Shown here piece by piece: positions 1 through 64,000 of a stretch of DNA of 64,000 bases. Location: the IMG/VR virus record IMGVR_UViG_3300037512_001142, positions 1-64,000 of that record; one strand, 5' to 3'. The position numbers were made by a program, and so were the translations under genes. This stretch comes from a virus. Lineage: Duplodnaviria > Caudoviricetes. Within the stretch, counting starts at the first letter, position 1; each line of letters begins with the position of its first letter. The notes beneath the pieces are model-generated. The model was not told the DNA's origin. It saw only the letters and a program-made list of their open reading frames with translations, and made no database searches.

Positions 1-242
1 GTGTAAAGACTGATTTTAAGGGAATTACACCTCTTGAAATTGGTGTAAAACTCGCACCAGTAATCTCGCTTGTCCAGACCGGTTCTTTCCGCGAAGCTAA
101 GCAGGTTCTTCAGTCAATGGAAACGGATCCGTTCTTAACAGAAGAACGTATGGCTAAATATATTGCCATGATGGATGCTGCAGATGCTATTGAATATGCG
201 ACTGAAGAAGATTTCTTCTATACTGCGTCTACTGAGGTATAA
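1..242 (+). CDS. 3' end of a hypothetical protein (partial), possibly tail-fibre associated
   Basis: Open frame from position 3 (VKTDFKGITPLEIGVKLAPVISLVQTGSFREAKQVL...) to TAA at 240-242; start is outside the window. Confidence 0.6.
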   Translation, partial: VKTDFKGITPLEIGVKLAPVISLVQTGSFREAKQVLQSMETDPFLTEERMAKYIAMMDAADAIEYATEEDFFYTASTEV

Positions 243-245
243 ATA
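238..245 (+). promoter_or_regulatory. T4-type late promoter TATAAATA, 4 nt before ATG 250
   Basis: TATAAATA-AAAT-ATG; overlaps the upstream stop codon. Confidence 0.75.
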
Positions 246-249
246 AAAT

Positions 250-660
250 ATGGAATTAGAAAACGCTTTACAACTTCTTAAAGAACATCACTTCGTAGCC
301 GAAAAACCAACGTTGAACGAATCTGATTTACGATTCGACAGCATGGACCAATTTATCGACTTTACGAAGGCTAAGGGTTATTACCAAAACCAAGTTAAGA
401 TTGGTACTATTAATACTGTACTTTCCGAAAAGGACCTTAAGACCGCAGGAGATGACATCGGTGGCCTTATTATTAAGCACTACTGCAAAGACTATGAGAC
501 ATCGAAAAAAGAGCTCCAGGAAGCATGGAATCTAGGCTGGACAGTAGAAGATCCTGACGGTTACATAGAAGATGACTTTAAAGGTGCAAAGAATATTGAC
601 GAATGTGTAGAAGTATTCCGCAAGGCGGCAATTATGCACGCATTCTTGAATAATTTTTAA
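250..660 (+). CDS. hypothetical protein with shared N-terminal leader (MELENALQLLKEHHFVAE)
   Basis: 136-aa ORF; leader resembles those at 670, 1146, 37197 and 63381. Confidence 0.75.
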   Translation: MELENALQLLKEHHFVAEKPTLNESDLRFDSMDQFIDFTKAKGYYQNQVKIGTINTVLSEKDLKTAGDDIGGLIIKHYCKDYETSKKELQEAWNLGWTVEDPDGYIEDDFKGAKNIDECVEVFRKAAIMHAFLNNF

Positions 661-669
661 GGAGAAAAT

Positions 670-936
670 ATGAATTTAACAGAAGCAAAAGCAATTTTAA
701 AAGAAAATGATTATGTCGTTGAGGAAAATAAACGCGAAACCTGGCGAGACTATCTCGATATATATGAAGATACTCATCCGAAGGCAACTTTCTTCGCAAT
801 TAATGATATGATTAAAGACCTTGCTACGGAATGTGACCCAGATTGGCGTGACCATTACTCAGAACCAGAATATGCTATCGATTTGAGTTTTGACGACATC
901 GTAGCACGCTGGGGCGAGCCAGAAAATCTCGACTAA
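670..936 (+). CDS. small acidic hypothetical protein with shared leader (MNLTEAKAILKENDYVVEE)
   Basis: 88-aa ORF, AAGGAG SD upstream. Confidence 0.8.
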   Translation: MNLTEAKAILKENDYVVEENKRETWRDYLDIYEDTHPKATFFAINDMIKDLATECDPDWRDHYSEPEYAIDLSFDDIVARWGEPENLD

Positions 937-956
937 TAGAAAATATTTAATAAAAT

Positions 957-983
957 AAAAACCGGATTATTTTCCGGTTTTTT
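957..983. terminator. intrinsic terminator between convergent genes
   Basis: AAAAACCGGA-TTATTT-TCCGGTTTTT hairpin. Confidence 0.7.
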
Positions 984-1146
984 CTTTTTTCCAGTATTTA
1001 TCAGCCTTCCGATTTCTGGTTGGCTCATTTTCCATTTCTTTTAGCTTTTGCTCTGCGTAATCGTCGAAATTTATAAATTCACGTCTAATAAGTTCGATGC
1101 GATAGCCATTATTTTCCAAGATCTGTGTAGCTTCTTTAAGTTGCAT
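967..1146 (-). CDS. small protein with shared leader (MQLKEATQILENNGYRIE)
   Basis: ATG at 1146 preceded by AGGTG SD (ORF track starts at GTG 1155); last gene of the nrd unit. Confidence 0.6.
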   Translation of the reverse strand: MQLKEATQILENNGYRIELIRREFINFDDYAEQKLKEMENEPTRNRKADKYWKKEKTGK

Positions 1147-1147
1147 A

Positions 1148-1708
1148 TTATTCACCTATTGGCTTACTCCAACGTTCCAAATTATAATCACGCATAGCTT
1201 TAATCCCTGCAAGCTGTGTTCGCTGTTCCTGAGTCAATAGACGTTGGTTTCTACTTCCGCGGAACTTAAGAGTCAAATCACGTTCTTCCTGGATAAACGG
1301 ACCGTCAACAAGAATATCGGTCATACCGAGAATCTTATCCGTCACTCCTTCCACATAACGCTTTCCGCCCTTAATAAGGTCCTTATCGAAAATATAGCCG
1401 GTGAACATCCAGACATTCTTAGTCGGGAACTTTTTCTTAAACTTAGTCAAGAAAGATACAAGCGTATTCTGATTACTGATTTCGAACGGTTCCCCGCCGA
1501 CAATCGTCAAACCTGAAATATAATCTTTCTTACAAGCTTCAAAAATTTCGTTTTCTGCAATCTCGTCAAATTCCTTACCGTAGTCATAATTCCACGTCTC
1601 AGGATTAAAACAACCCTTGCAATGATTCTCACAACCGGAAACAAACAACGTAACCCTGCATCCGGTACCGTCGACAATACTCATAGGATCTATCTTTGAA
1701 TAATTCAT
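1148..1708 (-). CDS. nrdG: anaerobic ribonucleotide reductase activating protein (radical SAM)
   Basis: LFVSGCENHCKGCFN (CxxxCxxC), GLTIVGGEPF, DILVDGPF, FRGSRNQR. Confidence 0.95.
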   Translation of the reverse strand: MNYSKIDPMSIVDGTGCRVTLFVSGCENHCKGCFNPETWNYDYGKEFDEIAENEIFEACKKDYISGLTIVGGEPFEISNQNTLVSFLTKFKKKFPTKNVWMFTGYIFDKDLIKGGKRYVEGVTDKILGMTDILVDGPFIQEERDLTLKFRGSRNQRLLTQEQRTQLAGIKAMRDYNLERWSKPIGE

Positions 1709-1995
1709 TTCTTTTCCTTATCGTATTTGAGTTTAAGACCTAATAGAATAAATATCAGAATCGTGGCCGAAGTATAATTGACATACTGCGGATATTGCCA
1801 CATCCCGCTGATATAATTCGTATAAAAAATATATCCGGCACTGCACAAATTCCCGATGATAGAAAGAATAATAAAGAAAATACTAATATCACCGGTCGAT
1901 TTTGTCTTATATGCCTTGATTACTTGCGGCAATGAACAGATGGCGAATGCACCAGCGCCCATAAATCCACAAATTAACATTAAAGTGTCTAACAT
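1705..1995 (-). CDS. SemiSWEET / PQ-loop family small membrane transporter
   Basis: Three hydrophobic segments; LPQVIKAYKTKSTGDIS matches the PQ-loop motif. Confidence 0.8.
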   Translation of the reverse strand: MLDTLMLICGFMGAGAFAICSLPQVIKAYKTKSTGDISIFFIILSIIGNLCSAGYIFYTNYISGMWQYPQYVNYTSATILIFILLGLKLKYDKEKK

Positions 1996-2021
1996 TGATT
2001 ACCTTTAAATTAAAAGATAGA

Positions 2022-2056
2022 AAAATCATACGGTTTTGTTTTAACCGTATGATTTT
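2022..2056 (-). terminator. hairpin downstream of nrdD
   Basis: AAAATCATACGGTT-TTGTTTT-AACCGTATGATTTT, 14-bp stem. Confidence 0.7.
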
Positions 2057-2071
2057 ATTTCTGTTATTTCA

Positions 2072-4576
2072 TTAAATATTTACTCTATCCTTCAATTCCG
2101 CTAATTTACCATCGTTCCAGGACTTGGTAATAGACTTCTTCGGACTTCCAGTCAAGTAACCAGTGATTCGGCGAACACGAATAATCTCGTCTTCATTCTT
2201 GTTTCCACAACAAGGACACTCGTTATCGATAATGCCATGGAAGTGGCACTTCATACAGGTGTCGCTGTCGAAAGTACAAGTGAAGTAACCAAGGTCACCT
2301 TCGTACATGGCGTCGATTGTAGCCTTGACCGCATCAAGATTCTTAGACAAGTCACCATTCAACTTGTAGTAGAAAATATGACCAGCGTTCGTAATCTTGT
2401 GGAACGGAGCTTCCATCTTGATTTTGTTATCAAGAGAAGTTTCCAAGGAATAATCGAGCATGTGACTGTTGGTGTAATAGCCCTTACCAAATACACGCTG
2501 CAAATCGACGTCTGCAAGCTTCTTGTTATTCTGATAAAGGTTCTTATCGATATTGGCAAAACGACCAGCAACAGCTTCAGCCGGAGTAGCGAAACAGCTC
2601 CAGTTAAGGTGTGTTTCCTTCTGGGTCTTGTCCACGAATTCACGGATAGTCTTGACAATAGAGAATGCGTAGCTATCGATGTCATGGTCGACACCATAGG
2701 TCTTTCCAGTCAAGAGCAACATGGTTTCTGCGAGACCGACATAACCGATAGATAACGAAGCCTGTTTAAGGACTTCACCAATCTTATCGGTAACGGCATG
2801 CGGCTTATCGTCAGAAGTCAAATAAAGACCCTGTTGCATGGTAAACGGGAAATTCTCGTATGTCTTGTTGGAAATCAAAGCGAAACGATCAAGCAAGCTT
2901 TCCTTGGTATCTTCGAGCATATCTGCAAGCTTCTTGAAGAAGATTTGCTTACGTGCTTCAAGATCCTTGGCTTCGATATGAGCTTCGATAGCAAGGCGAG
3001 GCAAGTTAATCGTATGGAAAGCAAAGTTTCCACGACCAGTCGTCTGTTCAACACCGTTAACGTTTCCAAGAACACGAGTACGACAACCCATGGCAGAAAC
3101 AGTCGTATTGATAATGAGCTGACGTGCCTTGATTGTATTTTCTGTATATTCTGTAATATCCCAGTAATCACCAACCTGTTCCGGATTTTCTACCTGATAA
3201 ACAATGTTGTCGAACTTCTGAGGTTCCAACTTGGCGCCTTCGAGAATCGGGAACGTGAAAGCTGTATTGCTACCACGATACTTCAAAGTAACCTTTCCGT
3301 CAACGGCAAGTTCGTCGAGCGTGAATTCCTTTTCATTATACTTCACATACGGCTTATTGAAAGAACTGTCGACCGATACGAAGTTCGGATAGAAACGACG
3401 AGCCAAGCACTTGATTGATTCAAGATACAAGTCATAGTTCGGGTCACCAGGATCCTTAGAATATCCCTTCATCAACTTGAAAATCAAAATCGGGAAAATA
3501 GCGGTCAAACCGTCACCGAGACCTTCATACTGGGACTTGATAAGGTTCTTACTTACCATACGGCCACAGTTGGAAATATCGAGACCGAAGTTCAACGAAC
3601 TAAACGGGACCTGGTTTCCAGAGCGAGACTGAAGAGAATTCAAGTTACCGATAAGACCTTCCATGGCCTGATGAGTATCGTCATCGGTAATGGAGATTGC
3701 GTTTTCTACGCAAATCTTCGGGAACTTCGCATAGAGCATTTCAACTGGCCAGTTCATGGAAACGTTGTCGACTTCGCCGATGTCAATGTCTTCATGGTCC
3801 GGATTATATTCGAGGTAACGGTTGAGTTCATTCTTAAGATTCTTCTTAAAAGAAATATCTACGAACGGTGCCAAATCATAGTCGAGGTTATCGTCTGCGA
3901 TACCACCATATTGCTGGTTGGACTGGAGCTGAAGAATAACAGCAGTCAGAGCAGCAGCAGTTTGGATAGACTTCGGAGAACGAAGATAACCCGTACCAGA
4001 ATCGAAACCGGTACGTAACAATTTTCCTACAGGGGCAAAAAGACAGTTAAATGTCAAATTGTACTGGTTGAGGTCATGAATATGCAAATGACCGTCTTTA
4101 TGTTCCTGGGCATACTTACGATTAATGTTATTCAAGAGGTTATACATCTTGTTAGTTTCAGACGCAATCTTTCCGTAAGTACCTGCTGGGGTAGCGCCGG
4201 ATTCATTGGCGTTGTCACGCAAAATGTTGGAACTCTTAATATCAGATTCAGTAATTTCCTTGATTGTTTTAATAATCTCGGATTTAGTTTCACGCGCACG
4301 AGTACGATCATCTCTAAATAAAATAAATGCCTTGGCAACTGTTCCGAATCCGTTATCCATCAATGTCTTTTCGATTACATTCTGGATTTCTTCAACTTTA
4401 GCTGACTTGGCATTATTTTCAGAAATCTTTTCGATCACGCTATCAACAAGCTGGTCCATTTGTTCTTCTGTTACTTCTGCATTCACTTCTTTGAATGCCT
4501 TTTCGATTGCTGTATAGACCTTTGAAATATTGAATACGTGTCGACGATTATCTCGCTTAATTACGTTTTTAATCAT
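2072..4576 (-). CDS. nrdD: class III anaerobic ribonucleoside-triphosphate reductase
   Basis: N-terminal ATP cone (VIKRDNRRHVFNISKV), HIHDL, MGCRTR, GRGNFAFHTINLPRLA, C-terminal CxxC pairs, RVRRITGYL glycyl-radical loop. Confidence 0.97.
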   Translation of the reverse strand: MIKNVIKRDNRRHVFNISKVYTAIEKAFKEVNAEVTEEQMDQLVDSVIEKISENNAKSAKVEEIQNVIEKTLMDNGFGTVAKAFILFRDDRTRARETKSEIIKTIKEITESDIKSSNILRDNANESGATPAGTYGKIASETNKMYNLLNNINRKYAQEHKDGHLHIHDLNQYNLTFNCLFAPVGKLLRTGFDSGTGYLRSPKSIQTAAALTAVILQLQSNQQYGGIADDNLDYDLAPFVDISFKKNLKNELNRYLEYNPDHEDIDIGEVDNVSMNWPVEMLYAKFPKICVENAISITDDDTHQAMEGLIGNLNSLQSRSGNQVPFSSLNFGLDISNCGRMVSKNLIKSQYEGLGDGLTAIFPILIFKLMKGYSKDPGDPNYDLYLESIKCLARRFYPNFVSVDSSFNKPYVKYNEKEFTLDELAVDGKVTLKYRGSNTAFTFPILEGAKLEPQKFDNIVYQVENPEQVGDYWDITEYTENTIKARQLIINTTVSAMGCRTRVLGNVNGVEQTTGRGNFAFHTINLPRLAIEAHIEAKDLEARKQIFFKKLADMLEDTKESLLDRFALISNKTYENFPFTMQQGLYLTSDDKPHAVTDKIGEVLKQASLSIGYVGLAETMLLLTGKTYGVDHDIDSYAFSIVKTIREFVDKTQKETHLNWSCFATPAEAVAGRFANIDKNLYQNNKKLADVDLQRVFGKGYYTNSHMLDYSLETSLDNKIKMEAPFHKITNAGHIFYYKLNGDLSKNLDAVKATIDAMYEGDLGYFTCTFDSDTCMKCHFHGIIDNECPCCGNKNEDEIIRVRRITGYLTGSPKKSITKSWNDGKLAELKDRVNI

Positions 4577-4652
4577 TCTTTTCCTCTTTATAAACGCTTA
4601 ATAAACACTTTATTCACATCACGCAATTTTAGGTTTTAATCTGTTGGTGTTT

Positions 4653-4676
4653 TATTTATAGCTTAACACAAATATA
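4653..4676 (-). promoter_or_regulatory. tandem putative host-sigma (TATATTTG) and late (TATAAATA) promoters for the nrd unit
   Basis: Minus strand TACTATATTTG (TATATTTG 4669-4676) followed by TATAAATA (4653-4660). Confidence 0.5.
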
Positions 4677-4712
4677 GTAAGTAAGACAAAATTTACGTTT
4701 TAGTGCTATTTT

Positions 4713-5159
4713 TTATTCTGGCTTTTTATCGTAAATCATACTATATACAGTGGCAGATTTATAGATCCTATCCAGTATGCTGGCGAATCCGTTATTTCTC
4801 GTCGGAGTCAACCCGACGTTCAGTCCAATAGTTTTGAAGAAGTCACGGTCAACCGAGAGAATCTCTTTCGGAGAGGCATCGTTGTAAATCTTCAAAGCCA
4901 AAACACCGAGACCGAGGCTAATCAATGGCTGTGAGCCTGAGACCTCGACCCCCAGTTCAAAATGCATATTGTGACCGTCGCACCTGGGTACGAGGTACAT
5001 CGTCGTCGAACAACCTTCGACAATATAATCTTCCTTCTTATACTCGCTGCTCATCGGCATGTGCGACTTGGCGAGCGAGATAAGATACTTCCACTTATCG
5101 TCCAGGTCATTGAATGACGCAAAAGTTTCTTTCATTTCTGCTAATCTGTCTTCTATCAT
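4713..5159 (-). CDS. sufE: SufE-family sulfur acceptor (Fe-S metabolism)
   Basis: DDKWKYLISLAK, VEGCST catalytic Cys motif, LTPTRNNGFASIL C-terminal motif. Confidence 0.85.
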   Translation of the reverse strand: MIEDRLAEMKETFASFNDLDDKWKYLISLAKSHMPMSSEYKKEDYIVEGCSTTMYLVPRCDGHNMHFELGVEVSGSQPLISLGLGVLALKIYNDASPKEILSVDRDFFKTIGLNVGLTPTRNNGFASILDRIYKSATVYSMIYDKKPE

Positions 5160-6643
5160 ATTTCCAACTTTGTTGTGATAACTGGGAACTCCTGTTCGAT
5201 GTAGTAATTCGAACGTTCGTCAAAATGTTGCATGCAGTAATTCTTGGCGATACGACCAGTACGCTTCTTGTAGCTGAGGTCGTCGACAATATCATAGATG
5301 ATAACTTTGTTCTTGGAGTTATGCTTACGAAGTCCACGACCGATAGACTGAAGAACCTTGATTCTCGACTTGGAATTCGAGAACAACATAATCGCATGCA
5401 ACTTAGGAATATTGACACCAGTCGACATGGTTTGATAAGTAGCAAGCAAAATAGTTCCGTCCTCGTCTTCAATTCCGGTACGAATCTCTTCACGAACCTT
5501 GGCCTTGACATCGCCAGTAATGATACTTACCTTCTTGTCAGGATAATTCTCATGCAAATAAGTTTCAACGTCCCTGAGATGGTTCCTGTGGTTGACAAGG
5601 ATAAGCATGTTGTTCATCGGCGAAGTATGGTCGATAATAAAATTCAAAACCTTATTCCTGTTCGGATATTCCTCGACCATCTTGACTTCTTCAGGATAAG
5701 TTCTTTCCTTGTTCTCGGCAATGAAAGCCTCAGGATATTTGAGGAAGATTGCCGCGATATTCAACTTAGTCAAGTAACCACGAGCAATGAGCTCACAGGA
5801 CTTCAATTCAAAAAGAACATTTCCAATAACGCTGTTAATCTGGAGCTGTTCGGAAATTTCGGTAGGCAAAGTACCAGACGTACCAATCTTGTATTCCGCG
5901 TTATGCATCAACTTCAGAAGTCGGGTAACGACAGAACACTTGGCCTGGTGACATTCGTCGACCACGCATGCGTCATATACTTCAAAAAATTCCTGGTCTT
6001 CCTTCTCAAGACTCTGCCAGGTAGAAATCAAAATCTCTTTCTTAAATGTCGGCTTCTTTCCGGAATAAAGCATTTCAACATGGTCTTCCAAATCGTCCCA
6101 GCCATAATCCTGGAAGTCAGAATACATCTGTTCGACAAGAGAAACAGACGGAACGATAAGTATAGCCCTATGTACGTCCTTATTATCCAATAGATAGCGC
6201 AGGAACGTGTAAATCATCAAAGACTTGCCAGAACCAGTGCAGGATAACAAAACGCCTCTACGGTTGGTTAATGCGGCATGAACGGCGTTAACCTGATAGT
6301 CACGAGCCTGGAATCCTGCCGTAATATAGGAATTCATCTGCTTTTCCAAATCTTCCTTATCAATTTTATCAGTCAGTCCGTCCTTGAATCCCTGTAAAGA
6401 ATACTGGATATTATGCTGGTCACACCAGATAAGAAGGTTATTCAGAAGGCCGATAGGCAAAATCTGGGACATCGGATTATAACAACGAACCTTACCATCC
6501 CAGACATGCATCTTAAAACGCGGATTAAACCTATAACCCGGCGCATAAGCTGAAAAAACGTTGTAAATTCTATGGCTTAAACCATCTTCGCATACCAAAT
6601 GTACGCACGAGGAGTTCACTTTCTCAATAATCAAATCACTCAT
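5156..6643 (-). CDS. uvsW: UvsW-like SF2 DNA helicase
   Basis: TGSGKS, VDECH, GTSGT, STGVNIPKLH, LQSIGRGLR; likely start MSDLII at 6643. Confidence 0.93.
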   Translation of the reverse strand: MSDLIIEKVNSSCVHLVCEDGLSHRIYNVFSAYAPGYRFNPRFKMHVWDGKVRCYNPMSQILPIGLLNNLLIWCDQHNIQYSLQGFKDGLTDKIDKEDLEKQMNSYITAGFQARDYQVNAVHAALTNRRGVLLSCTGSGKSLMIYTFLRYLLDNKDVHRAILIVPSVSLVEQMYSDFQDYGWDDLEDHVEMLYSGKKPTFKKEILISTWQSLEKEDQEFFEVYDACVVDECHQAKCSVVTRLLKLMHNAEYKIGTSGTLPTEISEQLQINSVIGNVLFELKSCELIARGYLTKLNIAAIFLKYPEAFIAENKERTYPEEVKMVEEYPNRNKVLNFIIDHTSPMNNMLILVNHRNHLRDVETYLHENYPDKKVSIITGDVKAKVREEIRTGIEDEDGTILLATYQTMSTGVNIPKLHAIMLFSNSKSRIKVLQSIGRGLRKHNSKNKVIIYDIVDDLSYKKRTGRIAKNYCMQHFDERSNYYIEQEFPVITTKLEI

Positions 6644-7886
6644 AATATAATTCCTCTGGTACCTCGTCAAGATGGGCCAATACGAATCGCTTGTAGTATT
6701 CCGCCCAAGGCGTCTTCATGTATTCACGAGCCAGTTTCAAATCGGTCTGATTTAACTTCTGGTTATGTGAAGCATCGACTTCCTTGACAGGTGTCATCTT
6801 GTATGCACAACGCATGGCATTGAAGTTATCATCCAAGATTCCGTCATAATATGTATAATAATCCTCAAGTGGAAATTTGTATAAACAGTGTGGAGGCCAG
6901 AGCCTTACACCCGCAACCCAACGGACTATATTTTGGGTCGGTTCCATCCATGTCCCTAAGACATAATAAGGGTCCGCGATATGTTCGGTCATCATGTGTT
7001 CGACAATATACGGATCGCAAAGGTCGTCGTCGTCCAACGTAATAATCGGAATATCCGGATATTTCTCCATCGTAGGATCCAGTTTCTTCAAAGGTCTAGT
7101 GTCCTTGTCCGTCCAAAGAACTTCGAAGTTCGGATAATCCCTTAGCATATTCTGAATACCTTCCGGCAGAATAAACTTGTCTCCGAATTCTTCTCGACTA
7201 AGAACCATTATAACCTTATAGTTAAATCGCGTGTCCTGCTTAATCAATGACGAAATCACATGCAATGTGGTAGAATCATAGATTCGACCACGGAACGTCG
7301 TGAAAGACACGATTACGTCAAAATATTCAGATGACCAGAGACGCTTATTTCGCATAATCCAGTCGATAAATACCTTTTTGTCGAGAATGTCATTAACCGT
7401 AAGAAGATATGCACCGCAGCTCTTCATAAGCCAGTTATCACAATCAAGGATATTGCTATACAAATCGTCGGTATCATTTACATAGGCCTGAACATTTTCT
7501 TCACGTATCTTCTGCATATTCAGGTATATCATCTTATGATGTTCGTCGATTACAGCTCGAGCGCTCTTGTCGATAAATTTTTCCAAATCGCACTTGACAA
7601 GACTCTTGTTATCGATAATAATCATGTCATCGGTCTTACAATATTTCATAAGTTCTTCGACTGCATGATTATAAATCTGAAGACCTGTCATACTGGAACT
7701 GTCGAAATACTTATAATGCCTGTTACGCAAGAAAGTCACGTCATCTACATGATTGATAATCGGTCTGTCCTGGCCAGCATCAAAAACCACGATTTCATAA
7801 TCGAACTTACACTGTTTCCTGATACTGGCTATCAGGTAATAAACGTGGTGCGGCAAATTATAATTGATTATCCCTAATGTAATCAT
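6636..7886 (-). CDS. two-domain GT-A (GT2-like) glycosyltransferase
   Basis: N-terminal YYLIASIRKQ..YEIVVFD; second domain VIVSFTTFRGRI..KKLDP..PIITLDDDD; probable start MITLGII at 7886. Confidence 0.7.
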   Translation of the reverse strand: MITLGIINYNLPHHVYYLIASIRKQCKFDYEIVVFDAGQDRPIINHVDDVTFLRNRHYKYFDSSSMTGLQIYNHAVEELMKYCKTDDMIIIDNKSLVKCDLEKFIDKSARAVIDEHHKMIYLNMQKIREENVQAYVNDTDDLYSNILDCDNWLMKSCGAYLLTVNDILDKKVFIDWIMRNKRLWSSEYFDVIVSFTTFRGRIYDSTTLHVISSLIKQDTRFNYKVIMVLSREEFGDKFILPEGIQNMLRDYPNFEVLWTDKDTRPLKKLDPTMEKYPDIPIITLDDDDLCDPYIVEHMMTEHIADPYYVLGTWMEPTQNIVRWVAGVRLWPPHCLYKFPLEDYYTYYDGILDDNFNAMRCAYKMTPVKEVDASHNQKLNQTDLKLAREYMKTPWAEYYKRFVLAHLDEVPEELYYE

Positions 7887-9375
7887 AATCAAAACTTTTG
7901 AATTTATAGTTAAACTTGTCAAACAGATAATTAAAGACCAACGACTTATGAGTATATGCAGCCTGGAAGAACACGCTATTATACTTGTCGAAATCCTGAG
8001 GAAGGCAGATACCGTATTTCTTGTAATCAATTAACTCATACTTGAAATCCTTTATTGTCTCGATAAACTGCAGTGTCGTCTCAAACGTAATTCCGAATTC
8101 CTTCATCATCTTGATATTGAAAATGTTAATATATCCGGAATTCTCACCATTATAAAGCGTACCTGCCCAGATGTTCTTCGCGTCGAAACTTATAGGCTTG
8201 TTGAGAATAATCTTGTCGCCGATGACATAAAGAATATCGGCTTTCGTAGTCTCTATCAGATGTTTCAATGTCTGGTCGAAACGTTCCGCACCATACAGAC
8301 GGTTCGGATTATAAGCTGGTTTCTTTTCAAATATCTGGTTCTTATTATTGTAATCGATTGTCACCGGAACAGTCTTCTTAATCTGCGGAAGCTGATTGAA
8401 GATGTGTTTTTCATAGAACTTCATATCGATGTTGTCAACGATACGAATCTTGGAAAACAGGTGGGAAGTCAAATTACAGATATTATTGACGTTCTCTATC
8501 GTGATATAGTGATTGAACGAATTAACGAACGCGATTTCCATATTGGTAGAACAAAGGTCGAAATTGAAATCGGCCAATGAATAATATGGAAATACTTTCT
8601 CCCATTTCGTCTTACTATATGCATGGTCCTTGAGATACTTAACTACGTCATTATCAAAAGACATATAGTTATACGTCTTTTCGTCGATATTCTCATAGTA
8701 ATAATTCTTGTTCACGTTATTGACTATAAAGAGAATAGAAAAATAATTCGATAACGAATTATACTTGGATATATCCGCATCCAGCCATGTAGATTTTACA
8801 AGATATGCCGGAATGTAATAGTCTTCACGTAGCGGGTTTGTCAGCATTTCGCCATGGATTTCCTGGATAGTGCCTTCAGTCTGTAAATAATTGAAAATCG
8901 ACTTATTGTAATTGTATCTCTGAATAAGCTTACTATATGAAAGGCTGTAAACCATCTTATCGCTTGTATAAGAGGGTTTCATGGTCACATAGTTGCTATA
9001 TGGATTTAGAACATAAATGTTATTATGGAGGTTTTCCTTCAATAAGGTATAAAGGTCATTCTCTTTATTAATGTCTGTATACTTGAAAAATACCAGAATA
9101 TCACTGAACAGTTTTAATACATTCTGTAAAGTCGGATCTTTATACTGCTCTTCTGTAACGGTTTTATCGGCATAAATGTATATACGGTTAAACTTGATTT
9201 CAAGATTAGTTATGACCCAACACAGGTTCTTAATTCCGTAGCTCAATTCTTGGGAATTTACAGACAAAAATCCGATATTATTTTTATCGGATTCAAGCTT
9301 CTTCAAAGTTCTGGTTTTTATATTTGTTAACTTTGGAATATTTCTATACAACTGTTCAAATTTTTCACTAAACAT
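7858..9375 (-). CDS. hypothetical protein, possibly a degenerate glycosyltransferase
   Basis: 505-aa Tyr/Asn-rich ORF overlapping the GT gene; weak GT-like C-terminus (TKADILYVIGDKIIL); AAGG SD. Confidence 0.5.
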   Translation of the reverse strand: MFSEKFEQLYRNIPKLTNIKTRTLKKLESDKNNIGFLSVNSQELSYGIKNLCWVITNLEIKFNRIYIYADKTVTEEQYKDPTLQNVLKLFSDILVFFKYTDINKENDLYTLLKENLHNNIYVLNPYSNYVTMKPSYTSDKMVYSLSYSKLIQRYNYNKSIFNYLQTEGTIQEIHGEMLTNPLREDYYIPAYLVKSTWLDADISKYNSLSNYFSILFIVNNVNKNYYYENIDEKTYNYMSFDNDVVKYLKDHAYSKTKWEKVFPYYSLADFNFDLCSTNMEIAFVNSFNHYITIENVNNICNLTSHLFSKIRIVDNIDMKFYEKHIFNQLPQIKKTVPVTIDYNNKNQIFEKKPAYNPNRLYGAERFDQTLKHLIETTKADILYVIGDKIILNKPISFDAKNIWAGTLYNGENSGYINIFNIKMMKEFGITFETTLQFIETIKDFKYELIDYKKYGICLPQDFDKYNSVFFQAAYTHKSLVFNYLFDKFNYKFKSFDYDYIRDNQL

Positions 9376-9414
9376 ATAAACCTTTCACTAGTAAATATAG
9401 TAAAAAAATATTTA

Positions 9415-9819
9415 CTATCTATATATTCTTCTACCGAAAATTCCAGCAATTACTCCATTATTCGATACGTATGGTATCTGGAACGAAACACACTGGGCAT
9501 TCGGGTCGACCGATACCTTCGTATTAGCACGGTCTATCTTTACTGGAACCCAAACCTCTATCGTATCATAGACATAAGGCATGATATTATCGATATTCGA
9601 GCTATTCTCGAACAAGAGGTTAAACAGAGGAGTTCCAAATGTTGGGTTAAACAGTCTTTCTTGTGGTTCTGTTGTCAAAACCATCTCAATAGACTGGTTT
9701 AGCGAATCCATGCCCCAGATTTCATTATCATGAAACATGGCGTCCCAATCATAATACTCGTTAGTTAACGAAAAGTTGTCATTTGACAAATAATCTGAAT
9801 TTGCGCTTAATGCTAACAT
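9415..9819 (-). CDS. gp25: baseplate wedge subunit gp25 / GPW family
   Basis: SLNQSIEMVLTTEPQERLFNPTFGTPLFNLLFE signature. Confidence 0.9.
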   Translation of the reverse strand: MLALSANSDYLSNDNFSLTNEYYDWDAMFHDNEIWGMDSLNQSIEMVLTTEPQERLFNPTFGTPLFNLLFENSSNIDNIMPYVYDTIEVWVPVKIDRANTKVSVDPNAQCVSFQIPYVSNNGVIAGIFGRRIYR

Positions 9820-9839
9820 ACCTTATTTATAAATAATGT
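9820..9839. promoter_or_regulatory. bidirectional overlapping late promoter (TATTTATAAATA palindrome)
   Basis: CAT-ACCT-TATTTATAAATA-ATGT-ATG; TATAAATA on both strands, each 4 nt from a start codon. Confidence 0.85.
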
Positions 9840-12800
9840 ATGGTTATAACACACAAGACTAATACTAAGCTCGAAGACGCATACTACAACATCAAATGGC
9901 GTTTAGATAGTGCCGGAATTAAATATGAAACTGAAAATAACATAATTCCGCAGTGGGATCCTAATGCAAAAGACGAATTCGGAAACCAGCTTCCTAAGCC
10001 GGACCCATTTACCGTAGGTACCGGTACGGCTTGGATTAAGATTTACTTCGAAGACAGAAAACAAGTCTTTGTTTATTTCTGCTGTCATCTTGTCGAATGC
10101 CGCACCTGTACCTATGACAGGTTTATTACCGTGTATAACTATACTGATGACGTCAAAGACACTAACCTTCAGGGTATGGTTCCGGCGTTGACACTTAAGT
10201 ATTATGGCGATAAAGCCGAAAATGACAGTGACCGTACAATTTATTTCGACATGATTAATTGTACCGAAGATGGTCCATTGTGTTTCAGAAAACCGCGTTC
10301 TCTTGCCGATACAAAAGTCAACAAGTGTCAGACTTGTAACGGTAGTGGTAAAATTAGTCAGCAAGTAACTATTCCTTCAAGACCTGGCCAAGGCGGCAGT
10401 GGTCATATTACAATCGAAAATGAATGTCCGGATTGTCATGGAACTGGTTATGAAGATTCAGAAACTGAAATTTGTACCGCATGTGATGGTAAGGGTACAA
10501 TAGAAAGTACCGTAACTGTACCTTCTGGTAATCCATATAAAAAATCAGTACAAATCAAGGTTACTTCTACTTGTACGAACTGTAACGGTTCTGGTAGAAT
10601 AAGTAAAACTACTTCTGATGACTATTGTATCATATCTAATCTTGACCTCTATAATTTCTATGTAAAGAAATCACAGACTGAACGTGATGTCGTTGATAAT
10701 CGTATCAATGACGGTATGCGTATTCGTGAAGACGGTGCCAATGCAGAATATGATTATTCTGATAAGAATGAAGGTGGTTTACGTAAGTTTGCAAAGCGTC
10801 TCTTTTCAAACGCTAATACCTATGACCCTGAAGATGTACCAGTAGATGACCTCACAAAGATAACAACGTTCAATACTGAAATTTATATTGACCCAGATAC
10901 TGGCAAACCGTTATCTACTATTGAAGAACTTTATGAATTGATTGCAAAAACAAGTCTTAATAATGAATATGCGGAAGATTCTGAAAAAGTTGACTTAAGC
11001 AAATACATCTTCCCTATTCCAGTATTTAAACAGCACTTAATACCTGGCGATGATGATACTATTATAACTGACTATAAAATAGAAAAATTAACTTTCTATC
11101 AAACAAACTATGTAGACCAACAAGGAAACCTTATTCCATTGACGGTTTTCTTTAATACCAGTAATACCAGTTCCTTTACTGATTTGGTCAATACTCAAGA
11201 CTATCTTGCCGTTACTGACTTATTCACTACACGAGCAGGATTTGCGCAGAGCAATATTTTTCCTACACGTTATGAAGGTAGAACCTATGCATCTGATGGT
11301 GTTAAAAACTTTATCAAGCACTGTGGCGAAGTAGAAATTTATGCTGATCCAAATAAATTTTCCAATAAAGTTATTAAACCATATATTAAAACGTTCACGA
11401 ATATATCGCAGACAGACCTAGTTTGGAATTTTATCTGTTTTAAAGATAAAAATCTTCCGATTATTCCTGTAGAACATAATACGCTCTATATCAACCAGTC
11501 TAATACACCACATACCATTGACCTGTATAAGGAAAATGTTACACATTTTGATAATATTCTTTCTCAGAAAACAGCGTCATATGCCGAACCATTGGATAAA
11601 CCAATGGTAACTCCGGATTCATATCCATATATTGAACCGGATTCTAAAAACGTATATACTATTGATTATTTTAAAGGCTCGTGTTCTATTACGTCTTTTG
11701 AAAGTCTATCGGGTGAATCTCCTGACAGTTTGTATTTTACTGGTATATCGAACAATAATACATTAAATTTTGATCATGAAGGCATAGATCCTACGTATGA
11801 TTATGAAGACTGGCCAGATTATCTTGATGGCATTACATTTAAAAATTACACGTTAAATCTATTATTTACATTTACGGCACGAATTAAATTTAATAAAGTC
11901 GATAAGCATATCGAACCAGGGTCATACGCTGATACAGTATTATCAATCAAAGTTGGTCTTCTTGATACTGCAGCAGAGTATAATGAAAAACCATTAATTA
12001 TCTGTAACCGAACTATAGATGTTGATATGCCTACTGAAGGTCATATTGACCCAGATGACCCAACAAAGCTCTATTATGATTGGCCGGATTATGTAAACGA
12101 AACTATACAGGCTTATGCAACTCCAACTTTAATTAATGAAGCCTACCAACATTATGATGGCAGTGGTGAGTTTGTGTGTCCGTTAAAACACTGTCGCCTT
12201 GTGGTATTCTGTGAGCCATTTAAACCAGACTCGGCAATAGCAACTCCAAGTCCATACAGTTTAAATCCTGGTGATTTTAGTCTTGAACTTGATTTTACAT
12301 TGGCAACAAATATTTATCCGATCCCCGTAGAAAGCACTCCAGGTTATCCTCTTAAAGAAGGTGCTACTAATGTCGTATCTATTCCAAAAATAAAATATAA
12401 CTATAATAATTATCCTGAAGGTATATTTAGCTATTACCACAAGAATTTCGGTACATATATTGAAAATTACATTTTTAACAAGTATCATGCAGTCAGTGGT
12501 AATAGTGCTATTCCTGAAGGTGCTGGATTTTTAGATACAGTATATAATGAAACAGATAAACGTATGGAGTTTGTGCCTGATACTATCGAATCCCAGAAAA
12601 AATATAAAGGATTCATGAATATTATCCATGACAATAAATTACGCTCAATTTACGTAAAGCAAGATACTCGCAACGATTATATTGTTTGTCCCGCATGTAA
12701 TGGTAACGAAAAAATTAACTGTCCGACCTGCGGTAATAAGCGTAAGCTCAGTCTCTATGATTATAGTGGCGATACCTGTCCTATCTGTAATGGAAATACT

Positions 12801-14033
12801 GAAAAACCATGTTCATTCTGTCACAATACTGGTAAAGTTGATTACCTGAAACGTTACAGATGTCCGTCGCTTGATTCTACTGGTATTGATCATGTAAACC
12901 ATGACGATAAGGATGAAAACGGCCGTTGTCGTATTTGTGCCGGTACCAAGTCTATTGTCCGCTATTATTACTTAAAGACTTTCGACTTCGCCGACATTAC
13001 CAATTATGTTAATAAATTACCAGAAAATATTCCAGATTTGAACAAGATTGAAGACCTCAATATTGTAAAGCGTGTATTAGAAAAATATGTTCAAGAAAAA
13101 GGTTCTAATCTTGCAGAATCTTATCTCAATTATATTGTCAGAAAGCACTACGGTATCGTATTAGGTCAAGGTACTTATGAATGGGATGAAGGATATTCCT
13201 TGTATAATGCTGCCGTATCGAATCTCGTGTTTTACATTTTGAACGGTAAATTTGTTAAGTATAAATTCTGGAATGGTAATACTCATATTGATGTTGAATA
13301 TGGTTATAACTATATCTATTCTACAAAGACCTATACTAAGAAAGAATGGAACACTGTTCAACATGACAGCGACTTATCTCGTAATACAAAGGTTCTATAT
13401 CGAATTATTGAAGATGCAACTGACGTTGACCAGCTGATAGGTTTCTATACGATTCTTATTCCTGACATCAATACTAATTATTATATTGATGGTGAAGCAT
13501 TCAAAGGTTGTGCTATTCAGCGAATCTACTTCGACAAGGAATGGGTTTATAATAACCTCTTGAAAGATATGAAATTCAACCAGTTCAATATCTTTACGGA
13601 AAAAGAAGAACCGATTGTAGGTGCAGAACAGAAACTTCCAGAAGAAATTACTGTCATGCCAGATTATCATCATGAATACTTATGGTATGCTCATATCCAT
13701 GATGAAGACAAAGCCATTTCAGACTTGCCATGTCCTGACTGCGAAGGCGTTGGTCGTTTTGTCTGTTCAGTCTGTGGAGGTTCTGGTATATACGACCATA
13801 CCTACTGTAACGCATGTCAAGGTACAGGAAAAATAACCTGTACTACTTGTAATGGTTCTGGTGATAATCCAGATACGGATGTTAAGCCTATAACGCTTTA
13901 CTATGCCAAGAAACTTTATGTCTATACTTCACACACATATATAAATACAGATAATATCAGTTTTGAGGTCAATGACCAGAAAAACCCGATTTATGATGGT
14001 GAAGAAATTGAAGAGATAGATTTCGAGGAATAA
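9840..14033 (+). CDS. 1397-aa protein with three clusters of DnaJ-type CxxCxGxG zinc-finger motifs
   Basis: 13 CxxC(x)G motifs, e.g. CQTCNGSG, CPDCHGTG, CTACDGKG, CTNCNGSG, CNACQGTG, CTTCNGSG; no J-domain HPD region recognised. Confidence 0.8.
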   Translation: MVITHKTNTKLEDAYYNIKWRLDSAGIKYETENNIIPQWDPNAKDEFGNQLPKPDPFTVGTGTAWIKIYFEDRKQVFVYFCCHLVECRTCTYDRFITVYNYTDDVKDTNLQGMVPALTLKYYGDKAENDSDRTIYFDMINCTEDGPLCFRKPRSLADTKVNKCQTCNGSGKISQQVTIPSRPGQGGSGHITIENECPDCHGTGYEDSETEICTACDGKGTIESTVTVPSGNPYKKSVQIKVTSTCTNCNGSGRISKTTSDDYCIISNLDLYNFYVKKSQTERDVVDNRINDGMRIREDGANAEYDYSDKNEGGLRKFAKRLFSNANTYDPEDVPVDDLTKITTFNTEIYIDPDTGKPLSTIEELYELIAKTSLNNEYAEDSEKVDLSKYIFPIPVFKQHLIPGDDDTIITDYKIEKLTFYQTNYVDQQGNLIPLTVFFNTSNTSSFTDLVNTQDYLAVTDLFTTRAGFAQSNIFPTRYEGRTYASDGVKNFIKHCGEVEIYADPNKFSNKVIKPYIKTFTNISQTDLVWNFICFKDKNLPIIPVEHNTLYINQSNTPHTIDLYKENVTHFDNILSQKTASYAEPLDKPMVTPDSYPYIEPDSKNVYTIDYFKGSCSITSFESLSGESPDSLYFTGISNNNTLNFDHEGIDPTYDYEDWPDYLDGITFKNYTLNLLFTFTARIKFNKVDKHIEPGSYADTVLSIKVGLLDTAAEYNEKPLIICNRTIDVDMPTEGHIDPDDPTKLYYDWPDYVNETIQAYATPTLINEAYQHYDGSGEFVCPLKHCRLVVFCEPFKPDSAIATPSPYSLNPGDFSLELDFTLATNIYPIPVESTPGYPLKEGATNVVSIPKIKYNYNNYPEGIFSYYHKNFGTYIENYIFNKYHAVSGNSAIPEGAGFLDTVYNETDKRMEFVPDTIESQKKYKGFMNIIHDNKLRSIYVKQDTRNDYIVCPACNGNEKINCPTCGNKRKLSLYDYSGDTCPICNGNTEKPCSFCHNTGKVDYLKRYRCPSLDSTGIDHVNHDDKDENGRCRICAGTKSIVRYYYLKTFDFADITNYVNKLPENIPDLNKIEDLNIVKRVLEKYVQEKGSNLAESYLNYIVRKHYGIVLGQGTYEWDEGYSLYNAAVSNLVFYILNGKFVKYKFWNGNTHIDVEYGYNYIYSTKTYTKKEWNTVQHDSDLSRNTKVLYRIIEDATDVDQLIGFYTILIPDINTNYYIDGEAFKGCAIQRIYFDKEWVYNNLLKDMKFNQFNIFTEKEEPIVGAEQKLPEEITVMPDYHHEYLWYAHIHDEDKAISDLPCPDCEGVGRFVCSVCGGSGIYDHTYCNACQGTGKITCTTCNGSGDNPDTDVKPITLYYAKKLYVYTSHTYINTDNISFEVNDQKNPIYDGEEIEEIDFEE

Positions 14034-14037
14034 TCGA

Positions 14038-15306
14038 ATGTCACAACAACCAGCAATATTACCAGGTAGCGTCGGTATTAAAGGTTCTAATACCGGCGGT
14101 ACTGCCGCATATATGGCCGCGCAAAAGATGATGGAAGAAAATGACCGCAGGCTGGCCGAACGTAATCGTAAGATTCAGGAAATAAACAGCTTCAATGAAG
14201 TTTTCGGCTATGTCAGTTCTTCCACGCAAAATTACGGATTCGGTCAAAGCTTTGCACACGAGACTTCCAAAGAAGGTATCGGTAATTCTTGTATTCACCT
14301 TTTAACTTTCGATAACACTGACTTCAGCGAACAGCTACGTGCTTCCAAGTTTTTAGGAAATGAAATTTCCGAATCTAACGTGACTACGATAAAATCTAAC
14401 ATGATTAGACTTGTTGCATTGCTTGAAGAACTTCCAGAATTATCTTTCTCTTTCGATTTTACCGAAGGTCCGGGTAATACCAGTCAGGACATGATTGCAA
14501 AGTTCTTCGACCAAGATATTTTCGGTGTTGCAGCAGCCGTAGGTACCAACGACAGTTCTTTCAAGAATATCATAAATACCGGAATGCTCACCAATGAATT
14601 ATGGAACGGCGTAAAGAACAGCGATATAAAATTGAAATTCAAGATTTATACAGCCGATAAACTTGGCCAGACCGATCCAGAAGTCTGGATTAAAGCCTTG
14701 TCGTTCTTCGCCACCCCATATACTGGAAACCAGGGTAGTATAAGAAACTATACCCGCAATATCATCAGTGGCGTTGTCAATACAGCCGGTATCGGTAAAG
14801 CACTGTTTACCAGTAGTGAAATAATGAAAGACCAAAACCGTAAGAGAGCGAACTCACAAAAACCAAAAGTATCTCAGAAATCAGACTTAGCCCAAGTGCT
14901 TGACAGAGCATACGAAGTTGGTCAAAACCTAAGAGACGCTTTGGAACCGGTAAAAGGTCTCGCTAATGATGTCAGTGATATTTTATCATCTCGTTATGGT
15001 ATCGGTCGTATACTTGGTGATTTCAATATAAACAACTGTCTCGGTGAAAAACTCTGGGGACTGTATCTGTATAATAATTTCCTGTTCAAACGCCCGTTGA
15101 CCGTATATGTAAAAGACTGGTCAGTAAAGCCATCACAGGAAACAAACCTTATTACTTTTACAAATGGAAGTAATGAAACTGAATATATCAGACGCCCGGT
15201 TTATTATCAATTTGAATTGACATGCTCATTAGACCAGACATATTCAATAGACCAGTGGAGCCAAATCCTATCGGATGATATTAAACTTCCTGCTCCGAGT
15301 TATTAA
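14038..15306 (+). CDS. putative baseplate/tail-tube junction protein (gp48-like)
   Basis: C-terminal PLTVYVKDWSVKPS..PVYYQFELTCSLDQTYSIDQW resembles tube-initiator termini; baseplate context. Confidence 0.4.
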   Translation: MSQQPAILPGSVGIKGSNTGGTAAYMAAQKMMEENDRRLAERNRKIQEINSFNEVFGYVSSSTQNYGFGQSFAHETSKEGIGNSCIHLLTFDNTDFSEQLRASKFLGNEISESNVTTIKSNMIRLVALLEELPELSFSFDFTEGPGNTSQDMIAKFFDQDIFGVAAAVGTNDSSFKNIINTGMLTNELWNGVKNSDIKLKFKIYTADKLGQTDPEVWIKALSFFATPYTGNQGSIRNYTRNIISGVVNTAGIGKALFTSSEIMKDQNRKRANSQKPKVSQKSDLAQVLDRAYEVGQNLRDALEPVKGLANDVSDILSSRYGIGRILGDFNINNCLGEKLWGLYLYNNFLFKRPLTVYVKDWSVKPSQETNLITFTNGSNETEYIRRPVYYQFELTCSLDQTYSIDQWSQILSDDIKLPAPSY

Positions 15307-15335
15307 AAAAATCTGCCGTTAAGGCAGATTCTTTT
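15305..15335. terminator. bidirectional terminator
   Basis: A-tract, AATCTGCC-GTTAA-GGCAGATT, T-tract between convergent stops. Confidence 0.8.
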
Positions 15336-16431
15336 ATTTTATAGGTTTTTGTTTAAATAATGCTTCTTTTGCAGATTTATCATTTGTCATTTCTATTGAT
15401 TTCTTTGTTATTTCATCAAGCGTACCCGGAGTTCCGTTTAAAATACCGGTCAAATCGGTTGTACCAATCTTACCAGCAGTCTGTAGGTTAATCGTAAAAT
15501 CTATAAAGAGCGGACAAACTTTTCCGTTTTCAATAGTAGTCTGTACACACGGTTTACATGACCAACCACTAATTACCCAATATCCATAGCCATTAGCATT
15601 ATATAAATCACCGTACTTAAGCATAAATCTCGGGCATGCTGTTTCTGTATTTTGGCAGAATGATTCCAACAATGCAACAAGTGTAGCAGCAGAATGAATA
15701 AGCTTTTTCTTAGTATCTGTACCCTTTGCATTTTTGTTAAAATTCAATACAAGACTGGCCTTATCAGATTTTTTGTCATTTTCTTCGAGTTCTTTATCGA
15801 AATCCGTTAAATCTTGTTTTGTAAAATGAAGATTTCTGTCATTAGTAAATGTTTTAAAGTCATCAATCATTCCACCGAAAATCTTACCGAATTCAGTACC
15901 AGTTACCATACTCTTTTCTATTGCATCCATAACAAAATCGATATTGTCACCGAAACCATAATGTCTAGGAGCAGAACAGTAAAATAACATTTTAAAGATT
16001 TCGTAATAATTAGAAGTATTATACTGATAAATCGGATATGACCTAAATGCAATAGACGTAGAAAGTTTCTTACCTTCCTTCGGATATTGCTGAGTCCACG
16101 CGTCAGTCAACAAAATAGGTCTATAACGCGGGTTAGCAGAAGCGAACATCTTGAACACGTCATTCTTGAAAAGATCATTCACCTTATTTGCCAAAACACT
16201 ATGAGGACCGTTAGTCCAGGTAGTAGAATAGGCAATTTGCGGAGGCGCTGTAGCAATTCCGGAAATATGCATCAATGAATTGAAATGCGACGCCATGTTA
16301 GGGTCGTTCAAAACGTCAGTGGTTATATTCGTGCATTCCTGTAATTCGAAATACTTAGAAAAAATCGCTGGCGATTCTTGGCCGAGTTGGTTAACGGCTA
16401 ATCCTGTTGAATCATATACGTTAAATGACAT
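15334..16431 (-). CDS. putative baseplate hub/tube-initiator protein (gp48/gp54-like)
   Basis: C-terminal WVISGWSCKPC..PLFIDFTINLQTAG; directly downstream of the tape measure; resembles ORF 14038 in layout. Confidence 0.4.
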   Translation of the reverse strand: MSFNVYDSTGLAVNQLGQESPAIFSKYFELQECTNITTDVLNDPNMASHFNSLMHISGIATAPPQIAYSTTWTNGPHSVLANKVNDLFKNDVFKMFASANPRYRPILLTDAWTQQYPKEGKKLSTSIAFRSYPIYQYNTSNYYEIFKMLFYCSAPRHYGFGDNIDFVMDAIEKSMVTGTEFGKIFGGMIDDFKTFTNDRNLHFTKQDLTDFDKELEENDKKSDKASLVLNFNKNAKGTDTKKKLIHSAATLVALLESFCQNTETACPRFMLKYGDLYNANGYGYWVISGWSCKPCVQTTIENGKVCPLFIDFTINLQTAGKIGTTDLTGILNGTPGTLDEITKKSIEMTNDKSAKEALFKQKPIK

Positions 16432-16434
16432 ATT

Positions 16435-18174
16435 TTATTGGCCTGGAATTGGTGCTGGTACCTGTGCATTCATATAGCTATTAGCATAGTTATCGTTCAT
16501 TGTAGTAATGAGTCTATCGAATCCCTCGCTAATTGCCGATACGAATTCCTTGTTGTTACTTGTCTGCGCATTTGTAATCATGCTGGTCTGCTGGATAAGC
16601 GTAGAATTGATATTGTCGTTCGGAACAACAATAACACTGTCTTCGTTGTATGACGTCATATTGTTTCCGAAGTTTGCATCCCTATCAATCGGCGTCATAT
16701 TCAGATTCTTTAACAGTTTATCCTGGTTTTCGACAAGACGAGACATCTGGTTCATCGGAGCTGTGATAGTCTTCGTCATTTGTGCCAATACGTCATCGTT
16801 ATCGTCCTTCTTGTTATTGGTAACATTCGTTACACTAGAAGACGAAACAGAACTACTATTGTCATCGCCGAAACCGAGTTTTCTACCTAACCAGGAATTT
16901 GCAAGAGTACTCTTGATACCACCAAAGAATCCAGTAAACTTATCCTTGATGCTGGTAAATATTCCAGTAATCTTATCCTTTACACTCGTAAAGATTCCAG
17001 CAATCTTGTCTTTTATTCCGGTAACGACTCCTACAACCTTATTCTTTATGCTGGTTACAATACCAACAACCTTATCCTTTATTCCTGTTATAGTGGAACT
17101 TAGGAATTCTTTGGCATTGTAGAACCAATCAGATACTGTATCAGCAATTCCGCTAAAGAATCCAACAACCTTTTCTTTACAGAAATCAAAGATTCCAACA
17201 ACCTGGTCGACAAATTTGGAAACCTTTTCCTTAACCCAGTCGGCTACGAAACTTATAATACCCTTGAACTGATCCCACCATTCGCCGAGATATTTCCAAG
17301 CTTCAAACAATCCCTTAGCAATTAATTCACCAAGTCCATCAATACACCACCAGATTCCTTGACCGATTAATTTAATGCCTTCCCACCATAGCTTAAAGAA
17401 TCCAACAATTCCATCCCAGATTAATCCAGGAATTTTACCTATTATTTCTGATATATGGTCCTTAATACCTAACCATACACCGTATAGAAATGCTACTGCC
17501 AAAATTACGTATGGTAAGAACTTAGCAATAAACATCGCAACCATTGCAGCTGGATTCAATATAGACACAAGTATTTTCTTAAGACCTACCAATAGTTTCG
17601 GCAAAATCTTTACAAGCGTCTTAAATAAGTCTCCTCCTGCCTTCGCAGCTACGGCAACTTTTCCACCTTTCTGGTATGCCCTTGTGTAAGACTGTGCGAG
17701 TTTTTCGGTACGCATCGCCAGACGTTCTTTTTTACTCGAAGCTTCCATAGCCTTCGTGGTAGCTTTTGCCATGGATGTAGCCATTTGAGTAGTAGTTTCA
17801 GGTGCAAGCTTTACTTTTCCATCGGCGATTCCTTCAACCTTGTTATTTTTCTTAATAGCTTCGGCCATTTCCTTTTGCTGGCCACTAGCAGATATTTGTT
17901 TTTCCTTACTCTTACCTACCGGACTATTTTTCAAGATAGAAAGGATCTCTCTAAGAATACCAGTCTGAGTAATTACAGAAGCCTTAATAGCATCTACGGG
18001 GCTTGCTATTTCGCTAACATTACCGTCTTTACCGGTATTAGCCAACTGCTTCTTAAACTCATCGAGCGCTTTTGCAACATTATTATAGCTACCAAGCTGA
18101 TTGTCAATAGACTTGGCAATAGCGTTCATCTGACCGGCTTTCATTCTTTCGCGATTGGAATCCATTGCATTCAT
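16435..18174 (-). CDS. tape measure protein (gp29-like)
   Basis: 579 aa; helical N-terminus, hydrophobic segment, 11-residue aromatic-periodic repeats (GIKDKVVGIVT/SIKNKVVGVVT/GIKDKIAGIFT). Confidence 0.8.
   Translation of the reverse strand: MNAMDSNRERMKAGQMNAIAKSIDNQLGSYNNVAKALDEFKKQLANTGKDGNVSEIASPVDAIKASVITQTGILREILSILKNSPVGKSKEKQISASGQQKEMAEAIKKNNKVEGIADGKVKLAPETTTQMATSMAKATTKAMEASSKKERLAMRTEKLAQSYTRAYQKGGKVAVAAKAGGDLFKTLVKILPKLLVGLKKILVSILNPAAMVAMFIAKFLPYVILAVAFLYGVWLGIKDHISEIIGKIPGLIWDGIVGFFKLWWEGIKLIGQGIWWCIDGLGELIAKGLFEAWKYLGEWWDQFKGIISFVADWVKEKVSKFVDQVVGIFDFCKEKVVGFFSGIADTVSDWFYNAKEFLSSTITGIKDKVVGIVTSIKNKVVGVVTGIKDKIAGIFTSVKDKITGIFTSIKDKFTGFFGGIKSTLANSWLGRKLGFGDDNSSSVSSSSVTNVTNNKKDDNDDVLAQMTKTITAPMNQMSRLVENQDKLLKNLNMTPIDRDANFGNNMTSYNEDSVIVVPNDNINSTLIQQTSMITNAQTSNNKEFVSAISEGFDRLITTMNDNYANSYMNAQVPAPIPGQ
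16922..17085 (-). repeat. 33-bp (11-aa) degenerate tandem repeats in the tape measure gene
   Basis: Five consecutive [GS][IV]K[DN]K..G..[TG] units. Confidence 0.8.
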
Positions 18175-18191
18175 ACTTCTATATTTATAAA

Positions 18192-18223
18192 AAAGAAATC
18201 AGCCTAAACAGACTGATTTCTTT
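18192..18223 (-). terminator. intrinsic terminator
   Basis: AAAGAAATCAG-N10-CTGATTTCTTT. Confidence 0.7.
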
Positions 18224-18255
18224 CCCATTACTCAATTAAGGAACAAATGAAACTA

Positions 18256-18747
18256 TTAGTAACCAAAAATACCAACAATGAACGGAGGTGTCTTGGATGG
18301 GAATTCACTAAGTTCAAGGCAGGTCAGATTGTAAGACTGACTCTTCTGGTAAATCTCGAAATTAACCTTTTCCTTATTCTTCCAATGTTCATTCAAGGTC
18401 GGGTACTTTTCGAGAAGCTTAGTGTTCTCTTCTGTAAATTCAACAATATTTTCACGGATAAGCGGACGTCCCTGTTCGTCGGTAATAACAGTATTCTGTT
18501 CATCACGGTCTGCATACTTCTGAACGAGTGCCTTCTGTTCCTTGTCGAATTCTGGATAATCCGGTTCACGACGTTCGTCATAAAGTTCGTTCATCAGCCT
18601 TGCATACGGTTCAGCCAAAGATTCACAGGTGCGATAAATAAACCAAGAATACTTTGCAGCTTCACCCGGTTCATTTACTTTCTTTGATAGATATTCAAAA
18701 ATCTGCTTTAGCTGAATGTTATTCAATTTCACTTCACGTGCAGTCAT
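18256..18747 (-). CDS. hypothetical protein (possibly DUF1617-like)
   Basis: 163 aa, AGGAG SD; QKYADRDEQ..DEQGRPLI resembles DUF1617-type phage proteins (weak). Confidence 0.6.
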   Translation of the reverse strand: MTAREVKLNNIQLKQIFEYLSKKVNEPGEAAKYSWFIYRTCESLAEPYARLMNELYDERREPDYPEFDKEQKALVQKYADRDEQNTVITDEQGRPLIRENIVEFTEENTKLLEKYPTLNEHWKNKEKVNFEIYQKSQSYNLTCLELSEFPSKTPPFIVGIFGY

Positions 18748-18754
18748 ATAACTC

Positions 18755-19225
18755 CTAATTATTTTTAATTAATCCTTTGTTGTACAAATATATTAAAAAA
18801 CTGTAAAGATGCTTACACACAGATGGTGTTTTTTCCGGATTTCTTACCTTATTTGGAATACGGTTATAACCCTGAATCTGACCGAAGAAAGTCTTTGACT
18901 GAACGTCAGGATAAGCAGTGTTATAACGGAATGCCTTACATTCGCAGAACACTTCACCAATATTCTTTACCGAGAAAGGCTGTTCGATGTCGTCCCTATG
19001 GAATTTAACAGTAACCTTATACTTTCCGAATTCCTCAAATTCAGACTGGACAACTCCTGTACAAACCATGTCTTCCGTATCTTTACCGTCTACATGATAA
19101 GTAATAACGCTAAGATCTTTATCAGAATAAGGGAAAACCTTTCTGAAGTTATTAAGCAAATCCTGAATAGTCATCATCTGAGCTTCATTAAGCTCTGAAA
19201 TGTAATTCTTAAAATTAATCTTCAT
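18755..19225 (-). CDS. SWIM-type zinc-finger protein with T4 CTS-like leader
   Basis: VFCECKAF..NP..VCKHL; AAGGAG SD before MKINFKNYISELNE at 19225. Confidence 0.7.
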   Translation of the reverse strand: MKINFKNYISELNEAQMMTIQDLLNNFRKVFPYSDKDLSVITYHVDGKDTEDMVCTGVVQSEFEEFGKYKVTVKFHRDDIEQPFSVKNIGEVFCECKAFRYNTAYPDVQSKTFFGQIQGYNRIPNKVRNPEKTPSVCKHLYSFLIYLYNKGLIKNN

Positions 19226-19571
19226 TCTGCTCCTTAGGGTTGTCATTATCCTTACGTATACTTACCAAGAAATCACGAACGGCCTCAATGTCCGGATATT
19301 TAATAATCAACGGGTGTTCGGGGTCACGTTTCAAGTCATTCCAAATATCGGTAATACCATTATACCACATCAAGAACCACCAATAGTTCATGGTTCCGTA
19401 TGCTCTTAAAGAAATTAAATCCGGTCTGCAAGCTTCTTCGTCACGGACCACAAGAAAGTTATCTTTTCCAAATTCATAACCGTCGGCGTCAAAAGAACCA
19501 AGGTCATACTGAAGTATACCGTCGACAATAACTTTCTGTAAATATTCTGTTCTTGTAGCTATCGTTGCCAT
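19215..19571 (-). CDS. gp53: baseplate wedge protein gp53 (LysM-like)
   Basis: RPDLISLRAYGTMNYWWFLMWYNGI..IIKYP. Confidence 0.85.
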   Translation of the reverse strand: MATIATRTEYLQKVIVDGILQYDLGSFDADGYEFGKDNFLVVRDEEACRPDLISLRAYGTMNYWWFLMWYNGITDIWNDLKRDPEHPLIIKYPDIEAVRDFLVSIRKDNDNPKEQNED

Positions 19572-19594
19572 GCATTATTTATAAAAGAAACCTG

Positions 19595-20041
19595 TCAGGT
19601 GACAGGCTTCTGAGACTTGATATACTCGATAAGACAGTATTTAACAACTGGCCGTAGACTTCGATAATAATGGTCGACTTCGGTATACGGAATCAACTTA
19701 TAGTTATCTACTTCCGGAACATCCATACCGTCAACGTTAAAATATGTGCAGCATTTCAACTTACTCAAATCAACTTCTGTACGAGCAACATATACATGCA
19801 AGTCCTTATACTTCGTGTATTCGAACATTCCGCAATCATATAAATCCTCCTTCTTCAATCGAATTCCGGATTCTTCATAAAGTTCACGTAATGCAGTCTC
19901 GTAATGTTCCTCATATCGTTCAACATGGCCCTTAGGAATATCCCAATGGCCATAGACATAAGGATGATGAGATGGATGACATGCCAGGAGCATGTGAGTC
20001 TTCTCGTCAATTATAATTACACCACAACTTATAGCTTTCAT
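19595..20041 (-). CDS. NUDIX hydrolase
   Basis: WDIPKGHVERYEEHYETALRELYEESGI Nudix box. Confidence 0.9.
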   Translation of the reverse strand: MKAISCGVIIIDEKTHMLLACHPSHHPYVYGHWDIPKGHVERYEEHYETALRELYEESGIRLKKEDLYDCGMFEYTKYKDLHVYVARTEVDLSKLKCCTYFNVDGMDVPEVDNYKLIPYTEVDHYYRSLRPVVKYCLIEYIKSQKPVT

Positions 20042-20134
20042 ATTAGTAAATATAGCAAAATTTTAAAAAATTTAAACACTTTTTATCTTTTTATCCAAAT
20101 TTTATTTAGACTTTTCTATATTATAAATATAATG

Positions 20135-20926
20135 ATGTTAAATAGCAAAGTTTTTAATATAAATAGCCCTATGATTCCTTTTACTAAGAAGGAATTGAGC
20201 TCTGTGATTTGTAAAAACATTACCGTAGGCTATGTGTCTACGGATTACTACAACCTTATCGAAACCCTCAAGCGTATCGCTACCGCAAAACAGATTCCGG
20301 TTACGTTGAATGTCAATACAATTTATAACTCGACCAACAACCCAGTAAACAAGCAAGATGTGCTTATCAAGGTCGAAGGAACACAGACATTCCAGGAATA
20401 TATCAACAACGCAATCAGTAATGACGAAAATTCCGAATATATTAACTTCCTTACCTATTCTGTAAATTTCAAGGATTCGGTAAAAGAAATCAAATATGCG
20501 ATGTATAAGAAATTCCTCTGGAACTATCACAACATCGATACCTGGTTCTCTTCTCACAACATTGGTCTTACCACTGACCGCAAGAACCAGTTAATACAGG
20601 ATTTCGATTTCTTCAAGAAAACCGTCATCGAAACAAACGACTTCGGTTCTTTCGTTGACAGTTGCAAAGCCGAAGATATTAAGCTCGCAACCAATTACCT
20701 TATCAACAAGGGAATCGAACTTTTGAAGAAACACAAGATAGAGCTTAATACGCACATTAACAACATGAACAAGAACGAAGAACAAATTATTCTAAACAAT
20801 CCGATTATATTGCGAATCTATATGCTCGGAAGCTGTGCGGCTCAGTGTAGACGTGACTGGCCAAAGCTCAAGTTCTCTGTTCTCGACAAACGTTCACTTG
20901 ACTCTATCGCATTATGGGAAGACTAA
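20135..20926 (+). CDS. hypothetical late protein
   Basis: Start likely 20132 or 20135 just after TATAAATA (20122-20129); the ORF-track extension to 19904 overlaps NUDIX. Confidence 0.65.
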   Translation: MLNSKVFNINSPMIPFTKKELSSVICKNITVGYVSTDYYNLIETLKRIATAKQIPVTLNVNTIYNSTNNPVNKQDVLIKVEGTQTFQEYINNAISNDENSEYINFLTYSVNFKDSVKEIKYAMYKKFLWNYHNIDTWFSSHNIGLTTDRKNQLIQDFDFFKKTVIETNDFGSFVDSCKAEDIKLATNYLINKGIELLKKHKIELNTHINNMNKNEEQIILNNPIILRIYMLGSCAAQCRRDWPKLKFSVLDKRSLDSIALWED

Positions 20927-20929
20927 CGT

Positions 20930-23900
20930 ATGGCATTAACATTTAATTCTTCAATCGGTGTTTTTTCAAACTGGCATACCTTTGATAACAGCTGGCTTTT
21001 CGAATATACTACGCTTACCAAGAGTGGTAGGGATGCTACGCAATATCCAGATGAAGAAGTCGAAACGGATAGATCCAAATATCCGGCCGGAACTATTTTC
21101 TTCGATAGTGACATTTCGAACTTTGTCATGTCTTCTTCTGTCAAGAACGTCTATATCGACAAGGTTCCGATTAAATTAAAGTCTTCGAATGTTCAATATA
21201 CAAGTATTACGAATGAACTTGATGATGAAGGTAAACCTACTGGTCGTGTAAAACACCGTTGTATCTTCATATTCGATTCCAAGACTCCGATTGACCCGGG
21301 TAATCTCAGCATTACGCTCGACGAACCAGTTAGTGCTTCTACTGCTGACAATATCCTTTACGAAGTAAGTCGAAAGAAAAATAAGATTACTTCCGAAAAT
21401 TGCATTAGTGATATTACTCTTACAAAGAATGCTGACCTTTATACGTTGACATTCAATATCAGTGTCGATAACGAGTCTTCGATTAATGACAAGAAGTTAA
21501 CCGACCACCAGATTTATGTTACTGTCTGGAATATCGCAGGTAACAAACTCACTGTCAATACTGACGGTACCTGGAAAACTATCCTCACCGAAAATGACAT
21601 CAGTGACGCCGTTCCGTTAATTATCACATTTACAGATCCGGTTCCGGAAAACCGAATCGTCTATCCGCCTAACGAAGGTTCTATCAGGGTTATCGTTCAA
21701 AACCCGAACGCGGAATTGTTTGACATTGTTCCGACAGTTCGTCTCGAAGATGACAGTATCGGTATTATCGACGGAGACCCGACAGCAAATTATGACCCAA
21801 GTACAGGTACATTGAGTTTCTATGTCCGTCCGATTACAGATACTGGTTATGTTGTTGTCAGTGCATGGCTTTCCGTAAACAATACAGAAATCGACGGTGC
21901 TCTCAAGGCTAAGACTTATGCCATCGGAATGGATGGTGAATGGATTGGCGCAACCGAAGGTCGTTTGATTCGTTTCAAACAGAATGTTCCTAAGTATTTG
22001 AAAAACGATAACTATGCCTCCTTTGTTCAGGCTACTGAAGATTTCTTCAATACTGTCTATACTTCTCTTACAAACGGTAAGCATATCAGTATTCTTGAAA
22101 AGTTTGCAAGAATCAATAACTTCAATGACATCAAGGCCATGGAAGCTCCGCTTATTGACCTTTATCGTAAACAGTACGGAATTCAAGTTCAACCGAACAA
22201 TGATGACCTCAATGTATTCCTTCGCAATAAGCGTTTGCCAGACCCAAAGCTTGCAAACAAAGCACAGAACGATGAATACATTTATGATGATGAAACTAAT
22301 GAAGATACCGATACAAAGGTATTGAAGAATTTCATGTTCCAGGATATTACTGGTCTTGAACTCAATAGCTTCATCAAGGACATTTATAAGAATATTCCAT
22401 ATTATAACCAGATGGCTGGTACTTATCGTGGTATCAAGTTTATTCTTGACCAGATGGGTCTCTGTGTAAAGCTTGTCGAAATCTGGTCTACTCGCGAAAT
22501 CGTGGATAACTTCGACCATAACGAAGTATTTGCTCGAGAAGACGAACTCAATGCCAACAGATTCAATCTCGATAGTGGTCTTGTTTCTGACATTGGCCGT
22601 TATTATCTTACTTCTCGTTTCGATGTCGACGTAATGGAAACTGGTCTTACCTTTAAGGAATTCAATGACCTTTCTTATAACATCGTCAAGCTTATCTTGA
22701 AGGTGAAACCGATTCACCGTGTATTGAGAAAGCTCGCATATATCCATGTAACGAATACCAATTTACACTTCCAGTATTTCCTTCTCGATAAGCTCGGACG
22801 AACCCAGGAAATTCCACGTTATAAGTATACTTGGAATCTCTTCGACCCTTATGCTGTTAGAAAAGTTAAGAATGATATGGGTGTTAGCCACATCTGGGAA
22901 ATCGATGAAACAATTTTCGCTGATGCATTATTCTTCCCGTTCAATACAGTAGACGCTCAGTATAAGCATGACTGGTCTCGTTATAATGCATACGGTGAAG
23001 ATTTTGGACCTGGTGGTGCCGCAGCTCCGACTAATGAATATGCAGTACGTTTCCTCAATGGTCGTGCCTATGACGATTTACCGACTGAAGATGGTACAAA
23101 ACCGTATTTCAATATAAACAATAGCCATGTTGACGATAACATTGATACTCTCTTGTCTAATGGTTATGCAGACGCTTCCAAGAATTCCTACAATAATCTT
23201 TTCAACATCGAAGAAAAGTTAAAGCGTTCTTTCTGTAAGAAAATCAAAATTCAATTCTGCTATCTTACTATCGTCAATGACCATAGCGATGAAGAAAATG
23301 AGTTAAGACTGTTTGCAAATAAAGTCCAGTTAACAGATGCTCCAGAGTTGATTAATACTATCAACCCGGTAGATCTTACATTTACTATTGAAAACAAAGC
23401 TCATACCTTAGATACATATAAATTTGTCGATTACTTCCTTGGAAAATATGACGCTACAACGGTAAGTGCCTTCGGCTTCGAGGGTGATCCTGCCGATTGC
23501 TGGAAAACTTATGAATTCGAACTTGGCACTATCGCTGACATCGTTTCCGATACTAATGGTTTCTGGCTTAAACTAAAGAGCAATGCTCAATCTATCTTGT
23601 CAGAACTTGGTATTGAACCGACGTTCAATGAAGATACTCATTACAATGCAGATGTCAACTATCGCCCAATTTGCTTGCTCGCAAAGATTGAAGATTTCCG
23701 TATCGCGCTCGGTACCGATTACTTGACTTATGAAGAACCTGAAGAAGTTGAAAATCCGCCTGTACCAGATGAACCATTAGAAGATATTGAATCTACTTAT
23801 ACTGACCGTAAGTATTTAGTTATAAAAGGCGATAAGACTTATGTTCCGCCAGTATTCGAACTTGCATGGTTTGCCGCTAGTAATGATACGAACTATTACC

Positions 23901-24364
23901 TTTTGAAAAAAGGTGGTAATAGACAGAATAAGACTGATTGGATTGAAATTTTCAGAAAGTCTAATTTCACGTTTACCGCACATGATAGCGAAAATGAATA
24001 TCCAAATACTATAGCAACATATATTTCCCGTAAAGGTGATACAGTTTATGATAATCATGCTAGAGAAGACTGGAATCTGTTGATATTGGATGATGACCAC
24101 TGGCCGATTGTTGAAAACTTGGGTGATATTGAATTAGATGAACAAGGACGACCAATAGTCATTGTTGAAATAAGATATGGTGAAACAATTTGGTATTCTG
24201 ATGAAGATTTAGGTGAAAACGATTCTGGACAGCACTTTATGGTTGTAGAAAAATCCAGAAAAGATGGTATAACTACAATCATATTTAGAATATCAGATAA
24301 CACAAATCCAGACTTTAGCTTACAAGAAGCCGATGGTGAATTCGCAATATCTTATCAAGAATAA
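20930..24364 (+). CDS. large baseplate wedge protein (gp7-like) with N-terminal Ig-like domains
   Basis: FVQATEDFFN..LEKFARI, YYNQMAGTYRGIKFIL..VKLVEIW, KVKPIHRVL typical of gp7/P2-I wedge proteins. Confidence 0.65.
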   Translation: MALTFNSSIGVFSNWHTFDNSWLFEYTTLTKSGRDATQYPDEEVETDRSKYPAGTIFFDSDISNFVMSSSVKNVYIDKVPIKLKSSNVQYTSITNELDDEGKPTGRVKHRCIFIFDSKTPIDPGNLSITLDEPVSASTADNILYEVSRKKNKITSENCISDITLTKNADLYTLTFNISVDNESSINDKKLTDHQIYVTVWNIAGNKLTVNTDGTWKTILTENDISDAVPLIITFTDPVPENRIVYPPNEGSIRVIVQNPNAELFDIVPTVRLEDDSIGIIDGDPTANYDPSTGTLSFYVRPITDTGYVVVSAWLSVNNTEIDGALKAKTYAIGMDGEWIGATEGRLIRFKQNVPKYLKNDNYASFVQATEDFFNTVYTSLTNGKHISILEKFARINNFNDIKAMEAPLIDLYRKQYGIQVQPNNDDLNVFLRNKRLPDPKLANKAQNDEYIYDDETNEDTDTKVLKNFMFQDITGLELNSFIKDIYKNIPYYNQMAGTYRGIKFILDQMGLCVKLVEIWSTREIVDNFDHNEVFAREDELNANRFNLDSGLVSDIGRYYLTSRFDVDVMETGLTFKEFNDLSYNIVKLILKVKPIHRVLRKLAYIHVTNTNLHFQYFLLDKLGRTQEIPRYKYTWNLFDPYAVRKVKNDMGVSHIWEIDETIFADALFFPFNTVDAQYKHDWSRYNAYGEDFGPGGAAAPTNEYAVRFLNGRAYDDLPTEDGTKPYFNINNSHVDDNIDTLLSNGYADASKNSYNNLFNIEEKLKRSFCKKIKIQFCYLTIVNDHSDEENELRLFANKVQLTDAPELINTINPVDLTFTIENKAHTLDTYKFVDYFLGKYDATTVSAFGFEGDPADCWKTYEFELGTIADIVSDTNGFWLKLKSNAQSILSELGIEPTFNEDTHYNADVNYRPICLLAKIEDFRIALGTDYLTYEEPEEVENPPVPDEPLEDIESTYTDRKYLVIKGDKTYVPPVFELAWFAASNDTNYYLLKKGGNRQNKTDWIEIFRKSNFTFTAHDSENEYPNTIATYISRKGDTVYDNHAREDWNLLILDDDHWPIVENLGDIELDEQGRPIVIVEIRYGETIWYSDEDLGENDSGQHFMVVEKSRKDGITTIIFRISDNTNPDFSLQEADGEFAISYQE

Positions 24365-24397
24365 TAAAAAGGAGCTTTAAAGCTCCTTTTTATTATT
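24360..24397. terminator. bidirectional terminator, perfect 38-bp palindrome
   Basis: AATAATAAAAAGGAGCTTTAAAGCTCCTTTTTATTATT includes both convergent stop codons. Confidence 0.85.
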
Positions 24398-25745
24398 TAC
24401 TCGGAATAAACGGCTTTGGTTCTGATTTATCGTATTTACCGCTGTAAGTAATACCTTGTGTTTTTGTATCGAAATTGAAATTCATACTACTTACAGTTCC
24501 TTCTTCCGTATATGACGTATAATATGCAGAATATGTATTGAAATATTTGTCATACATGGTCTTGATACCGAATTTAATTGTATCGTCATCGTTATCACCA
24601 AAACCAGATAATGACATATATTCCTTATCGATTTTCCATGTGTCAATATACGGGACATCTACAATCTGATATGCACCTGCTGACGGTACATATTGTTCTT
24701 CTGGGTATGTTATATGGGCAGAAGCTGGACACCATCTCTTAGTTTCCTTGACAAGAAGTTTGGAGTCTTCTTCATACGTCGTTAATTGCTCCGTACGCGT
24801 GTAGAAATACTCCGTTGTCTGAGTCAGGGTTTCATCATCCCAGGTAACAACGGGCTGTCCAGAAAGCACGTATGCGCTCGTAACGAGCGTTCCATAAACC
24901 TTAGAGAAGTCATGTGGCGAATCAATCGTTCCATTCGGATTTCCAAATACTTGTGCATGCCACAAACTACCGGCAGTATGTTCGGCCTGTAAGAACGTAT
25001 TGATTTTCGTGATAATCTGAGCAGTCTTAATCGGCAAGTAATAAACAGCTTCGATAGTAAACGAAATTGTTCCAGTAATCTCACGACGGTCTTCTTCACC
25101 CATGGCATCATTATCAATCTGAATACCAGGATCATTCATCTTGAGCTTAATAGAACGACGCTTATTGAAGAACCAGAATTCCTTTACCGACAAGAATGCG
25201 GCTGGACGGAATCTTGGAATTATCTGTTCATTAAGCTGGTTCAAGTCATCAATCTTTTCGCAATGGAAAATCATTGATACGTCAATATTTACCGGAGCCG
25301 GCTGAACGTCAGACCAGAACTGTTCTTCCATATCGTATTCGATACCAGCTTTAGTCAATACATCATTATAGAAAGCACGAGTCTCATAAACGCCGGAATC
25401 ACGGTCAGCTGCATAACTAACCTTGTCAAGCTTATAGGTAATATTCGGCAAAGATAAATAAGCCTTATCTCCAGATTCCTGTTCGGTTCTGAAGTCATGA
25501 GACTTCTGTCTTGGACCATATTTAATTGGAACGTTAATCCACTTTTCTACTTCCTGGTTTTCATTTCTTCGACCGACATACATATCGTTAAAGAAATTAC
25601 CGAATGCGGTCATAATGGCACGGGTCGTATCTGCAAAATAGTAATTGGTTGGATAACCAAAATTCTTTTTTGTAGGGTCACCGGCCTTATGATAACCGAC
25701 CAAATGCGGTTTAAATCCAGGCTGTTTATAATTTATCATTGCCAT
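24393..25745 (-). CDS. gp15: tail sheath stabiliser/terminator gp15 with C-terminal extension
   Basis: YYFADTTRAIMTAFGNFFNDM..INVPIKYGPRQK, QLNEQIIPRFRP. Confidence 0.9.
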   Translation of the reverse strand: MAMINYKQPGFKPHLVGYHKAGDPTKKNFGYPTNYYFADTTRAIMTAFGNFFNDMYVGRRNENQEVEKWINVPIKYGPRQKSHDFRTEQESGDKAYLSLPNITYKLDKVSYAADRDSGVYETRAFYNDVLTKAGIEYDMEEQFWSDVQPAPVNIDVSMIFHCEKIDDLNQLNEQIIPRFRPAAFLSVKEFWFFNKRRSIKLKMNDPGIQIDNDAMGEEDRREITGTISFTIEAVYYLPIKTAQIITKINTFLQAEHTAGSLWHAQVFGNPNGTIDSPHDFSKVYGTLVTSAYVLSGQPVVTWDDETLTQTTEYFYTRTEQLTTYEEDSKLLVKETKRWCPASAHITYPEEQYVPSAGAYQIVDVPYIDTWKIDKEYMSLSGFGDNDDDTIKFGIKTMYDKYFNTYSAYYTSYTEEGTVSSMNFNFDTKTQGITYSGKYDKSEPKPFIPSK

Positions 25746-25755
25746 GAATTACCTA

Positions 25756-26178
25756 TTACGAGAATTTAGAAATTAAACCGTATTCAGCTTCGAGAGTTTC
25801 AAGTGTACCAGTAATTAAACTGTTAATTGCCGGCTGAGCTTCGAACTTCTTTCCAATAACAGCCAAGTCATCATTGTACTTACGGAGCTTGCGAAGTGCA
25901 TTTTCCGGATTATAAATCTTTCCGTCAACATCCGAAGGAATCGGGTTGATAGAGAACGCTTCCTTTGCAAGGCAGATTTCAACAAGAGCATCCGCAAAGT
26001 CACGAAGCTTCTCATAAACCGTCTGGAAATGAGTATGATGGAATCCGCTATCACATGACCAGTGATAAATATGAACCTGGTTGGCAAAGTTAAGAGTTTC
26101 GACAGCAAAAGTAAACAACGACTTGATGTCGGAAGAATTCTTATCTTTCAAATATGTTAAAAAATTTTCCTTATCCAT
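25756..26178 (-). CDS. ferritin/Dps-like four-helix protein (DUF5856-type)
   Basis: QVHIYHW..HHTHFQTVYEKLRDFADALVE di-iron ligand pattern; GAGGT SD. Confidence 0.7.
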   Translation of the reverse strand: MDKENFLTYLKDKNSSDIKSLFTFAVETLNFANQVHIYHWSCDSGFHHTHFQTVYEKLRDFADALVEICLAKEAFSINPIPSDVDGKIYNPENALRKLRKYNDDLAVIGKKFEAQPAINSLITGTLETLEAEYGLISKFS

Positions 26179-26197
26179 TTTTAAAACCTCTTATTAT

Positions 26198-28384
26198 TTA
26201 TTTGATTCTACCTTCTGCATAAGCTATACGAGCTTCTTCATTAAGCTTCTCGATTAGCAATCCTTCATTCTTAATTTTTCCCTTCTTAAGCTCTTCATGA
26301 TAACGCTTCGCGGCATATTCTGCAATTTTTCTTTCGCGTTCCGTATCAAAGCCTTGGGCTTCATAAGTAACAGTTTTCGTAGTTACACCATTCTCTGTTT
26401 TTACAGCAACAGAAGTCTTCGTATTCGAAGAAGAATTGGATCCAGAAGCAAGATTTTCCTTCGGTTTAACTGGCTGAGATTCCTGCTTCTTCATGCCTTC
26501 AGCTGTCGCCAATACCGGTTTAGAATCGTTTTCTTTCTGTTGTGCCATGGCGAGTGCTGCCTGATATGCTTCTGACGAACCATTGCTTCCGCCGTTAGAC
26601 GACGCAATTACAGGCTGGCGATAACCGCCAGTTTTCGACTGCGCCAAGGCTTCAGTCTTCTTTGCGTCTTCTGCAGCAACACGATTATCGTGACGTTCCT
26701 TCAGACCATTCCAGTCTTTCTGGTTAACAATAGCCTGTGCTGCCTTATGTTCTTCCGTTGTATATCCGGCTTCCTTAGTATTTTCAATACGAGGCTTACC
26801 GTTATCATAAGTTCCACGCATCATCTGATATGCGAGTTCGTCTACACGGTCATTATCATTAGAAGTTACAGCATTGGACTTCGTAGATTCCTTAGAAACC
26901 GTCGAAGTCTTTTCTGTTGCTTCACTCAAATCCTTAGCATTGGCAAGATTTGCAGCATTACGAAGTCTTTGTTCTTCAGCGGCTCTTGCAGTCTTCAAAT
27001 CGCCTTCCTTAGATTCAATATCAGCAAGCTGCTTGTTGAGAGAATCCAAATTGCTTCTCATTTCTTTCAACTTTTCATTGGATTCACTTCTGTTCTTAAT
27101 TGCGGTATCAAGAGCCTTGCTCTTTTCTTCACGCGCTTCTGCCCTTTCTTTATAGCCCTTATGCTTTACATTTCCGCTATATTCTTCATCATATGCCTTC
27201 AATGCCGTGCCATGTGCATTTATCAATTTCTGATGAGTTTCTTCTTGCTGTTTAATAGCTTCTTCCTGGGCCTCGATTGTCTTTTCAAGAACTTCCTTCT
27301 GGGACGACAATTCAACTTCCTTAGACTTAATGTCCTTCAATTCCTTAGAAGTTGTTGCAGCAGACTTAGTAGAACTGGTCTTGATTTCATTTGCCTTGGC
27401 TTCCGGAGTAGTCGTTTCTCCACCAGCAACACGAGCATCATGACGGGCTTTGAGTCCTTCCCAATCCTTCTGATTAACAATAGCCTGTGCAGCCTTGATT
27501 TCTTCGTCAGTATAACCTGCAGCCTTTGCAGCTTCTTTACGTGCCTTACCATTTCCAAGCTCACCACGCATCATCTGATATGCAAGCTCGTCAATCTTAT
27601 CATCCTGCTTATTAACAGGAGTATCGACCGCCTTCGTATTATTTTCCGCGGTTTCAATATCTTCGTTTGCAGGTTCTTCAGGCTGGCGTTCAAGTGCAGA
27701 AGCCTTGCTTTCTGTCGGTTTTTCAGGAGGTGTCGGAAGAACATCGACATGTGCGCCAAACAATTTATCAGACGTATCGATAATTTCCTGTTCGTAATCC
27801 TGAATAAAGGACTGATACGAAAATGTAAGAGACCACTTACAAATATCTGTACTACTGTAATCAAGAGTATACTTGTTGTAAGAAGACAGTTTCAAATTCT
27901 TAAACTTATAGTAATAAAGTTGCTTTGTAAAATCATTGGAATGAACGGTTATAGTAAGTTCCGGAATATAATCATTCAGCTTATATGAAAACGAGGCTGC
28001 ATCAAACAACTTTGAAAGAAAAATGTTTACGAGCAATTCGACAACGCCGACATAATTTGTTCCCGTATCTGTATATCGCTCAACGACATGCTCGATAAGG
28101 TCTATCTTCAAATCTTCAGGTTTTTCATAATCCGGATATACAAAAACACGCGAATTGTTACCGTATTTGTATGTTTCAGATTTCAATGCAACTTCTGGTA
28201 GGGTTACGTTAATGCATTCTGGCAACTTTACAGTCATCAAGTCAGCATTTGCCCATTTATAATTTCCAATAACGCCTATAAATTTGGCAAGATCCACATC
28301 GGTGAGCTTAACATCGACCGTATATGAATCCGAAAGCTTCACCGTTCTATTTTTATAAAAATCATAAACGTTACATAAACCCAT
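26198..28384 (-). CDS. gp19/gp54-fold tail-tube initiator fused to a coiled coil with two CW_7 repeats
   Basis: N-terminal INVTLPEV..LDYSSTDICKWSLTFSY (tube fold); two copies of DELAYQMMRGxxxNGKxRxE..EAGY..AAQAIVN. Confidence 0.7.
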   Translation of the reverse strand: MGLCNVYDFYKNRTVKLSDSYTVDVKLTDVDLAKFIGVIGNYKWANADLMTVKLPECINVTLPEVALKSETYKYGNNSRVFVYPDYEKPEDLKIDLIEHVVERYTDTGTNYVGVVELLVNIFLSKLFDAASFSYKLNDYIPELTITVHSNDFTKQLYYYKFKNLKLSSYNKYTLDYSSTDICKWSLTFSYQSFIQDYEQEIIDTSDKLFGAHVDVLPTPPEKPTESKASALERQPEEPANEDIETAENNTKAVDTPVNKQDDKIDELAYQMMRGELGNGKARKEAAKAAGYTDEEIKAAQAIVNQKDWEGLKARHDARVAGGETTTPEAKANEIKTSSTKSAATTSKELKDIKSKEVELSSQKEVLEKTIEAQEEAIKQQEETHQKLINAHGTALKAYDEEYSGNVKHKGYKERAEAREEKSKALDTAIKNRSESNEKLKEMRSNLDSLNKQLADIESKEGDLKTARAAEEQRLRNAANLANAKDLSEATEKTSTVSKESTKSNAVTSNDNDRVDELAYQMMRGTYDNGKPRIENTKEAGYTTEEHKAAQAIVNQKDWNGLKERHDNRVAAEDAKKTEALAQSKTGGYRQPVIASSNGGSNGSSEAYQAALAMAQQKENDSKPVLATAEGMKKQESQPVKPKENLASGSNSSSNTKTSVAVKTENGVTTKTVTYEAQGFDTERERKIAEYAAKRYHEELKKGKIKNEGLLIEKLNEEARIAYAEGRIK

Positions 28385-28404
28385 GTTATATTTATAAATA
28401 ATGT
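28385..28404. promoter_or_regulatory. bidirectional overlapping late promoter
   Basis: CAT-GTTA-TATTTATAAATA-ATGT-ATG; same 20-nt layout as 9820-9839. Confidence 0.85.
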
Positions 28405-29265
28405 ATGGATTTCAACAGTTTAAATAAGCTCCTTTCAGAATTCTGGACTCCTCAAAAATGCGGAAAACACAAAGATATTGCTAACCAGCATGGTATGCTT
28501 TTATTGAAACATTTGAAGACTTCTCCAGAAGCCTTTTTCGAATTTTTGAATAAGAATACATTTAAATTCCAGAATATCAGCGGGATTTCCTGGTCTGATT
28601 TTTTGACCAGATCCGGCTTGAACGGTTATCTGAATGATGGCTATATTGAAGATGCATTAAAAGTTACAACATCTCGTCCAGCTATCGGTAAAGGTGAATT
28701 CCTGTTTGTTTCATCTTTCAGCAATGTCTGTTTTACCGGAAAAGAAGGTGACTTAATCGATATAAGTCAAGGAGCAAGAATTGAAGTCAAGGGTGTTCGT
28801 GCCGAAATTTGCGGCGACGGTATCAAGTATAAGCAGATGAATAATGATGTTCTTTCTACTGCTTTCGGAGTTTATGATACGGGAACCAATTACCGTTATT
28901 TCAACCGTGATTGTGCCCGTGAACTTGAAGAACTTATCAGACATACGAACAGTGACCAGAGCAAGCTTTCTCAGCTTCTTTGTAGACTTCAAAATATCTC
29001 TTCTGAATCCTTGGCTATCGCACAAAAATTCGCCAAGCTCTATCAGTACACTTTGTCCGATAATAACCTTTTCAATATTGTCGGCGCAATGCAACTCCAT
29101 ATATATTTAAAGAACGTCAAGTATCTTTTGATGGTCAATAATACCGGTTTCAAATGTTTTGAAAATGACGGACGACCGGAAACACTTTTGAAATTTATCT
29201 CTGACGAAAAGATTAAGCTTTCTTCTTGGGAAACCGGCGCAAAAGGAATGGAAATAGGAATCTAA
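28405..29265 (+). CDS. putative PD-(D/E)xK nuclease-fold protein
   Basis: IGKGEFLF..EGDLID..RIEVKG motif. Confidence 0.5.
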   Translation: MDFNSLNKLLSEFWTPQKCGKHKDIANQHGMLLLKHLKTSPEAFFEFLNKNTFKFQNISGISWSDFLTRSGLNGYLNDGYIEDALKVTTSRPAIGKGEFLFVSSFSNVCFTGKEGDLIDISQGARIEVKGVRAEICGDGIKYKQMNNDVLSTAFGVYDTGTNYRYFNRDCARELEELIRHTNSDQSKLSQLLCRLQNISSESLAIAQKFAKLYQYTLSDNNLFNIVGAMQLHIYLKNVKYLLMVNNTGFKCFENDGRPETLLKFISDEKIKLSSWETGAKGMEIGI

Positions 29266-29266
29266 T

Positions 29267-30673
29267 ATGGTTACTGGTAAAAAGATAATTTACAGTATTA
29301 CTGACGCCGACGAAAACAACCGTCTAACCAGAACTAATGCCCTCTGTGACATAGTTGTGTTATACGATTTCAACGAAAAAGAAAAGTCGGGTGTTCTTAT
29401 TCCAACCGAAAAACTCGAATCTTTCACATTGAATGAAAATATATTCGGTGCTCTTCCAAAATTACGTTTAAAGTTCTTTGATACTGGTGAATATTTCAAG
29501 AAGATAAATTTTGTAATTGGTAAAAAATTATATCTAAAAATTACTCCGCGTCCAGCAGAAAATATGAAACTCGATTTCGTTCCCGCACCGTATATCGAGA
29601 CTGTTTTTACTGTTCAAGAAGTTCAGACAACCTTTCAACCAAATATTCGTTATAACTATACTCTTGACTGTACCTATGGTTCTTTATCGTTCTTGAGCAA
29701 AATCTGTTTCTGGCCAAAAAGAATGCCGCCTTTAGATATTACTCCAGAATATCTCTCCAGCAAAGATGTTCTCTTGAAGGTTGCAGGCGAAGCAGGTTTC
29801 AATAAGCCTACATCTCAGCTTACCAGCGAACCGCAAGATAAAATGAACTGGTTAAGTACAAACTATACCTATGACCAGTTTATCAAGAAAATCGTAAGTC
29901 ATGCATGGATTGACGAGGATGACGCACCATTCTATTATGTTGACAAGAATGGTACATTCTATCTTTCTTCTCTTAGAACCTGCGGTGAAAAAGCCGTTGT
30001 CGGAAGATACATGGAAATTACGAAATTACACCAGCTACAGCTTAAGAATAAAAACATTGAATCCAATTATAGAGGATATGCTGAAGGTTCCGTTCAAAAT
30101 ATGGGCTTTATGGCAAACGATGGTGGTAATGTAGCTGGAACTTATGTATTTAATCCGATGCATACTCCGATTATGGATCCACGTTACTTGAAACCGACAA
30201 GTACGCATACGATTATTCCATCATTTGACATGACTGTGCATTATAGAAAATATACTTCTAGCTCTACTACTCCTGCATTTGTCAATGGTCTCGATAACCG
30301 TTCGGATGCAAGTGTTGCCAATATGAAATATTTGAATAATGCTTTCCACTTTATGGAAAACCACCAGTTCTATGATGTTGCACCAGGACATAATAAAGCA
30401 CTTATTAGACGTTTCTTCCAGGTATTTGCTGATATTGTCTACAACTGTAATAACCAGACAAAACGTGACTTTGAAGAAAACCAGCGTGTCAAATTATCTG
30501 ATAAGATAAATATCGAATTCTCTTCTGGACTTACTCAAAATGATACTTCGATTCATACTGGTGATTATATTGTTGCTGATTTAACCCATACCTGGACGGT
30601 TGGTGGTGCATACACCATAAATATTATCGGTGTTCGTGATACTATCACGAAGGAAGGAAGTTTAATTAAGTAA
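29267..30673 (+). CDS. putative baseplate hub protein (gp27-like)
   Basis: Immediately upstream of gp5; FTLNENIF..LPKLRLKFFDTG, PFYYVDKNGTF, HTGDYIVADLTH. Confidence 0.55.
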   Translation: MVTGKKIIYSITDADENNRLTRTNALCDIVVLYDFNEKEKSGVLIPTEKLESFTLNENIFGALPKLRLKFFDTGEYFKKINFVIGKKLYLKITPRPAENMKLDFVPAPYIETVFTVQEVQTTFQPNIRYNYTLDCTYGSLSFLSKICFWPKRMPPLDITPEYLSSKDVLLKVAGEAGFNKPTSQLTSEPQDKMNWLSTNYTYDQFIKKIVSHAWIDEDDAPFYYVDKNGTFYLSSLRTCGEKAVVGRYMEITKLHQLQLKNKNIESNYRGYAEGSVQNMGFMANDGGNVAGTYVFNPMHTPIMDPRYLKPTSTHTIIPSFDMTVHYRKYTSSSTTPAFVNGLDNRSDASVANMKYLNNAFHFMENHQFYDVAPGHNKALIRRFFQVFADIVYNCNNQTKRDFEENQRVKLSDKINIEFSSGLTQNDTSIHTGDYIVADLTHTWTVGGAYTINIIGVRDTITKEGSLIK

Positions 30674-30682
30674 GGTGAATAT

Positions 30683-31456
30683 ATGACAAATGACAGTGAA
30701 CTCTATAAACGTTTTCGCGAAAACTTTGGTAAAAGTTTTGATGACTTTTTAAATGGCGCATATAACGAAGAATTACAAGAAGATAATAACCGTTGGACCG
30801 GTTATGTTATCGATAATTATGACCCTACTTTTAGAGGTCGTGTAAAAGTTCTCGTTATCGGTAAATATGATGATATTCCGGAAGCTTCTCTTCCATGGGC
30901 AGTTCCCGATATTTCATATCTCGGTTCAAAGGCCGGTAATTTTATCGTTCCTGAAACAGGTACTGTCGTTCGCGGATATTTTGATCACGGTGATATTCAA
31001 AAACCCATTTTCGATTCCGTAGCATATAGCGAAGATAATATTCTGAATTCGCAAGCAGCAGTTAGAAACCCGGCAGAATATCCGGATAAGATGATTCTTA
31101 TGCAGACTGATATGGGTGAATGTCTTACCGTCAATAGACGAACTGGTGAAACCAAATTTGTTCATCGCTCTGGTACGACGATTTCGATTAGTCCTGTCGG
31201 TGATATTAAAGTTACAGCTGGTGGTGCTTCACAGATGGCACAGGTATCGATTGAATCTGAACTTGCCGTAAATGTCAATGCCAAGTCTATGGGTCAAATC
31301 AATATCCATGCCGAAAACGGAAATATCATGGTTGACTCCGATAAGGGTCAAGTCCAGCTCGGTAAAAACCTTGCAAAACAGTTTGTCAATAACTTACCAA
31401 ACTGTATCGTAACTGGCGCGCCTCATGCGGTCGGAAATACGAATGTTACATGTTAA
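30683..31456 (+). CDS. gp5: baseplate central spike gp5 (OB-fold plus beta-helix, no lysozyme domain)
   Basis: WTGYVIDNYDPTFRGRVKVLV..LPWAVP..VPETGTVVRGYFDHGD. Confidence 0.88.
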   Translation: MTNDSELYKRFRENFGKSFDDFLNGAYNEELQEDNNRWTGYVIDNYDPTFRGRVKVLVIGKYDDIPEASLPWAVPDISYLGSKAGNFIVPETGTVVRGYFDHGDIQKPIFDSVAYSEDNILNSQAAVRNPAEYPDKMILMQTDMGECLTVNRRTGETKFVHRSGTTISISPVGDIKVTAGGASQMAQVSIESELAVNVNAKSMGQINIHAENGNIMVDSDKGQVQLGKNLAKQFVNNLPNCIVTGAPHAVGNTNVTC

Positions 31457-31460
31457 AAAG

Positions 31461-31487
31461 AAATCACCCATGAGGGTGATTTTTTTT
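31461..31487. terminator. bidirectional terminator
   Basis: AAATCACCC-ATGA-GGGTGATTT followed by a T-tract. Confidence 0.8.
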
Positions 31488-32274
31488 ATTTAATTATATT
31501 CCTATATTGTTCGCTGAAAGTTTCTAGTACATTTAAATGGGATTTAATTATTCTAGCAATATCGTAAACATTGAATAGTTGAATCGGTATTCCGTCAGCG
31601 TCCTTGAAAGGTATAAAAAATTCTGATGTACAATACAAATTGTTATATTTAATCGAATAGCTCTTTACCTTAAAATCAACGTCCGTATTTGAATTCTGAA
31701 GCAAAAAAGCACTAAGATACTTATGGACTTCCTTAATATATGACTTGGCGTCAGTGTGGAGTTCCTGCAATCCCTGGGTCAGTCTAACCTTGATTTTAAC
31801 GACTGCTCCTTGTGGAGAAACAGATAAATCTAATAGAGCAGCGTTGCTGACCGGATGTAATGCAATAATCAGGTTATTGCGGACATGTGTTACTTGACGA
31901 GAAGTCAATTTAATAGGTTTAAGTTCTTGTGCCTTGTCGATTTCATTCTTACAAATTTCGGCACATGCGTATTCATCTTCGTTTGTATCGTACAAATCAG
32001 AAATAGTATCAGTTATCTTCTTGTTATCAAGTTCGGATTCTTCATATCCCAGTTTTTCAAGAATCGTGTGTACACGTTTCTTATATTTTAAAAAGTCTGT
32101 ATCAGCTGTAGCTTCGTTCATAGATTTATATAGTTTTTCAATGACTTTGGAGGCGGGAGTATCGTTAATATAGCATTCAAAAAGTTGTTCCATGTTATGA
32201 TCCACAATACCCACATCGCGATGAGTTCTAGCTAAAATCTTCTTAATATTATTACAGTAATCTCCAAAAATCAT
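31486..32274 (-). CDS. hypothetical late protein with repeated helical N-terminal module
   Basis: Own TATAAATA (32294-32301) and AAGGA SD; not intein- or nuclease-like. Confidence 0.7.
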   Translation of the reverse strand: MIFGDYCNNIKKILARTHRDVGIVDHNMEQLFECYINDTPASKVIEKLYKSMNEATADTDFLKYKKRVHTILEKLGYEESELDNKKITDTISDLYDTNEDEYACAEICKNEIDKAQELKPIKLTSRQVTHVRNNLIIALHPVSNAALLDLSVSPQGAVVKIKVRLTQGLQELHTDAKSYIKEVHKYLSAFLLQNSNTDVDFKVKSYSIKYNNLYCTSEFFIPFKDADGIPIQLFNVYDIARIIKSHLNVLETFSEQYRNIIK

Positions 32275-32304
32275 CTAGCAAATTTCCTTACTATATTTAT
32301 AGTT

Positions 32305-33264
32305 TTATTTAAGGAAACCGTCTTGCCATAATTCGTAGATTTTACCAATTTTGTCAGTTAAAACAATGCCTGTGGCCTCGTCCTGGACAGTAATTTCTTC
32401 ATTCGGATCCAAACATGCGTATTCCTGGTTGAAGAACTTAATACCATGGTCACGAATAACCTTCTTTCTGAATGTTTCATCACGACCGTCGATTTCATTC
32501 CAGGCAATCTTAGCCGGAACGAACGTATTGATACCAGCGAGAGCGCTTTGCCAAATCTTATAGAACTGGTTCATTCCCTTAGGTGTCGAGATAAGAATCA
32601 ACATACTGGTCTTACGAGAAGCCTGGGTCGGAATAACCGACATCATAAAATCGTCAGCATCCTGTTCCGGCAAGTGCGCAAATTCGTCCACTAGCATAAG
32701 GTCAACGGATTTACCACGAATAGCGGAAGAAGAACTAGCAGCACAGAAAATCTTACAACCGTTATCGAAACCGATTGATTTCTGTGACCAGCCACCACGG
32801 TCCGGATTGATACCTTGTTGCAGCCACATAGGAAGTCTCAGAACTGCAGCACGAATACGGAGCATAATTTCAATAGCCTGCGATTCCTTGTTAGCCAGAA
32901 CTGCAATAGTCTTGTCCTTGTGGAACAGTGCATACCAAAGAATATAAAGTGTAGCGATCGTAGTCTTGCCAGCCTGACGACCAACCGTAATAATTCTGTT
33001 ATTTCTTAGAACCTTTTCGCCCTTGGAATCGGTCATAACCGTTCCGTCATCGTTTCTCATGAAATAGGTTCCGCAAATTACCTTGATGAGACGTTCCTGA
33101 TATTCTCTCAATTTAATAGGCAATTCGCCATCTTCTGTCAAAATGTAAAAGTAATTGGCAAAGTGGAAAATATCCTTTGAGCACTTCTCGTATTCCGCCC
33201 ATTGTTCTGGAGTCATTTCCACATTTTCGTTGTGGCCTCTTAGTGTATCGGTTCCTTGGAACAT
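32305..33264 (-). CDS. gp17: terminase large subunit, ATPase half only, fused to a split-intein N-fragment
   Basis: Walker A GRQAGKTT, ILANK, AIRGKS, Walker B LVDEFAH, LISTPKG, FFNQEYA then CLDPNEEITVQD..; TAA stop, no RNase H nuclease domain. Confidence 0.93.
   Translation of the reverse strand: MFQGTDTLRGHNENVEMTPEQWAEYEKCSKDIFHFANYFYILTEDGELPIKLREYQERLIKVICGTYFMRNDDGTVMTDSKGEKVLRNNRIITVGRQAGKTTIATLYILWYALFHKDKTIAVLANKESQAIEIMLRIRAAVLRLPMWLQQGINPDRGGWSQKSIGFDNGCKIFCAASSSSAIRGKSVDLMLVDEFAHLPEQDADDFMMSVIPTQASRKTSMLILISTPKGMNQFYKIWQSALAGINTFVPAKIAWNEIDGRDETFRKKVIRDHGIKFFNQEYACLDPNEEITVQDEATGIVLTDKIGKIYELWQDGFLK
32308..32415 (-). other. atypically short split intein N-fragment (IntN, 36 aa)
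   Basis: CLDPNEEITVQDEATGIVLTDKIGKIYELWQDGFLK: block-A CL start placed at the QExx|C site of TerL. Confidence 0.85.
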
Positions 33265-33313
33265 AGTTTACCCCTTCATAGCTTATATCTTATTTATGTC
33301 TGAATAATTGCAA

Positions 33314-33340
33314 AAATAAGGGCCTCTGGGACCCTTATTT
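33314..33340 (-). terminator. terminator after gp21
   Basis: AAATAAGGG..CCCTTATTT hairpin. Confidence 0.65.
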
Positions 33341-33359
33341 GTTTGCCTAATATCTTTTA

Positions 33360-34028
33360 TTAGAATGTCTGAATGAACTCTTTAAATGCGTCCAGAATGG
33401 CCTTAGAACCCTTCTTATCGACTTCCTTATTGAAAGCCTTCTGGCCAGCGATAATACGTTCACGCTGTTCAATGAAAAGTCCGGTATTTTCGTTAAGAAC
33501 CCACTTGGAAACATACTGTACGGATTCATACATAGCGTCAGTATAAGCGACCTGGGCAGATGGCATGTAAACCGAGTCGATTGTGACAAGGTTATAGTCG
33601 TCAGCGACCATGTTGCCTTCGGTCAAATTACCGGTACCACGAGACGAAACACCCATACGAACACCGTCGAGCAAGAGAGATTCGAGGAGCTTGCCGTTAG
33701 GAGTATGCAAAACCTTTGCCTTACCCATAGCGAGATTACCGTCCATGTGAAGATCAGTAATCATGATTGCTGCTTCACGAGGGTTGATTTCGATTGTTTC
33801 AGGGTGATTGAGTTCGCCAAGAGCTTCACGTGATTCGATGAGCTTCTGGAATTTATTAACTTCACGTTCAATAATTGCCTTAGAATAAGTACGACCATTA
33901 CGGTTTACTTCTTCAGCCATCATGAACGGACCACTGATATACATGGTCTTCATGTTGTTGCCAGCATCTTCAAGCATAGATTTTGCTTCAGCGCAGGCTT
34001 CTTCGCACAATAGCTTTTTTGCTTCCAT
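33360..34028 (-). CDS. gp21: prohead core protease
   Basis: ISGPFMMAEEVNRNGRTYS, ALGELNHP, GVSSRGTG; start at ATG 34028 with GGAG SD and TATAAATA 34056-34063. Confidence 0.95.
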   Translation of the reverse strand: MEAKKLLCEEACAEAKSMLEDAGNNMKTMYISGPFMMAEEVNRNGRTYSKAIIEREVNKFQKLIESREALGELNHPETIEINPREAAIMITDLHMDGNLAMGKAKVLHTPNGKLLESLLLDGVRMGVSSRGTGNLTEGNMVADDYNLVTIDSVYMPSAQVAYTDAMYESVQYVSKWVLNENTGLFIEQRERIIAGQKAFNKEVDKKGSKAILDAFKEFIQTF

Positions 34029-34143
34029 AATTAAAATCTCCAATGTTGTTTACTATATTTATAGAATTTTTACAATTTTTCTGGAGATTTAATTTCAGCT
34101 TTGCCTTATAAATAATATATAAAATCATAAAAAGGGATTTAAA

Positions 34144-35409
34144 ATGGAACATTTATTCAAAACTGACGATTCTAATATCGCATTTAGTCAGGATGAAGCT
34201 TTCGATAACATCATGGAAGCGATGTCACATGAACCCAACTGGGTCAAGGTGATGAAGTGGGCTGTAAGTATTCATTTCAACAGCCCGCATACCAATGATG
34301 GCCAGCTGATTCCTTCTCACATTGGTAACTATTTCTCGACAATTCGTTTCAAGAGCTGGAATAGCAATAATAATCCTGCTCAAGGTCAACGTCCGACACA
34401 GCTCGCGCTTTATTATGAAGGTCGCTTGAAATCTGAAATTGTTCATGGTTCTACCACGATTACTGATATTCGCCCATTCACTATCATGTATGCTATTGAT
34501 GGTAAGGACGAAATCAATGCGGTAATCAAGGATAATAAGGCATTCCTTAAGGCTTTGGAAACCGGTACTCCGAATTTCTCCAAGATGGCTCCTGAACTTC
34601 ATAGCCTTGCTCAAAACTGTGTTCGCTACGCTATGGTTTACTGGAAGAATGACGCTCATGACGCTCTTATCGTTAAGGGTTCTCAACTTGAACGTTTCGG
34701 TGAAATCTTGAAGGACAGTACACTTGCTCCGACTTCTGTTCTTCGTGACGGTTCTAAGAAGGGCGGTGTTGGTACTGGTAAGTATATCACCCCGCAAGGT
34801 TATGTATTCACTGTTCCTGCTGACAAGGTAAAGGTTGCTAATGAATTCATCAGCCAGTGTAACTGGTACGGCGGTGTCGAAACTGAAGTTACCGATGAAA
34901 ACGGTCATACTTCCAAGAAGAAGATTGGTTGGGGCACGAGTACAGAATTTCCGACAAAGACTCTCGAAGATGGTTCCATGCTTTGCGGTGTAAGTAGCCA
35001 TAACGAATTCGCTAATGTCATAATTAACAAGCTCCTGGATATGGGTGTAATTGAAAATGACAAGGTTGATAAGGTAAGTCTCTTGACCGACGGTGGTCGT
35101 CAGAAGGCTGGCGGTATGAATGCCATTATCAACAAGATTGCAAACGGTGATTCTCCAGATGCTGCCTCTTCTAGATCCAGCAAGAAACCGCCTGTTACGC
35201 TCGCTTTCGATACTGAATCCTTCGGTATCGGTGCCAAGCTCACCAATGCAATGGTACGTAAAGCTACTCTCTCCAATTCTCGTTCTACTGCTGATATTTC
35301 TATTGACGATGACGCAGAATCGGTTACGATTACCGGTATGGCTGAAAAGGATGTCGCTAAGATTATCGCGTTCCTTGACGCTAAGGGAATCAAGTACAGC
35401 AAGATGTAA
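34144..35409 (+). CDS. hypothetical late protein, candidate internal head protein
   Basis: 421 aa; TATAAATA 34107-34114, AAGGG SD, codon usage like the capsid genes; possible LxE-type site NIME-A. Confidence 0.7.
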   Translation: MEHLFKTDDSNIAFSQDEAFDNIMEAMSHEPNWVKVMKWAVSIHFNSPHTNDGQLIPSHIGNYFSTIRFKSWNSNNNPAQGQRPTQLALYYEGRLKSEIVHGSTTITDIRPFTIMYAIDGKDEINAVIKDNKAFLKALETGTPNFSKMAPELHSLAQNCVRYAMVYWKNDAHDALIVKGSQLERFGEILKDSTLAPTSVLRDGSKKGGVGTGKYITPQGYVFTVPADKVKVANEFISQCNWYGGVETEVTDENGHTSKKKIGWGTSTEFPTKTLEDGSMLCGVSSHNEFANVIINKLLDMGVIENDKVDKVSLLTDGGRQKAGGMNAIINKIANGDSPDAASSRSSKKPPVTLAFDTESFGIGAKLTNAMVRKATLSNSRSTADISIDDDAESVTITGMAEKDVAKIIAFLDAKGIKYSKM

Positions 35410-35425
35410 TCTTGTTCAATAATTT

Positions 35426-35454
35426 AAAAAACCAGGTGAATAACCTGGTTTTTT
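35426..35454. terminator. bidirectional terminator
   Basis: AAAAAACCAGGT-GAATA-ACCTGGTTTTTT. Confidence 0.85.
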
Positions 35455-35457
35455 ATT

Positions 35458-37146
35458 TTATGCAATCTTGTAGTATTTGGGGAAGAAATTCATCTCGCCA
35501 AAGTTTTCTTTCTTTCCAGCATATATCGTATAAAGAATATACTCGTCTATTGCCTTATTGACATCAGTATAATTTTTCATTAGGCAATATCTACGCATAT
35601 TATCTAACCATTCCATATACAGCTTACCGATAGCATGTCGTTTAATTAATTCCTTATCTTGTTTATTTTTTACCGGAGCTTCTGCTGCGTCTCTAAATGC
35701 ACTAATATCTTTGGTTTTCATCAAATCTTCAAAACCCTTCGGCCATCTAAATTCGCTTTCATCATAATTAAAAATACCCGTACCATTTAAATAATAGTTT
35801 AACGTATCGTATGCTTTTCCAAGCATAGTCTGCGTATTTTCTTTTTTATTAAAAGATTCTACTGCAATATCAGCATTTACAAATTTATTTTCTTTACCAA
35901 ATGAAACTTGTTTTCCACCATAATAATCCGCTTCAATACTTGCGCCGGAATCATTATTGAATGTAGTGAATTTAAGTCTGATAATATTATTTTTCCCGTT
36001 CTCGATAACATTTACATAAATGTAAATATTACCCATGGTAACTTCCCACTTCTTATTCCTTATGACAATATTATTTGTTTTATTTTCATTTGAAACATGT
36101 GTATAAGATTTAACAGTGTCCCATTTAGAAGAATTGAGCTTTAATGAAATAAGTCTTAATTTATTCTGTTCTGTCTTTTTATCCAACCATTCTCTATAAT
36201 CAGAAAGAGAATTAAATTCAGTTCTCGAAAGTTCATTCTTTAGATTGTTGTCATAAACTACAATATCAGCCGGACACCAAGAATTTATATTCTTAAATTT
36301 TCTATCTTCTTTTTTATTTGTCGCATTAAATTTAGCTCTAATTACAGGGCCAATACCGTTTTCAGAAATACGTTGTCCTTCTTCCACGGACATATCCGAC
36401 ATGTGCATACTCAATGCGTCCAACTTATTAAATACTTTTGCACCGCCAGATACACATTTAGAAACTGCACCATAAAGATTATCACAATACCATTCAAGCA
36501 AATCATAGATTCGTTGCTTATTATTGTATAATGAAAAATGAAAACGATTATCAAGATTATTCAGGAATCGCAAATCGATTTCATCAAAATCATTAGGCAT
36601 CATATAAGCCGTAAAAAGTCCAACTGCCTGACCTGCTTCCTGTGTTGCGGTACCTACTGAACGCATTGAGGCGGCGATTCCATGTCCACGCAAATACCAT
36701 GGAGCGGTAGAATACAAAGTTTTACCGTTAACTTTCAACATGTATAACTGTGTATCATGCAATCCTTTTTCTTTTACTGGATTTACAATCTTTAAAGCAT
36801 TGGCATGCAAGAATTCCAACACACTTTCTTCGCACAGTTCAATATGACATCCTTGTGGGCCAATATACTGCTTTACCGTTTTCATATTATAACGATGGTT
36901 CGTAAATCCTGTTCCAACAGTATTATGTGTTGCTGTAAATTCAACTACTGTAAACTTTCCCAAGTTTACTGTTTTCTTAAGACGTTCAAAACCGTCCGCT
37001 CTACTTGCTTTACGTTCACCTGGGTAATAAACTTTAATTTCAGCATATTCCAATCCAGAAAATGCGTCTTTAATTTCTTCTTTTGATGATACTTTTATAC
37101 TAGGATCTGTATTCTCGTAAATGTTTCTAAAATCGCCTAATGCCAT
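35458..37146 (-). CDS. putative PD-(D/E)xK nuclease-fold protein
   Basis: TATQEAG..SWCPADIVVY..LRLISLK motif set; TATAAATA-TTTT-ATG. Confidence 0.5.
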   Translation of the reverse strand: MALGDFRNIYENTDPSIKVSSKEEIKDAFSGLEYAEIKVYYPGERKASRADGFERLKKTVNLGKFTVVEFTATHNTVGTGFTNHRYNMKTVKQYIGPQGCHIELCEESVLEFLHANALKIVNPVKEKGLHDTQLYMLKVNGKTLYSTAPWYLRGHGIAASMRSVGTATQEAGQAVGLFTAYMMPNDFDEIDLRFLNNLDNRFHFSLYNNKQRIYDLLEWYCDNLYGAVSKCVSGGAKVFNKLDALSMHMSDMSVEEGQRISENGIGPVIRAKFNATNKKEDRKFKNINSWCPADIVVYDNNLKNELSRTEFNSLSDYREWLDKKTEQNKLRLISLKLNSSKWDTVKSYTHVSNENKTNNIVIRNKKWEVTMGNIYIYVNVIENGKNNIIRLKFTTFNNDSGASIEADYYGGKQVSFGKENKFVNADIAVESFNKKENTQTMLGKAYDTLNYYLNGTGIFNYDESEFRWPKGFEDLMKTKDISAFRDAAEAPVKNKQDKELIKRHAIGKLYMEWLDNMRRYCLMKNYTDVNKAIDEYILYTIYAGKKENFGEMNFFPKYYKIA

Positions 37147-37196
37147 AAAATATTTATAAATAATATAAATACAATAAAAGGTTTAAGGAGATTTTT

Positions 37197-37667
37197 ATGA
37201 ACTTATTTGAAGCTAAACAAATTGCGGAAAGCCACGGTTTTACAGTTAGCAAGTCAAAGAAGGGCGGCGATGACAAGGTTCCGCCTTGGGCTAAACTCGA
37301 TGAAGGCAAGAAGGGTGGTGACAATGTTCCGCCTTGGGCTAAGCTCGAAGAAGCTAAGGCTATTGCTGAAGAAGCCGGTTATAAAGTAATCAAGGAAGGT
37401 TTCGGAACTGCTGAAGGTACACTCTTCACAAGCATTTGCGAAAAGTATATCAACAACGCATATTTCGTTACTCTTGCTGCTCAGGTTGGTCTCAAGGCTG
37501 CTATCGCTGAATTCCTTGAAGAAGTTCGCGAATGCATCGGTAAGGGCGTCAGTGCTGAATACTACAACAAGTTTGCTCTTCGTATGAAGGCTTGCAAGTC
37601 TGAATCTAAGGCATTGTTCACTATCACTAATGCAATGTTCGCTGGTCAGGGAATGGCTCTCCACTAA
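37197..37667 (+). CDS. small late protein with duplicated leader and KKGG..VPPWAKL repeats (prohead core-like)
   Basis: Tandem TATAAATA (37155, 37164), AAGGAG SD; internal direct repeat gttccgccttgggctaa. Confidence 0.8.
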   Translation: MNLFEAKQIAESHGFTVSKSKKGGDDKVPPWAKLDEGKKGGDNVPPWAKLEEAKAIAEEAGYKVIKEGFGTAEGTLFTSICEKYINNAYFVTLAAQVGLKAAIAEFLEEVRECIGKGVSAEYYNKFALRMKACKSESKALFTITNAMFAGQGMALH

Positions 37668-37690
37668 TCGAATAGCACAATAAAAAATTT

Positions 37691-37718
37691 AAACCAGGCC
37701 CCTAGGTCTGGTTTTTTT
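37691..37718 (+). terminator. intrinsic terminator
   Basis: AAACCAGGCC-CCTA-GGTCTGGTTT plus T-tract. Confidence 0.8.
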
Positions 37719-37730
37719 CATAAATACTAA

Positions 37731-38015
37731 ATGGACGAAGTAATAAAAATGCTCAAAGCCCGCAGGATTTACTTCAATCCTATGTCTGACCATATGTGTT
37801 ATTTCGGAATGGATGAAAACTTTATTGTCGGAACATTCTCTTTCTATGGCTCAGAACCATTATGTAGGTTCTCATATCAAGATGGTGACATTAAATACTT
37901 CAAAAACTTCAAATACAATGAAGCGGAATTCGATGAAGAACTAGAAAAAGCCGGAAAAGCATATATTCATTTTAAAAATGCTGAAGTCGAAAATATACTT
38001 TCTGTATTAGATTAA
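37731..38015 (+). CDS. hypothetical protein
   Basis: 94 aa; CATAAATA-CTAA-ATG. Confidence 0.65.
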   Translation: MDEVIKMLKARRIYFNPMSDHMCYFGMDENFIVGTFSFYGSEPLCRFSYQDGDIKYFKNFKYNEAEFDEELEKAGKAYIHFKNAEVENILSVLD

Positions 38016-38043
38016 AAAGAGGTCCCAAAGGAACCTCTTTTTA
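38014..38043. terminator. bidirectional terminator
   Basis: AAAAAGAGGT..ACCTCTTTTT. Confidence 0.8.
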
Positions 38044-38068
38044 AATTTTGTTTATCAATCAGTTACGA

Positions 38069-38413
38069 TTACTTCTTGAAAGGACCGTCAACTGTATCGT
38101 CAGCGATAGCGGTTGCATAATCCGGGCTGAATACTGCGGAAGCATCCGGAGCGGCAGAGAATGCAGAAGCCTCAAGAGTTTCGTTCGGAGTCCAAGCAGA
38201 CTGCGGAAGAACGTTCAAGATACGCTTGTTGAGAGCATCCTTACCACCGGAAAGTTCGTAAGCCGGCTTCTGAGTGTAATGGTAGAGACCATCAGAGTAA
38301 GCCTTGCCGTAGAATTCCTTATCCTTAACCTTGTCATCAGTATCGAGGAAGTAAGCAGAAACTTCCTGGTTGTAATCGTTACCGAGATTGTACAAATCAT
38401 TTCTACGTTTCAT
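38069..38413 (-). CDS. small late protein downstream of the capsid gene, candidate decoration protein
   Basis: Own TATAAATA (38467-38474), AAGGAG SD, capsid-like codon usage. Confidence 0.7.
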   Translation of the reverse strand: MKRRNDLYNLGNDYNQEVSAYFLDTDDKVKDKEFYGKAYSDGLYHYTQKPAYELSGGKDALNKRILNVLPQSAWTPNETLEASAFSAAPDASAVFSPDYATAIADDTVDGPFKK

Positions 38414-38517
38414 AATATATCTCCTTAATTTTTCCTATGTGAAGATTAATTCCTTCACACCTATTTTATTTATAGAATTTTTCCGGAAGAACTTGTTAAG
38501 AAATATAAGAAATAATA

Positions 38518-38549
38518 AAAAATGCAGGTTTTTACGCCTGCATTTTTAA
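38518..38549 (-). terminator. terminator after the major capsid gene
   Basis: AAAAAATGCAGG-TTTTTACG-CCTGCATTTTT. Confidence 0.8.
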
Positions 38550-38575
38550 ATGTTATTTCATTTTGACCGAATCTA

Positions 38576-39898
38576 TTACCAAACGAGGTCAGCTTCAGAG
38601 GATTCAGCGAAGAGTCCGTTGAACTTGAGCAAGCGGTAGTAGTTTTCAGCACCGAGCATGTTGTGAGCAAAGCCATAACGGCTCATGATACCAACACGAG
38701 GGCTGAAGTCATTCGGGTCAATAGCCTGGTTGACAACACCGGTTACGTACGGACAGAAGATAACACCAGCATCATAGAGGCTAGAGCCCTTGAATGCGAG
38801 GAGAACTTCACCGTTGTCGTGTTCACCGAATTCATCAACAGCGTACTGGTCACAGAAGACCTTTACAACACCGTTAAGGGTACCCATTTCCGGAGTAACA
38901 GCAGAACCGTTAACTTCGTGAGCAACCTTGGTGAACCATGGGTTAGCGCACTGAAGAACAGTAGCAACGTCCGGGGAAACAACTGCAATGTTAGCAGCGC
39001 CACGACGAGTAGCGGTACGGATGTCGTTTACACCCTTCATGATGTGGGTGATGATCATACCGAAACGTTCCTGAGAGTTGCGGCCAATGAAGGCGTCGTT
39101 ATTGGCGAGAGTTGTATTAGCCTTGTTGAACACGCGAGGTGTGCAAAGAGCCTTACAACGACCGATAGTTTCACGGTCCATTTCAGCGGTCATTTCAGCC
39201 TGAAGGACGTTAATCATTTCAGTCATCATTTCGATACCCTGCATAGCCTTAATATCGGCAGCAGATTCGAGAGAGAAGGAAGCAGCGAGCTTACGGCTCT
39301 TAGCAACGATGGACTGGCGGCTGAGCATAAGGCCGATTTCCGGCATCTTACGGCTTACAGACGGGTCATCAGAACCAAAAGTCGGGCCAGTAATCTTCCA
39401 ACCTTCAGCGGACTGAGTGTCAACGCCGGTACCAGCGTCCCATTCACCAGACTGGTTAGCGGTAGAACCGGTATAACCAGAGAAGCGAGGAACAGCCTTC
39501 CATGCGGCTTCAACGAGTTCGTTCGGGTTATTTGTCTTATAGATGTAACGGAGTGCGAAGGCAAGGCCAACAGGACCAGTCAACGGCTGAACACCAACGA
39601 GAACGTTAGCGAAGAGCTGCGGGAACACACGACGAACGAGCGCGAGAGAAATCGGAGCGAAAACGCCCTTAGCGTCGCCACCGTGCGGAATGCCCTGGTC
39701 GAGACCAAGCGGAGCACCTACACCCTGGGTGAAATCTTCAGTGAGAAGTTCTGCACCGAGATTCTTAGTCTTCTGGTTTTCAAGAAGACGTGCGGTATTA
39801 TAACGTACAAGGGAGTCCTTGATACCAGCAACGGAAAGTCCGCCCGGTGCCTTGGCCCAAGTATCTACCATAGTAGCTTGTGATTGTGTAACTTTCAT
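38576..39898 (-). CDS. gp23: major capsid protein
   Basis: LVRRVFPQLFANVLVGVQPLTGPVGLAFALR, KSRKLAASFSLE, FCPYV, IMSRYG; TATAAATA 39932-39939 and AGGAGA SD. Confidence 0.97.
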   Translation of the reverse strand: MKVTQSQATMVDTWAKAPGGLSVAGIKDSLVRYNTARLLENQKTKNLGAELLTEDFTQGVGAPLGLDQGIPHGGDAKGVFAPISLALVRRVFPQLFANVLVGVQPLTGPVGLAFALRYIYKTNNPNELVEAAWKAVPRFSGYTGSTANQSGEWDAGTGVDTQSAEGWKITGPTFGSDDPSVSRKMPEIGLMLSRQSIVAKSRKLAASFSLESAADIKAMQGIEMMTEMINVLQAEMTAEMDRETIGRCKALCTPRVFNKANTTLANNDAFIGRNSQERFGMIITHIMKGVNDIRTATRRGAANIAVVSPDVATVLQCANPWFTKVAHEVNGSAVTPEMGTLNGVVKVFCDQYAVDEFGEHDNGEVLLAFKGSSLYDAGVIFCPYVTGVVNQAIDPNDFSPRVGIMSRYGFAHNMLGAENYYRLLKFNGLFAESSEADLVW

Positions 39899-39963
39899 TT
39901 ATTGTTTCTCCTATAAAAATCGTTTATACTTTATTTATATGAATTTTTTTGGAATTCTCGTAA

Positions 39964-40923
39964 TTAGCAAAACTGGGACGCCCTGTATGCTGTAGAATCA
40001 ACATCAGGTTCCTGTTTTCTAAAACGTTCAGTTAAAGTTTCAGCAGTAGTGTCTTCGACAAAGCGAGACTTGCGGACCGGGCGTTCACGCTGCTCAAAGA
40101 GCTTTGCACGTTCACGACGAACCGTTTCATAATTTTCTGTTTGTTCTTGAACCATCTCGATATAAGGATCAATGTCGCGCTTGGTTTCATTGAGGCTCTT
40201 GTCCTTGAAGAACTTCTTAACCTTTGCACGTTCTGCGACGCTCAAGCTAGCTGTCTTTTCAGCGATAAGAGACTTCTTACCGGAAATTTCAACAAGTTCA
40301 GCAAGACGCATATTTTCGGAAACCTGCTTCTTCAAAGATTCTTCGAGTTCGGCGTTAGTAGCCTTCATGTCACGAATCTTCTTGGAACCAGAGAGATCCA
40401 TCGGAACATATTCTTCTTCAAAGAGGCGCTTGATGCCATCGATGATAGGAGCATAGGTTTCGGTCATGGCCTGCTTCTTGATGAGGCTTGGGTCAATCTT
40501 TTCATTGATATTATATTCGAGGTACTTGTCAAGGCCAGTAATAACCTTTTCTTCGAGTGCTTCAAGCTCTTCGCCGTACTTTTCCTTGAATTTCTTTTCA
40601 AAATATTCAAAGATATACTGTTCGGAGGCGTCTTCGAGCTTCTTCTTATAGGCTTCAACCTTTTCATTGGCTTCCTTTTCGAGAAGAGCTTTCTGTTCCG
40701 CACACCAAGTATTAGCCATTTCTTCTACCTTAGCGGCATTCTGTTCTTTGGCTTCTTTGATTTTTGTCTGAGAAAATTCGTCGGCTTTCTTAGCGAGATC
40801 CTGGGCAATCTTTTCTGTCTGCGCTTTCACCTTTTCATCAACCGCGGCCTCAAAAATCTGTTTGATTTCATTAAGGTCTTCGGCTGAACATACGCCTGAA
40901 AGCTTAGTTAGAAATTTTTCCAT
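39964..40923 (-). CDS. gp22: prohead core scaffolding protein
   Basis: Acidic coiled coil upstream of gp23; IFEAAVDEKVK, GLDKYLEY, IDGIKRLFEEEYV; GGAGG SD before ATG 40923. Confidence 0.88.
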   Translation of the reverse strand: MEKFLTKLSGVCSAEDLNEIKQIFEAAVDEKVKAQTEKIAQDLAKKADEFSQTKIKEAKEQNAAKVEEMANTWCAEQKALLEKEANEKVEAYKKKLEDASEQYIFEYFEKKFKEKYGEELEALEEKVITGLDKYLEYNINEKIDPSLIKKQAMTETYAPIIDGIKRLFEEEYVPMDLSGSKKIRDMKATNAELEESLKKQVSENMRLAELVEISGKKSLIAEKTASLSVAERAKVKKFFKDKSLNETKRDIDPYIEMVQEQTENYETVRRERAKLFEQRERPVRKSRFVEDTTAETLTERFRKQEPDVDSTAYRASQFC

Positions 40924-41068
40924 TGAATCCTCCAATATATTTAGTTTTTTAAAAACTTCTATCGTTTTTATATTTTATTTATACTTGAAAAATTGGAAAA
41001 TTCGCCAAAAGACAAAAGGACCACATGATTAATGGTCCTTATTAATCTTAACTTTTTGAATATTTTGG

Positions 41069-42124
41069 TTATTCTTCGTCGAATGTCATTCCGGCAAGCT
41101 CTGTCTGGGCATATTTTACCAGATCTTCAAGCGGAACTTCGAAATAATCAGCCTCTTCACTATTAGTATTCTCATCATAATTGATAATCATATTGTAAAG
41201 AACTTGGTCATTTCCTGATTTTGCCGTGAATATATTATATAAGTCATAAGGCGAAATAATGAAATTCTCGACATTTCTGTCCATAAAGTCCAAAGCTTCG
41301 TCAATCGACTTACCTTCCAGGGCAACATTCTTGGTCAAAAGGGCAAAATCCTGTACGAACTCGGTATTTACCTGCTGTTCGAATGGAATTCTCTCAGAAT
41401 CTTCCTCATCCCCAGTCACCAAGCTGGATGGAACGCCATTTTCCAGATAATCCTTAAGGGTTTCGACGTCATTTTCAGAAATCGCATAGGAAATCGGGTA
41501 GTCTGGTGTAGCCCATTGGCCATCGGCAGAGTTCGGATTCTTCAAAATATCGCCTGAACGGTGCAAATCACGCAACTTAACGAAATTTGGATTCTTCATC
41601 TGACTATTATATGTCTTCATGACATCTTCCGTATATTTGTCATTCTCACGTCGCATGGCTGCAGCTTCAGGATCGGTGTCCATTTCTTCCGCTTCTGAAT
41701 TTTCAAAGAACTTAATCAGTTCATCGGCCGCATCGATAGGGTCTGTCTTTCCACCATTATAGAACGGAGCAATCTCGTCACGGTTCTTATTATAATAGTC
41801 ATAGACTTCCTTGCTTCCCTGCAAATCCAAAGCGTCAAGGACGTTATCGATAAAAGTATCGATGTCAGAACCTACAGATTCACGGATTCCATGAAGTCCA
41901 ACCTTTTCACGCCCAAAGTTTCGAGTAAGCTCGAATTTGATACACTGTGCGGCGTAATCGGTATCGACTTCATCATAATAGTCAGTAATAATATCAAGAA
42001 TCTTACCGATATACTTCTCAGTATCAACGCCAAGTCGCTTTAACTGCTTAAGGACAGCGGTAGCGTACTTTTCAAACTTAGTCTTGAATAGTGCCGGTGT
42101 TTGGAATAATTTATGCTCGTTCAT
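41069..42124 (-). CDS. acidic hypothetical late protein with repeated helical modules
   Basis: 351 aa; TATAAATA-GTAT-ATG; possible LxE-type site GIRE-S. Confidence 0.7.
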   Translation of the reverse strand: MNEHKLFQTPALFKTKFEKYATAVLKQLKRLGVDTEKYIGKILDIITDYYDEVDTDYAAQCIKFELTRNFGREKVGLHGIRESVGSDIDTFIDNVLDALDLQGSKEVYDYYNKNRDEIAPFYNGGKTDPIDAADELIKFFENSEAEEMDTDPEAAAMRRENDKYTEDVMKTYNSQMKNPNFVKLRDLHRSGDILKNPNSADGQWATPDYPISYAISENDVETLKDYLENGVPSSLVTGDEEDSERIPFEQQVNTEFVQDFALLTKNVALEGKSIDEALDFMDRNVENFIISPYDLYNIFTAKSGNDQVLYNMIINYDENTNSEEADYFEVPLEDLVKYAQTELAGMTFDEE

Positions 42125-42140
42125 ATACTATTTATATAAA

Positions 42141-42164
42141 AAGACCGGATTTTACTCCGGTCTA
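42141..42164 (-). terminator. terminator after gp19
   Basis: AGACCGGA-TTTTAC-TCCGGTCT. Confidence 0.7.
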
Positions 42165-42187
42165 CTATATTATATAAATGTCCAGAA

Positions 42188-42775
42188 TTAGGTCGTAACC
42201 ATTTCGAAGTTGGAATAACTGAAGGTACAGCTACGAGTAACCTTACCGTCCTGTTCGGCGCCGAGGTCAGAAGTAGCGATAGTCTTCGGGAATACACGGT
42301 AGAGAACCCACTTGATAGGGAGGAGCTTCTTCAACGTGGAATCGTAAAGAAGAATTTCAACCGTAGCGGTGTAATCCTTAGCGTAGTTAGACGAAGCACC
42401 ACCAGTTACACGACCAGCAACATCAATATCGTTTTCAAAACCCTGGCTGAAAAGCAAGTTAGCCCAGCGGTGCAAGGCAATAGAAACGGACAAATCCTGG
42501 AATTCATCGAACTGAACCGTGAATTCACCGGCGACCGTAGCCTTACCCGGATAGACGAGCTTAGAACCCATGTAATGAGTTTCGATAGTATTGAATTCCT
42601 TCTGAGGAATCGTCATAGTCTTTGCACAGAGCATGAGCTCTTCAGTGTCAAGAATATCTGAAAGCGCAGAACCTTTTTCATACAAAAAGTTAACCTGGAA
42701 TAGATATTGCTTAACTAAGTCTGGCTTATTTACAATGCTTGTCGTAAAAACCGACATATTATTTTGTCCTGCCAT
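42188..42775 (-). CDS. gp19: tail tube protein
   Basis: YLFQVNF, CAKTMTIPQKEFNTIETHYMGSKLVYPG, VFPKTI..CTFSYSNFE. Confidence 0.92.
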   Translation of the reverse strand: MAGQNNMSVFTTSIVNKPDLVKQYLFQVNFLYEKGSALSDILDTEELMLCAKTMTIPQKEFNTIETHYMGSKLVYPGKATVAGEFTVQFDEFQDLSVSIALHRWANLLFSQGFENDIDVAGRVTGGASSNYAKDYTATVEILLYDSTLKKLLPIKWVLYRVFPKTIATSDLGAEQDGKVTRSCTFSYSNFEMVTT

Positions 42776-42968
42776 AAAAATCTCCTTAATTATATAAGCT
42801 TTGTATTATTTATAGAATTAAAAAATCTCTTTATGGCACGAAAATTTAGAAAAATGCCAAAATTAGCCAAAACTTCCGAAGTTCCTGATATAAATAATAT
42901 ATAGTTTACATAAGTGAGTGAGTGAAATTTCTATATTTTTTACATTTTATTAATTTTAGGAGATACCT

Positions 42969-45900
42969 ATGGCAAAATATTCAGTGCCAGGAATTCGTTT
43001 TACGGAAATTGACAATACAATCCGTACTGAATCCGAACCGGGCCTTGGAATTGGCGCTATCGTCATGAAATCCAACAAGGGTCCTGTCAACCAGCGTATT
43101 GTTACCCGTAATTATAATGAATTCGTAGAAGTCTTCGGTGAACCCGAATCCTTGACCGACTACGGTCACTTCGCAGCCGAAAACTATTTCGCAAATTCCA
43201 CCCAGCTTTTTGCCGTTCGTGCAACTATGGGTGATGAACAGTATGCACAGCTTCAGTTTGCATATCCGGACGCCGTAGACGTTAACAAGTCTAGCGACAC
43301 CGGTGTTTTCAAGTATGTCGACTCTCAGTCCGACTACCAGCTCAAGCTCATTCCGAAGCTTAGCACAGTTGATAAGAACATTGAGTCTCTTACTGGCAAG
43401 GGCGAATGGCAAGTTCCGACTGGTCTTACCGGTGATGACCCAAGCGACTCGTTCTATCTTTACAAGGACGCACGCTATGACATATTCAAGGACATTTTCT
43501 CTAAGAGTAACGACGTCGTAGTTTATAAGACTCTCGGTCAAGAACCGAAAAACAACAGCGACATCCCTAAGGGTGAACACGTTAATTACCCGAAGCGTTG
43601 GGATAATGATATTGCTGTCGTTGATGAACTTATTTTCACAGAAGAAGCATGGAATACGCTTTCTGCTGATAAGGACATGATTACCTATACAACCTCCACC
43701 CCAGGTGAAGGCGGTAAGCGTGAAATTATTATTACTATTCCTGCTGATAATACCTTGAACAAGAGTGCTACAACCATTCAGTTCTACGGTATGAACTCTG
43801 CCGTTAGTGGCTGGGGTACTTCCGGTGTTGCATATAATGAAATCTTCACTAAGGAGAATTTCTATGACCCGAATGACCAGCTCGATGATGCTTGGTCTAA
43901 TCCTACCGCTACTTATCGTGCAACGCAGGCATATAAGATGTCTATCTGTGACTGGGAAGACCCAGATACTCCGAAGACATACTATGTTGACGCCGATTCT
44001 ATCGATGATGATTATGACCAGAGCTCTGTTTCCGGCATTGCTTACACTGAATATGGCTACGTTGATGAAACTTATGACATTATCAGTGATTACGTTGTTA
44101 AGGAAGTTAGCGATATTCCGGCTGGTCTTCTCAAGATTGAACCGATTGCTGATATGTACAAAGATACTACCAGCGGTTACGATCCGGTAACTCAGAAGGA
44201 TAACGTATCTCCTCGTGATATTGTTAACCGTGTAATGGACGATAACGGTATTACCGATATTTCCGAAATCACCAACTATACATACCTCCGTTATGTAAGT
44301 GTTCTTGATAACTTGTCTGTTATCGAACGTATCGTTAAGGAAAAGCCGGAAGAATTGACAAAGAAGATTAACACCGACCTCTTCTACCTCATTGCCGATT
44401 CTGACAATAATGTGTTCAAGAAGATTCCAGTCTTCGAATCCGATCAGATTGCTCCGGCAATTAATCCGATTGTTCCTGGCTGGCAGTATGGTCCTGATAA
44501 TAGCAAGACTGTTGATAGCATTGTTGCTACTCCGACCTCGTATCTCGTCAACTCTGTTGACAAGACTTACGCCGACGGTTATACAGTTTTGACCCAATCC
44601 GAAGATGAACCTGGTAACGGCGATATTGAAAAGTATGTCAGCCTCCCGGATCAGCTCGTCATTGCTTCTATTGGTCCTGGTAAGTATGGTAACGATGTTG
44701 GTATTTCCATCATCACTACCGAATGTGCCAATATTAAGGCTCTCCAGCATCAGAATGCTTTCAACTGGAAGTATGCGTATGATGACGAAGACCTCGTTAA
44801 CAAGGACACTACCGGTATCGACCAGAACCCGCAGGATTTGACTTGGAAGAAGGTCTTCCGTATTAACGTTTATGTAAAGAACAAGACCCAGACCGCCGCT
44901 GGCGCATGGGGAACCGGTATGGATGCTCTCTTGAAGGATCCTGCTGAATCTTGGTTCGTTTCGACTGACCCGCTTGCTAAGGACGCTGACGGTAATCCGC
45001 TCTTCGCTCCGACTGTAATTAACGGTCACTCCGATTACATCTACATTTCTCGTAATTCTACAAATGCAGCTCTTGACTGTAAGGGTAACTACTTGCAGCC
45101 TAAGCAGACCTACTCTGTTTACGCTCTTGAAGGTGGTCGCAACTCTCAGAAGAACAACATCTCTGAAAAGACCGCGGCTCTCAACTTCTACCGTGACCGT
45201 CAGAAGGCTAATTTCGACATCTTGTTCAACGTAGACGCTATTGATACATTCAATGGTCGTCAGCGCTACAACGCTCACCAGCGCAAGATTGCTGAAATTG
45301 CTGCAAACCGTACTATGGATATTGGTGTTGTTCAGGTTACTTCCAAGGCTGCAAAGACTTGTAAGGCCATGATTTCCGAAGCTAAGATGTTTACATTCGC
45401 TAATGGTTCGTATATCGCTGAATACGGTGGTTACGATAAGTATTACAATGCTACTCTTGCTGCATGGATTTACTTGCCGAAGTCTGTCGCTGGTGCATGC
45501 GCAATGGCTCACTGCGATACTTTCGATTATCCTTGGATGGCCCCTGCTGGTGTTGCACGTGGTACAATCCCGTACACAACCGGTCAGTTGCTCCGCTTGA
45601 GCGATAACGAAATCGGTCAGCTCTACGATAATAACGTCAATACAACCCGTGACTGTGGTGGTTATGGTGTCGTTCTCTGGGGTCAGAAAACTGCTCTCAA
45701 GAAGAACAGTCTCCTCAACCGTATCAATGTCCGTCGTTGCTTGAACTACATCGAAAAGCAGCTCGAGAACATGATGACGCCTTACCTCTTCATGCAGAAC
45801 TCTGTTAATACTCGTTCGTCCGCACGTAATGACATTGACTCGTTCTTGCAGCGTGTTAAGGCAGCGGAAGGTATCGAATCTTACGCCTTGAGCGTCACTC

Positions 45901-46025
45901 AGGATCCTGAGGACCCGACAATCATGAACGTAAATATTCGTCTCGTACCTATCAGTGCAATCGAATTCATTGATGTTAAGATTATCATTAACCGTAGCAG
46001 TGGTGTCACAGTCGCTGAAGGTTAA
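42969..46025 (+). CDS. gp18: tail sheath protein with a large internal insertion
   Basis: SVPGIRFTEID, GPVNQR, FGEP, PWMAPAGVARG, VVLWGQKT, RINVRR, PISAIEFI; 1018 aa. Confidence 0.95.
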   Translation: MAKYSVPGIRFTEIDNTIRTESEPGLGIGAIVMKSNKGPVNQRIVTRNYNEFVEVFGEPESLTDYGHFAAENYFANSTQLFAVRATMGDEQYAQLQFAYPDAVDVNKSSDTGVFKYVDSQSDYQLKLIPKLSTVDKNIESLTGKGEWQVPTGLTGDDPSDSFYLYKDARYDIFKDIFSKSNDVVVYKTLGQEPKNNSDIPKGEHVNYPKRWDNDIAVVDELIFTEEAWNTLSADKDMITYTTSTPGEGGKREIIITIPADNTLNKSATTIQFYGMNSAVSGWGTSGVAYNEIFTKENFYDPNDQLDDAWSNPTATYRATQAYKMSICDWEDPDTPKTYYVDADSIDDDYDQSSVSGIAYTEYGYVDETYDIISDYVVKEVSDIPAGLLKIEPIADMYKDTTSGYDPVTQKDNVSPRDIVNRVMDDNGITDISEITNYTYLRYVSVLDNLSVIERIVKEKPEELTKKINTDLFYLIADSDNNVFKKIPVFESDQIAPAINPIVPGWQYGPDNSKTVDSIVATPTSYLVNSVDKTYADGYTVLTQSEDEPGNGDIEKYVSLPDQLVIASIGPGKYGNDVGISIITTECANIKALQHQNAFNWKYAYDDEDLVNKDTTGIDQNPQDLTWKKVFRINVYVKNKTQTAAGAWGTGMDALLKDPAESWFVSTDPLAKDADGNPLFAPTVINGHSDYIYISRNSTNAALDCKGNYLQPKQTYSVYALEGGRNSQKNNISEKTAALNFYRDRQKANFDILFNVDAIDTFNGRQRYNAHQRKIAEIAANRTMDIGVVQVTSKAAKTCKAMISEAKMFTFANGSYIAEYGGYDKYYNATLAAWIYLPKSVAGACAMAHCDTFDYPWMAPAGVARGTIPYTTGQLLRLSDNEIGQLYDNNVNTTRDCGGYGVVLWGQKTALKKNSLLNRINVRRCLNYIEKQLENMMTPYLFMQNSVNTRSSARNDIDSFLQRVKAAEGIESYALSVTQDPEDPTIMNVNIRLVPISAIEFIDVKIIINRSSGVTVAEG

Positions 46026-46047
46026 TTCTTAAGCAAAACCTTATAAT

Positions 46048-46075
46048 AAATCACCTATCGCAAGATAGGTGATTT
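46048..46075 (+). terminator. terminator after gp18
   Basis: AAATCACCTATC-GCAA-GATAGGTGATTT. Confidence 0.85.
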
Positions 46076-46096
46076 TCTTTATGATATAAATATAAC

Positions 46097-49036
46097 ATGG
46101 ATTATAAATTATCGGAAAATATTGAAATGAGTGCCTATGAGGCAACGCTCACCTTCGACGAAAACGTTAACCAGTATGCGAATTCTGAAAACTTTGAAGT
46201 CAGATTATATGACCTCTATACGAATACAACCCGTACAATAAACTATAATGAATTTCCTGGTTATGGTATTACAAATACCGATAGCGACTTGGCAAACCGT
46301 GCGAAGAAGAGCTTTTATGACCATAATGGCCTTTTGATGTATTTCGATGGACCAAACAAGTTTTATTTCAAACAGTTATTGCTTTCCAAGAGTCCAGAAA
46401 ATGCCGTGGTCGGTTTCCATAGTTCTGAAATAACAATTTATTTTTCCGATGATAAGGTTGTTACATTTAATTCCATTCTTCTCCCAAAGATTGTAAGAAA
46501 CGAAAAGATTGTTCAGGTTGATTCAAGCTTGCCGGATCCTGTTTTGTCTGCTTCTAACTTAAGACAGGAATTCGATTATAATAAACCCGTTGACCCAGAT
46601 TATCTAAATCGTGTTGTCGCCGATTATGACCCGGGTGATACTAACGGTATTTACGTCAATACTTTCAATAACGATACCAATGTTCCTTGTTATTACAGTC
46701 AATTATCTGCATTTACAGATACTGTTTTTACAGAATATGACCCGATAGAACTTTCCGAGCCTGAATCGTATATTTACGATGAGACCACGAACGAAAAATA
46801 TGACATATATTATACTTCTGGTCAAGATTCGCCGAAGACATCAGTATTTGAATTTGCTGATGGCTATAATACTGAACTTGTTTATTATGAATTCAATCAA
46901 TATCTTTCTGCAGATGACGGAAAGCTCCATAAGAATAAGCTCGTATTTAATTTGAATGTCAATGGTGTTCCTGCTCCTGAAATTTTGGAACCGTTACAAA
47001 TTGAAATTATATCTAATCCAGATAGTGGTATTCTTAGTAAATCCAATAATACTGGTACAATGCATGTTATAGTATATAATCCAAATATTAACTATCGCGA
47101 CACCGCACCAAATATAGTTATTACTGGTAATCCAACAACAGTATCTGAATATGAATATGATAAAGATACTGGTTATCTTGAATTTGATATGACAGTATCT
47201 TTTGGCGACGTTAAGTCCGATGAAATAGATAGTAATTATTTCTTAAATAGAACCATTACTATCATGGTTACTGCATCACTAGATGATGATATTGTCGAAC
47301 CAGTAAGTGCTCAAAAAATCTGGAGATATAAGAAAACGCCGTTAAATAAGTTAGATATTAAAATAACCGACTTTCAACCACCTACTGGTATTCTAACAAA
47401 TCAACAAACTGGTAGTATTAAATTTAAAATCACAAATTCAAATAGCGATTTTATTATTACTGAAGATAATACGAAAATTGAACTTCATGATACTCTTGGT
47501 ATTCATGATGACGAAGAAATTACCGTAAATATCGACGATTCAACAGAAAATACAATAATTGTTGAATATGGAAATATATCTATTTTAGTTGGTGATGATT
47601 TAACCTTACATCTTGAAGCTGGCATTTATGATACAAATGATGACTGGGACGCAACCGAGGTTAAAGAACAAACTTGGGCAGAATCCGATTCACGTAAATA
47701 TACAAAACGAACTATAAATTTACAGCCATTAAAAATTACTTATTCTGACTATGAATCTAATGAACCGCCAGCATACGAAGATGGCGTTCACTGGTTAACA
47801 AATGACCGTGACGATTCTGATTATCCACAAATTGGATATGTATTAGTAACTATCTATAATCCAAACGAAGATTATAGAGATTCAGATAAAATTCTATGTA
47901 GTTTAACTAATGTACCTAGAAATGCAGCCTATCAATTTAGTGATAGTAGTTATTCTTCTAATGGTAAATGTTATTTCACAATAAATGGTGTTGAATTAAC
48001 ACGTACTTTTAGTGCAACTTCTGCTACTACTAATGCCTATTTAACTTATGATTTTTCGGAATATGGTTATGATGAATCACAAGTTAGACTTGATACTGAA
48101 ATAACGAAAGATTCTGAACTATGGAAATATAAAGTAATTAAGCCGGATATTTATCCATATGATGACTTTGCACGATTCAGCTTATATTGTCTTTCCGATC
48201 TTACATTAAATGGTGGTAAAATTGGAAGTAAGGATATTGCATGTAAAAACTTGACCGTTGAAAACCAAGCAAATGTTTATTCAGATGTATATGTTGCCAG
48301 CGGATGTTCTGTTACTTGTAATGCAACAAATACATTCCATGGTACATTACATACACAGAATCTTTACGTTAATAACCCTAACCATTTTGAAGATGCGGTT
48401 TATATCAGTGAAAATTTAATTGCTGGTGGTGGTCCAACTACGATTCCATCTGCATATATTGCCGACGGATGTCATGTTGAATTAAATAACGGTTCTATAA
48501 TTGAAAATCGTTATGAATGGTCTAATCCAACATTCCCAACATTATCTGGAATACCTACGGAACCTGTAATTGTCGGTACAGAAGATGTTTATGGTGCTAG
48601 ACAATTTGGTATTAACGGTGCATACACTGCAGAAAGCTACAGAAATTTAAATGTTGGTAATAATGTGGTACTTACATTCTATCCTGGTAAATATTACTTT
48701 GATAGTATTAACCTTGGTGTTGATTGTACTTTCGATATTCATAATGATGAATCTACAGAAACCGAAGATAAATCCGTTATGATTTATACGAATAACTTCC
48801 AAGCCGGTGACAGATTTAAAATGAATCAAGATAGCAATGGTCCATTCGACTTCCGACTTTATTATGGCGGTATTGCGACTGCATCCATTGGTACTCAAGG
48901 TTATTCAATGGCTGGAACCATTATCGCACCGAGTGGAACAGTCAGATTCAATAACTTCTTTACATGGGTTGGTCATGTATGGGCCAAGGAAGTTTATCTG
49001 GCAAACGGTGCCTCAATCGATAACAACAATACATAA
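46097..49036 (+). CDS. putative virion appendage: Ig-like repeats plus C-terminal beta-helix adhesin-like domain
   Basis: TATAAATA-TAAC-ATG; three PLxI..G..v.v.NPN modules; C-terminal PGKYYFDSINL..GTIIAPSGTV..GHVWAKEV. Confidence 0.6.
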   Translation: MDYKLSENIEMSAYEATLTFDENVNQYANSENFEVRLYDLYTNTTRTINYNEFPGYGITNTDSDLANRAKKSFYDHNGLLMYFDGPNKFYFKQLLLSKSPENAVVGFHSSEITIYFSDDKVVTFNSILLPKIVRNEKIVQVDSSLPDPVLSASNLRQEFDYNKPVDPDYLNRVVADYDPGDTNGIYVNTFNNDTNVPCYYSQLSAFTDTVFTEYDPIELSEPESYIYDETTNEKYDIYYTSGQDSPKTSVFEFADGYNTELVYYEFNQYLSADDGKLHKNKLVFNLNVNGVPAPEILEPLQIEIISNPDSGILSKSNNTGTMHVIVYNPNINYRDTAPNIVITGNPTTVSEYEYDKDTGYLEFDMTVSFGDVKSDEIDSNYFLNRTITIMVTASLDDDIVEPVSAQKIWRYKKTPLNKLDIKITDFQPPTGILTNQQTGSIKFKITNSNSDFIITEDNTKIELHDTLGIHDDEEITVNIDDSTENTIIVEYGNISILVGDDLTLHLEAGIYDTNDDWDATEVKEQTWAESDSRKYTKRTINLQPLKITYSDYESNEPPAYEDGVHWLTNDRDDSDYPQIGYVLVTIYNPNEDYRDSDKILCSLTNVPRNAAYQFSDSSYSSNGKCYFTINGVELTRTFSATSATTNAYLTYDFSEYGYDESQVRLDTEITKDSELWKYKVIKPDIYPYDDFARFSLYCLSDLTLNGGKIGSKDIACKNLTVENQANVYSDVYVASGCSVTCNATNTFHGTLHTQNLYVNNPNHFEDAVYISENLIAGGGPTTIPSAYIADGCHVELNNGSIIENRYEWSNPTFPTLSGIPTEPVIVGTEDVYGARQFGINGAYTAESYRNLNVGNNVVLTFYPGKYYFDSINLGVDCTFDIHNDESTETEDKSVMIYTNNFQAGDRFKMNQDSNGPFDFRLYYGGIATASIGTQGYSMAGTIIAPSGTVRFNNFFTWVGHVWAKEVYLANGASIDNNNT

Positions 49037-49040
49037 AAAT

Positions 49041-49067
49041 AAAACCTGGTCAAAAGACCAGGTTTTT
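49041..49067. terminator. bidirectional terminator
   Basis: AAAACCTGGTC-AAAA-GACCAGGTTTT. Confidence 0.85.
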
Positions 49068-49085
49068 ATTAAGGTTAAACTTTAA

Positions 49086-49472
49086 TTAACCTTGTCCCAT
49101 TGGAGGAATACAGTTTCCAGGCATGCAACCAGGGCCCAAACAGCTTCCGACCTGAGTATCAGGACAAACCTTCCAAGGAGTCTCGAGAACGTGTGTATGT
49201 CCATCGCCACAAGGCTGAACCACGCCGTTAAGAATCAAGTGGGTATGTCCGCCAACCTTCGTAATCGGAGTCGGAGCATTAAGGTTAGCCGGTTCGCATA
49301 TTGCATCAGATGTCCAGCCATAGCCGAATTCGTTCCAAATCAAGAATTCGTGATGGTGCGGACCCATAACATCTGTACCTGAGAAAGTATCGGTACGTCC
49401 AACCTGGGACGTATTCTCGTTAAGGGCAAGCTTAACTTCGTCATTAACGTATTCTGAAAAATTTTTCTTCAT
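49086..49472 (-). CDS. His/Cys-rich putative metal-binding protein (YmaF-like HxH repeats) with CTS-like leader
   Basis: GPHHHE, GGHTHL, DGHTHV; MKKNFSEYVND..LNE leader; TATAAATA 49489-49496, GAGGT SD. Confidence 0.65.
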   Translation of the reverse strand: MKKNFSEYVNDEVKLALNENTSQVGRTDTFSGTDVMGPHHHEFLIWNEFGYGWTSDAICEPANLNAPTPITKVGGHTHLILNGVVQPCGDGHTHVLETPWKVCPDTQVGSCLGPGCMPGNCIPPMGQG

Positions 49473-49500
49473 TTAAAACCTCTATATCTATTTATAATTT

Positions 49501-51120
49501 TTAGAATCCAAGGTCATCTCCGCCACCGGCTTCATCACCCTTATCACCGCCTTCAGCAGCGACAGCTTCAGCCTGTTCCTGCATCTGGCGAACTTCATTA
49601 TCCAACATCTTGCTGTTGAGAAGAATTTCCTGAGTAGACATACCAAGAATCTTTTCCATGAAGAACTGCTTGGAGAAGAGAGGACCAAGTTCGTCAGTAC
49701 CCTTAATATTTGTCGGAGTCGGCAAGAACTGAGAAAGGGTGTTAACGACACCGCCACGCTTTTCAGCCATGGCCAAATCACGCATACGCTCGAAGTCAGT
49801 TGCCGGATTCAAATCAATATTGTAAAGGGCCTTATCCAAGAACTTAGAAGGATAATTACGAACTTTCAAATGAACAAGGAAGACCTGAAGAATAATATCC
49901 GAGAATCTCTTACGGAGTCTGCGGTTCATACGCTGGAATGCAACTTCTTCAAGGTTAGAACCTTCAACACCCTGGTTATATGCAGCCTGACCAACTTCTT
50001 CAGCCTTCCAACGAGCCTGAGGAATTACGAGAGCGTCCATAACCATCTTCTGGAACATGTAGACGTCTTCGAGCTGGCCAGCGAATGTAGCACCGGAAGC
50101 AAACGGTTCAACAGTCGTACTATTACCAGAGTCATCCTTTGCGAAGAAGAAGTCTTCAGTCATAGCCTGAGTATTCTTCGTGGAGTTAATCATACCGGTA
50201 TGGTTATCGATTGTCAAATTCTTACGGTACTTTGCGCGGATTTCCTGCACATAAGCTGCAGCCTTGTCAGGAGGCATACGGCCTGCATAAATGTTAAAGA
50301 TACGCTTTTCAGTTGCACGTGTAATACGATAAACAGTCAAGGCGTCTTCAATATTCCTCAACTGGTTCAACGGGCGAATTGCAGGTTCCAAGTGTCCGCG
50401 AATATCGTTACGGTTCGACCATGGCTCACCGTAGTTTACGTATGCAATCTGGTTCGGGAGGAACTTCTTGATTTCATCGTTCTTTTCTTGCTGACGGTTC
50501 AAGAAGTTGATATTCTGAATGAATCCGTTAATATTGTCGGAATCACGGTCATAAATGGTGAGCATTGCCTGTGGGGCAAGCTGAACAATACCTGCAACCT
50601 TGTTGCCAGCATCGTTAAGGCAGATTTCCCAGAAAAGCTCAGCATCGATAAGCCACTTCTTGTAGTAGTTCCAGATGTTTTCCTTACCGATAACACATTC
50701 GACAATATAATCAAATTCCATCTTCAAGGCACTGAACTCAGTGTCAGTGAATGCGGACTTGAACGGCTCTGCAAGGTCGAATTTCGTAACGTTACCGTAG
50801 GAATCCGGACAAACGGCTTCATCGCTCATAATATTAAGACCCTTCTTAATCAAAGGGTACAATGCCATGGAACGATACCAGCTAATCTTCTGCCACTTGT
50901 TGGTGAAAAGGGTTTCAAATACAATATTGTTGGAGTCGTAAGGAGTTGCCGGGTCATAATATCCGTTATTATATCCATTAACTAAACGGTCCCATTCTAT
51001 GGTATCTTCACCACGACCATAAGAGTTTCGGGCCGCTTCAACTGAACGAATTTCATCATTCGACGGCTTCAGTTTTAAGAATTCATCGCTAAAAGGGTTA
51101 ATAAATTGTAGATTGAACAT
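49501..51120 (-). CDS. gp20: portal vertex protein
   Basis: QLRNIEDALTVYRITRATEKRIFNI..PPDKA..YV, EDFFF, FQKMV..ALVIPQAR. Confidence 0.95.
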   Translation of the reverse strand: MFNLQFINPFSDEFLKLKPSNDEIRSVEAARNSYGRGEDTIEWDRLVNGYNNGYYDPATPYDSNNIVFETLFTNKWQKISWYRSMALYPLIKKGLNIMSDEAVCPDSYGNVTKFDLAEPFKSAFTDTEFSALKMEFDYIVECVIGKENIWNYYKKWLIDAELFWEICLNDAGNKVAGIVQLAPQAMLTIYDRDSDNINGFIQNINFLNRQQEKNDEIKKFLPNQIAYVNYGEPWSNRNDIRGHLEPAIRPLNQLRNIEDALTVYRITRATEKRIFNIYAGRMPPDKAAAYVQEIRAKYRKNLTIDNHTGMINSTKNTQAMTEDFFFAKDDSGNSTTVEPFASGATFAGQLEDVYMFQKMVMDALVIPQARWKAEEVGQAAYNQGVEGSNLEEVAFQRMNRRLRKRFSDIILQVFLVHLKVRNYPSKFLDKALYNIDLNPATDFERMRDLAMAEKRGGVVNTLSQFLPTPTNIKGTDELGPLFSKQFFMEKILGMSTQEILLNSKMLDNEVRQMQEQAEAVAAEGGDKGDEAGGGDDLGF

Positions 51121-51210
51121 AGTTTTCCTTATCTTATAATCTCTATTATTTATAAAAAGACAAAGGCCTTATTGAAAACTATAAATATGTATAGATTAAA
51201 TAGGATAAAT

Positions 51211-54200
51211 ATGGATAATACAAGCATAACTTTCGAAGATCTATACTCAAACTACCTTTCAATGATTTCATCCGATAAACGTTTCAAGAATATCGGCTCT
51301 GCTACTCTGATAGGTATGTATCTTGAAATGTTAGCTGCAACTTCTGACATGGCCAGCTTCAATATTCAGAGAATGATTGAAGAAGGTTTCTTCAGAACTG
51401 CACGTCTTGATTCCAGCTTTATCAAGTTATGTAAAAACTGGGGCTATGCTCCTCGCCGTGCGGTTCCAGCACAGGGCGAACTTATCGTAGAATTACGAGG
51501 ACCATTCCCGAAAGAATTAAAGAATCTCCCTGCTGGAGAAACATTTACTATTGGCCTTGCAAATGACCAGTGTAAACTTTCGTTTTTGGATATGCCTTTC
51601 CGTCTTACAGACTCGCTGAAATATACTTTTTCTGAAAGCGATATTAAGAATTGTACGAATAGCACATGGTCCAAGCGATTCAAGAGTGTCAAAATTGACA
51701 GCTTGACCAATGAATTCGAACCGCTTGAATTAACAAGAGATCCTGTAAATAGTGCTACAAGATTTCCGATTAAATGCTACCAAGGCGAAATAAAAACTGT
51801 TGTCTTTAACGGTGAAGAATATATCACTGAGTTGAACAATACATATGAAAAAGGTTATCAGGAAAAACAAACAGACATTAACCTTGGCCAGCGTTTTGAT
51901 ATTAATGACCTGACTTTCAGTAACTGGTATGGTATTCGTGACCCGTTTGCTGTTAAATACAGAAGAAAGAATCTCGATAATTCATATTCTCCGAATAATG
52001 GTCTTACTCGTGTCTATACACGATTCAAGAACAGCTCAGATATGAAAATTTTTGACATTGAAGACCGTTCTATTTTGTTGAACAAGAAGATTCTCGAAAA
52101 CTTTGATGCTATTCCGACCGGAGATTCACGTCCGTGTATTTGTTGTATTGAGACAAATCCGGATAAGACTGTAAGCGTCAATTTCGGACCGTATTCTTAT
52201 CTTTCCCAGTTGGCTATCGAAGGTCGATACAACGATAAACTCGATATTACGGAATATCCTGATTTGTATATCGATTATCTTTCTACCAATGGTGCATTCG
52301 CAAATAAAAACGGTATTAAGGAAAGTAAGCTTACAAATAGCACAAAGCTCTACTTGCACACTTCCATCGGTGTCTTCGATATTACGAACAATATCAATTT
52401 CTTGTTCGCTGGAGACCTTATCGGTGGTGAAAACTTTGAAAGCAAGGAAGACATGTATGACAATGCAGAAGCCTATTGGACTTCTCAGTTAAAGCTTGTT
52501 TCCAAGCGCGACTTTATCAACTACTTCAATTCATTGACTTCTCCGATTGATGTTCTCTGTGCGCTTGTTTATGGTTTAAGAGAACTCGATACATCGTTTG
52601 AAGTCAACCAGTTTAAGAAACGAAAAGACCAGGTGTATGTCAATACAAAGGACATAAACCTTAACTATCTTTTCTATACTCTTGCAAGCCACATGTATAT
52701 AAACGTTGGTAAAAACGTTTATATGCCGCGAAATATTTTTGTAAAAGACAGCCAAGCCGAATGGATAAATGACGGTTTCGTTCCTGAAATTGACAACATG
52801 GAAAATCCGGCAACTATGTATTGTGATGAATACAATGCACATATTGCGGACTATATCAAGTCTCTCATTTCTCCAGAAGCATTCTACAATTACTATGCAC
52901 TTTTGACGACTCCTGGCACTGCTGAAGATAGTCAATTCCTCAAGAATATCCGTGAAGTTACAGAAAACATTAACCGTCTTACCCCGACCAATACTGTTGT
53001 CATGTCGCTTCCACCATTCCTGCATTACTATGACCTCGTTGGTACTATCGAAGTTGATGCGGGTACTACCGATCTTGAAGATTACAAGGAAAAGTTACAA
53101 ACAAAGATTTATAAGTATCTCGATACTCTCACTCTCGAGACTCGTGAAATTTATAAGTCGAACCTCATCAAGCTCTGCATGGATGAAGACCACGTTGTTA
53201 ATGCAAATCTTGACTTGAAGGTTTCCGATATTATTTCTCCTACATTCAGTCATAACTCCTGGAATGAAACCGACCAGCTCGCTGGTGTTCGTATCATTCT
53301 CAATATGGAAAAGTTGACTGACGCATACAAGGAATATAAGAATATCACCAACTATCCTAACGATTTGATTTTCAATGAAATCATTATTCCTAAGACAGAC
53401 TCCAACCAGAAGTGGTTTGATACGAACAATCTCACTGAAGAAAGCACGCTCTATATTGACTTTCAGTATTACGCCTACATCAGTGGTTATAACAAAAACA
53501 ATATCAAGAATACTGTAAGTCATGCCAGTAAGTTTACTTTCGAAAATGATCCGGATTCTAAATATATCAAGATTTTCCTTCATACGCCATACATCGGAAA
53601 ACAGAATATTCTTCCTCCGATTATGACTACGCACAAGATTTTCAATTCTACTACAAGTTATCTTGATAACTATGCTGCTGCTGAAGAAGAAATCGAAGCA
53701 CAGTTAAGGGCTGAACTCATTAAGTATAATGAAAATCCAGATACTTGTAAGATGTATAACATTCTTGCAGCTGATGGTGAAGGCGGTTTCAAGACTGTTG
53801 CTTCTTATGGCAACAACTACTGGTCTGATTCCAAGTATGAAGTTACTGAATCTCGTGCAACTGAATATGGATTATCACTTGACAAATTGAAAGAAGTCAA
53901 TGATACTATCGTTGAATGGATGAACGGATTACAGGTTCGTAATACTGCTGACCGTTCCATTGATTTACCTTATACTATCAAGTCCTTTGACATTGTAACG
54001 CGTTCTGAAACTATCATGCGTCGCGGCGACTTGATTACCAACCTCAACGATACTCTTTCCGAAAAGGGTTTCTGGAATTATCTCATAACCACAATCCTTA
54101 ACAAATACTATAATAACAGCATTACTGAAACAACTGAGATTTACAGTGATCCTTGGAAGAAGGCTGAACTCTTGATTATTGACCTTTACAAGTTATTTAA

Positions 54201-54318
54201 ACCAGGTATCACAGATTCTATCCTTGACGACAATAACAATGTTGTCAATTACTCCATGGACCAAGATATTGCAATAATCAGATGTAGATTTGATGTCAAA
54301 TACCAGAGCAGAACATAA
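51211..54318 (+). CDS. gp6: baseplate wedge subunit, gp6-like paralog A
   Basis: EEGFFRTARLDSS..NWGYAPRRAVPAQ, YLSTNG, GGENFES, LVSKRDF; start 51211 with AGGA SD. Confidence 0.8.
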   Translation: MDNTSITFEDLYSNYLSMISSDKRFKNIGSATLIGMYLEMLAATSDMASFNIQRMIEEGFFRTARLDSSFIKLCKNWGYAPRRAVPAQGELIVELRGPFPKELKNLPAGETFTIGLANDQCKLSFLDMPFRLTDSLKYTFSESDIKNCTNSTWSKRFKSVKIDSLTNEFEPLELTRDPVNSATRFPIKCYQGEIKTVVFNGEEYITELNNTYEKGYQEKQTDINLGQRFDINDLTFSNWYGIRDPFAVKYRRKNLDNSYSPNNGLTRVYTRFKNSSDMKIFDIEDRSILLNKKILENFDAIPTGDSRPCICCIETNPDKTVSVNFGPYSYLSQLAIEGRYNDKLDITEYPDLYIDYLSTNGAFANKNGIKESKLTNSTKLYLHTSIGVFDITNNINFLFAGDLIGGENFESKEDMYDNAEAYWTSQLKLVSKRDFINYFNSLTSPIDVLCALVYGLRELDTSFEVNQFKKRKDQVYVNTKDINLNYLFYTLASHMYINVGKNVYMPRNIFVKDSQAEWINDGFVPEIDNMENPATMYCDEYNAHIADYIKSLISPEAFYNYYALLTTPGTAEDSQFLKNIREVTENINRLTPTNTVVMSLPPFLHYYDLVGTIEVDAGTTDLEDYKEKLQTKIYKYLDTLTLETREIYKSNLIKLCMDEDHVVNANLDLKVSDIISPTFSHNSWNETDQLAGVRIILNMEKLTDAYKEYKNITNYPNDLIFNEIIIPKTDSNQKWFDTNNLTEESTLYIDFQYYAYISGYNKNNIKNTVSHASKFTFENDPDSKYIKIFLHTPYIGKQNILPPIMTTHKIFNSTTSYLDNYAAAEEEIEAQLRAELIKYNENPDTCKMYNILAADGEGGFKTVASYGNNYWSDSKYEVTESRATEYGLSLDKLKEVNDTIVEWMNGLQVRNTADRSIDLPYTIKSFDIVTRSETIMRRGDLITNLNDTLSEKGFWNYLITTILNKYYNNSITETTEIYSDPWKKAELLIIDLYKLFKPGITDSILDDNNNVVNYSMDQDIAIIRCRFDVKYQSRT

Positions 54319-54331
54319 GTATAAATAATGT

Positions 54332-57208
54332 ATGGATTATACAGAATTAACAACTGAACAACTTATAGACCGTTTTCGTGCATTCATGAAAAACAAGGAC
54401 TTCTTCGAAAAGATTAAGTCCAGTTGTTTTTATCCGAATTTTATCAAGATAATGAGTGATACTTGTGATCAGCTCAATTTCTATACCCAAAGAGCCGCTG
54501 AAGAACGTCTTATAGATACGTCCAAGATTAAATCCAATGTCATTAAGCATTGTGAAAATCTCGGATATGGTCCACGTCGTCCGATTCCGGCACAGGCAGA
54601 ACTTATTATTCAGTTAAAAGGTCCTTTCCCGGCAGAAATCAATAAACCGGGAACTGAAATTTTCTTTAATCAGAATACCATAGATTTGTCATTCTCGGAT
54701 ATGTCATTTATTCTTGACAGTAGCTATTCCTATGTTCTTACGAATGAAGATATTACATACTGTCATGAACCTGATTGGCAGAAAAATCTTATCAATGCTG
54801 TTCCGCATACAAACAGTGTTTATATGCCATTGCAGGGAATGAACTTTGTTAATTCTGAAAATGTAACTGCTATTAAATGTTTCCAGGGCGAGCGTGTAAC
54901 CTATAAGGTTGAAGGTCAATCAGTTCTCAATAAAATTGGAAAACCGCGTCAGTTCTTCAATATTCCAGATAAGACATTCTCTAACTGGTATGGCGAACGT
55001 GACCCGTATGCTTATAACGGTGACCGCAATTATGTTCAGAAGAACAGCTGGTGCCAGGTTGGTATCGGCGAAACCGAAGAAGATGCGCTCAGTGACGAAA
55101 ATATTTTTGACATTGAAACACATTCCATAAAGTTGAATAAGAAATACAGAAAGATTAGTCCTGAAACTTCTGATATTATCAAACAGAAACTTTATGAAAT
55201 CGTATCTCATCAGAAAAATCTCGACGTGAATTATTTCGAGCAGCAGATGAAAGAAATCGTTGCTCTTCAGTTGAGAATCTGTAAGATTACAACAAATCCA
55301 GATGAAACCGTTAAGGTCTCGTTTGGTCATGACCATAACGTTGTTAACGGTCTTATGAAGGCAGACGACAATTTCTATATTCGCTATATTTCCACTAATG
55401 GAAAGGCTGCAAACAGAAAGCACGTTGTAAATGCCAATATGACCGTAAAAACTCCGATTTATGCAAGTGTCAACGGTAACGTTATTGATATTAGTGCGAA
55501 CGTATCGTTTATCTTGAATTCCGATATTTATGGCGGTGACGATTTCGAATCCATTGCAAGTATGAAGGTCAATGGTCCTGCATATTATACAAGACGTAAT
55601 AAGTTGATTATGCTTCCTGACTTTGAAAACTACTTCGGTACGCTTACTGCCCCGATGTATGTTCATCATGCCTATGCTTCAGGTCAGCAGGAATTTGAAA
55701 AATCGCAGATAACTGCAAAAGAATATCCGTTATTACAGAATGTAATATCTTATTCTTTGATTGGTCGTCTTTATATCAAGAATGATGGTGATTACTATCC
55801 TCGTGATATTTTGAATGATGACGATATTTCAGAACCATATACTTTGTATGGTGCCGAATATCTTAACCACATTACAGACTACGTGAAATTCCTAATTTCT
55901 CCGGTCGGTTATTATCATCATCAGTATGCAAAGAATCCTACCGAACAGTGGATTAGAAACGTTCAGCTTATCCGTGAAAACTGTAAGGATAATTTGCCAG
56001 TCAACTCTACTATTCTGAGTTTGCCGCCGTTCTTGCATTACTATGACCTTGTTGGTACTGTCCGAGTAAATTCGACCGCAAACCTTCAAGAATACAATAC
56101 GAGAATGAAAAACAAGGTTTACAAATTCCTTGACGATTCTCTACGTGCTACAAAGAAGGTTTATAAGGCTGATATTATCAAGCTCTATACAGATGATCCT
56201 GATACGTTAAGTATTGACGCAGATATTAAGGTATCTGATGTTATCAAGTCTCCTGAGTTGGAATACGAATGGAGCAATCAAATGAATAATACCACATACG
56301 TTGCTTATCTCGATAAAACTCTACAGACCTACACAGACGCAATCGCGGAATACAATGCTACTCATCCAAGTTCTAAGTTGGTTAATGGTGCCGATATTAC
56401 ATGGATGACAAATCCGTTCAATGTCATTCAGTTGCCTAAAACTGACCTTTATGGTAAACAGTTGTTTGACAAAACCGTTAACGGTATCAATGTCAAGATG
56501 ACTTATTCGTTCTACGGTAAAAATACAAAAAACACCTATCATAATACGGTTATGACTCATTGTAATGCTACGGAATTTACAGATGAAAATAATAACACGT
56601 TCATAAGACTTGAATTGCCGATGGTTTATCAGTCGACTTCGAGATTTATCACAACAAATCCGGCCGGTTATGAATTAGTCTATACCAAGCTTGTTATTCC
56701 GAGCTACAATGATTTGGCTTCGACTTCGCAGTTGGATTCTCTGAAGATTAACACGTATAAGCTCAAAAACAATACAGACCTTAAGAACATCAAGTCATTA
56801 GTAAAACAGTGGCTTGAACATGGTCGTTTGAGCCGTAGTGCTGAACGTGCAATACGCCTGCCATACCGAGTGACAATATTCAATGATGATACTGACGCAC
56901 GTGAAGAAGAAATCATGCGTAAAGGTAATATAATCGGTGAACACGATTATACAATTTCAGAAGCTTCATTCTGGAACTATATCGCCTGTGAAAAAATCAT
57001 TAAGCAATATTATCCAGATATTGACGAATACACACATCCCACAAACGAATACTGGGTTGGTGCATCTCAGCTTCTCTATGACCTCTATGTTTTGGTCAAG
57101 GCAAGTATTGATGACTCCGTTCTCGACGATAACAACAACATCACCAATTTCTCGTTGGAACAAGAAGGTGCTGTCGTTATCAATAAACTCAATGTAATTC
57201 AATACTAA
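54332..57208 (+). CDS. gp6: baseplate wedge subunit, gp6-like paralog B
   Basis: EERLIDTSKIKSN..NLGYGPRRPIPAQ, YISTNG, GGDDFES; TATAAATA-ATGT-ATG. Confidence 0.8.
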   Translation: MDYTELTTEQLIDRFRAFMKNKDFFEKIKSSCFYPNFIKIMSDTCDQLNFYTQRAAEERLIDTSKIKSNVIKHCENLGYGPRRPIPAQAELIIQLKGPFPAEINKPGTEIFFNQNTIDLSFSDMSFILDSSYSYVLTNEDITYCHEPDWQKNLINAVPHTNSVYMPLQGMNFVNSENVTAIKCFQGERVTYKVEGQSVLNKIGKPRQFFNIPDKTFSNWYGERDPYAYNGDRNYVQKNSWCQVGIGETEEDALSDENIFDIETHSIKLNKKYRKISPETSDIIKQKLYEIVSHQKNLDVNYFEQQMKEIVALQLRICKITTNPDETVKVSFGHDHNVVNGLMKADDNFYIRYISTNGKAANRKHVVNANMTVKTPIYASVNGNVIDISANVSFILNSDIYGGDDFESIASMKVNGPAYYTRRNKLIMLPDFENYFGTLTAPMYVHHAYASGQQEFEKSQITAKEYPLLQNVISYSLIGRLYIKNDGDYYPRDILNDDDISEPYTLYGAEYLNHITDYVKFLISPVGYYHHQYAKNPTEQWIRNVQLIRENCKDNLPVNSTILSLPPFLHYYDLVGTVRVNSTANLQEYNTRMKNKVYKFLDDSLRATKKVYKADIIKLYTDDPDTLSIDADIKVSDVIKSPELEYEWSNQMNNTTYVAYLDKTLQTYTDAIAEYNATHPSSKLVNGADITWMTNPFNVIQLPKTDLYGKQLFDKTVNGINVKMTYSFYGKNTKNTYHNTVMTHCNATEFTDENNNTFIRLELPMVYQSTSRFITTNPAGYELVYTKLVIPSYNDLASTSQLDSLKINTYKLKNNTDLKNIKSLVKQWLEHGRLSRSAERAIRLPYRVTIFNDDTDAREEEIMRKGNIIGEHDYTISEASFWNYIACEKIIKQYYPDIDEYTHPTNEYWVGASQLLYDLYVLVKASIDDSVLDDNNNITNFSLEQEGAVVINKLNVIQY

Positions 57209-57229
57209 TCGTTTCGATTTTTATTAATT

Positions 57230-57258
57230 AAAAAACCTACTCTTTTGAGTAGGTTTTT
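57230..57258. terminator. bidirectional terminator
   Basis: AAAAAACCTACTC-TTTT-GAGTAGGTTTTT. Confidence 0.85.
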
Positions 57259-57278
57259 ATTTTTGAGATACATAAGGA

Positions 57279-60200
57279 TTAGATTATGTAATATCCATCC
57301 GGATCCATCTGGCTGAGCGACGGAATTTCGTTTGCACGATACAACGTAATTTCGCCAGGTCTTGTTGTGTTACCACCAGAAACATAGTTGCCACTCGGAG
57401 CAGAAGTTTCGCCAGCAGTACCAGAACCCGGAGCAGTGCCTTCATAAACAGGAATACTCGGAACCCAATCACTGAAGAATACGTTATCGTTGAACTCTTC
57501 GAGCGGAATAGAACCACGGTATCTGATACTCAAGGCTTCTTCACGTTCGTGAGCTTCATAAGCAGAATAGGTATATGTAATCTTCTTACAAACGTAGTTA
57601 GTGTCCATAGAAGCAGGTGTCCAAACAGTCATCTGGTGAGAAGCACCGGCAGAAGCATAAGGACCAACGTAATAATACTTAAGCTTACAGTTCTGAGCCG
57701 GAATATAACGAGGAGCCTGACCAGCATAACGATACCAAGGCATAACCTTGTTAACGAATGCCCATCTATGTCTAATGGTATTACCAACTTCAGTGTCATA
57801 CTTCAAGTTTCTAATCAAGATATTGATTTCAGAAGGAATTTGCTTACCGAAGAGAAGTTCATTACTTGCACTCAAAGCATTCTGGGTAAGAGAACCACTT
57901 ACAGCAGTTGCAGCACTGAATTCCAATCCCTTATTACCGGTATAGTTATATAAGTCAACACATTCGAAGAGATGGTTAGCAAATGTAATCTTATCCAAGT
58001 TATTGAAGTTGTTCGGCATACCAACGGTATTAGCAACATAGAATCGACCGTTACTGTCAAGATCAACGGCAATAGTCCACTTACCACCGTCAGCATTAAC
58101 AGCATTCGGAATAAGTTCACCAGTAACGTCACCGTTACGGTCACGGAAGATAATACCAGTCGGGTCGATAGTAACAGACTTACCGAAATCATTAGAAACA
58201 ATGTTAGAACCGGCGTCATGACCATCGTCACAGTTACGGAATATCATCTTACCCTGGTGGGCATAGAATTCAAGAGCATTGTAACAGGTTTCACCAGACT
58301 TGTTAGCACCATCGCCACGAACACGGTCAATAGTCTGGTGCATAGTTTCGATTGTTTCAAGTTCTGGTTCTGTATATTCCCTATCACCCTGAATGAATGT
58401 AGTACCATTGAAGTGACCGCAACCGTAGATAATATCTGCCGGAACGTCCTTATTGTACTTACCCATCAAAACCTGGTGTTCGTAAGTAGAAGCCTTACAA
58501 TATTCACCACCAAGAATAACCGTATTCTTACCACCGATAAACTTATTGTGGTGACCACCAACAATATTAGAATTAGTCGGCTTAATAGAAGTCTTGAACA
58601 AGGTGAAGTTCTGGCTTTCAAACGGTGCATTCTGCACGTATGCGGTAGAACGCTTTGTCTTCAACGATGTGGTGTATTCACCCATGTTAAGTTCAGAACC
58701 AAAGCTGTTCATGAACATGAGTTTCAAACGAACCATATCAACCGGACGAGAAGTAGATTTTAACGTTTCTGCGCCGTTCTTATAGGATGCACCCTTAAGG
58801 CCCTTAATACTGAAGTCAGAACCATAGAATTCACCATAGTAAATAGAATCAAGTTCGCTCGTACTTCCCATAGCATTAGAAGTACCGACAAGACCAACAG
58901 CGTTATCAGCATAATTGGAAGTACCGACAATACGAGTATATTCGGAATGCCAAAGATAAACGTCACGAGCATTGAAAATCTTAGACTTGCTGGAGTTAAT
59001 AACTGTAGAACCCTTAACACGGACCGGACCACGGCTCGTTGCATTATCATCAGATTGCAACTTATAAGAGTCAACGATGAAGTTATTAGAACAAGAGAAC
59101 AAATCAAAATATTCACCGCGGAAAATGATATTATTATTGGACTGTACGTCAGACTTAATCGGACGTTCTGCAGCGTCTATGCTACCAAGAGGCAAGCCCT
59201 TGACACCAAGGAATCGAGAACGCATGATAGAGTTCTGGTCAGATTCAGAAATATTACAAGTATAGTTATCATATACGCCGTTGAAATACGACTTATAAAG
59301 TGTACCCCAACGAGAACCAAGAATCATATCATCGTAAGAACCACGCAATGTGACATTCTTAGCATTGAACATCATAGCTTCCTTGGTATCTTCAAGAAGT
59401 ACGTTAGAAGTACAACCAAGGAGCAAGGAGTTGAAAGCCTGTCCAGAGAACGAGTTATCCTTAGACTTAATCAAAACGTTCTCATAGGAGTTTCCGCTAA
59501 ATCCATTACAATGCGATGCAATAACTACGAAATTGTTAGAATTTTCAGTAGCACTGTTAGCATTAGAATTGATGAATGTATTATTGTGGCTATTTACAAT
59601 GTTAACATCAGAGAACAATAACTTATTATTATTGGCATTACTGATTTTGTTGCTCTGTGCGCCATACAATCTGTTAGCATTACCACCACTCAGGATGTTA
59701 TCATTAGAATCGAACAGAATGCTATTCGAAGTACCCTGAGAAAGGTCGTTTCTATTAGAATTATAGAATGCGTTATCATTATTCGAAGCACCCTGTCTAA
59801 TAGTGTTATCATCAGAATTAAACAATACGTTCGGCGCATTGTAGTTCGGGTCTGTAATTCTGTTAAATTCAGAGAAGATCAAATGGTCTTTTGCATAACC
59901 GTTAATCTTGTTATCAAGACCGAACATATCAACTGCAATCTTGTCATTTTCAGGAACATGACCAAACTTGAAAATAGGCGCATCCGCAGAAGTAATGGAT
60001 TCTGTGAACAACTTATACGGGTCACGACCTTCGCACTTAACAGTCATACCGACTGAGTATGCCGTAACGTCTTCATTAAGAGCAGAAGTTGTATGAACTG
60101 AAGTCATCAAAATCTGCGGAACATATTCCTTACCTTCATCCGGGAATTTATTGATAGGATGAATAAGAGCTGCAGCATTGAACTGATTTTCTGCGTCATC

Positions 60201-61163
60201 TGCGTCAATACAGTCTGCGACAGTCAAAGTCTTAGTCATGCAGATTGCACCAGAAGGGCCAAGCTGAAGTTCATCGAGAACTTCCTTATTCTGACCGATT
60301 GTAAGACCACCAGAAAGGGTCTTAAGACCGTTATTGACAAGAGCAAGCTTACTGGCAATATCAGAAACCGGTTCATAGGCACGCTGCGGACGACCTTCAT
60401 TATCATCAATCAGAATTTCTGTAATATCTTCATTCGGGCAATCGGTTACAGTGAATCGTAACTGACACTGGAATGTAACAAATTCATTCTGTTTAGCAAG
60501 CAATTCAATACCAGGACCGATATTATCGCCTTCATTTGCGGTTTCCTGAATAATTTCAGCAATACCGACAATACTTGCATCCTGACGCTGGTTAACGTTA
60601 AATGTTGCTTCCTTATTTTCAGCATACTGCTTACCGATAAGAAGAACGTGACGAATACTAATATCATTAGTGATGTCACAGTTAAGATAAGTACGGTCAA
60701 AGTTGAATGCATAAGTTCCATAACGATGACCATGAGGATCAGTCATAAGTTCCGTAGAAGGAACATAGAAAGCGCCATACAAGTGTTCCTTGTAATTAGC
60801 TGCTGCTTCCTTATATGCTGTCATCGAAGCTGGCTTAATCTGATAATCACCTGCGGCACCTTCAGGATCTGCGGAAAGTTCATAGTTAACACCACGCATG
60901 AACAATGTGACGTTTTCGCTTTCCAAAAGATATTCCATTGGAGACATATCTTTTGCTTTTGCCATACTTTCGATGTCTTCCCAGTCAGCCTGTAAACCGT
61001 TTGGACAAATAGCATTCTGTGCTTGTTTATTTGCTACAAGACTAGCCAAACCACCAACAAGTACGTAGCCTAAAATGGCAAACTTGATACCTCCAGTCTG
61101 GCTTACAAGTAGCGTTCTACCTTCTTTTGTAAAAATAAATTTACTTTTAATTGAATCGGCCAT
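57279..61163 (-). CDS. tail fibre / receptor-binding protein
   Basis: N-terminal FIFTKEGRTLL resembles baseplate-anchoring domains; long Asn/Ser/Gly beta-repeat region; GEYCKAST..QVLMGKYN trimeric-fibre-like motif. Confidence 0.7.
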   Translation of the reverse strand: MADSIKSKFIFTKEGRTLLVSQTGGIKFAILGYVLVGGLASLVANKQAQNAICPNGLQADWEDIESMAKAKDMSPMEYLLESENVTLFMRGVNYELSADPEGAAGDYQIKPASMTAYKEAAANYKEHLYGAFYVPSTELMTDPHGHRYGTYAFNFDRTYLNCDITNDISIRHVLLIGKQYAENKEATFNVNQRQDASIVGIAEIIQETANEGDNIGPGIELLAKQNEFVTFQCQLRFTVTDCPNEDITEILIDDNEGRPQRAYEPVSDIASKLALVNNGLKTLSGGLTIGQNKEVLDELQLGPSGAICMTKTLTVADCIDADDAENQFNAAALIHPINKFPDEGKEYVPQILMTSVHTTSALNEDVTAYSVGMTVKCEGRDPYKLFTESITSADAPIFKFGHVPENDKIAVDMFGLDNKINGYAKDHLIFSEFNRITDPNYNAPNVLFNSDDNTIRQGASNNDNAFYNSNRNDLSQGTSNSILFDSNDNILSGGNANRLYGAQSNKISNANNNKLLFSDVNIVNSHNNTFINSNANSATENSNNFVVIASHCNGFSGNSYENVLIKSKDNSFSGQAFNSLLLGCTSNVLLEDTKEAMMFNAKNVTLRGSYDDMILGSRWGTLYKSYFNGVYDNYTCNISESDQNSIMRSRFLGVKGLPLGSIDAAERPIKSDVQSNNNIIFRGEYFDLFSCSNNFIVDSYKLQSDDNATSRGPVRVKGSTVINSSKSKIFNARDVYLWHSEYTRIVGTSNYADNAVGLVGTSNAMGSTSELDSIYYGEFYGSDFSIKGLKGASYKNGAETLKSTSRPVDMVRLKLMFMNSFGSELNMGEYTTSLKTKRSTAYVQNAPFESQNFTLFKTSIKPTNSNIVGGHHNKFIGGKNTVILGGEYCKASTYEHQVLMGKYNKDVPADIIYGCGHFNGTTFIQGDREYTEPELETIETMHQTIDRVRGDGANKSGETCYNALEFYAHQGKMIFRNCDDGHDAGSNIVSNDFGKSVTIDPTGIIFRDRNGDVTGELIPNAVNADGGKWTIAVDLDSNGRFYVANTVGMPNNFNNLDKITFANHLFECVDLYNYTGNKGLEFSAATAVSGSLTQNALSASNELLFGKQIPSEINILIRNLKYDTEVGNTIRHRWAFVNKVMPWYRYAGQAPRYIPAQNCKLKYYYVGPYASAGASHQMTVWTPASMDTNYVCKKITYTYSAYEAHEREEALSIRYRGSIPLEEFNDNVFFSDWVPSIPVYEGTAPGSGTAGETSAPSGNYVSGGNTTRPGEITLYRANEIPSLSQMDPDGYYII

Positions 61164-61207
61164 GTATAAACCCTTATAATATCTCTTAATCTATTTATAA
61201 ATAATTC

Positions 61208-62101
61208 ATGCTGAGATATGTTTGTAAAATTTGTGGAAAAAGCTTTGAACATCATACCAAATATGGCCTCCATATCAAGAGAGACCATGGTTTTAACAAC
61301 GTAAGGGAATATTACGACAAGTTTTTCAAGAAGGAAAACGAGGGAAAATGTGCTATTTGTGGCAAACCGACCAAGTTTGACGGTGTAACCAAGGGCTATA
61401 AAGAGACATGTTCAGTCAGTTGTGCCCGAAAATTGATAAATCAGAACCAAAAAGATGAAGAGTTTCATCTAACTTGTGCCATTTGTGGGGAACAAGTAAC
61501 AGGTTCTGACGAAGCTGTAGCATCAAACAGGCTCAGAAGACACCTAAAAGAGCATCATGACTTAAATACTATCAAGGAATATTACGATAAATACCTCAAA
61601 AAGGAAAACGAAGGTATCTGTCCAATATGCGGAAAGCCAACAGAATTCAAAAGTATCAATGTTGGATATTTTACATATTGTAGTAGCGAATGTGCGGCTG
61701 AAGGAAATAAGCGAAACGAAGACAGCGAATATTCAAAACGTCAGGAAAAGAAAAAAGAAGCTGGCATATTCCAGAGAATCATTGACGGTATTAAGGAAAA
61801 ATATCAAAAGTTCATATCTGGCGGCGACAAAATGGCTAACTTCAGTGACGTTCGCCAGGATAAAATGGATGTCAAGAATATCAAGAAAGAACAAACCTTT
61901 GATAATCCCGACAATCCTGAAAAACCTATAACGGTAAAGACTGAAATTTCTTGTGTTTCTAACCCTGAATGGGTAGGAACTCAGACAGAATTCGCACCAA
62001 AAATCGAAAGTTGTACAGTAAGACCTCAAACTCGCCGAAAATATAACAGTTATTACGATATTGATGACGATCAGGGCTTCTCCTGTAATGAATGGTGCTA
62101 A
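61208..62101 (+). CDS. tandem zinc-finger protein (2 x [C2H2 + CxxC..CSxxC])
   Basis: CKICG..HIKRDH..CAICGKPT..CSVSC and CAICG..HLKEHH..CPICGKPT..CSSEC; TATAAATA-ATTC-ATG. Confidence 0.75.
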   Translation: MLRYVCKICGKSFEHHTKYGLHIKRDHGFNNVREYYDKFFKKENEGKCAICGKPTKFDGVTKGYKETCSVSCARKLINQNQKDEEFHLTCAICGEQVTGSDEAVASNRLRRHLKEHHDLNTIKEYYDKYLKKENEGICPICGKPTEFKSINVGYFTYCSSECAAEGNKRNEDSEYSKRQEKKKEAGIFQRIIDGIKEKYQKFISGGDKMANFSDVRQDKMDVKNIKKEQTFDNPDNPEKPITVKTEISCVSNPEWVGTQTEFAPKIESCTVRPQTRRKYNSYYDIDDDQGFSCNEWC

Positions 62102-62125
62102 TATTCAAGTTATAAATATAGTAGT

Positions 62126-62668
62126 ATGGAAAAAATAATCTGGCAAAGATTCTTCGAATCATTGGAAGACCCTTCTGGACAGAAGGGCTTGCGTCGTCTC
62201 GTCAATAATGCTAATATGCTGGCGAGCGGTTTCGAAGCTAACGGAATACTCAATGAAGCCGCAATGTCTCTTAGAAACTTGAAAAACAGCGGCAAAAAAA
62301 TCAACCTGTCAATGCATGACAGGAATATCGACAATATCCTAGTTTTCGTTTTTCTAAAATCGATTACTACGATTCCAAGAAAGACAAAGGCATACAAGCT
62401 CGGTCTTATCGACCGCAACGGTGCACTTATCCGCGAGCCCGTTACCAAGGAAGAAAATGACAGTATTTCGAATCTTGACCTTCTCATGTTCAAGCTTCGC
62501 GAATGGCTTAAACCGAAACTTCCATATCTTTCTTCCATTACCTGGCTCCAGAGCGTTTATAACAACCAGCGTATTCAGAACCAGCTTGCAAACACAAGCA
62601 TGTTGGCTCGTCAATACGTAGTCCGTCAAATAAATTCACAGCTAGACGATTTGTTAAGGAAGCATTAA
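62126..62668 (+). CDS. hypothetical protein of a type seen in T4-like phages
   Basis: KAYKLGLIDRNG motif; TATAAATA at 62111-62118. Confidence 0.65.
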   Translation: MEKIIWQRFFESLEDPSGQKGLRRLVNNANMLASGFEANGILNEAAMSLRNLKNSGKKINLSMHDRNIDNILVFVFLKSITTIPRKTKAYKLGLIDRNGALIREPVTKEENDSISNLDLLMFKLREWLKPKLPYLSSITWLQSVYNNQRIQNQLANTSMLARQYVVRQINSQLDDLLRKH

Positions 62669-62669
62669 A

Positions 62670-62912
62670 ATGACACCATGTCCTAATTGCCCACAGAAAC
62701 AACAGAATGATTACTTCAAGTATGGTTTTACGTTAATGAATGGTGCGATTTATTGGACCAAGATACCAGAAGTGAAACAGTGCTGTGCTATCAAAGTGAA
62801 ATTAATCGATCATACCGCCTCTAATGTTACCGTGGAATACGAAGGGAAGACTTATGTCAGGACCCGTAAGGATTTCATGGAATCGAGTTGGCGAGACATC
62901 GATTCCTATTAG
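62670..62912 (+). CDS. small hypothetical protein
   Basis: 80-aa ORF coupled to neighbours. Confidence 0.55.
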   Translation: MTPCPNCPQKQQNDYFKYGFTLMNGAIYWTKIPEVKQCCAIKVKLIDHTASNVTVEYEGKTYVRTRKDFMESSWRDIDSY

Positions 62913-62916
62913 TCTT

Positions 62917-63378
62917 ATGCAATATACAAACAAGAAACGCCTCAAAATCCAGGAAATTGAAATAAATGACGAGATAGCATCAAGTCTATTTCTGGAGTGC
63001 AACCGCTTATTTTTTGATAATAAAATCCCAGAAATACCCATAGAAATCATAGAAAGTGATACTATGAATGGTGATTTGAAATATGATGTTGACCTAAACA
63101 ACAAAACCATTTCAAATTATAGAATACAGATTTCAAAAAGTAGAAAAAGAACTAAAAAAGCGTTCATTTCTACTATGATTCATGAAATGTTGCACTATGA
63201 AGTAGTTTCTGAAATTCCTTATGAACGTATTGATGAAGCTGCTTGGTATTATCAAGAAGGCGACATGGATAAGTTCGATAAACTGTTATATAACAACAAA
63301 TATGCCCATACCGGTCTTTGGGCTGAAAAAGCCGACAATATAAATAAGTTATACGGCATTAAAATCAATAAGGCATAA
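62917..63378 (+). CDS. SprT-like zinc metalloprotease domain protein
   Basis: CNRLFFDNKIP, STMIHEMLH (HExxH), AHTGLW; probable start MQYTNK at 62917. Confidence 0.75.
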   Translation: MQYTNKKRLKIQEIEINDEIASSLFLECNRLFFDNKIPEIPIEIIESDTMNGDLKYDVDLNNKTISNYRIQISKSRKRTKKAFISTMIHEMLHYEVVSEIPYERIDEAAWYYQEGDMDKFDKLLYNNKYAHTGLWAEKADNINKLYGIKINKA

Positions 63379-63380
63379 TT

Positions 63381-63806
63381 ATGACAGTTGAAGAAGCAAT
63401 AAAAATTTTAGAAGAGAATGGAATGCAGCTCGACGAAGACTTCGGTATCGGCGTTGGTGCTCCTTGCGGTTTAGACCAAGGAATTCCACATGGCGGTGAC
63501 GGTAAAGGTTGTTGTCCGCAACGCATGGGACTCATGTTCCATCGTTCGCCATTTTCTGTAAATCCGTTCTTTGCTGGTGTTCCGAATGCACATCATCCGC
63601 AATACTGGCTCAATCAGATTTCAAAGAAAAAGAAGAAAAAGAAAAAGAGAAAACTCAAGGAAAGTTTCTCCGTTATTGGTACATATAACGATGATAACGA
63701 AAAAGTTTATGAATTTGACGACGGTACTTACATCCGTGAAAACATGGACGGTACCATTACTGTTGTTGATGAAGATGGAGAATCTCGTTCCTATCTATTA
63801 GACTAA
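63381..63806 (+). CDS. tagged small protein containing a copy of the mature capsid N-terminal segment and a poly-Lys tract
   Basis: MTVEEAIKILEENGMQLDE-DFGIGVGAPCGLDQGIPHGGDGKG..KKKKKKKKRKLKE-S. Confidence 0.8.
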   Translation: MTVEEAIKILEENGMQLDEDFGIGVGAPCGLDQGIPHGGDGKGCCPQRMGLMFHRSPFSVNPFFAGVPNAHHPQYWLNQISKKKKKKKKRKLKESFSVIGTYNDDNEKVYEFDDGTYIRENMDGTITVVDEDGESRSYLLD

Positions 63807-63807
63807 T

Positions 63808-64000
63808 ATGGAAGTTAAAGCAGAACAGTTAAATATTCTTTTGAATGCGATTAAAGACATCGTAAGGTCGAATCATTGCCCTGAATGGGTTGCTTCGAGA
63901 CTCACTGCTGCCGTTAAAGCTGCAAAAGAATATAGAAGTAGTGAACCATCGCCGGCTAGTTCGACTAGCCAGTATGTAGTGGACGAAACTATACGTCCAT
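63808..64000 (+). CDS. hypothetical protein (partial, runs off the window)
   Basis: ATG 63808, MEVKAEQLNILLNAIKDIVRSNHCPEWV..., open to the end of the window. Confidence 0.55.
   Translation, partial: MEVKAEQLNILLNAIKDIVRSNHCPEWVASRLTAAVKAAKEYRSSEPSPASSTSQYVVDETIRP

Follow-up and report, generated by a model that had tools for sequence, protein, structure and literature searches.

Why does the gene for a T4-type large terminase (TerL) end at the boundary between its ATPase and nuclease domains, and where is the rest of the enzyme encoded? The locus that raises this question lies in an 86,732-bp IMG/VR fragment (G000) with a CheckV completeness of 21%, whose bases 1 to 64000 are the stretch analyzed here (64,000 nucleotides, hereafter the window). 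The gene runs on the minus strand from 33264 to 32305, and the ORF list and the sequence gave a 319-aa product plus a TAA stop (32305-32307, minus strand), which is counted in the end coordinate. Its first 283 residues (the N-extein; 32416-33264, minus strand) are a T4 gp17-type packaging ATPase ending in FFNQEYA. The other 36 residues (C284 to K319; 32308-32415, minus strand) begin with a cysteine (Cys1), carry block A and lack block B, and make up the candidate intein N-fragment (IntN), which is closed by the TAA. The initial annotation had described, without naming a strand, an ORF of this kind, with the ATPase motifs, the FFNQEYA end, a tail, and a stop codon, and all of these elements were seen at the locus.

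The product (N-half) matched Terminase_6N in Pfam (E 2e-17) and PHROG 5989, a terminase large subunit profile only 347 positions long (E 3e-46). Profile A1 is an alignment of 22 N-half homologues, the window protein included, and it matched the ATPase domain of T4 gp17 (3ezk, 2o0h) with an E value of 6e-52. The Walker A motif GRQAGKTT (residues 95-102; 32959-32982, minus strand) and the Walker B motif LMLVDE (residues 189-194; 32683-32700, minus strand) were located by sequence and alignment. The Walker A residues G95, R96, Q97, G99, K100, T101, and T102 are invariant in A1, with position 98 variable, and so are L191, V192, D193, and E194 of Walker B. For most of the best matches listed among cultured phages, the likeness to their T4-type TerL proteins went no further than residue 284, and the alignment of the N-extein to contiguous TerLs broke off at QEV-E/C.

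Eighteen of the 21 other A1 sequences end at the same point as the window protein or within about three residues of it. A large protein collection yielded 286 N-half homologues, nearly all of them 290-320 aa long with Terminase_6N only, and many are encoded on contigs of 170-680 kb. The 319-aa product was also present, at 99% identity, on contigs from several other IMG/VR metagenome datasets. The stop of the N-half is therefore not an assembly break, which the initial annotation had named, at about 32300, as something that would count against it.

What, then, is the tail? A cysteine directly follows QE[YF]x in 120 of the 120 homologues listed, whose tails are 30-76 aa long (median 35), so the tail is not a chance extension. 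Within the 22-sequence alignment the Cys after QEYx is invariant, and the tail conforms to C-[LIC]-x-x-x-E-x-[IV]-[TK]-[VI], a pattern resembling block A; behind it comes an I-x-x-L-Y with looser conservation. The window IntN aligns without a gap to the IntN of Vibrio phage K469. It has no His motif; block B is found instead on the partner fragment (H38 of the C-half, described below). In the AlphaFold model of the N-half (mean pLDDT 84.5), the pLDDT dips exactly at the extein/intein boundary, and IntN is modelled as a beta-hairpin and a short helix, in keeping with the opening strands of a HINT domain. A PDB search with the 43-aa tail or with A1 gave no intein or CatN match outside the ATPase domain, the piece being too short to carry much signal, and the likeness to CatN put forward in the initial annotation thus found no confirmation by sequence search. 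Judged by its conserved cysteine and block-A-like pattern, the 36-aa tail is an intein N-fragment, placed at a QExx-C site between the ATPase and nuclease domains as had been proposed.

The initial annotation had seen no C-terminal intein fragment (IntC) or RNase-H half within about 31 kb on either side of the gene. The same is true of the whole 86,732-bp record, in which a model scan found no Terminase_6C domain and tblastn with nine IntC-nuclease proteins found no IntC-nuclease match. On its own, the lack of a partner in a 21%-complete contig says little. Two long IMG/VR contigs, G001 (411 kb, 98% complete) and G002 (291 kb), carry a 99%-identical N-half, and the study contig can be aligned to G001 collinearly from end to end (75-90% DNA identity, offset about +239.1 kb). 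The G001 N-half is at 271682-272638 on the minus strand. Its partner gene (C-half) is at 331182-332234 on the plus strand (L085:1060-2112) and encodes 350 aa; the two halves are divergent, with starts 58.5 kb apart. Projected onto the study contig, the partner falls at about 92.1-93.1 kb, and it is missing from the contig because this position is about 5.4 kb beyond the last base. From synteny with the relatives, we infer that this phage carries the second gene just past the contig end. The P0150 contig encodes a C-half with 94% identity but does not overlap the study contig, since its first base corresponds to a point about 2 kb beyond the study contig end.

An IntC match at 21050-21331 of the window (plus strand; 26% identity, E 2e-4) shows none of the intein motifs and was therefore set aside as probably a chance match. 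This tblastn match, obtained with a small database, covers IntC residues 37-126 and falls inside a 1144-aa tail/baseplate-like ORF (20930-24364). As to its own surroundings, the C-half in G001 (328-339 kb) and in the P0150 contig (L103) is found among T4_baseplate-matching genes and not in a head/packaging module, and its further neighbours include one gene with a RegA-like Translat_reg match, another with a weak match to sigma-70 region 2, and a gene for a Cpn60 chaperonin.

In the G001 C-half, the N-terminal 101 aa close with NGLINHN; CSFIGSS and the Terminase_6C domain come next. A gene of this form, reading IntC(..HN)-C-x-F into the nuclease, had been named beforehand as the partner to look for, and it was found in the collinear G001 and in the nine other longer relatives searched. 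Each of these ten relatives, five of which are complete or nearly so, has exactly one IntC-nuclease gene, and nine of the ten also hold the N-half. An alignment of 27 diverged C-halves (profile A2) showed H38 (block B, within [ST]xxH), Y91, N101, and C102 to be invariant, together with F104, G106, and S107 of the extein and the acidic nuclease residues D151, E209, D293, and D294. A cruder regex count over 86 further C-halves found Asn-Cys at the junction in 79, 57 of them as HN-C; the remainder look like misfires of the pattern. Some C-halves have G, Y, or K in place of the His before the terminal Asn. Such replacements are tolerated in some inteins, and the activity of these C-halves might be lowered.

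Profile A2 matched CatC, the consensus engineered intein in PDB entry 6DSL_B, with an E value of 1.7e-12 over profile positions 2-103, which is the whole IntC, and the two have a common start (KVLTPSGFKSF vs KILCGNEFKTF). The next PDB matches were the gp41-1 and DnaX inteins. The strong match is obtained by profile only, as the single-sequence comparison of IntC with CatC was weak (E 0.07). At the profile level, the homology to CatC extends over the full length of IntC. As modelled by AlphaFold (mean pLDDT 83), the C-half contains a HINT domain and an RNase-H nuclease domain. Residues 1-100 of the model are all-beta and matched the VidaL (6vgv, E 1e-6), gp41-1, DnaB, RecA, and Cat inteins; against Cat, Foldseek gave a TMt of 0.70 at 27% identity. 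The N-terminal domain is thus predicted to have the HINT fold. The second domain matched the RB49 gp17 nuclease (3c6a) with a TMt of 0.86, and from residue 99 the C-half aligns to the start of the nuclease region of T4 gp17 (EHTAAFEGTS in gp17 vs NHNCSFIGSS).

For comparison, the 36-aa IntN and the 101-aa IntC were joined in silico to give 137 aa. Residues 8-137 of this sequence align to a 135-aa mini-intein that is contiguous in another metagenomic TerL (P0124 residues 170-304), and the alignment crosses the junction ungapped (E 5e-11 in a small comparison). Once the 137 intein residues are removed, the exteins rejoin as QEYA-CSFIGSS. Contiguous TerLs read QEVE-CRFLGSS, QEVL-CKFLGSS, and QEFQ-CSFLGGS at this seam, and T4 gp17 aligns from the same point. 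The features of a T4 gp17-type terminase are complete across the halves, with Walker A and B in the N-half and the acidic ligands in the C-half of the relatives.

Our main reading, to which we give a probability of roughly 0.88, is that the large terminase of this T4-like phage of about 400 kb consists of two separately encoded polypeptides joined by protein trans-splicing. The initial annotation had suggested assembly by this route, and the two gene structures and their conservation, the homology to CatC, the predicted HINT fold, and the exact extein fit argue for it; the binding of IntN to IntC and the splicing itself are inferred. The gene in the window would supply the 283-aa ATPase domain with the 36-aa IntN, and the second gene the 101-aa IntC with a 249-aa RNase-H-type nuclease domain. 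IntN would dock into the nearly complete HINT fold of IntC, Cys1 (C284) would make a thioester, and Cys+1 of the C-extein would attack it. Cyclization of the terminal Asn (..HN) would then free a 532-aa TerL with the seam QEYA-CSFIGSS.

The same genes could instead encode a non-covalent two-subunit terminase, in which the intein fragments are only a dimerization handle, or the domains act separately, and no splicing takes place. Such an enzyme is conceivable in that the ATPase and nuclease domains of T4 gp17 fold independently and were solved separately (2o0h, 3c6a), and in that relatives carry a free-standing ATPase-only TerL paralogue, so that single-domain terminase proteins exist in the clade. 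A binding handle alone, however, would not need splicing residues, and the residues that serve only in splicing (Cys1 in all 120 homologues, the block B His, the terminal Asn, and Cys+1) have been kept over deep divergence. In addition, the split inteins AceL-TerL, GOS-TerL, and Cat all splice in vitro (PMC11766414). We consider the two-subunit explanation unlikely.

A further reading, in which packaging falls to another, intact terminase and the N-half is a remnant of terL (truncated or in decay) or a product of misassembly, is very unlikely. The missing nuclease half on the study contig and the second Terminase_6N paralogue of the relatives would fit such a case. Against it stand the recurrence of the 99%-identical product in other datasets and the more than 280 homologues with the same architecture. 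Furthermore, both TerL domain models were run over five relatives with complete or near-complete genomes and detected no intact TerL in them; an intact second terL was among the things that the initial annotation had said would count against it. Each of the five has one Terminase_6C match above the family cut-off, and this match is in the IntC-nuclease gene. The closest contiguous TerLs obtained in a search for longer homologues were only 36-41% identical, and some had cis-inteins at other sites.

The paralogue itself appeared as a second Terminase_6N match, in an open frame of about 260-310 aa, in four of these five relatives (G005 is without it). We read it as a protein of 258-263 aa in two relatives, outside the study contig: in G001 at about 168.4-169.1 kb (L101:1359-2150, minus strand) and in G004 (L102:957-1733, plus strand). 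Both proteins stop a few residues after a QEY/SEF motif and have no Cys, no intein, and no nuclease domain, which also speaks against their being the packaging enzyme of a phage with a decaying terL. The Walker A and B motifs are intact in G004 (GKTT, DE) and degenerate in G001 (GITT, DD), where the Walker A lysine is lost.

Joining at the nucleic-acid level, by DNA inversion or RNA trans-splicing, is hardly credible. In its favour, the genes are divergent and far apart, and jumbo gut phages have been reported with many group I introns in terL (PMC12880540). Yet each of the two genes forms a complete ORF that has a start, a stop, and a promoter-like box of its own, and their ends are explained without intron-like sequence. 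Even with the DNA or RNA joined, the 137-aa intein would have to be removed by splicing. The terL pieces of the Jug phages, moreover, are adjacent and co-transcribed, unlike these halves.

The initial annotation had also held that the two halves are unlinked, in contrast to the adjacent layout of fractured genes, and the relatives bear this out. The halves are divergent and 58.5 kb apart in G001 and G002, and divergent and about 58.5-58.6 kb apart in G004 (416 kb, with terminal repeats). They are on the same strand in G003 (424 kb; about 53 kb apart), G005 (243 kb; about 129 kb), and G007 (248 kb; about 126 kb). Among the fragments, the arrangement is convergent in G006 (185 kb, 54% complete; about 47 kb apart) and G009 (139 kb, 37% complete; about 52 kb), and divergent in G010 (105 kb, 31% complete; about 52 kb). 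G008 (a 142-kb fragment, 47% complete) is the only one of the relatives compared outside the range of 47-129 kb; its halves are adjacent, head to head, with a 107-bp spacer. We inspected 80 loci together with their flanks (10 kb per side at most, less near contig ends), and a C-half was near the N-half in only four, all of the G008 type. No homing endonuclease was found between the halves in the relatives compared, including the 107-bp spacer of G008. The split arrangement appears to be fixed throughout a large clade of jumbo T4-like phages, one that is widespread and has been seen only in metagenomes.

Dispersal of the halves might itself be functional, with splicing as a regulated step, possibly a redox or timing checkpoint, and with different motor assemblies (the unspliced ATPase half, the degenerate ATPase-only paralogue, and the spliced enzyme) acting across the packaging stages of a genome of about 400 kb. 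Redox dependence would be possible because both nucleophiles are cysteines. We consider this proposal unlikely.

Promoter-like boxes lie upstream of both genes. Ahead of the N-half, a variant box, CATAAATA, was found 26 nt before the ATG (33291-33298, minus strand); it is a consensus match only, with a presumed promoter function, and it is preceded by a terminator-like hairpin and followed by a Shine-Dalgarno-like GAAGGGG. The C-half of G001 has the late-promoter-type box TATAAATA about 25 nt before its start, behind a terminator-like hairpin. In the 107-bp spacer of G008 (L093:2536-2642), TATAAATA boxes overlap on both strands, and the spacer looks like a bidirectional late promoter for the N-half and the C-half. 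The window has 32 copies of TATAAATA where 6.8 would be expected, a 4.7-fold enrichment, and none of 100 shuffles reached 32. Because both genes carry T4-type late-promoter boxes, co-expression of the halves late in infection is the likely timing, as far as consensus matches can tell; for the N-half of the window, which has only the CATAAATA variant, the timing is less certain. The initial suggestion that the split lets ATPase and nuclease expression be controlled separately is not borne out, given late-promoter boxes before both halves.

The gene that follows the N-half had been credited with a promoter of its own, and at the motif level this is correct: an exact TATAAATA box (32294-32301, minus strand; a consensus match only) lies in the 30-nt spacer between the N-half and this gene, which starts at 32274. 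Examples of TATAAATA in the window are at 32294-32301, 34056-34063, and 37151-37171, and the boxes often form back-to-back pairs between divergent genes. The downstream gene itself (31486-32274, minus strand) encodes 262 aa, and its only family match was a weak one to the small-terminase family phrog_5110 (E 0.006); an Atlas look-up gave no match. It adjoins the N-half in close relatives; in the G004 clade it is on the opposite strand, no more than 1-2 kb away. Its product could be a packaging partner.

Short-IntN split inteins of terminases have been described before. The IntN and IntC lengths are 37 and 115 aa in GOS-TerL, 25 and 104 aa in AceL-TerL, and 30 and 104 aa in the consensus Cat (PMC11766414). 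Dassa et al. [quoted passage not shown] The system described here resembles AceL-TerL, GOS-TerL, and Cat in its host protein, a T4-type large terminase, and in being an atypically split class-1 intein. Its IntN is short and has the first splicing motif only (25-37 aa there, 36 aa here), and its IntC is long, with blocks B, F, and G (104-122 aa there, 101 aa here); Cys1 and Cys+1 are shared with AceL and Cat. It differs from them in being very divergent (the single-sequence E value of 0.07 given above) and in its hosts, which are jumbo phages of about 240-424 kb. A fractured gene in the sense of Dassa (2009) has a free-standing endonuclease gene between adjacent halves (PMC2677866), and GOS-TerL comes from a locus of this type, whereas the halves studied here are mostly 47-129 kb apart and endonuclease-free, as is even the adjacent pair of G008.

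The Vibrio phages K469 (OZ195916) and VP-1 (MH363700) have an IntN at the same QExx-C site, which in both aligns to the window tail without gaps, and a related IntC with the nuclease in a second ORF. They differ in layout: the two halves sit side by side on one strand, and the annotated first ORF continues beyond IntN into a GIY-YIG/NUMOD3 homing endonuclease. This is the classical layout of an adjacent fractured gene. The proteins deposited as "terminase large subunit" in K469 (L098, OZ195916.1:1-3154) and VP-1 (L099) consist of the ATPase, IntN, and the in-frame endonuclease; the second ORF of K469, annotated as hypothetical only, is IntC plus the nuclease domain. Both look like atypical split (or frameshifted) TerL inteins that have gone unannotated in cultured phages. 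In Escherichia phage kaaroe (L100, MN850574.1, Krischvirus), terL is in two overlapping ORFs that are split inside the ATPase domain, between Terminase_6N positions 106 and 107. A TnsA-like/endonuclease-I-like domain ends the first ORF, and the second starts with an IntC related to that of the present system at a different insertion site.

Unlinked genes for one essential enzyme are known from the cyanobacterial split DnaE, with dnaE-n and dnaE-c at separate loci (PMC2677866). That arrangement too is fixed in a whole clade and has no endonuclease nearby, and the protein is rejoined by trans-splicing; it differs in belonging to a cellular genome, in its canonical split (a long IntN and an IntC of about 35 aa), and in its host protein and intein lineage. 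The contiguous TerL mini-inteins of metagenomic T4-like phages (P0124 residues 170-304) share the 135-aa HINT domain, with end-to-end alignment, but they are unsplit, splice in cis, and are inserted at the Walker B site rather than at the ATPase/nuclease boundary. The split terL of the Jug jumbo gut phages was considered as the same phenomenon and rejected, as it involves group I introns in adjacent, co-transcribed pieces (PMC12880540). We found no paper on unlinked terminase halves in a phage in open-access text. The split intein of the window is a new and divergent member of the known AceL/GOS-TerL kind, with unlinked halves, so the initial claim of a new natural split intein stands for the member and not for the kind. 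The mechanism itself is not new; what is distinctive is the dispersed, endonuclease-free layout and its apparent fixation across a large jumbo-phage clade.

Split inteins with a short IntN are rare and are prized by protein chemists for synthetic-peptide labelling, and the clade supplies natural variants of them by the hundred (IntN 30-39 aa). Unless the halves are recognized and joined, these genomes will be mis-handled in terminase-based phage detection, in completeness estimates, and in TerL phylogenies. The layouts within the clade (adjacent-divergent, dispersed on the same strand, and dispersed on opposite strands) form a series that is good natural material for asking how the endonuclease disappears from a fractured gene and how its halves come to be separated. 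For the phages themselves, the trans-splicing reading would mean that an essential enzyme depends on the post-translational ligation of products from genes tens of kilobases apart.

Follow-up and report, generated by a model that had tools for sequence, protein, structure and literature searches.

The locus examined here raises a simple question: why should a phage maintain, in a small gene of its own, a second copy of the segment with which its matured major capsid protein (MCP) begins? The gene lies near the right end of a 64,000-nucleotide stretch of DNA from an uncultured tailed virus (the window, which is the whole stretch analysed, positions 1 to 64,000 of the 86.7-kb IMG/VR record IMGVR_UViG_3300037512_001142), and the MCP gene lies in the same window on the opposite strand. 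The segment in question is well described in T4, where the 25 N-terminal residues of matured gp23, given as residues 66–91, form the N-fist (PMC7136217). Residues 66–105 of the matured protein (gp23*) are inside the unexpanded head and probably touch the core, and on expansion the N-fist moves outward and contacts four subunits (PMC9546572, PMC9958956, PMC7136217).

The small gene and its copy of the capsid N-fist

BLASTP comparison of the small protein with the MCP reveals a single significant segment common to both, in which residues 17–43 of the small protein match residues 52–78 of the MCP at 22 of 27 positions (E 6e-13). The fist motif is present in only two copies in the whole 86.7-kb record, one in each of these proteins. 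Within the MCP, the distance from the conserved N-arm block to E54|D55 is equal to that leading to the known maturation cut of T4 gp23 at E65|A66, and the shared segment is therefore a copy of the capsid N-fist. An earlier reading made from the letters of the window (hereafter the sequence-only reading) had noticed the match with gp23 and had taken it for a selected copy of the mature MCP N-terminus; the match is real, and comparative data support the interpretation. The two cut sites agree in spacing, and an S77 protease is encoded in the window. The locations of the features discussed here are given in Table 1.

Table 1. Features of the window discussed in the text, with positions counted from its first nucleotide
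Feature	Position	Strand	Description
Small gene	63381..63806	+	141 aa; predicted precursor of a free N-fist peptide; 56 homologues
Pro-region, residues 1-19	63381..63437	+	Helix at residues 3-12 (AF2), short and amphipathic; ends in L17-D18-E19, the predicted first protease site
N-fist copy, residues D20-G43	63438..63509	+	Near-identical to MCP D55-G78
Linker, residues 44-81	63510..63623	+	Cys/His-rich, hydrophobic; kept within family class A
Polybasic tract K82-K91, into predicted second site L92-K93-E94	63624..63662	+	Counts of tract and site across the family in text
C-terminal domain, residues 95-141	63663..63803	+	Lineage-specific; five beta strands, AF2 pLDDT ~80
MCP, Gp23 family	38576..39898	-	440 aa; Pfam PF07068 E 8e-70; T4 gp23 structures E 2e-26
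MCP N-fist (original), D55-G78	39665..39736	-	Directly after L52-T53-E54; spacing as in T4 gp23 residues 66-91
Prohead protease, Peptidase_S77 (T4 gp21 family)	33534..33995	-	Presumed processing enzyme; 115 bits, over the curated cut-off
T4-type late promoter box TATAAATA	63339..63346	+	35 nt upstream of the small-gene start codon
p180	62126..62668	+	Partner in synteny; homologue of the pro-region in long-form gp61.1 (RB43/Ac42)
p80	62670-62912		Small Cys-rich protein; position in conserved synteny
SprT-like protein	62824-63378		184 aa, HExxH motif; directly upstream of the small gene; weak match (E 8e-4), under the Pfam cut-off

There are several informative features of the copy and its setting. 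First, it is conserved as protein. Over a 28-codon segment the small gene and the MCP gene are identical at 54 of 84 nucleotides, with different codons at 13 of the 21 identical residues, and a comparison of the two fists by NG86 gives a pS of 0.84 and a pN of about 0.15–0.16, such that synonymous sites are near saturation. The saturation and the codon differences together show that the fist copy is not a recent DNA duplication, as the sequence-only reading had argued, and the dN/dS check which it had proposed for the segment likewise gives a low value, the pN/pS of the fist being 0.15 among orthologues of the small gene. Second, the elements which flank the fist are all present as first described: L-x-E precedes both the copy and the original, a K8-R tract occupies residues 82–91 of the small protein, and this is followed by a second site, L92-K93-E94|S95. 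Third, across the family the conserved parts of the protein are the fist and the basic tail. The invariant columns of family alignments A1–A3 fall within D20-G43; other short linkers stand in place of residues 44–81 in other family classes; and the C-terminal domain is confined to the closest relatives, other members ending after the tract or carrying unrelated domains there. An AF2 model of the small protein alone has the leader as one helix and the C-terminal domain as five strands, with the fist (pLDDT <50) and the linker disordered. Fourth, nothing of the capsid body accompanies the fist: Pfam gives no match to the Gp23 family (PF07068) in the small protein, and no capsid fold is seen in the AF2 model. 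Neither Pfam nor PHROG yields a family match of any kind for the small protein, and the same is true of most of its neighbors. Finally, the gene has the setting of a late gene. The box TATAAATA occurs 32 times in the window where 6.8 are expected, and it is found at like spacing upstream of the small gene, the MCP gene (box at 39932–39939) and the scaffold gene (box at 40976–40983); this shared spacing and the presence of the S77 protease gene make a context that fits a head protein.

The gene order p180, p80, sometimes the SprT-like gene, small gene, p127 is kept in the lineages denoted I and II below. The SprT-like gene is present in most class A relatives and missing in some. Conservation of p180 and p80 exceeds that of the small protein, and in lineage III the two are found at a distance of 9 kb from the MCP gene.

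The N-terminal leader has a different distribution. The sequence-only reading had described it as shared, and it is indeed present in three ORFs of the window; across the family it is not conserved, and a role as a conserved targeting signal was rejected, the leader being absent from many members. A 59-aa ORF at 967–1146 (minus strand) has a leader as in the small protein. A 156-aa ORF at 37197–37667 (plus strand), divergent from the MCP gene and with late-promoter boxes at 37155–37171, encodes two copies of the leader-like helix together with a repeated short unit of Lys/Gly/Asp-Pro-Pro-Trp.

Family architecture and co-variation with the capsid protein

The small protein is not an orphan, as it had been called, since 56 homologues are found at E≤0.01, and a 33-residue profile of the fist motif recovers 88 clusters at 50% identity among 1.84 billion representatives. 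The source phage, of ~410 kb, falls in an uncultured clade of jumbo T4-like phages with complete genomes of 411–424 kb, and its MCP is 90–97% identical to those of these relatives; the nearest GenBank MCPs are those of cyanophages at 34% identity, and tblastn finds no match to the small protein among GenBank phages. In each of three complete or near-complete relatives there are exactly two copies of the motif, one in the MCP and one in a single small protein.

The members share a common plan, although the shortest has 57 aa and the longest about 600. They begin with a pro-region (4 to ~300 residues, without conserved sequence) that ends in [LIVM]-x-E and is followed by the 24-residue fist, a linker of 10–55 residues and a poly-K/R tract, after which the protein either stops or continues through [LIVF]-x-E into a variable C-terminal domain. 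Among 131 family proteins P1 is Glu in 117, P3 is L, V, I or M in 114, and a polybasic tract (at least six K/R in eight residues after the fist) is present in 106, and 45 of the 52 C-extended members carry a second [LIVMF]-x-E no more than ~12 residues from where the tract ends (the background in random 16-residue windows is 23%), although these counts are descriptive, the proteins being related to each other and not independent trials. The pair of flanking sites on which the sequence-only reading had remarked is thus a property of the family. Lineage III departs from the plan: its fist proteins (220–515 aa; one is encoded at 10001–11320 of the piece L110 and another in L122) have a Lys/Pro-rich and then acidic continuation with no clean polybasic tract, and their genes sit outside the p180 synteny. 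Both departures count against the function that we favor below.

Several other proteins of these phages resemble the MCP in part or carry similar junctions. A search for a gp24-like vertex gene in the complete relatives gave only the MCP and short partial paralogues. In one relative (G003; L126, 146.5–151.5 kb) two ORFs of ~220 aa flank an nrdG-like radical-SAM gene and have a similarity to the MCP that is confined to its C-terminal half (Pfam Gp23 positions ~185–318); they are partial paralogues within a nucleotide-metabolism cluster. Elsewhere, at 6486–9686 of the piece L093 (record positions 66486–69686), a 1066-aa protein has an F-L-T-E|A-D-D junction like the cut site of T4 gp23, and downstream of it a 255-aa acidic protein (10219–10986; record 70219–70986) has the same junction; to judge from these junctions, both are candidates for further protease-processed head proteins.

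If the copy serves a function that depends on the capsid protein, it may be expected to change as the capsid protein changes, and five lineages allow the two to be compared. The small gene and the MCP gene are on the same contig in lineages I (this window), II and IIb, and on the same 248-kb contig in lineage III, where the pair was located by a degenerate DNA pattern (the contig reached via P0098 had no motif); the lineage IV pair was drawn from two neighboring sequencing runs of one series and not from one contig. In lineage III two otherwise near-invariant Asp residues are replaced by Asn and Pro in both the small protein and the MCP, and in lineage IV the first residues and three other positions are altered in both. 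The cognate pairing has the top summed identity across the five lineages, which is attained in only two of 120 permutations, the other of which exchanges two close relatives. Local alignment scores of nine small proteins against nine MCP N-termini form a block-diagonal matrix, with scores of 63–142 within groups and no more than 43 between them. The fist also tracks its own MCP in T4-type phages, where the gene is 61.1, and in cyanophages. That homologues should track their cognate gp23 was the test which the sequence-only reading had set itself, and tracking is what both the permutations and the matrix reveal.

The matching does not extend to the DNA. Within each pair the codons differ at 8–18 of the 21–25 identical residues (Ser, for example, being AGC in one and TCG in the other), and in four of the five lineages they differ at more than half of them, IIb being the exception (8 of 22). 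Recent gene conversion was considered as a cause of the matching and was rejected because of these codon differences. Neither is the matching residue-perfect, for in the closest clade the MCP fist is invariant and the copy in the small protein varies at about six positions, which weighs against the function favored below. Nonetheless, the co-variation provides strong comparative evidence for a putative MCP-dependent function of a free fist, and points to what may be an overlooked, conserved component of the head.

T4 gene 61.1 and possible parallels among processed peptides

The sequence-only reading knew of no described equivalent of the small protein, and this statement needs to be qualified. 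Searching the T4 genome with the fist region of gp23 reveals a second copy there also, and it is gene 61.1. The 54-aa product has a leader resembling the capsid targeting sequence (CTS) of internal proteins and ending in I-K-E, a copy of the fist, and a K4 tract, and it matches gp23 residues 57–93 at 17 of 37 positions (E 6e-9). Homologues of gp61.1 are present in 1389 phage records, and the fist design is also that of 44RR, RB43 and Ac42, whose pro-regions reach about 110 residues. In cyanophage S-RIM2 the 183-aa product of SWTG_00149 carries a copy of its own MCP fist almost at its start, followed by a basic tract; its gene precedes that for primase by two genes, and a gene of this type is kept in 283 cyanophage records. 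These genes, annotated without function or mislabelled, all share with the small gene of the window a pro-region ending in hydrophobic-x-Glu, a copy of their own fist, and a Lys/Arg tract. The labels 'major capsid protein', 'major head protein' and 'precursor of major head protein' appear on them in GenBank (Acinetobacter phage Minot, Klebsiella phage Miro, Cronobacter phage SemperBestia, and cyanophages S-RIM2, Syn33, Syn30 and S-MbCM25), a misannotation that arises from the similarity of the fist. In the literature searched there is no functional study of gp61.1, and neither a link of gene 61.1 to the capsid nor a free capsid-fist peptide is described.

The correspondence is one of design. 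The window protein has no detectable sequence similarity to the gp61.1 types, because each fist follows a different capsid protein, and it differs from them in its longer linker, true K8–K12 run, second cleavage site, C-terminal domain and late promoter. The T4, 44RR, RB43 and Ac42 proteins match the profiles phrog_1823 (gp61.1) or phrog_2086 (the RB43/Ac42 form), and the window protein does not. The locations differ also. In T4, 44RR, RB43, Ac42 and S-RIM2 the fist gene immediately precedes the primase gene or is no more than two genes away from it, whereas the small gene of the window is not beside a primase gene and has p180, p80, the SprT-like gene and late genes as its neighbors. Gene 61.1 of T4 sits in a cluster of early and middle genes with no late-promoter box within 3 kb, a location that counts against the function favored below.

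A second connection is provided by p180. This protein matches the RB43 protein (E 6e-8) and the Ac42 protein (E 2e-6) by tblastn, and it matches phrog_18642 (E 3.5e-9) and the N-terminal domain of phrog_2086 (positions 5–86; E 3e-7); the fist module of RB43 and Ac42 is therefore joined in one protein to a p180-like domain, which here is encoded separately, two genes upstream of the small gene. The p180 model is all-alpha. No structural relatives of it are present in the PDB or BFVD libraries, and a protein atlas search returned unnamed viral clusters only. T4 gp61.2 was considered as a homologue of p180 and rejected. With no PHROG or Pfam match, the case for common descent with T4 61.1 rests on the architecture and on the p180 fusion link, and we regard the small gene as a probable distant counterpart of gene 61.1 that cannot be assigned to the gp61.1 family by sequence.

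The window protein may also be compared with peptides that are released during head maturation. The T4 internal proteins are loaded by ten-residue CTS leaders, which gp21 removes (PMC9026906). IPI, IPII, IPIII and Alt are small, basic proteins trimmed after (L/I)-x-E with mature parts that vary, and the window protein is predicted to resemble them in all of these respects and in being loaded into the prohead; Alt is also cut at both ends (PMC9026906), as predicted here. At the sequence level, the two elements of a CTS-type pathway, a propeptide ending in L17-D18-E19 and a gene for a gp21-family protease, are both present. The leader of the window protein bears no resemblance by eye to a T4 CTS, whereas that of T4 61.1 does. 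Moreover, the T4 internal proteins contain no capsid copy and their targeting signal is the leader that is removed, whereas in the window family only the fist and tail are conserved and the leader may be as short as four residues. The adenovirus proteins pVII, pX/Mu and pVI offer another parallel, as basic, DNA-associated core peptides that are released within the capsid by the adenovirus protease; both virus and protease are unrelated to those considered here, and none of the three copies a segment of a capsid protein. A further parallel is the N-fist of T4 gp23* itself, which directly follows a maturation cut, as the fist of the window protein is predicted to do, and is equal to that fist in length within a residue or two. 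The T4 fist is tethered to an HK97-fold body, and that of the window protein to a predicted DNA-binding tail.

Possible roles of a free fist

We propose that the small gene encodes the precursor of a protease-trimmed, head-associated peptide with its fist at the capsid N-fist site and its tail on DNA, and on balance we lean towards this reading of the sequence comparisons. We infer that the precursor would be made late and would enter the assembling prohead, where a gp21-type protease would cut it after E19 and after E94 and so remove the variable pro-region and the variable C-terminal domain. The product, retained in the head, would have ~75 residues and would consist of the N-fist (24 residues, as in the matured MCP), the short Cys/His-rich linker, and the lysine tract at its end. 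Since the fist is matched to its own MCP, it most likely shares a binding site with the capsid N-fist, and it would occupy this site before expansion, on the scaffolding core within the prohead, or after expansion, on neighboring capsid subunits; the basic tail would contact packaged DNA. The second of these locations, including a stoichiometric role bound to the shell, is weakened, because no extra fist-like density is reported in the published T4 capsid work consulted and a search of the complete relatives found no fist-less gp24-like gene. The latter finding also leaves without support the idea that a vertex protein lacking a fist provides an empty site for one, and a role in filling vacant vertex sites, which the sequence-only reading had offered among others, is likewise weakened.

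Could the fist be without function, a remnant of a partial duplication or recombination of the MCP gene? The bare similarity is all that would suggest so. Each complete genome has one small copy in conserved synteny, the pN/pS is 0.15 with near-saturated synonymous sites, and the gene is found across three deep T4-like groups; these conservation data already refute the idea, to which we attach a negligible probability. A functional fist need not, however, be a structural one. It might regulate assembly, setting shell-core contacts, the size of the head or the time at which it expands, by competing with the N-termini of capsid proteins, or taking their place, on the scaffolding core or unassembled MCP; the peptide would then be degraded or exit. 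The region 66–105 of T4 is thought to touch the core and mutations at 66, 94 and 97 alter head length (PMC9546572), co-variation with the MCP suits a shared partner equally well, and the fusion of all-alpha p180 to the fist in some phages is as expected of a core-like partner. Nonetheless, we think such a regulator unlikely, for it leaves the near-universal polybasic tract without a role, and the exactness with which both flanks would be removed suggests a core peptide that is product and not waste.

The peptide might alternatively act on the protease, as an abundant pseudo-substrate bearing the capsid cleavage junction that buffers or delays processing of the MCP. The junction is copied down to P3 and P1 and an S77 protease is present, but conservation reaches ~24 residues past the cut, far beyond what a protease site needs, other predicted substrates nearby have an L-T-E|A type site with no fist, and the basic tail and second site go unexplained; a decoy or timer of this kind is distinctly improbable. 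Several defence systems sense capsid proteins, and a free capsid N-terminus could sequester a host sensor of newly made MCP, with the flanking domains as diversifying effector or cargo parts. The location of T4 61.1 among early and middle genes would suit this, as would the hypervariability of those domains, which is also seen at T4 internal-protein loci. Yet the small gene has a late promoter and a late-gene setting, the family-wide protease sites and the predicted DNA-binding tail point to the capsid interior, and Pfam and PHROG searches find no defence-related domain in the small protein, and we consider counter-defence very unlikely.

The favored reading of a processed, head-associated peptide can be extended to all T4-superfamily phages, each with one free N-fist of its own MCP joined to a DNA-binding tail and acting as a structural coupler, the fist relocating, as the capsid expands, from inside the prohead to sites between capsomers, with the tail on DNA. 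We regard this broader proposal as possible but doubtful. If it is true, the peptide would anchor the genome to the shell or couple the entry of DNA to the expansion of the capsid, and it would represent a new class of head component, one that escaped notice for decades on account of a size below the reach of gels and standard proteomics.

T4 head assembly is among the best studied of all such pathways, yet gene 61.1 has no assigned function, and the same design recurs in a clade with a capsid N-terminus that has no sequence relationship to the T4 one. New here are the distant clade, the matched substitutions, the two-site excision design, the true polylysine tail and the p180 fusion link, together with the correction of a recurrent 'major capsid protein' misannotation. 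The hypothesis is directly testable in T4, and in T4-like and jumbo phages that have not been cultured, a copy of the fist with a basic tail between protease sites may serve as a marker for processed head peptides.
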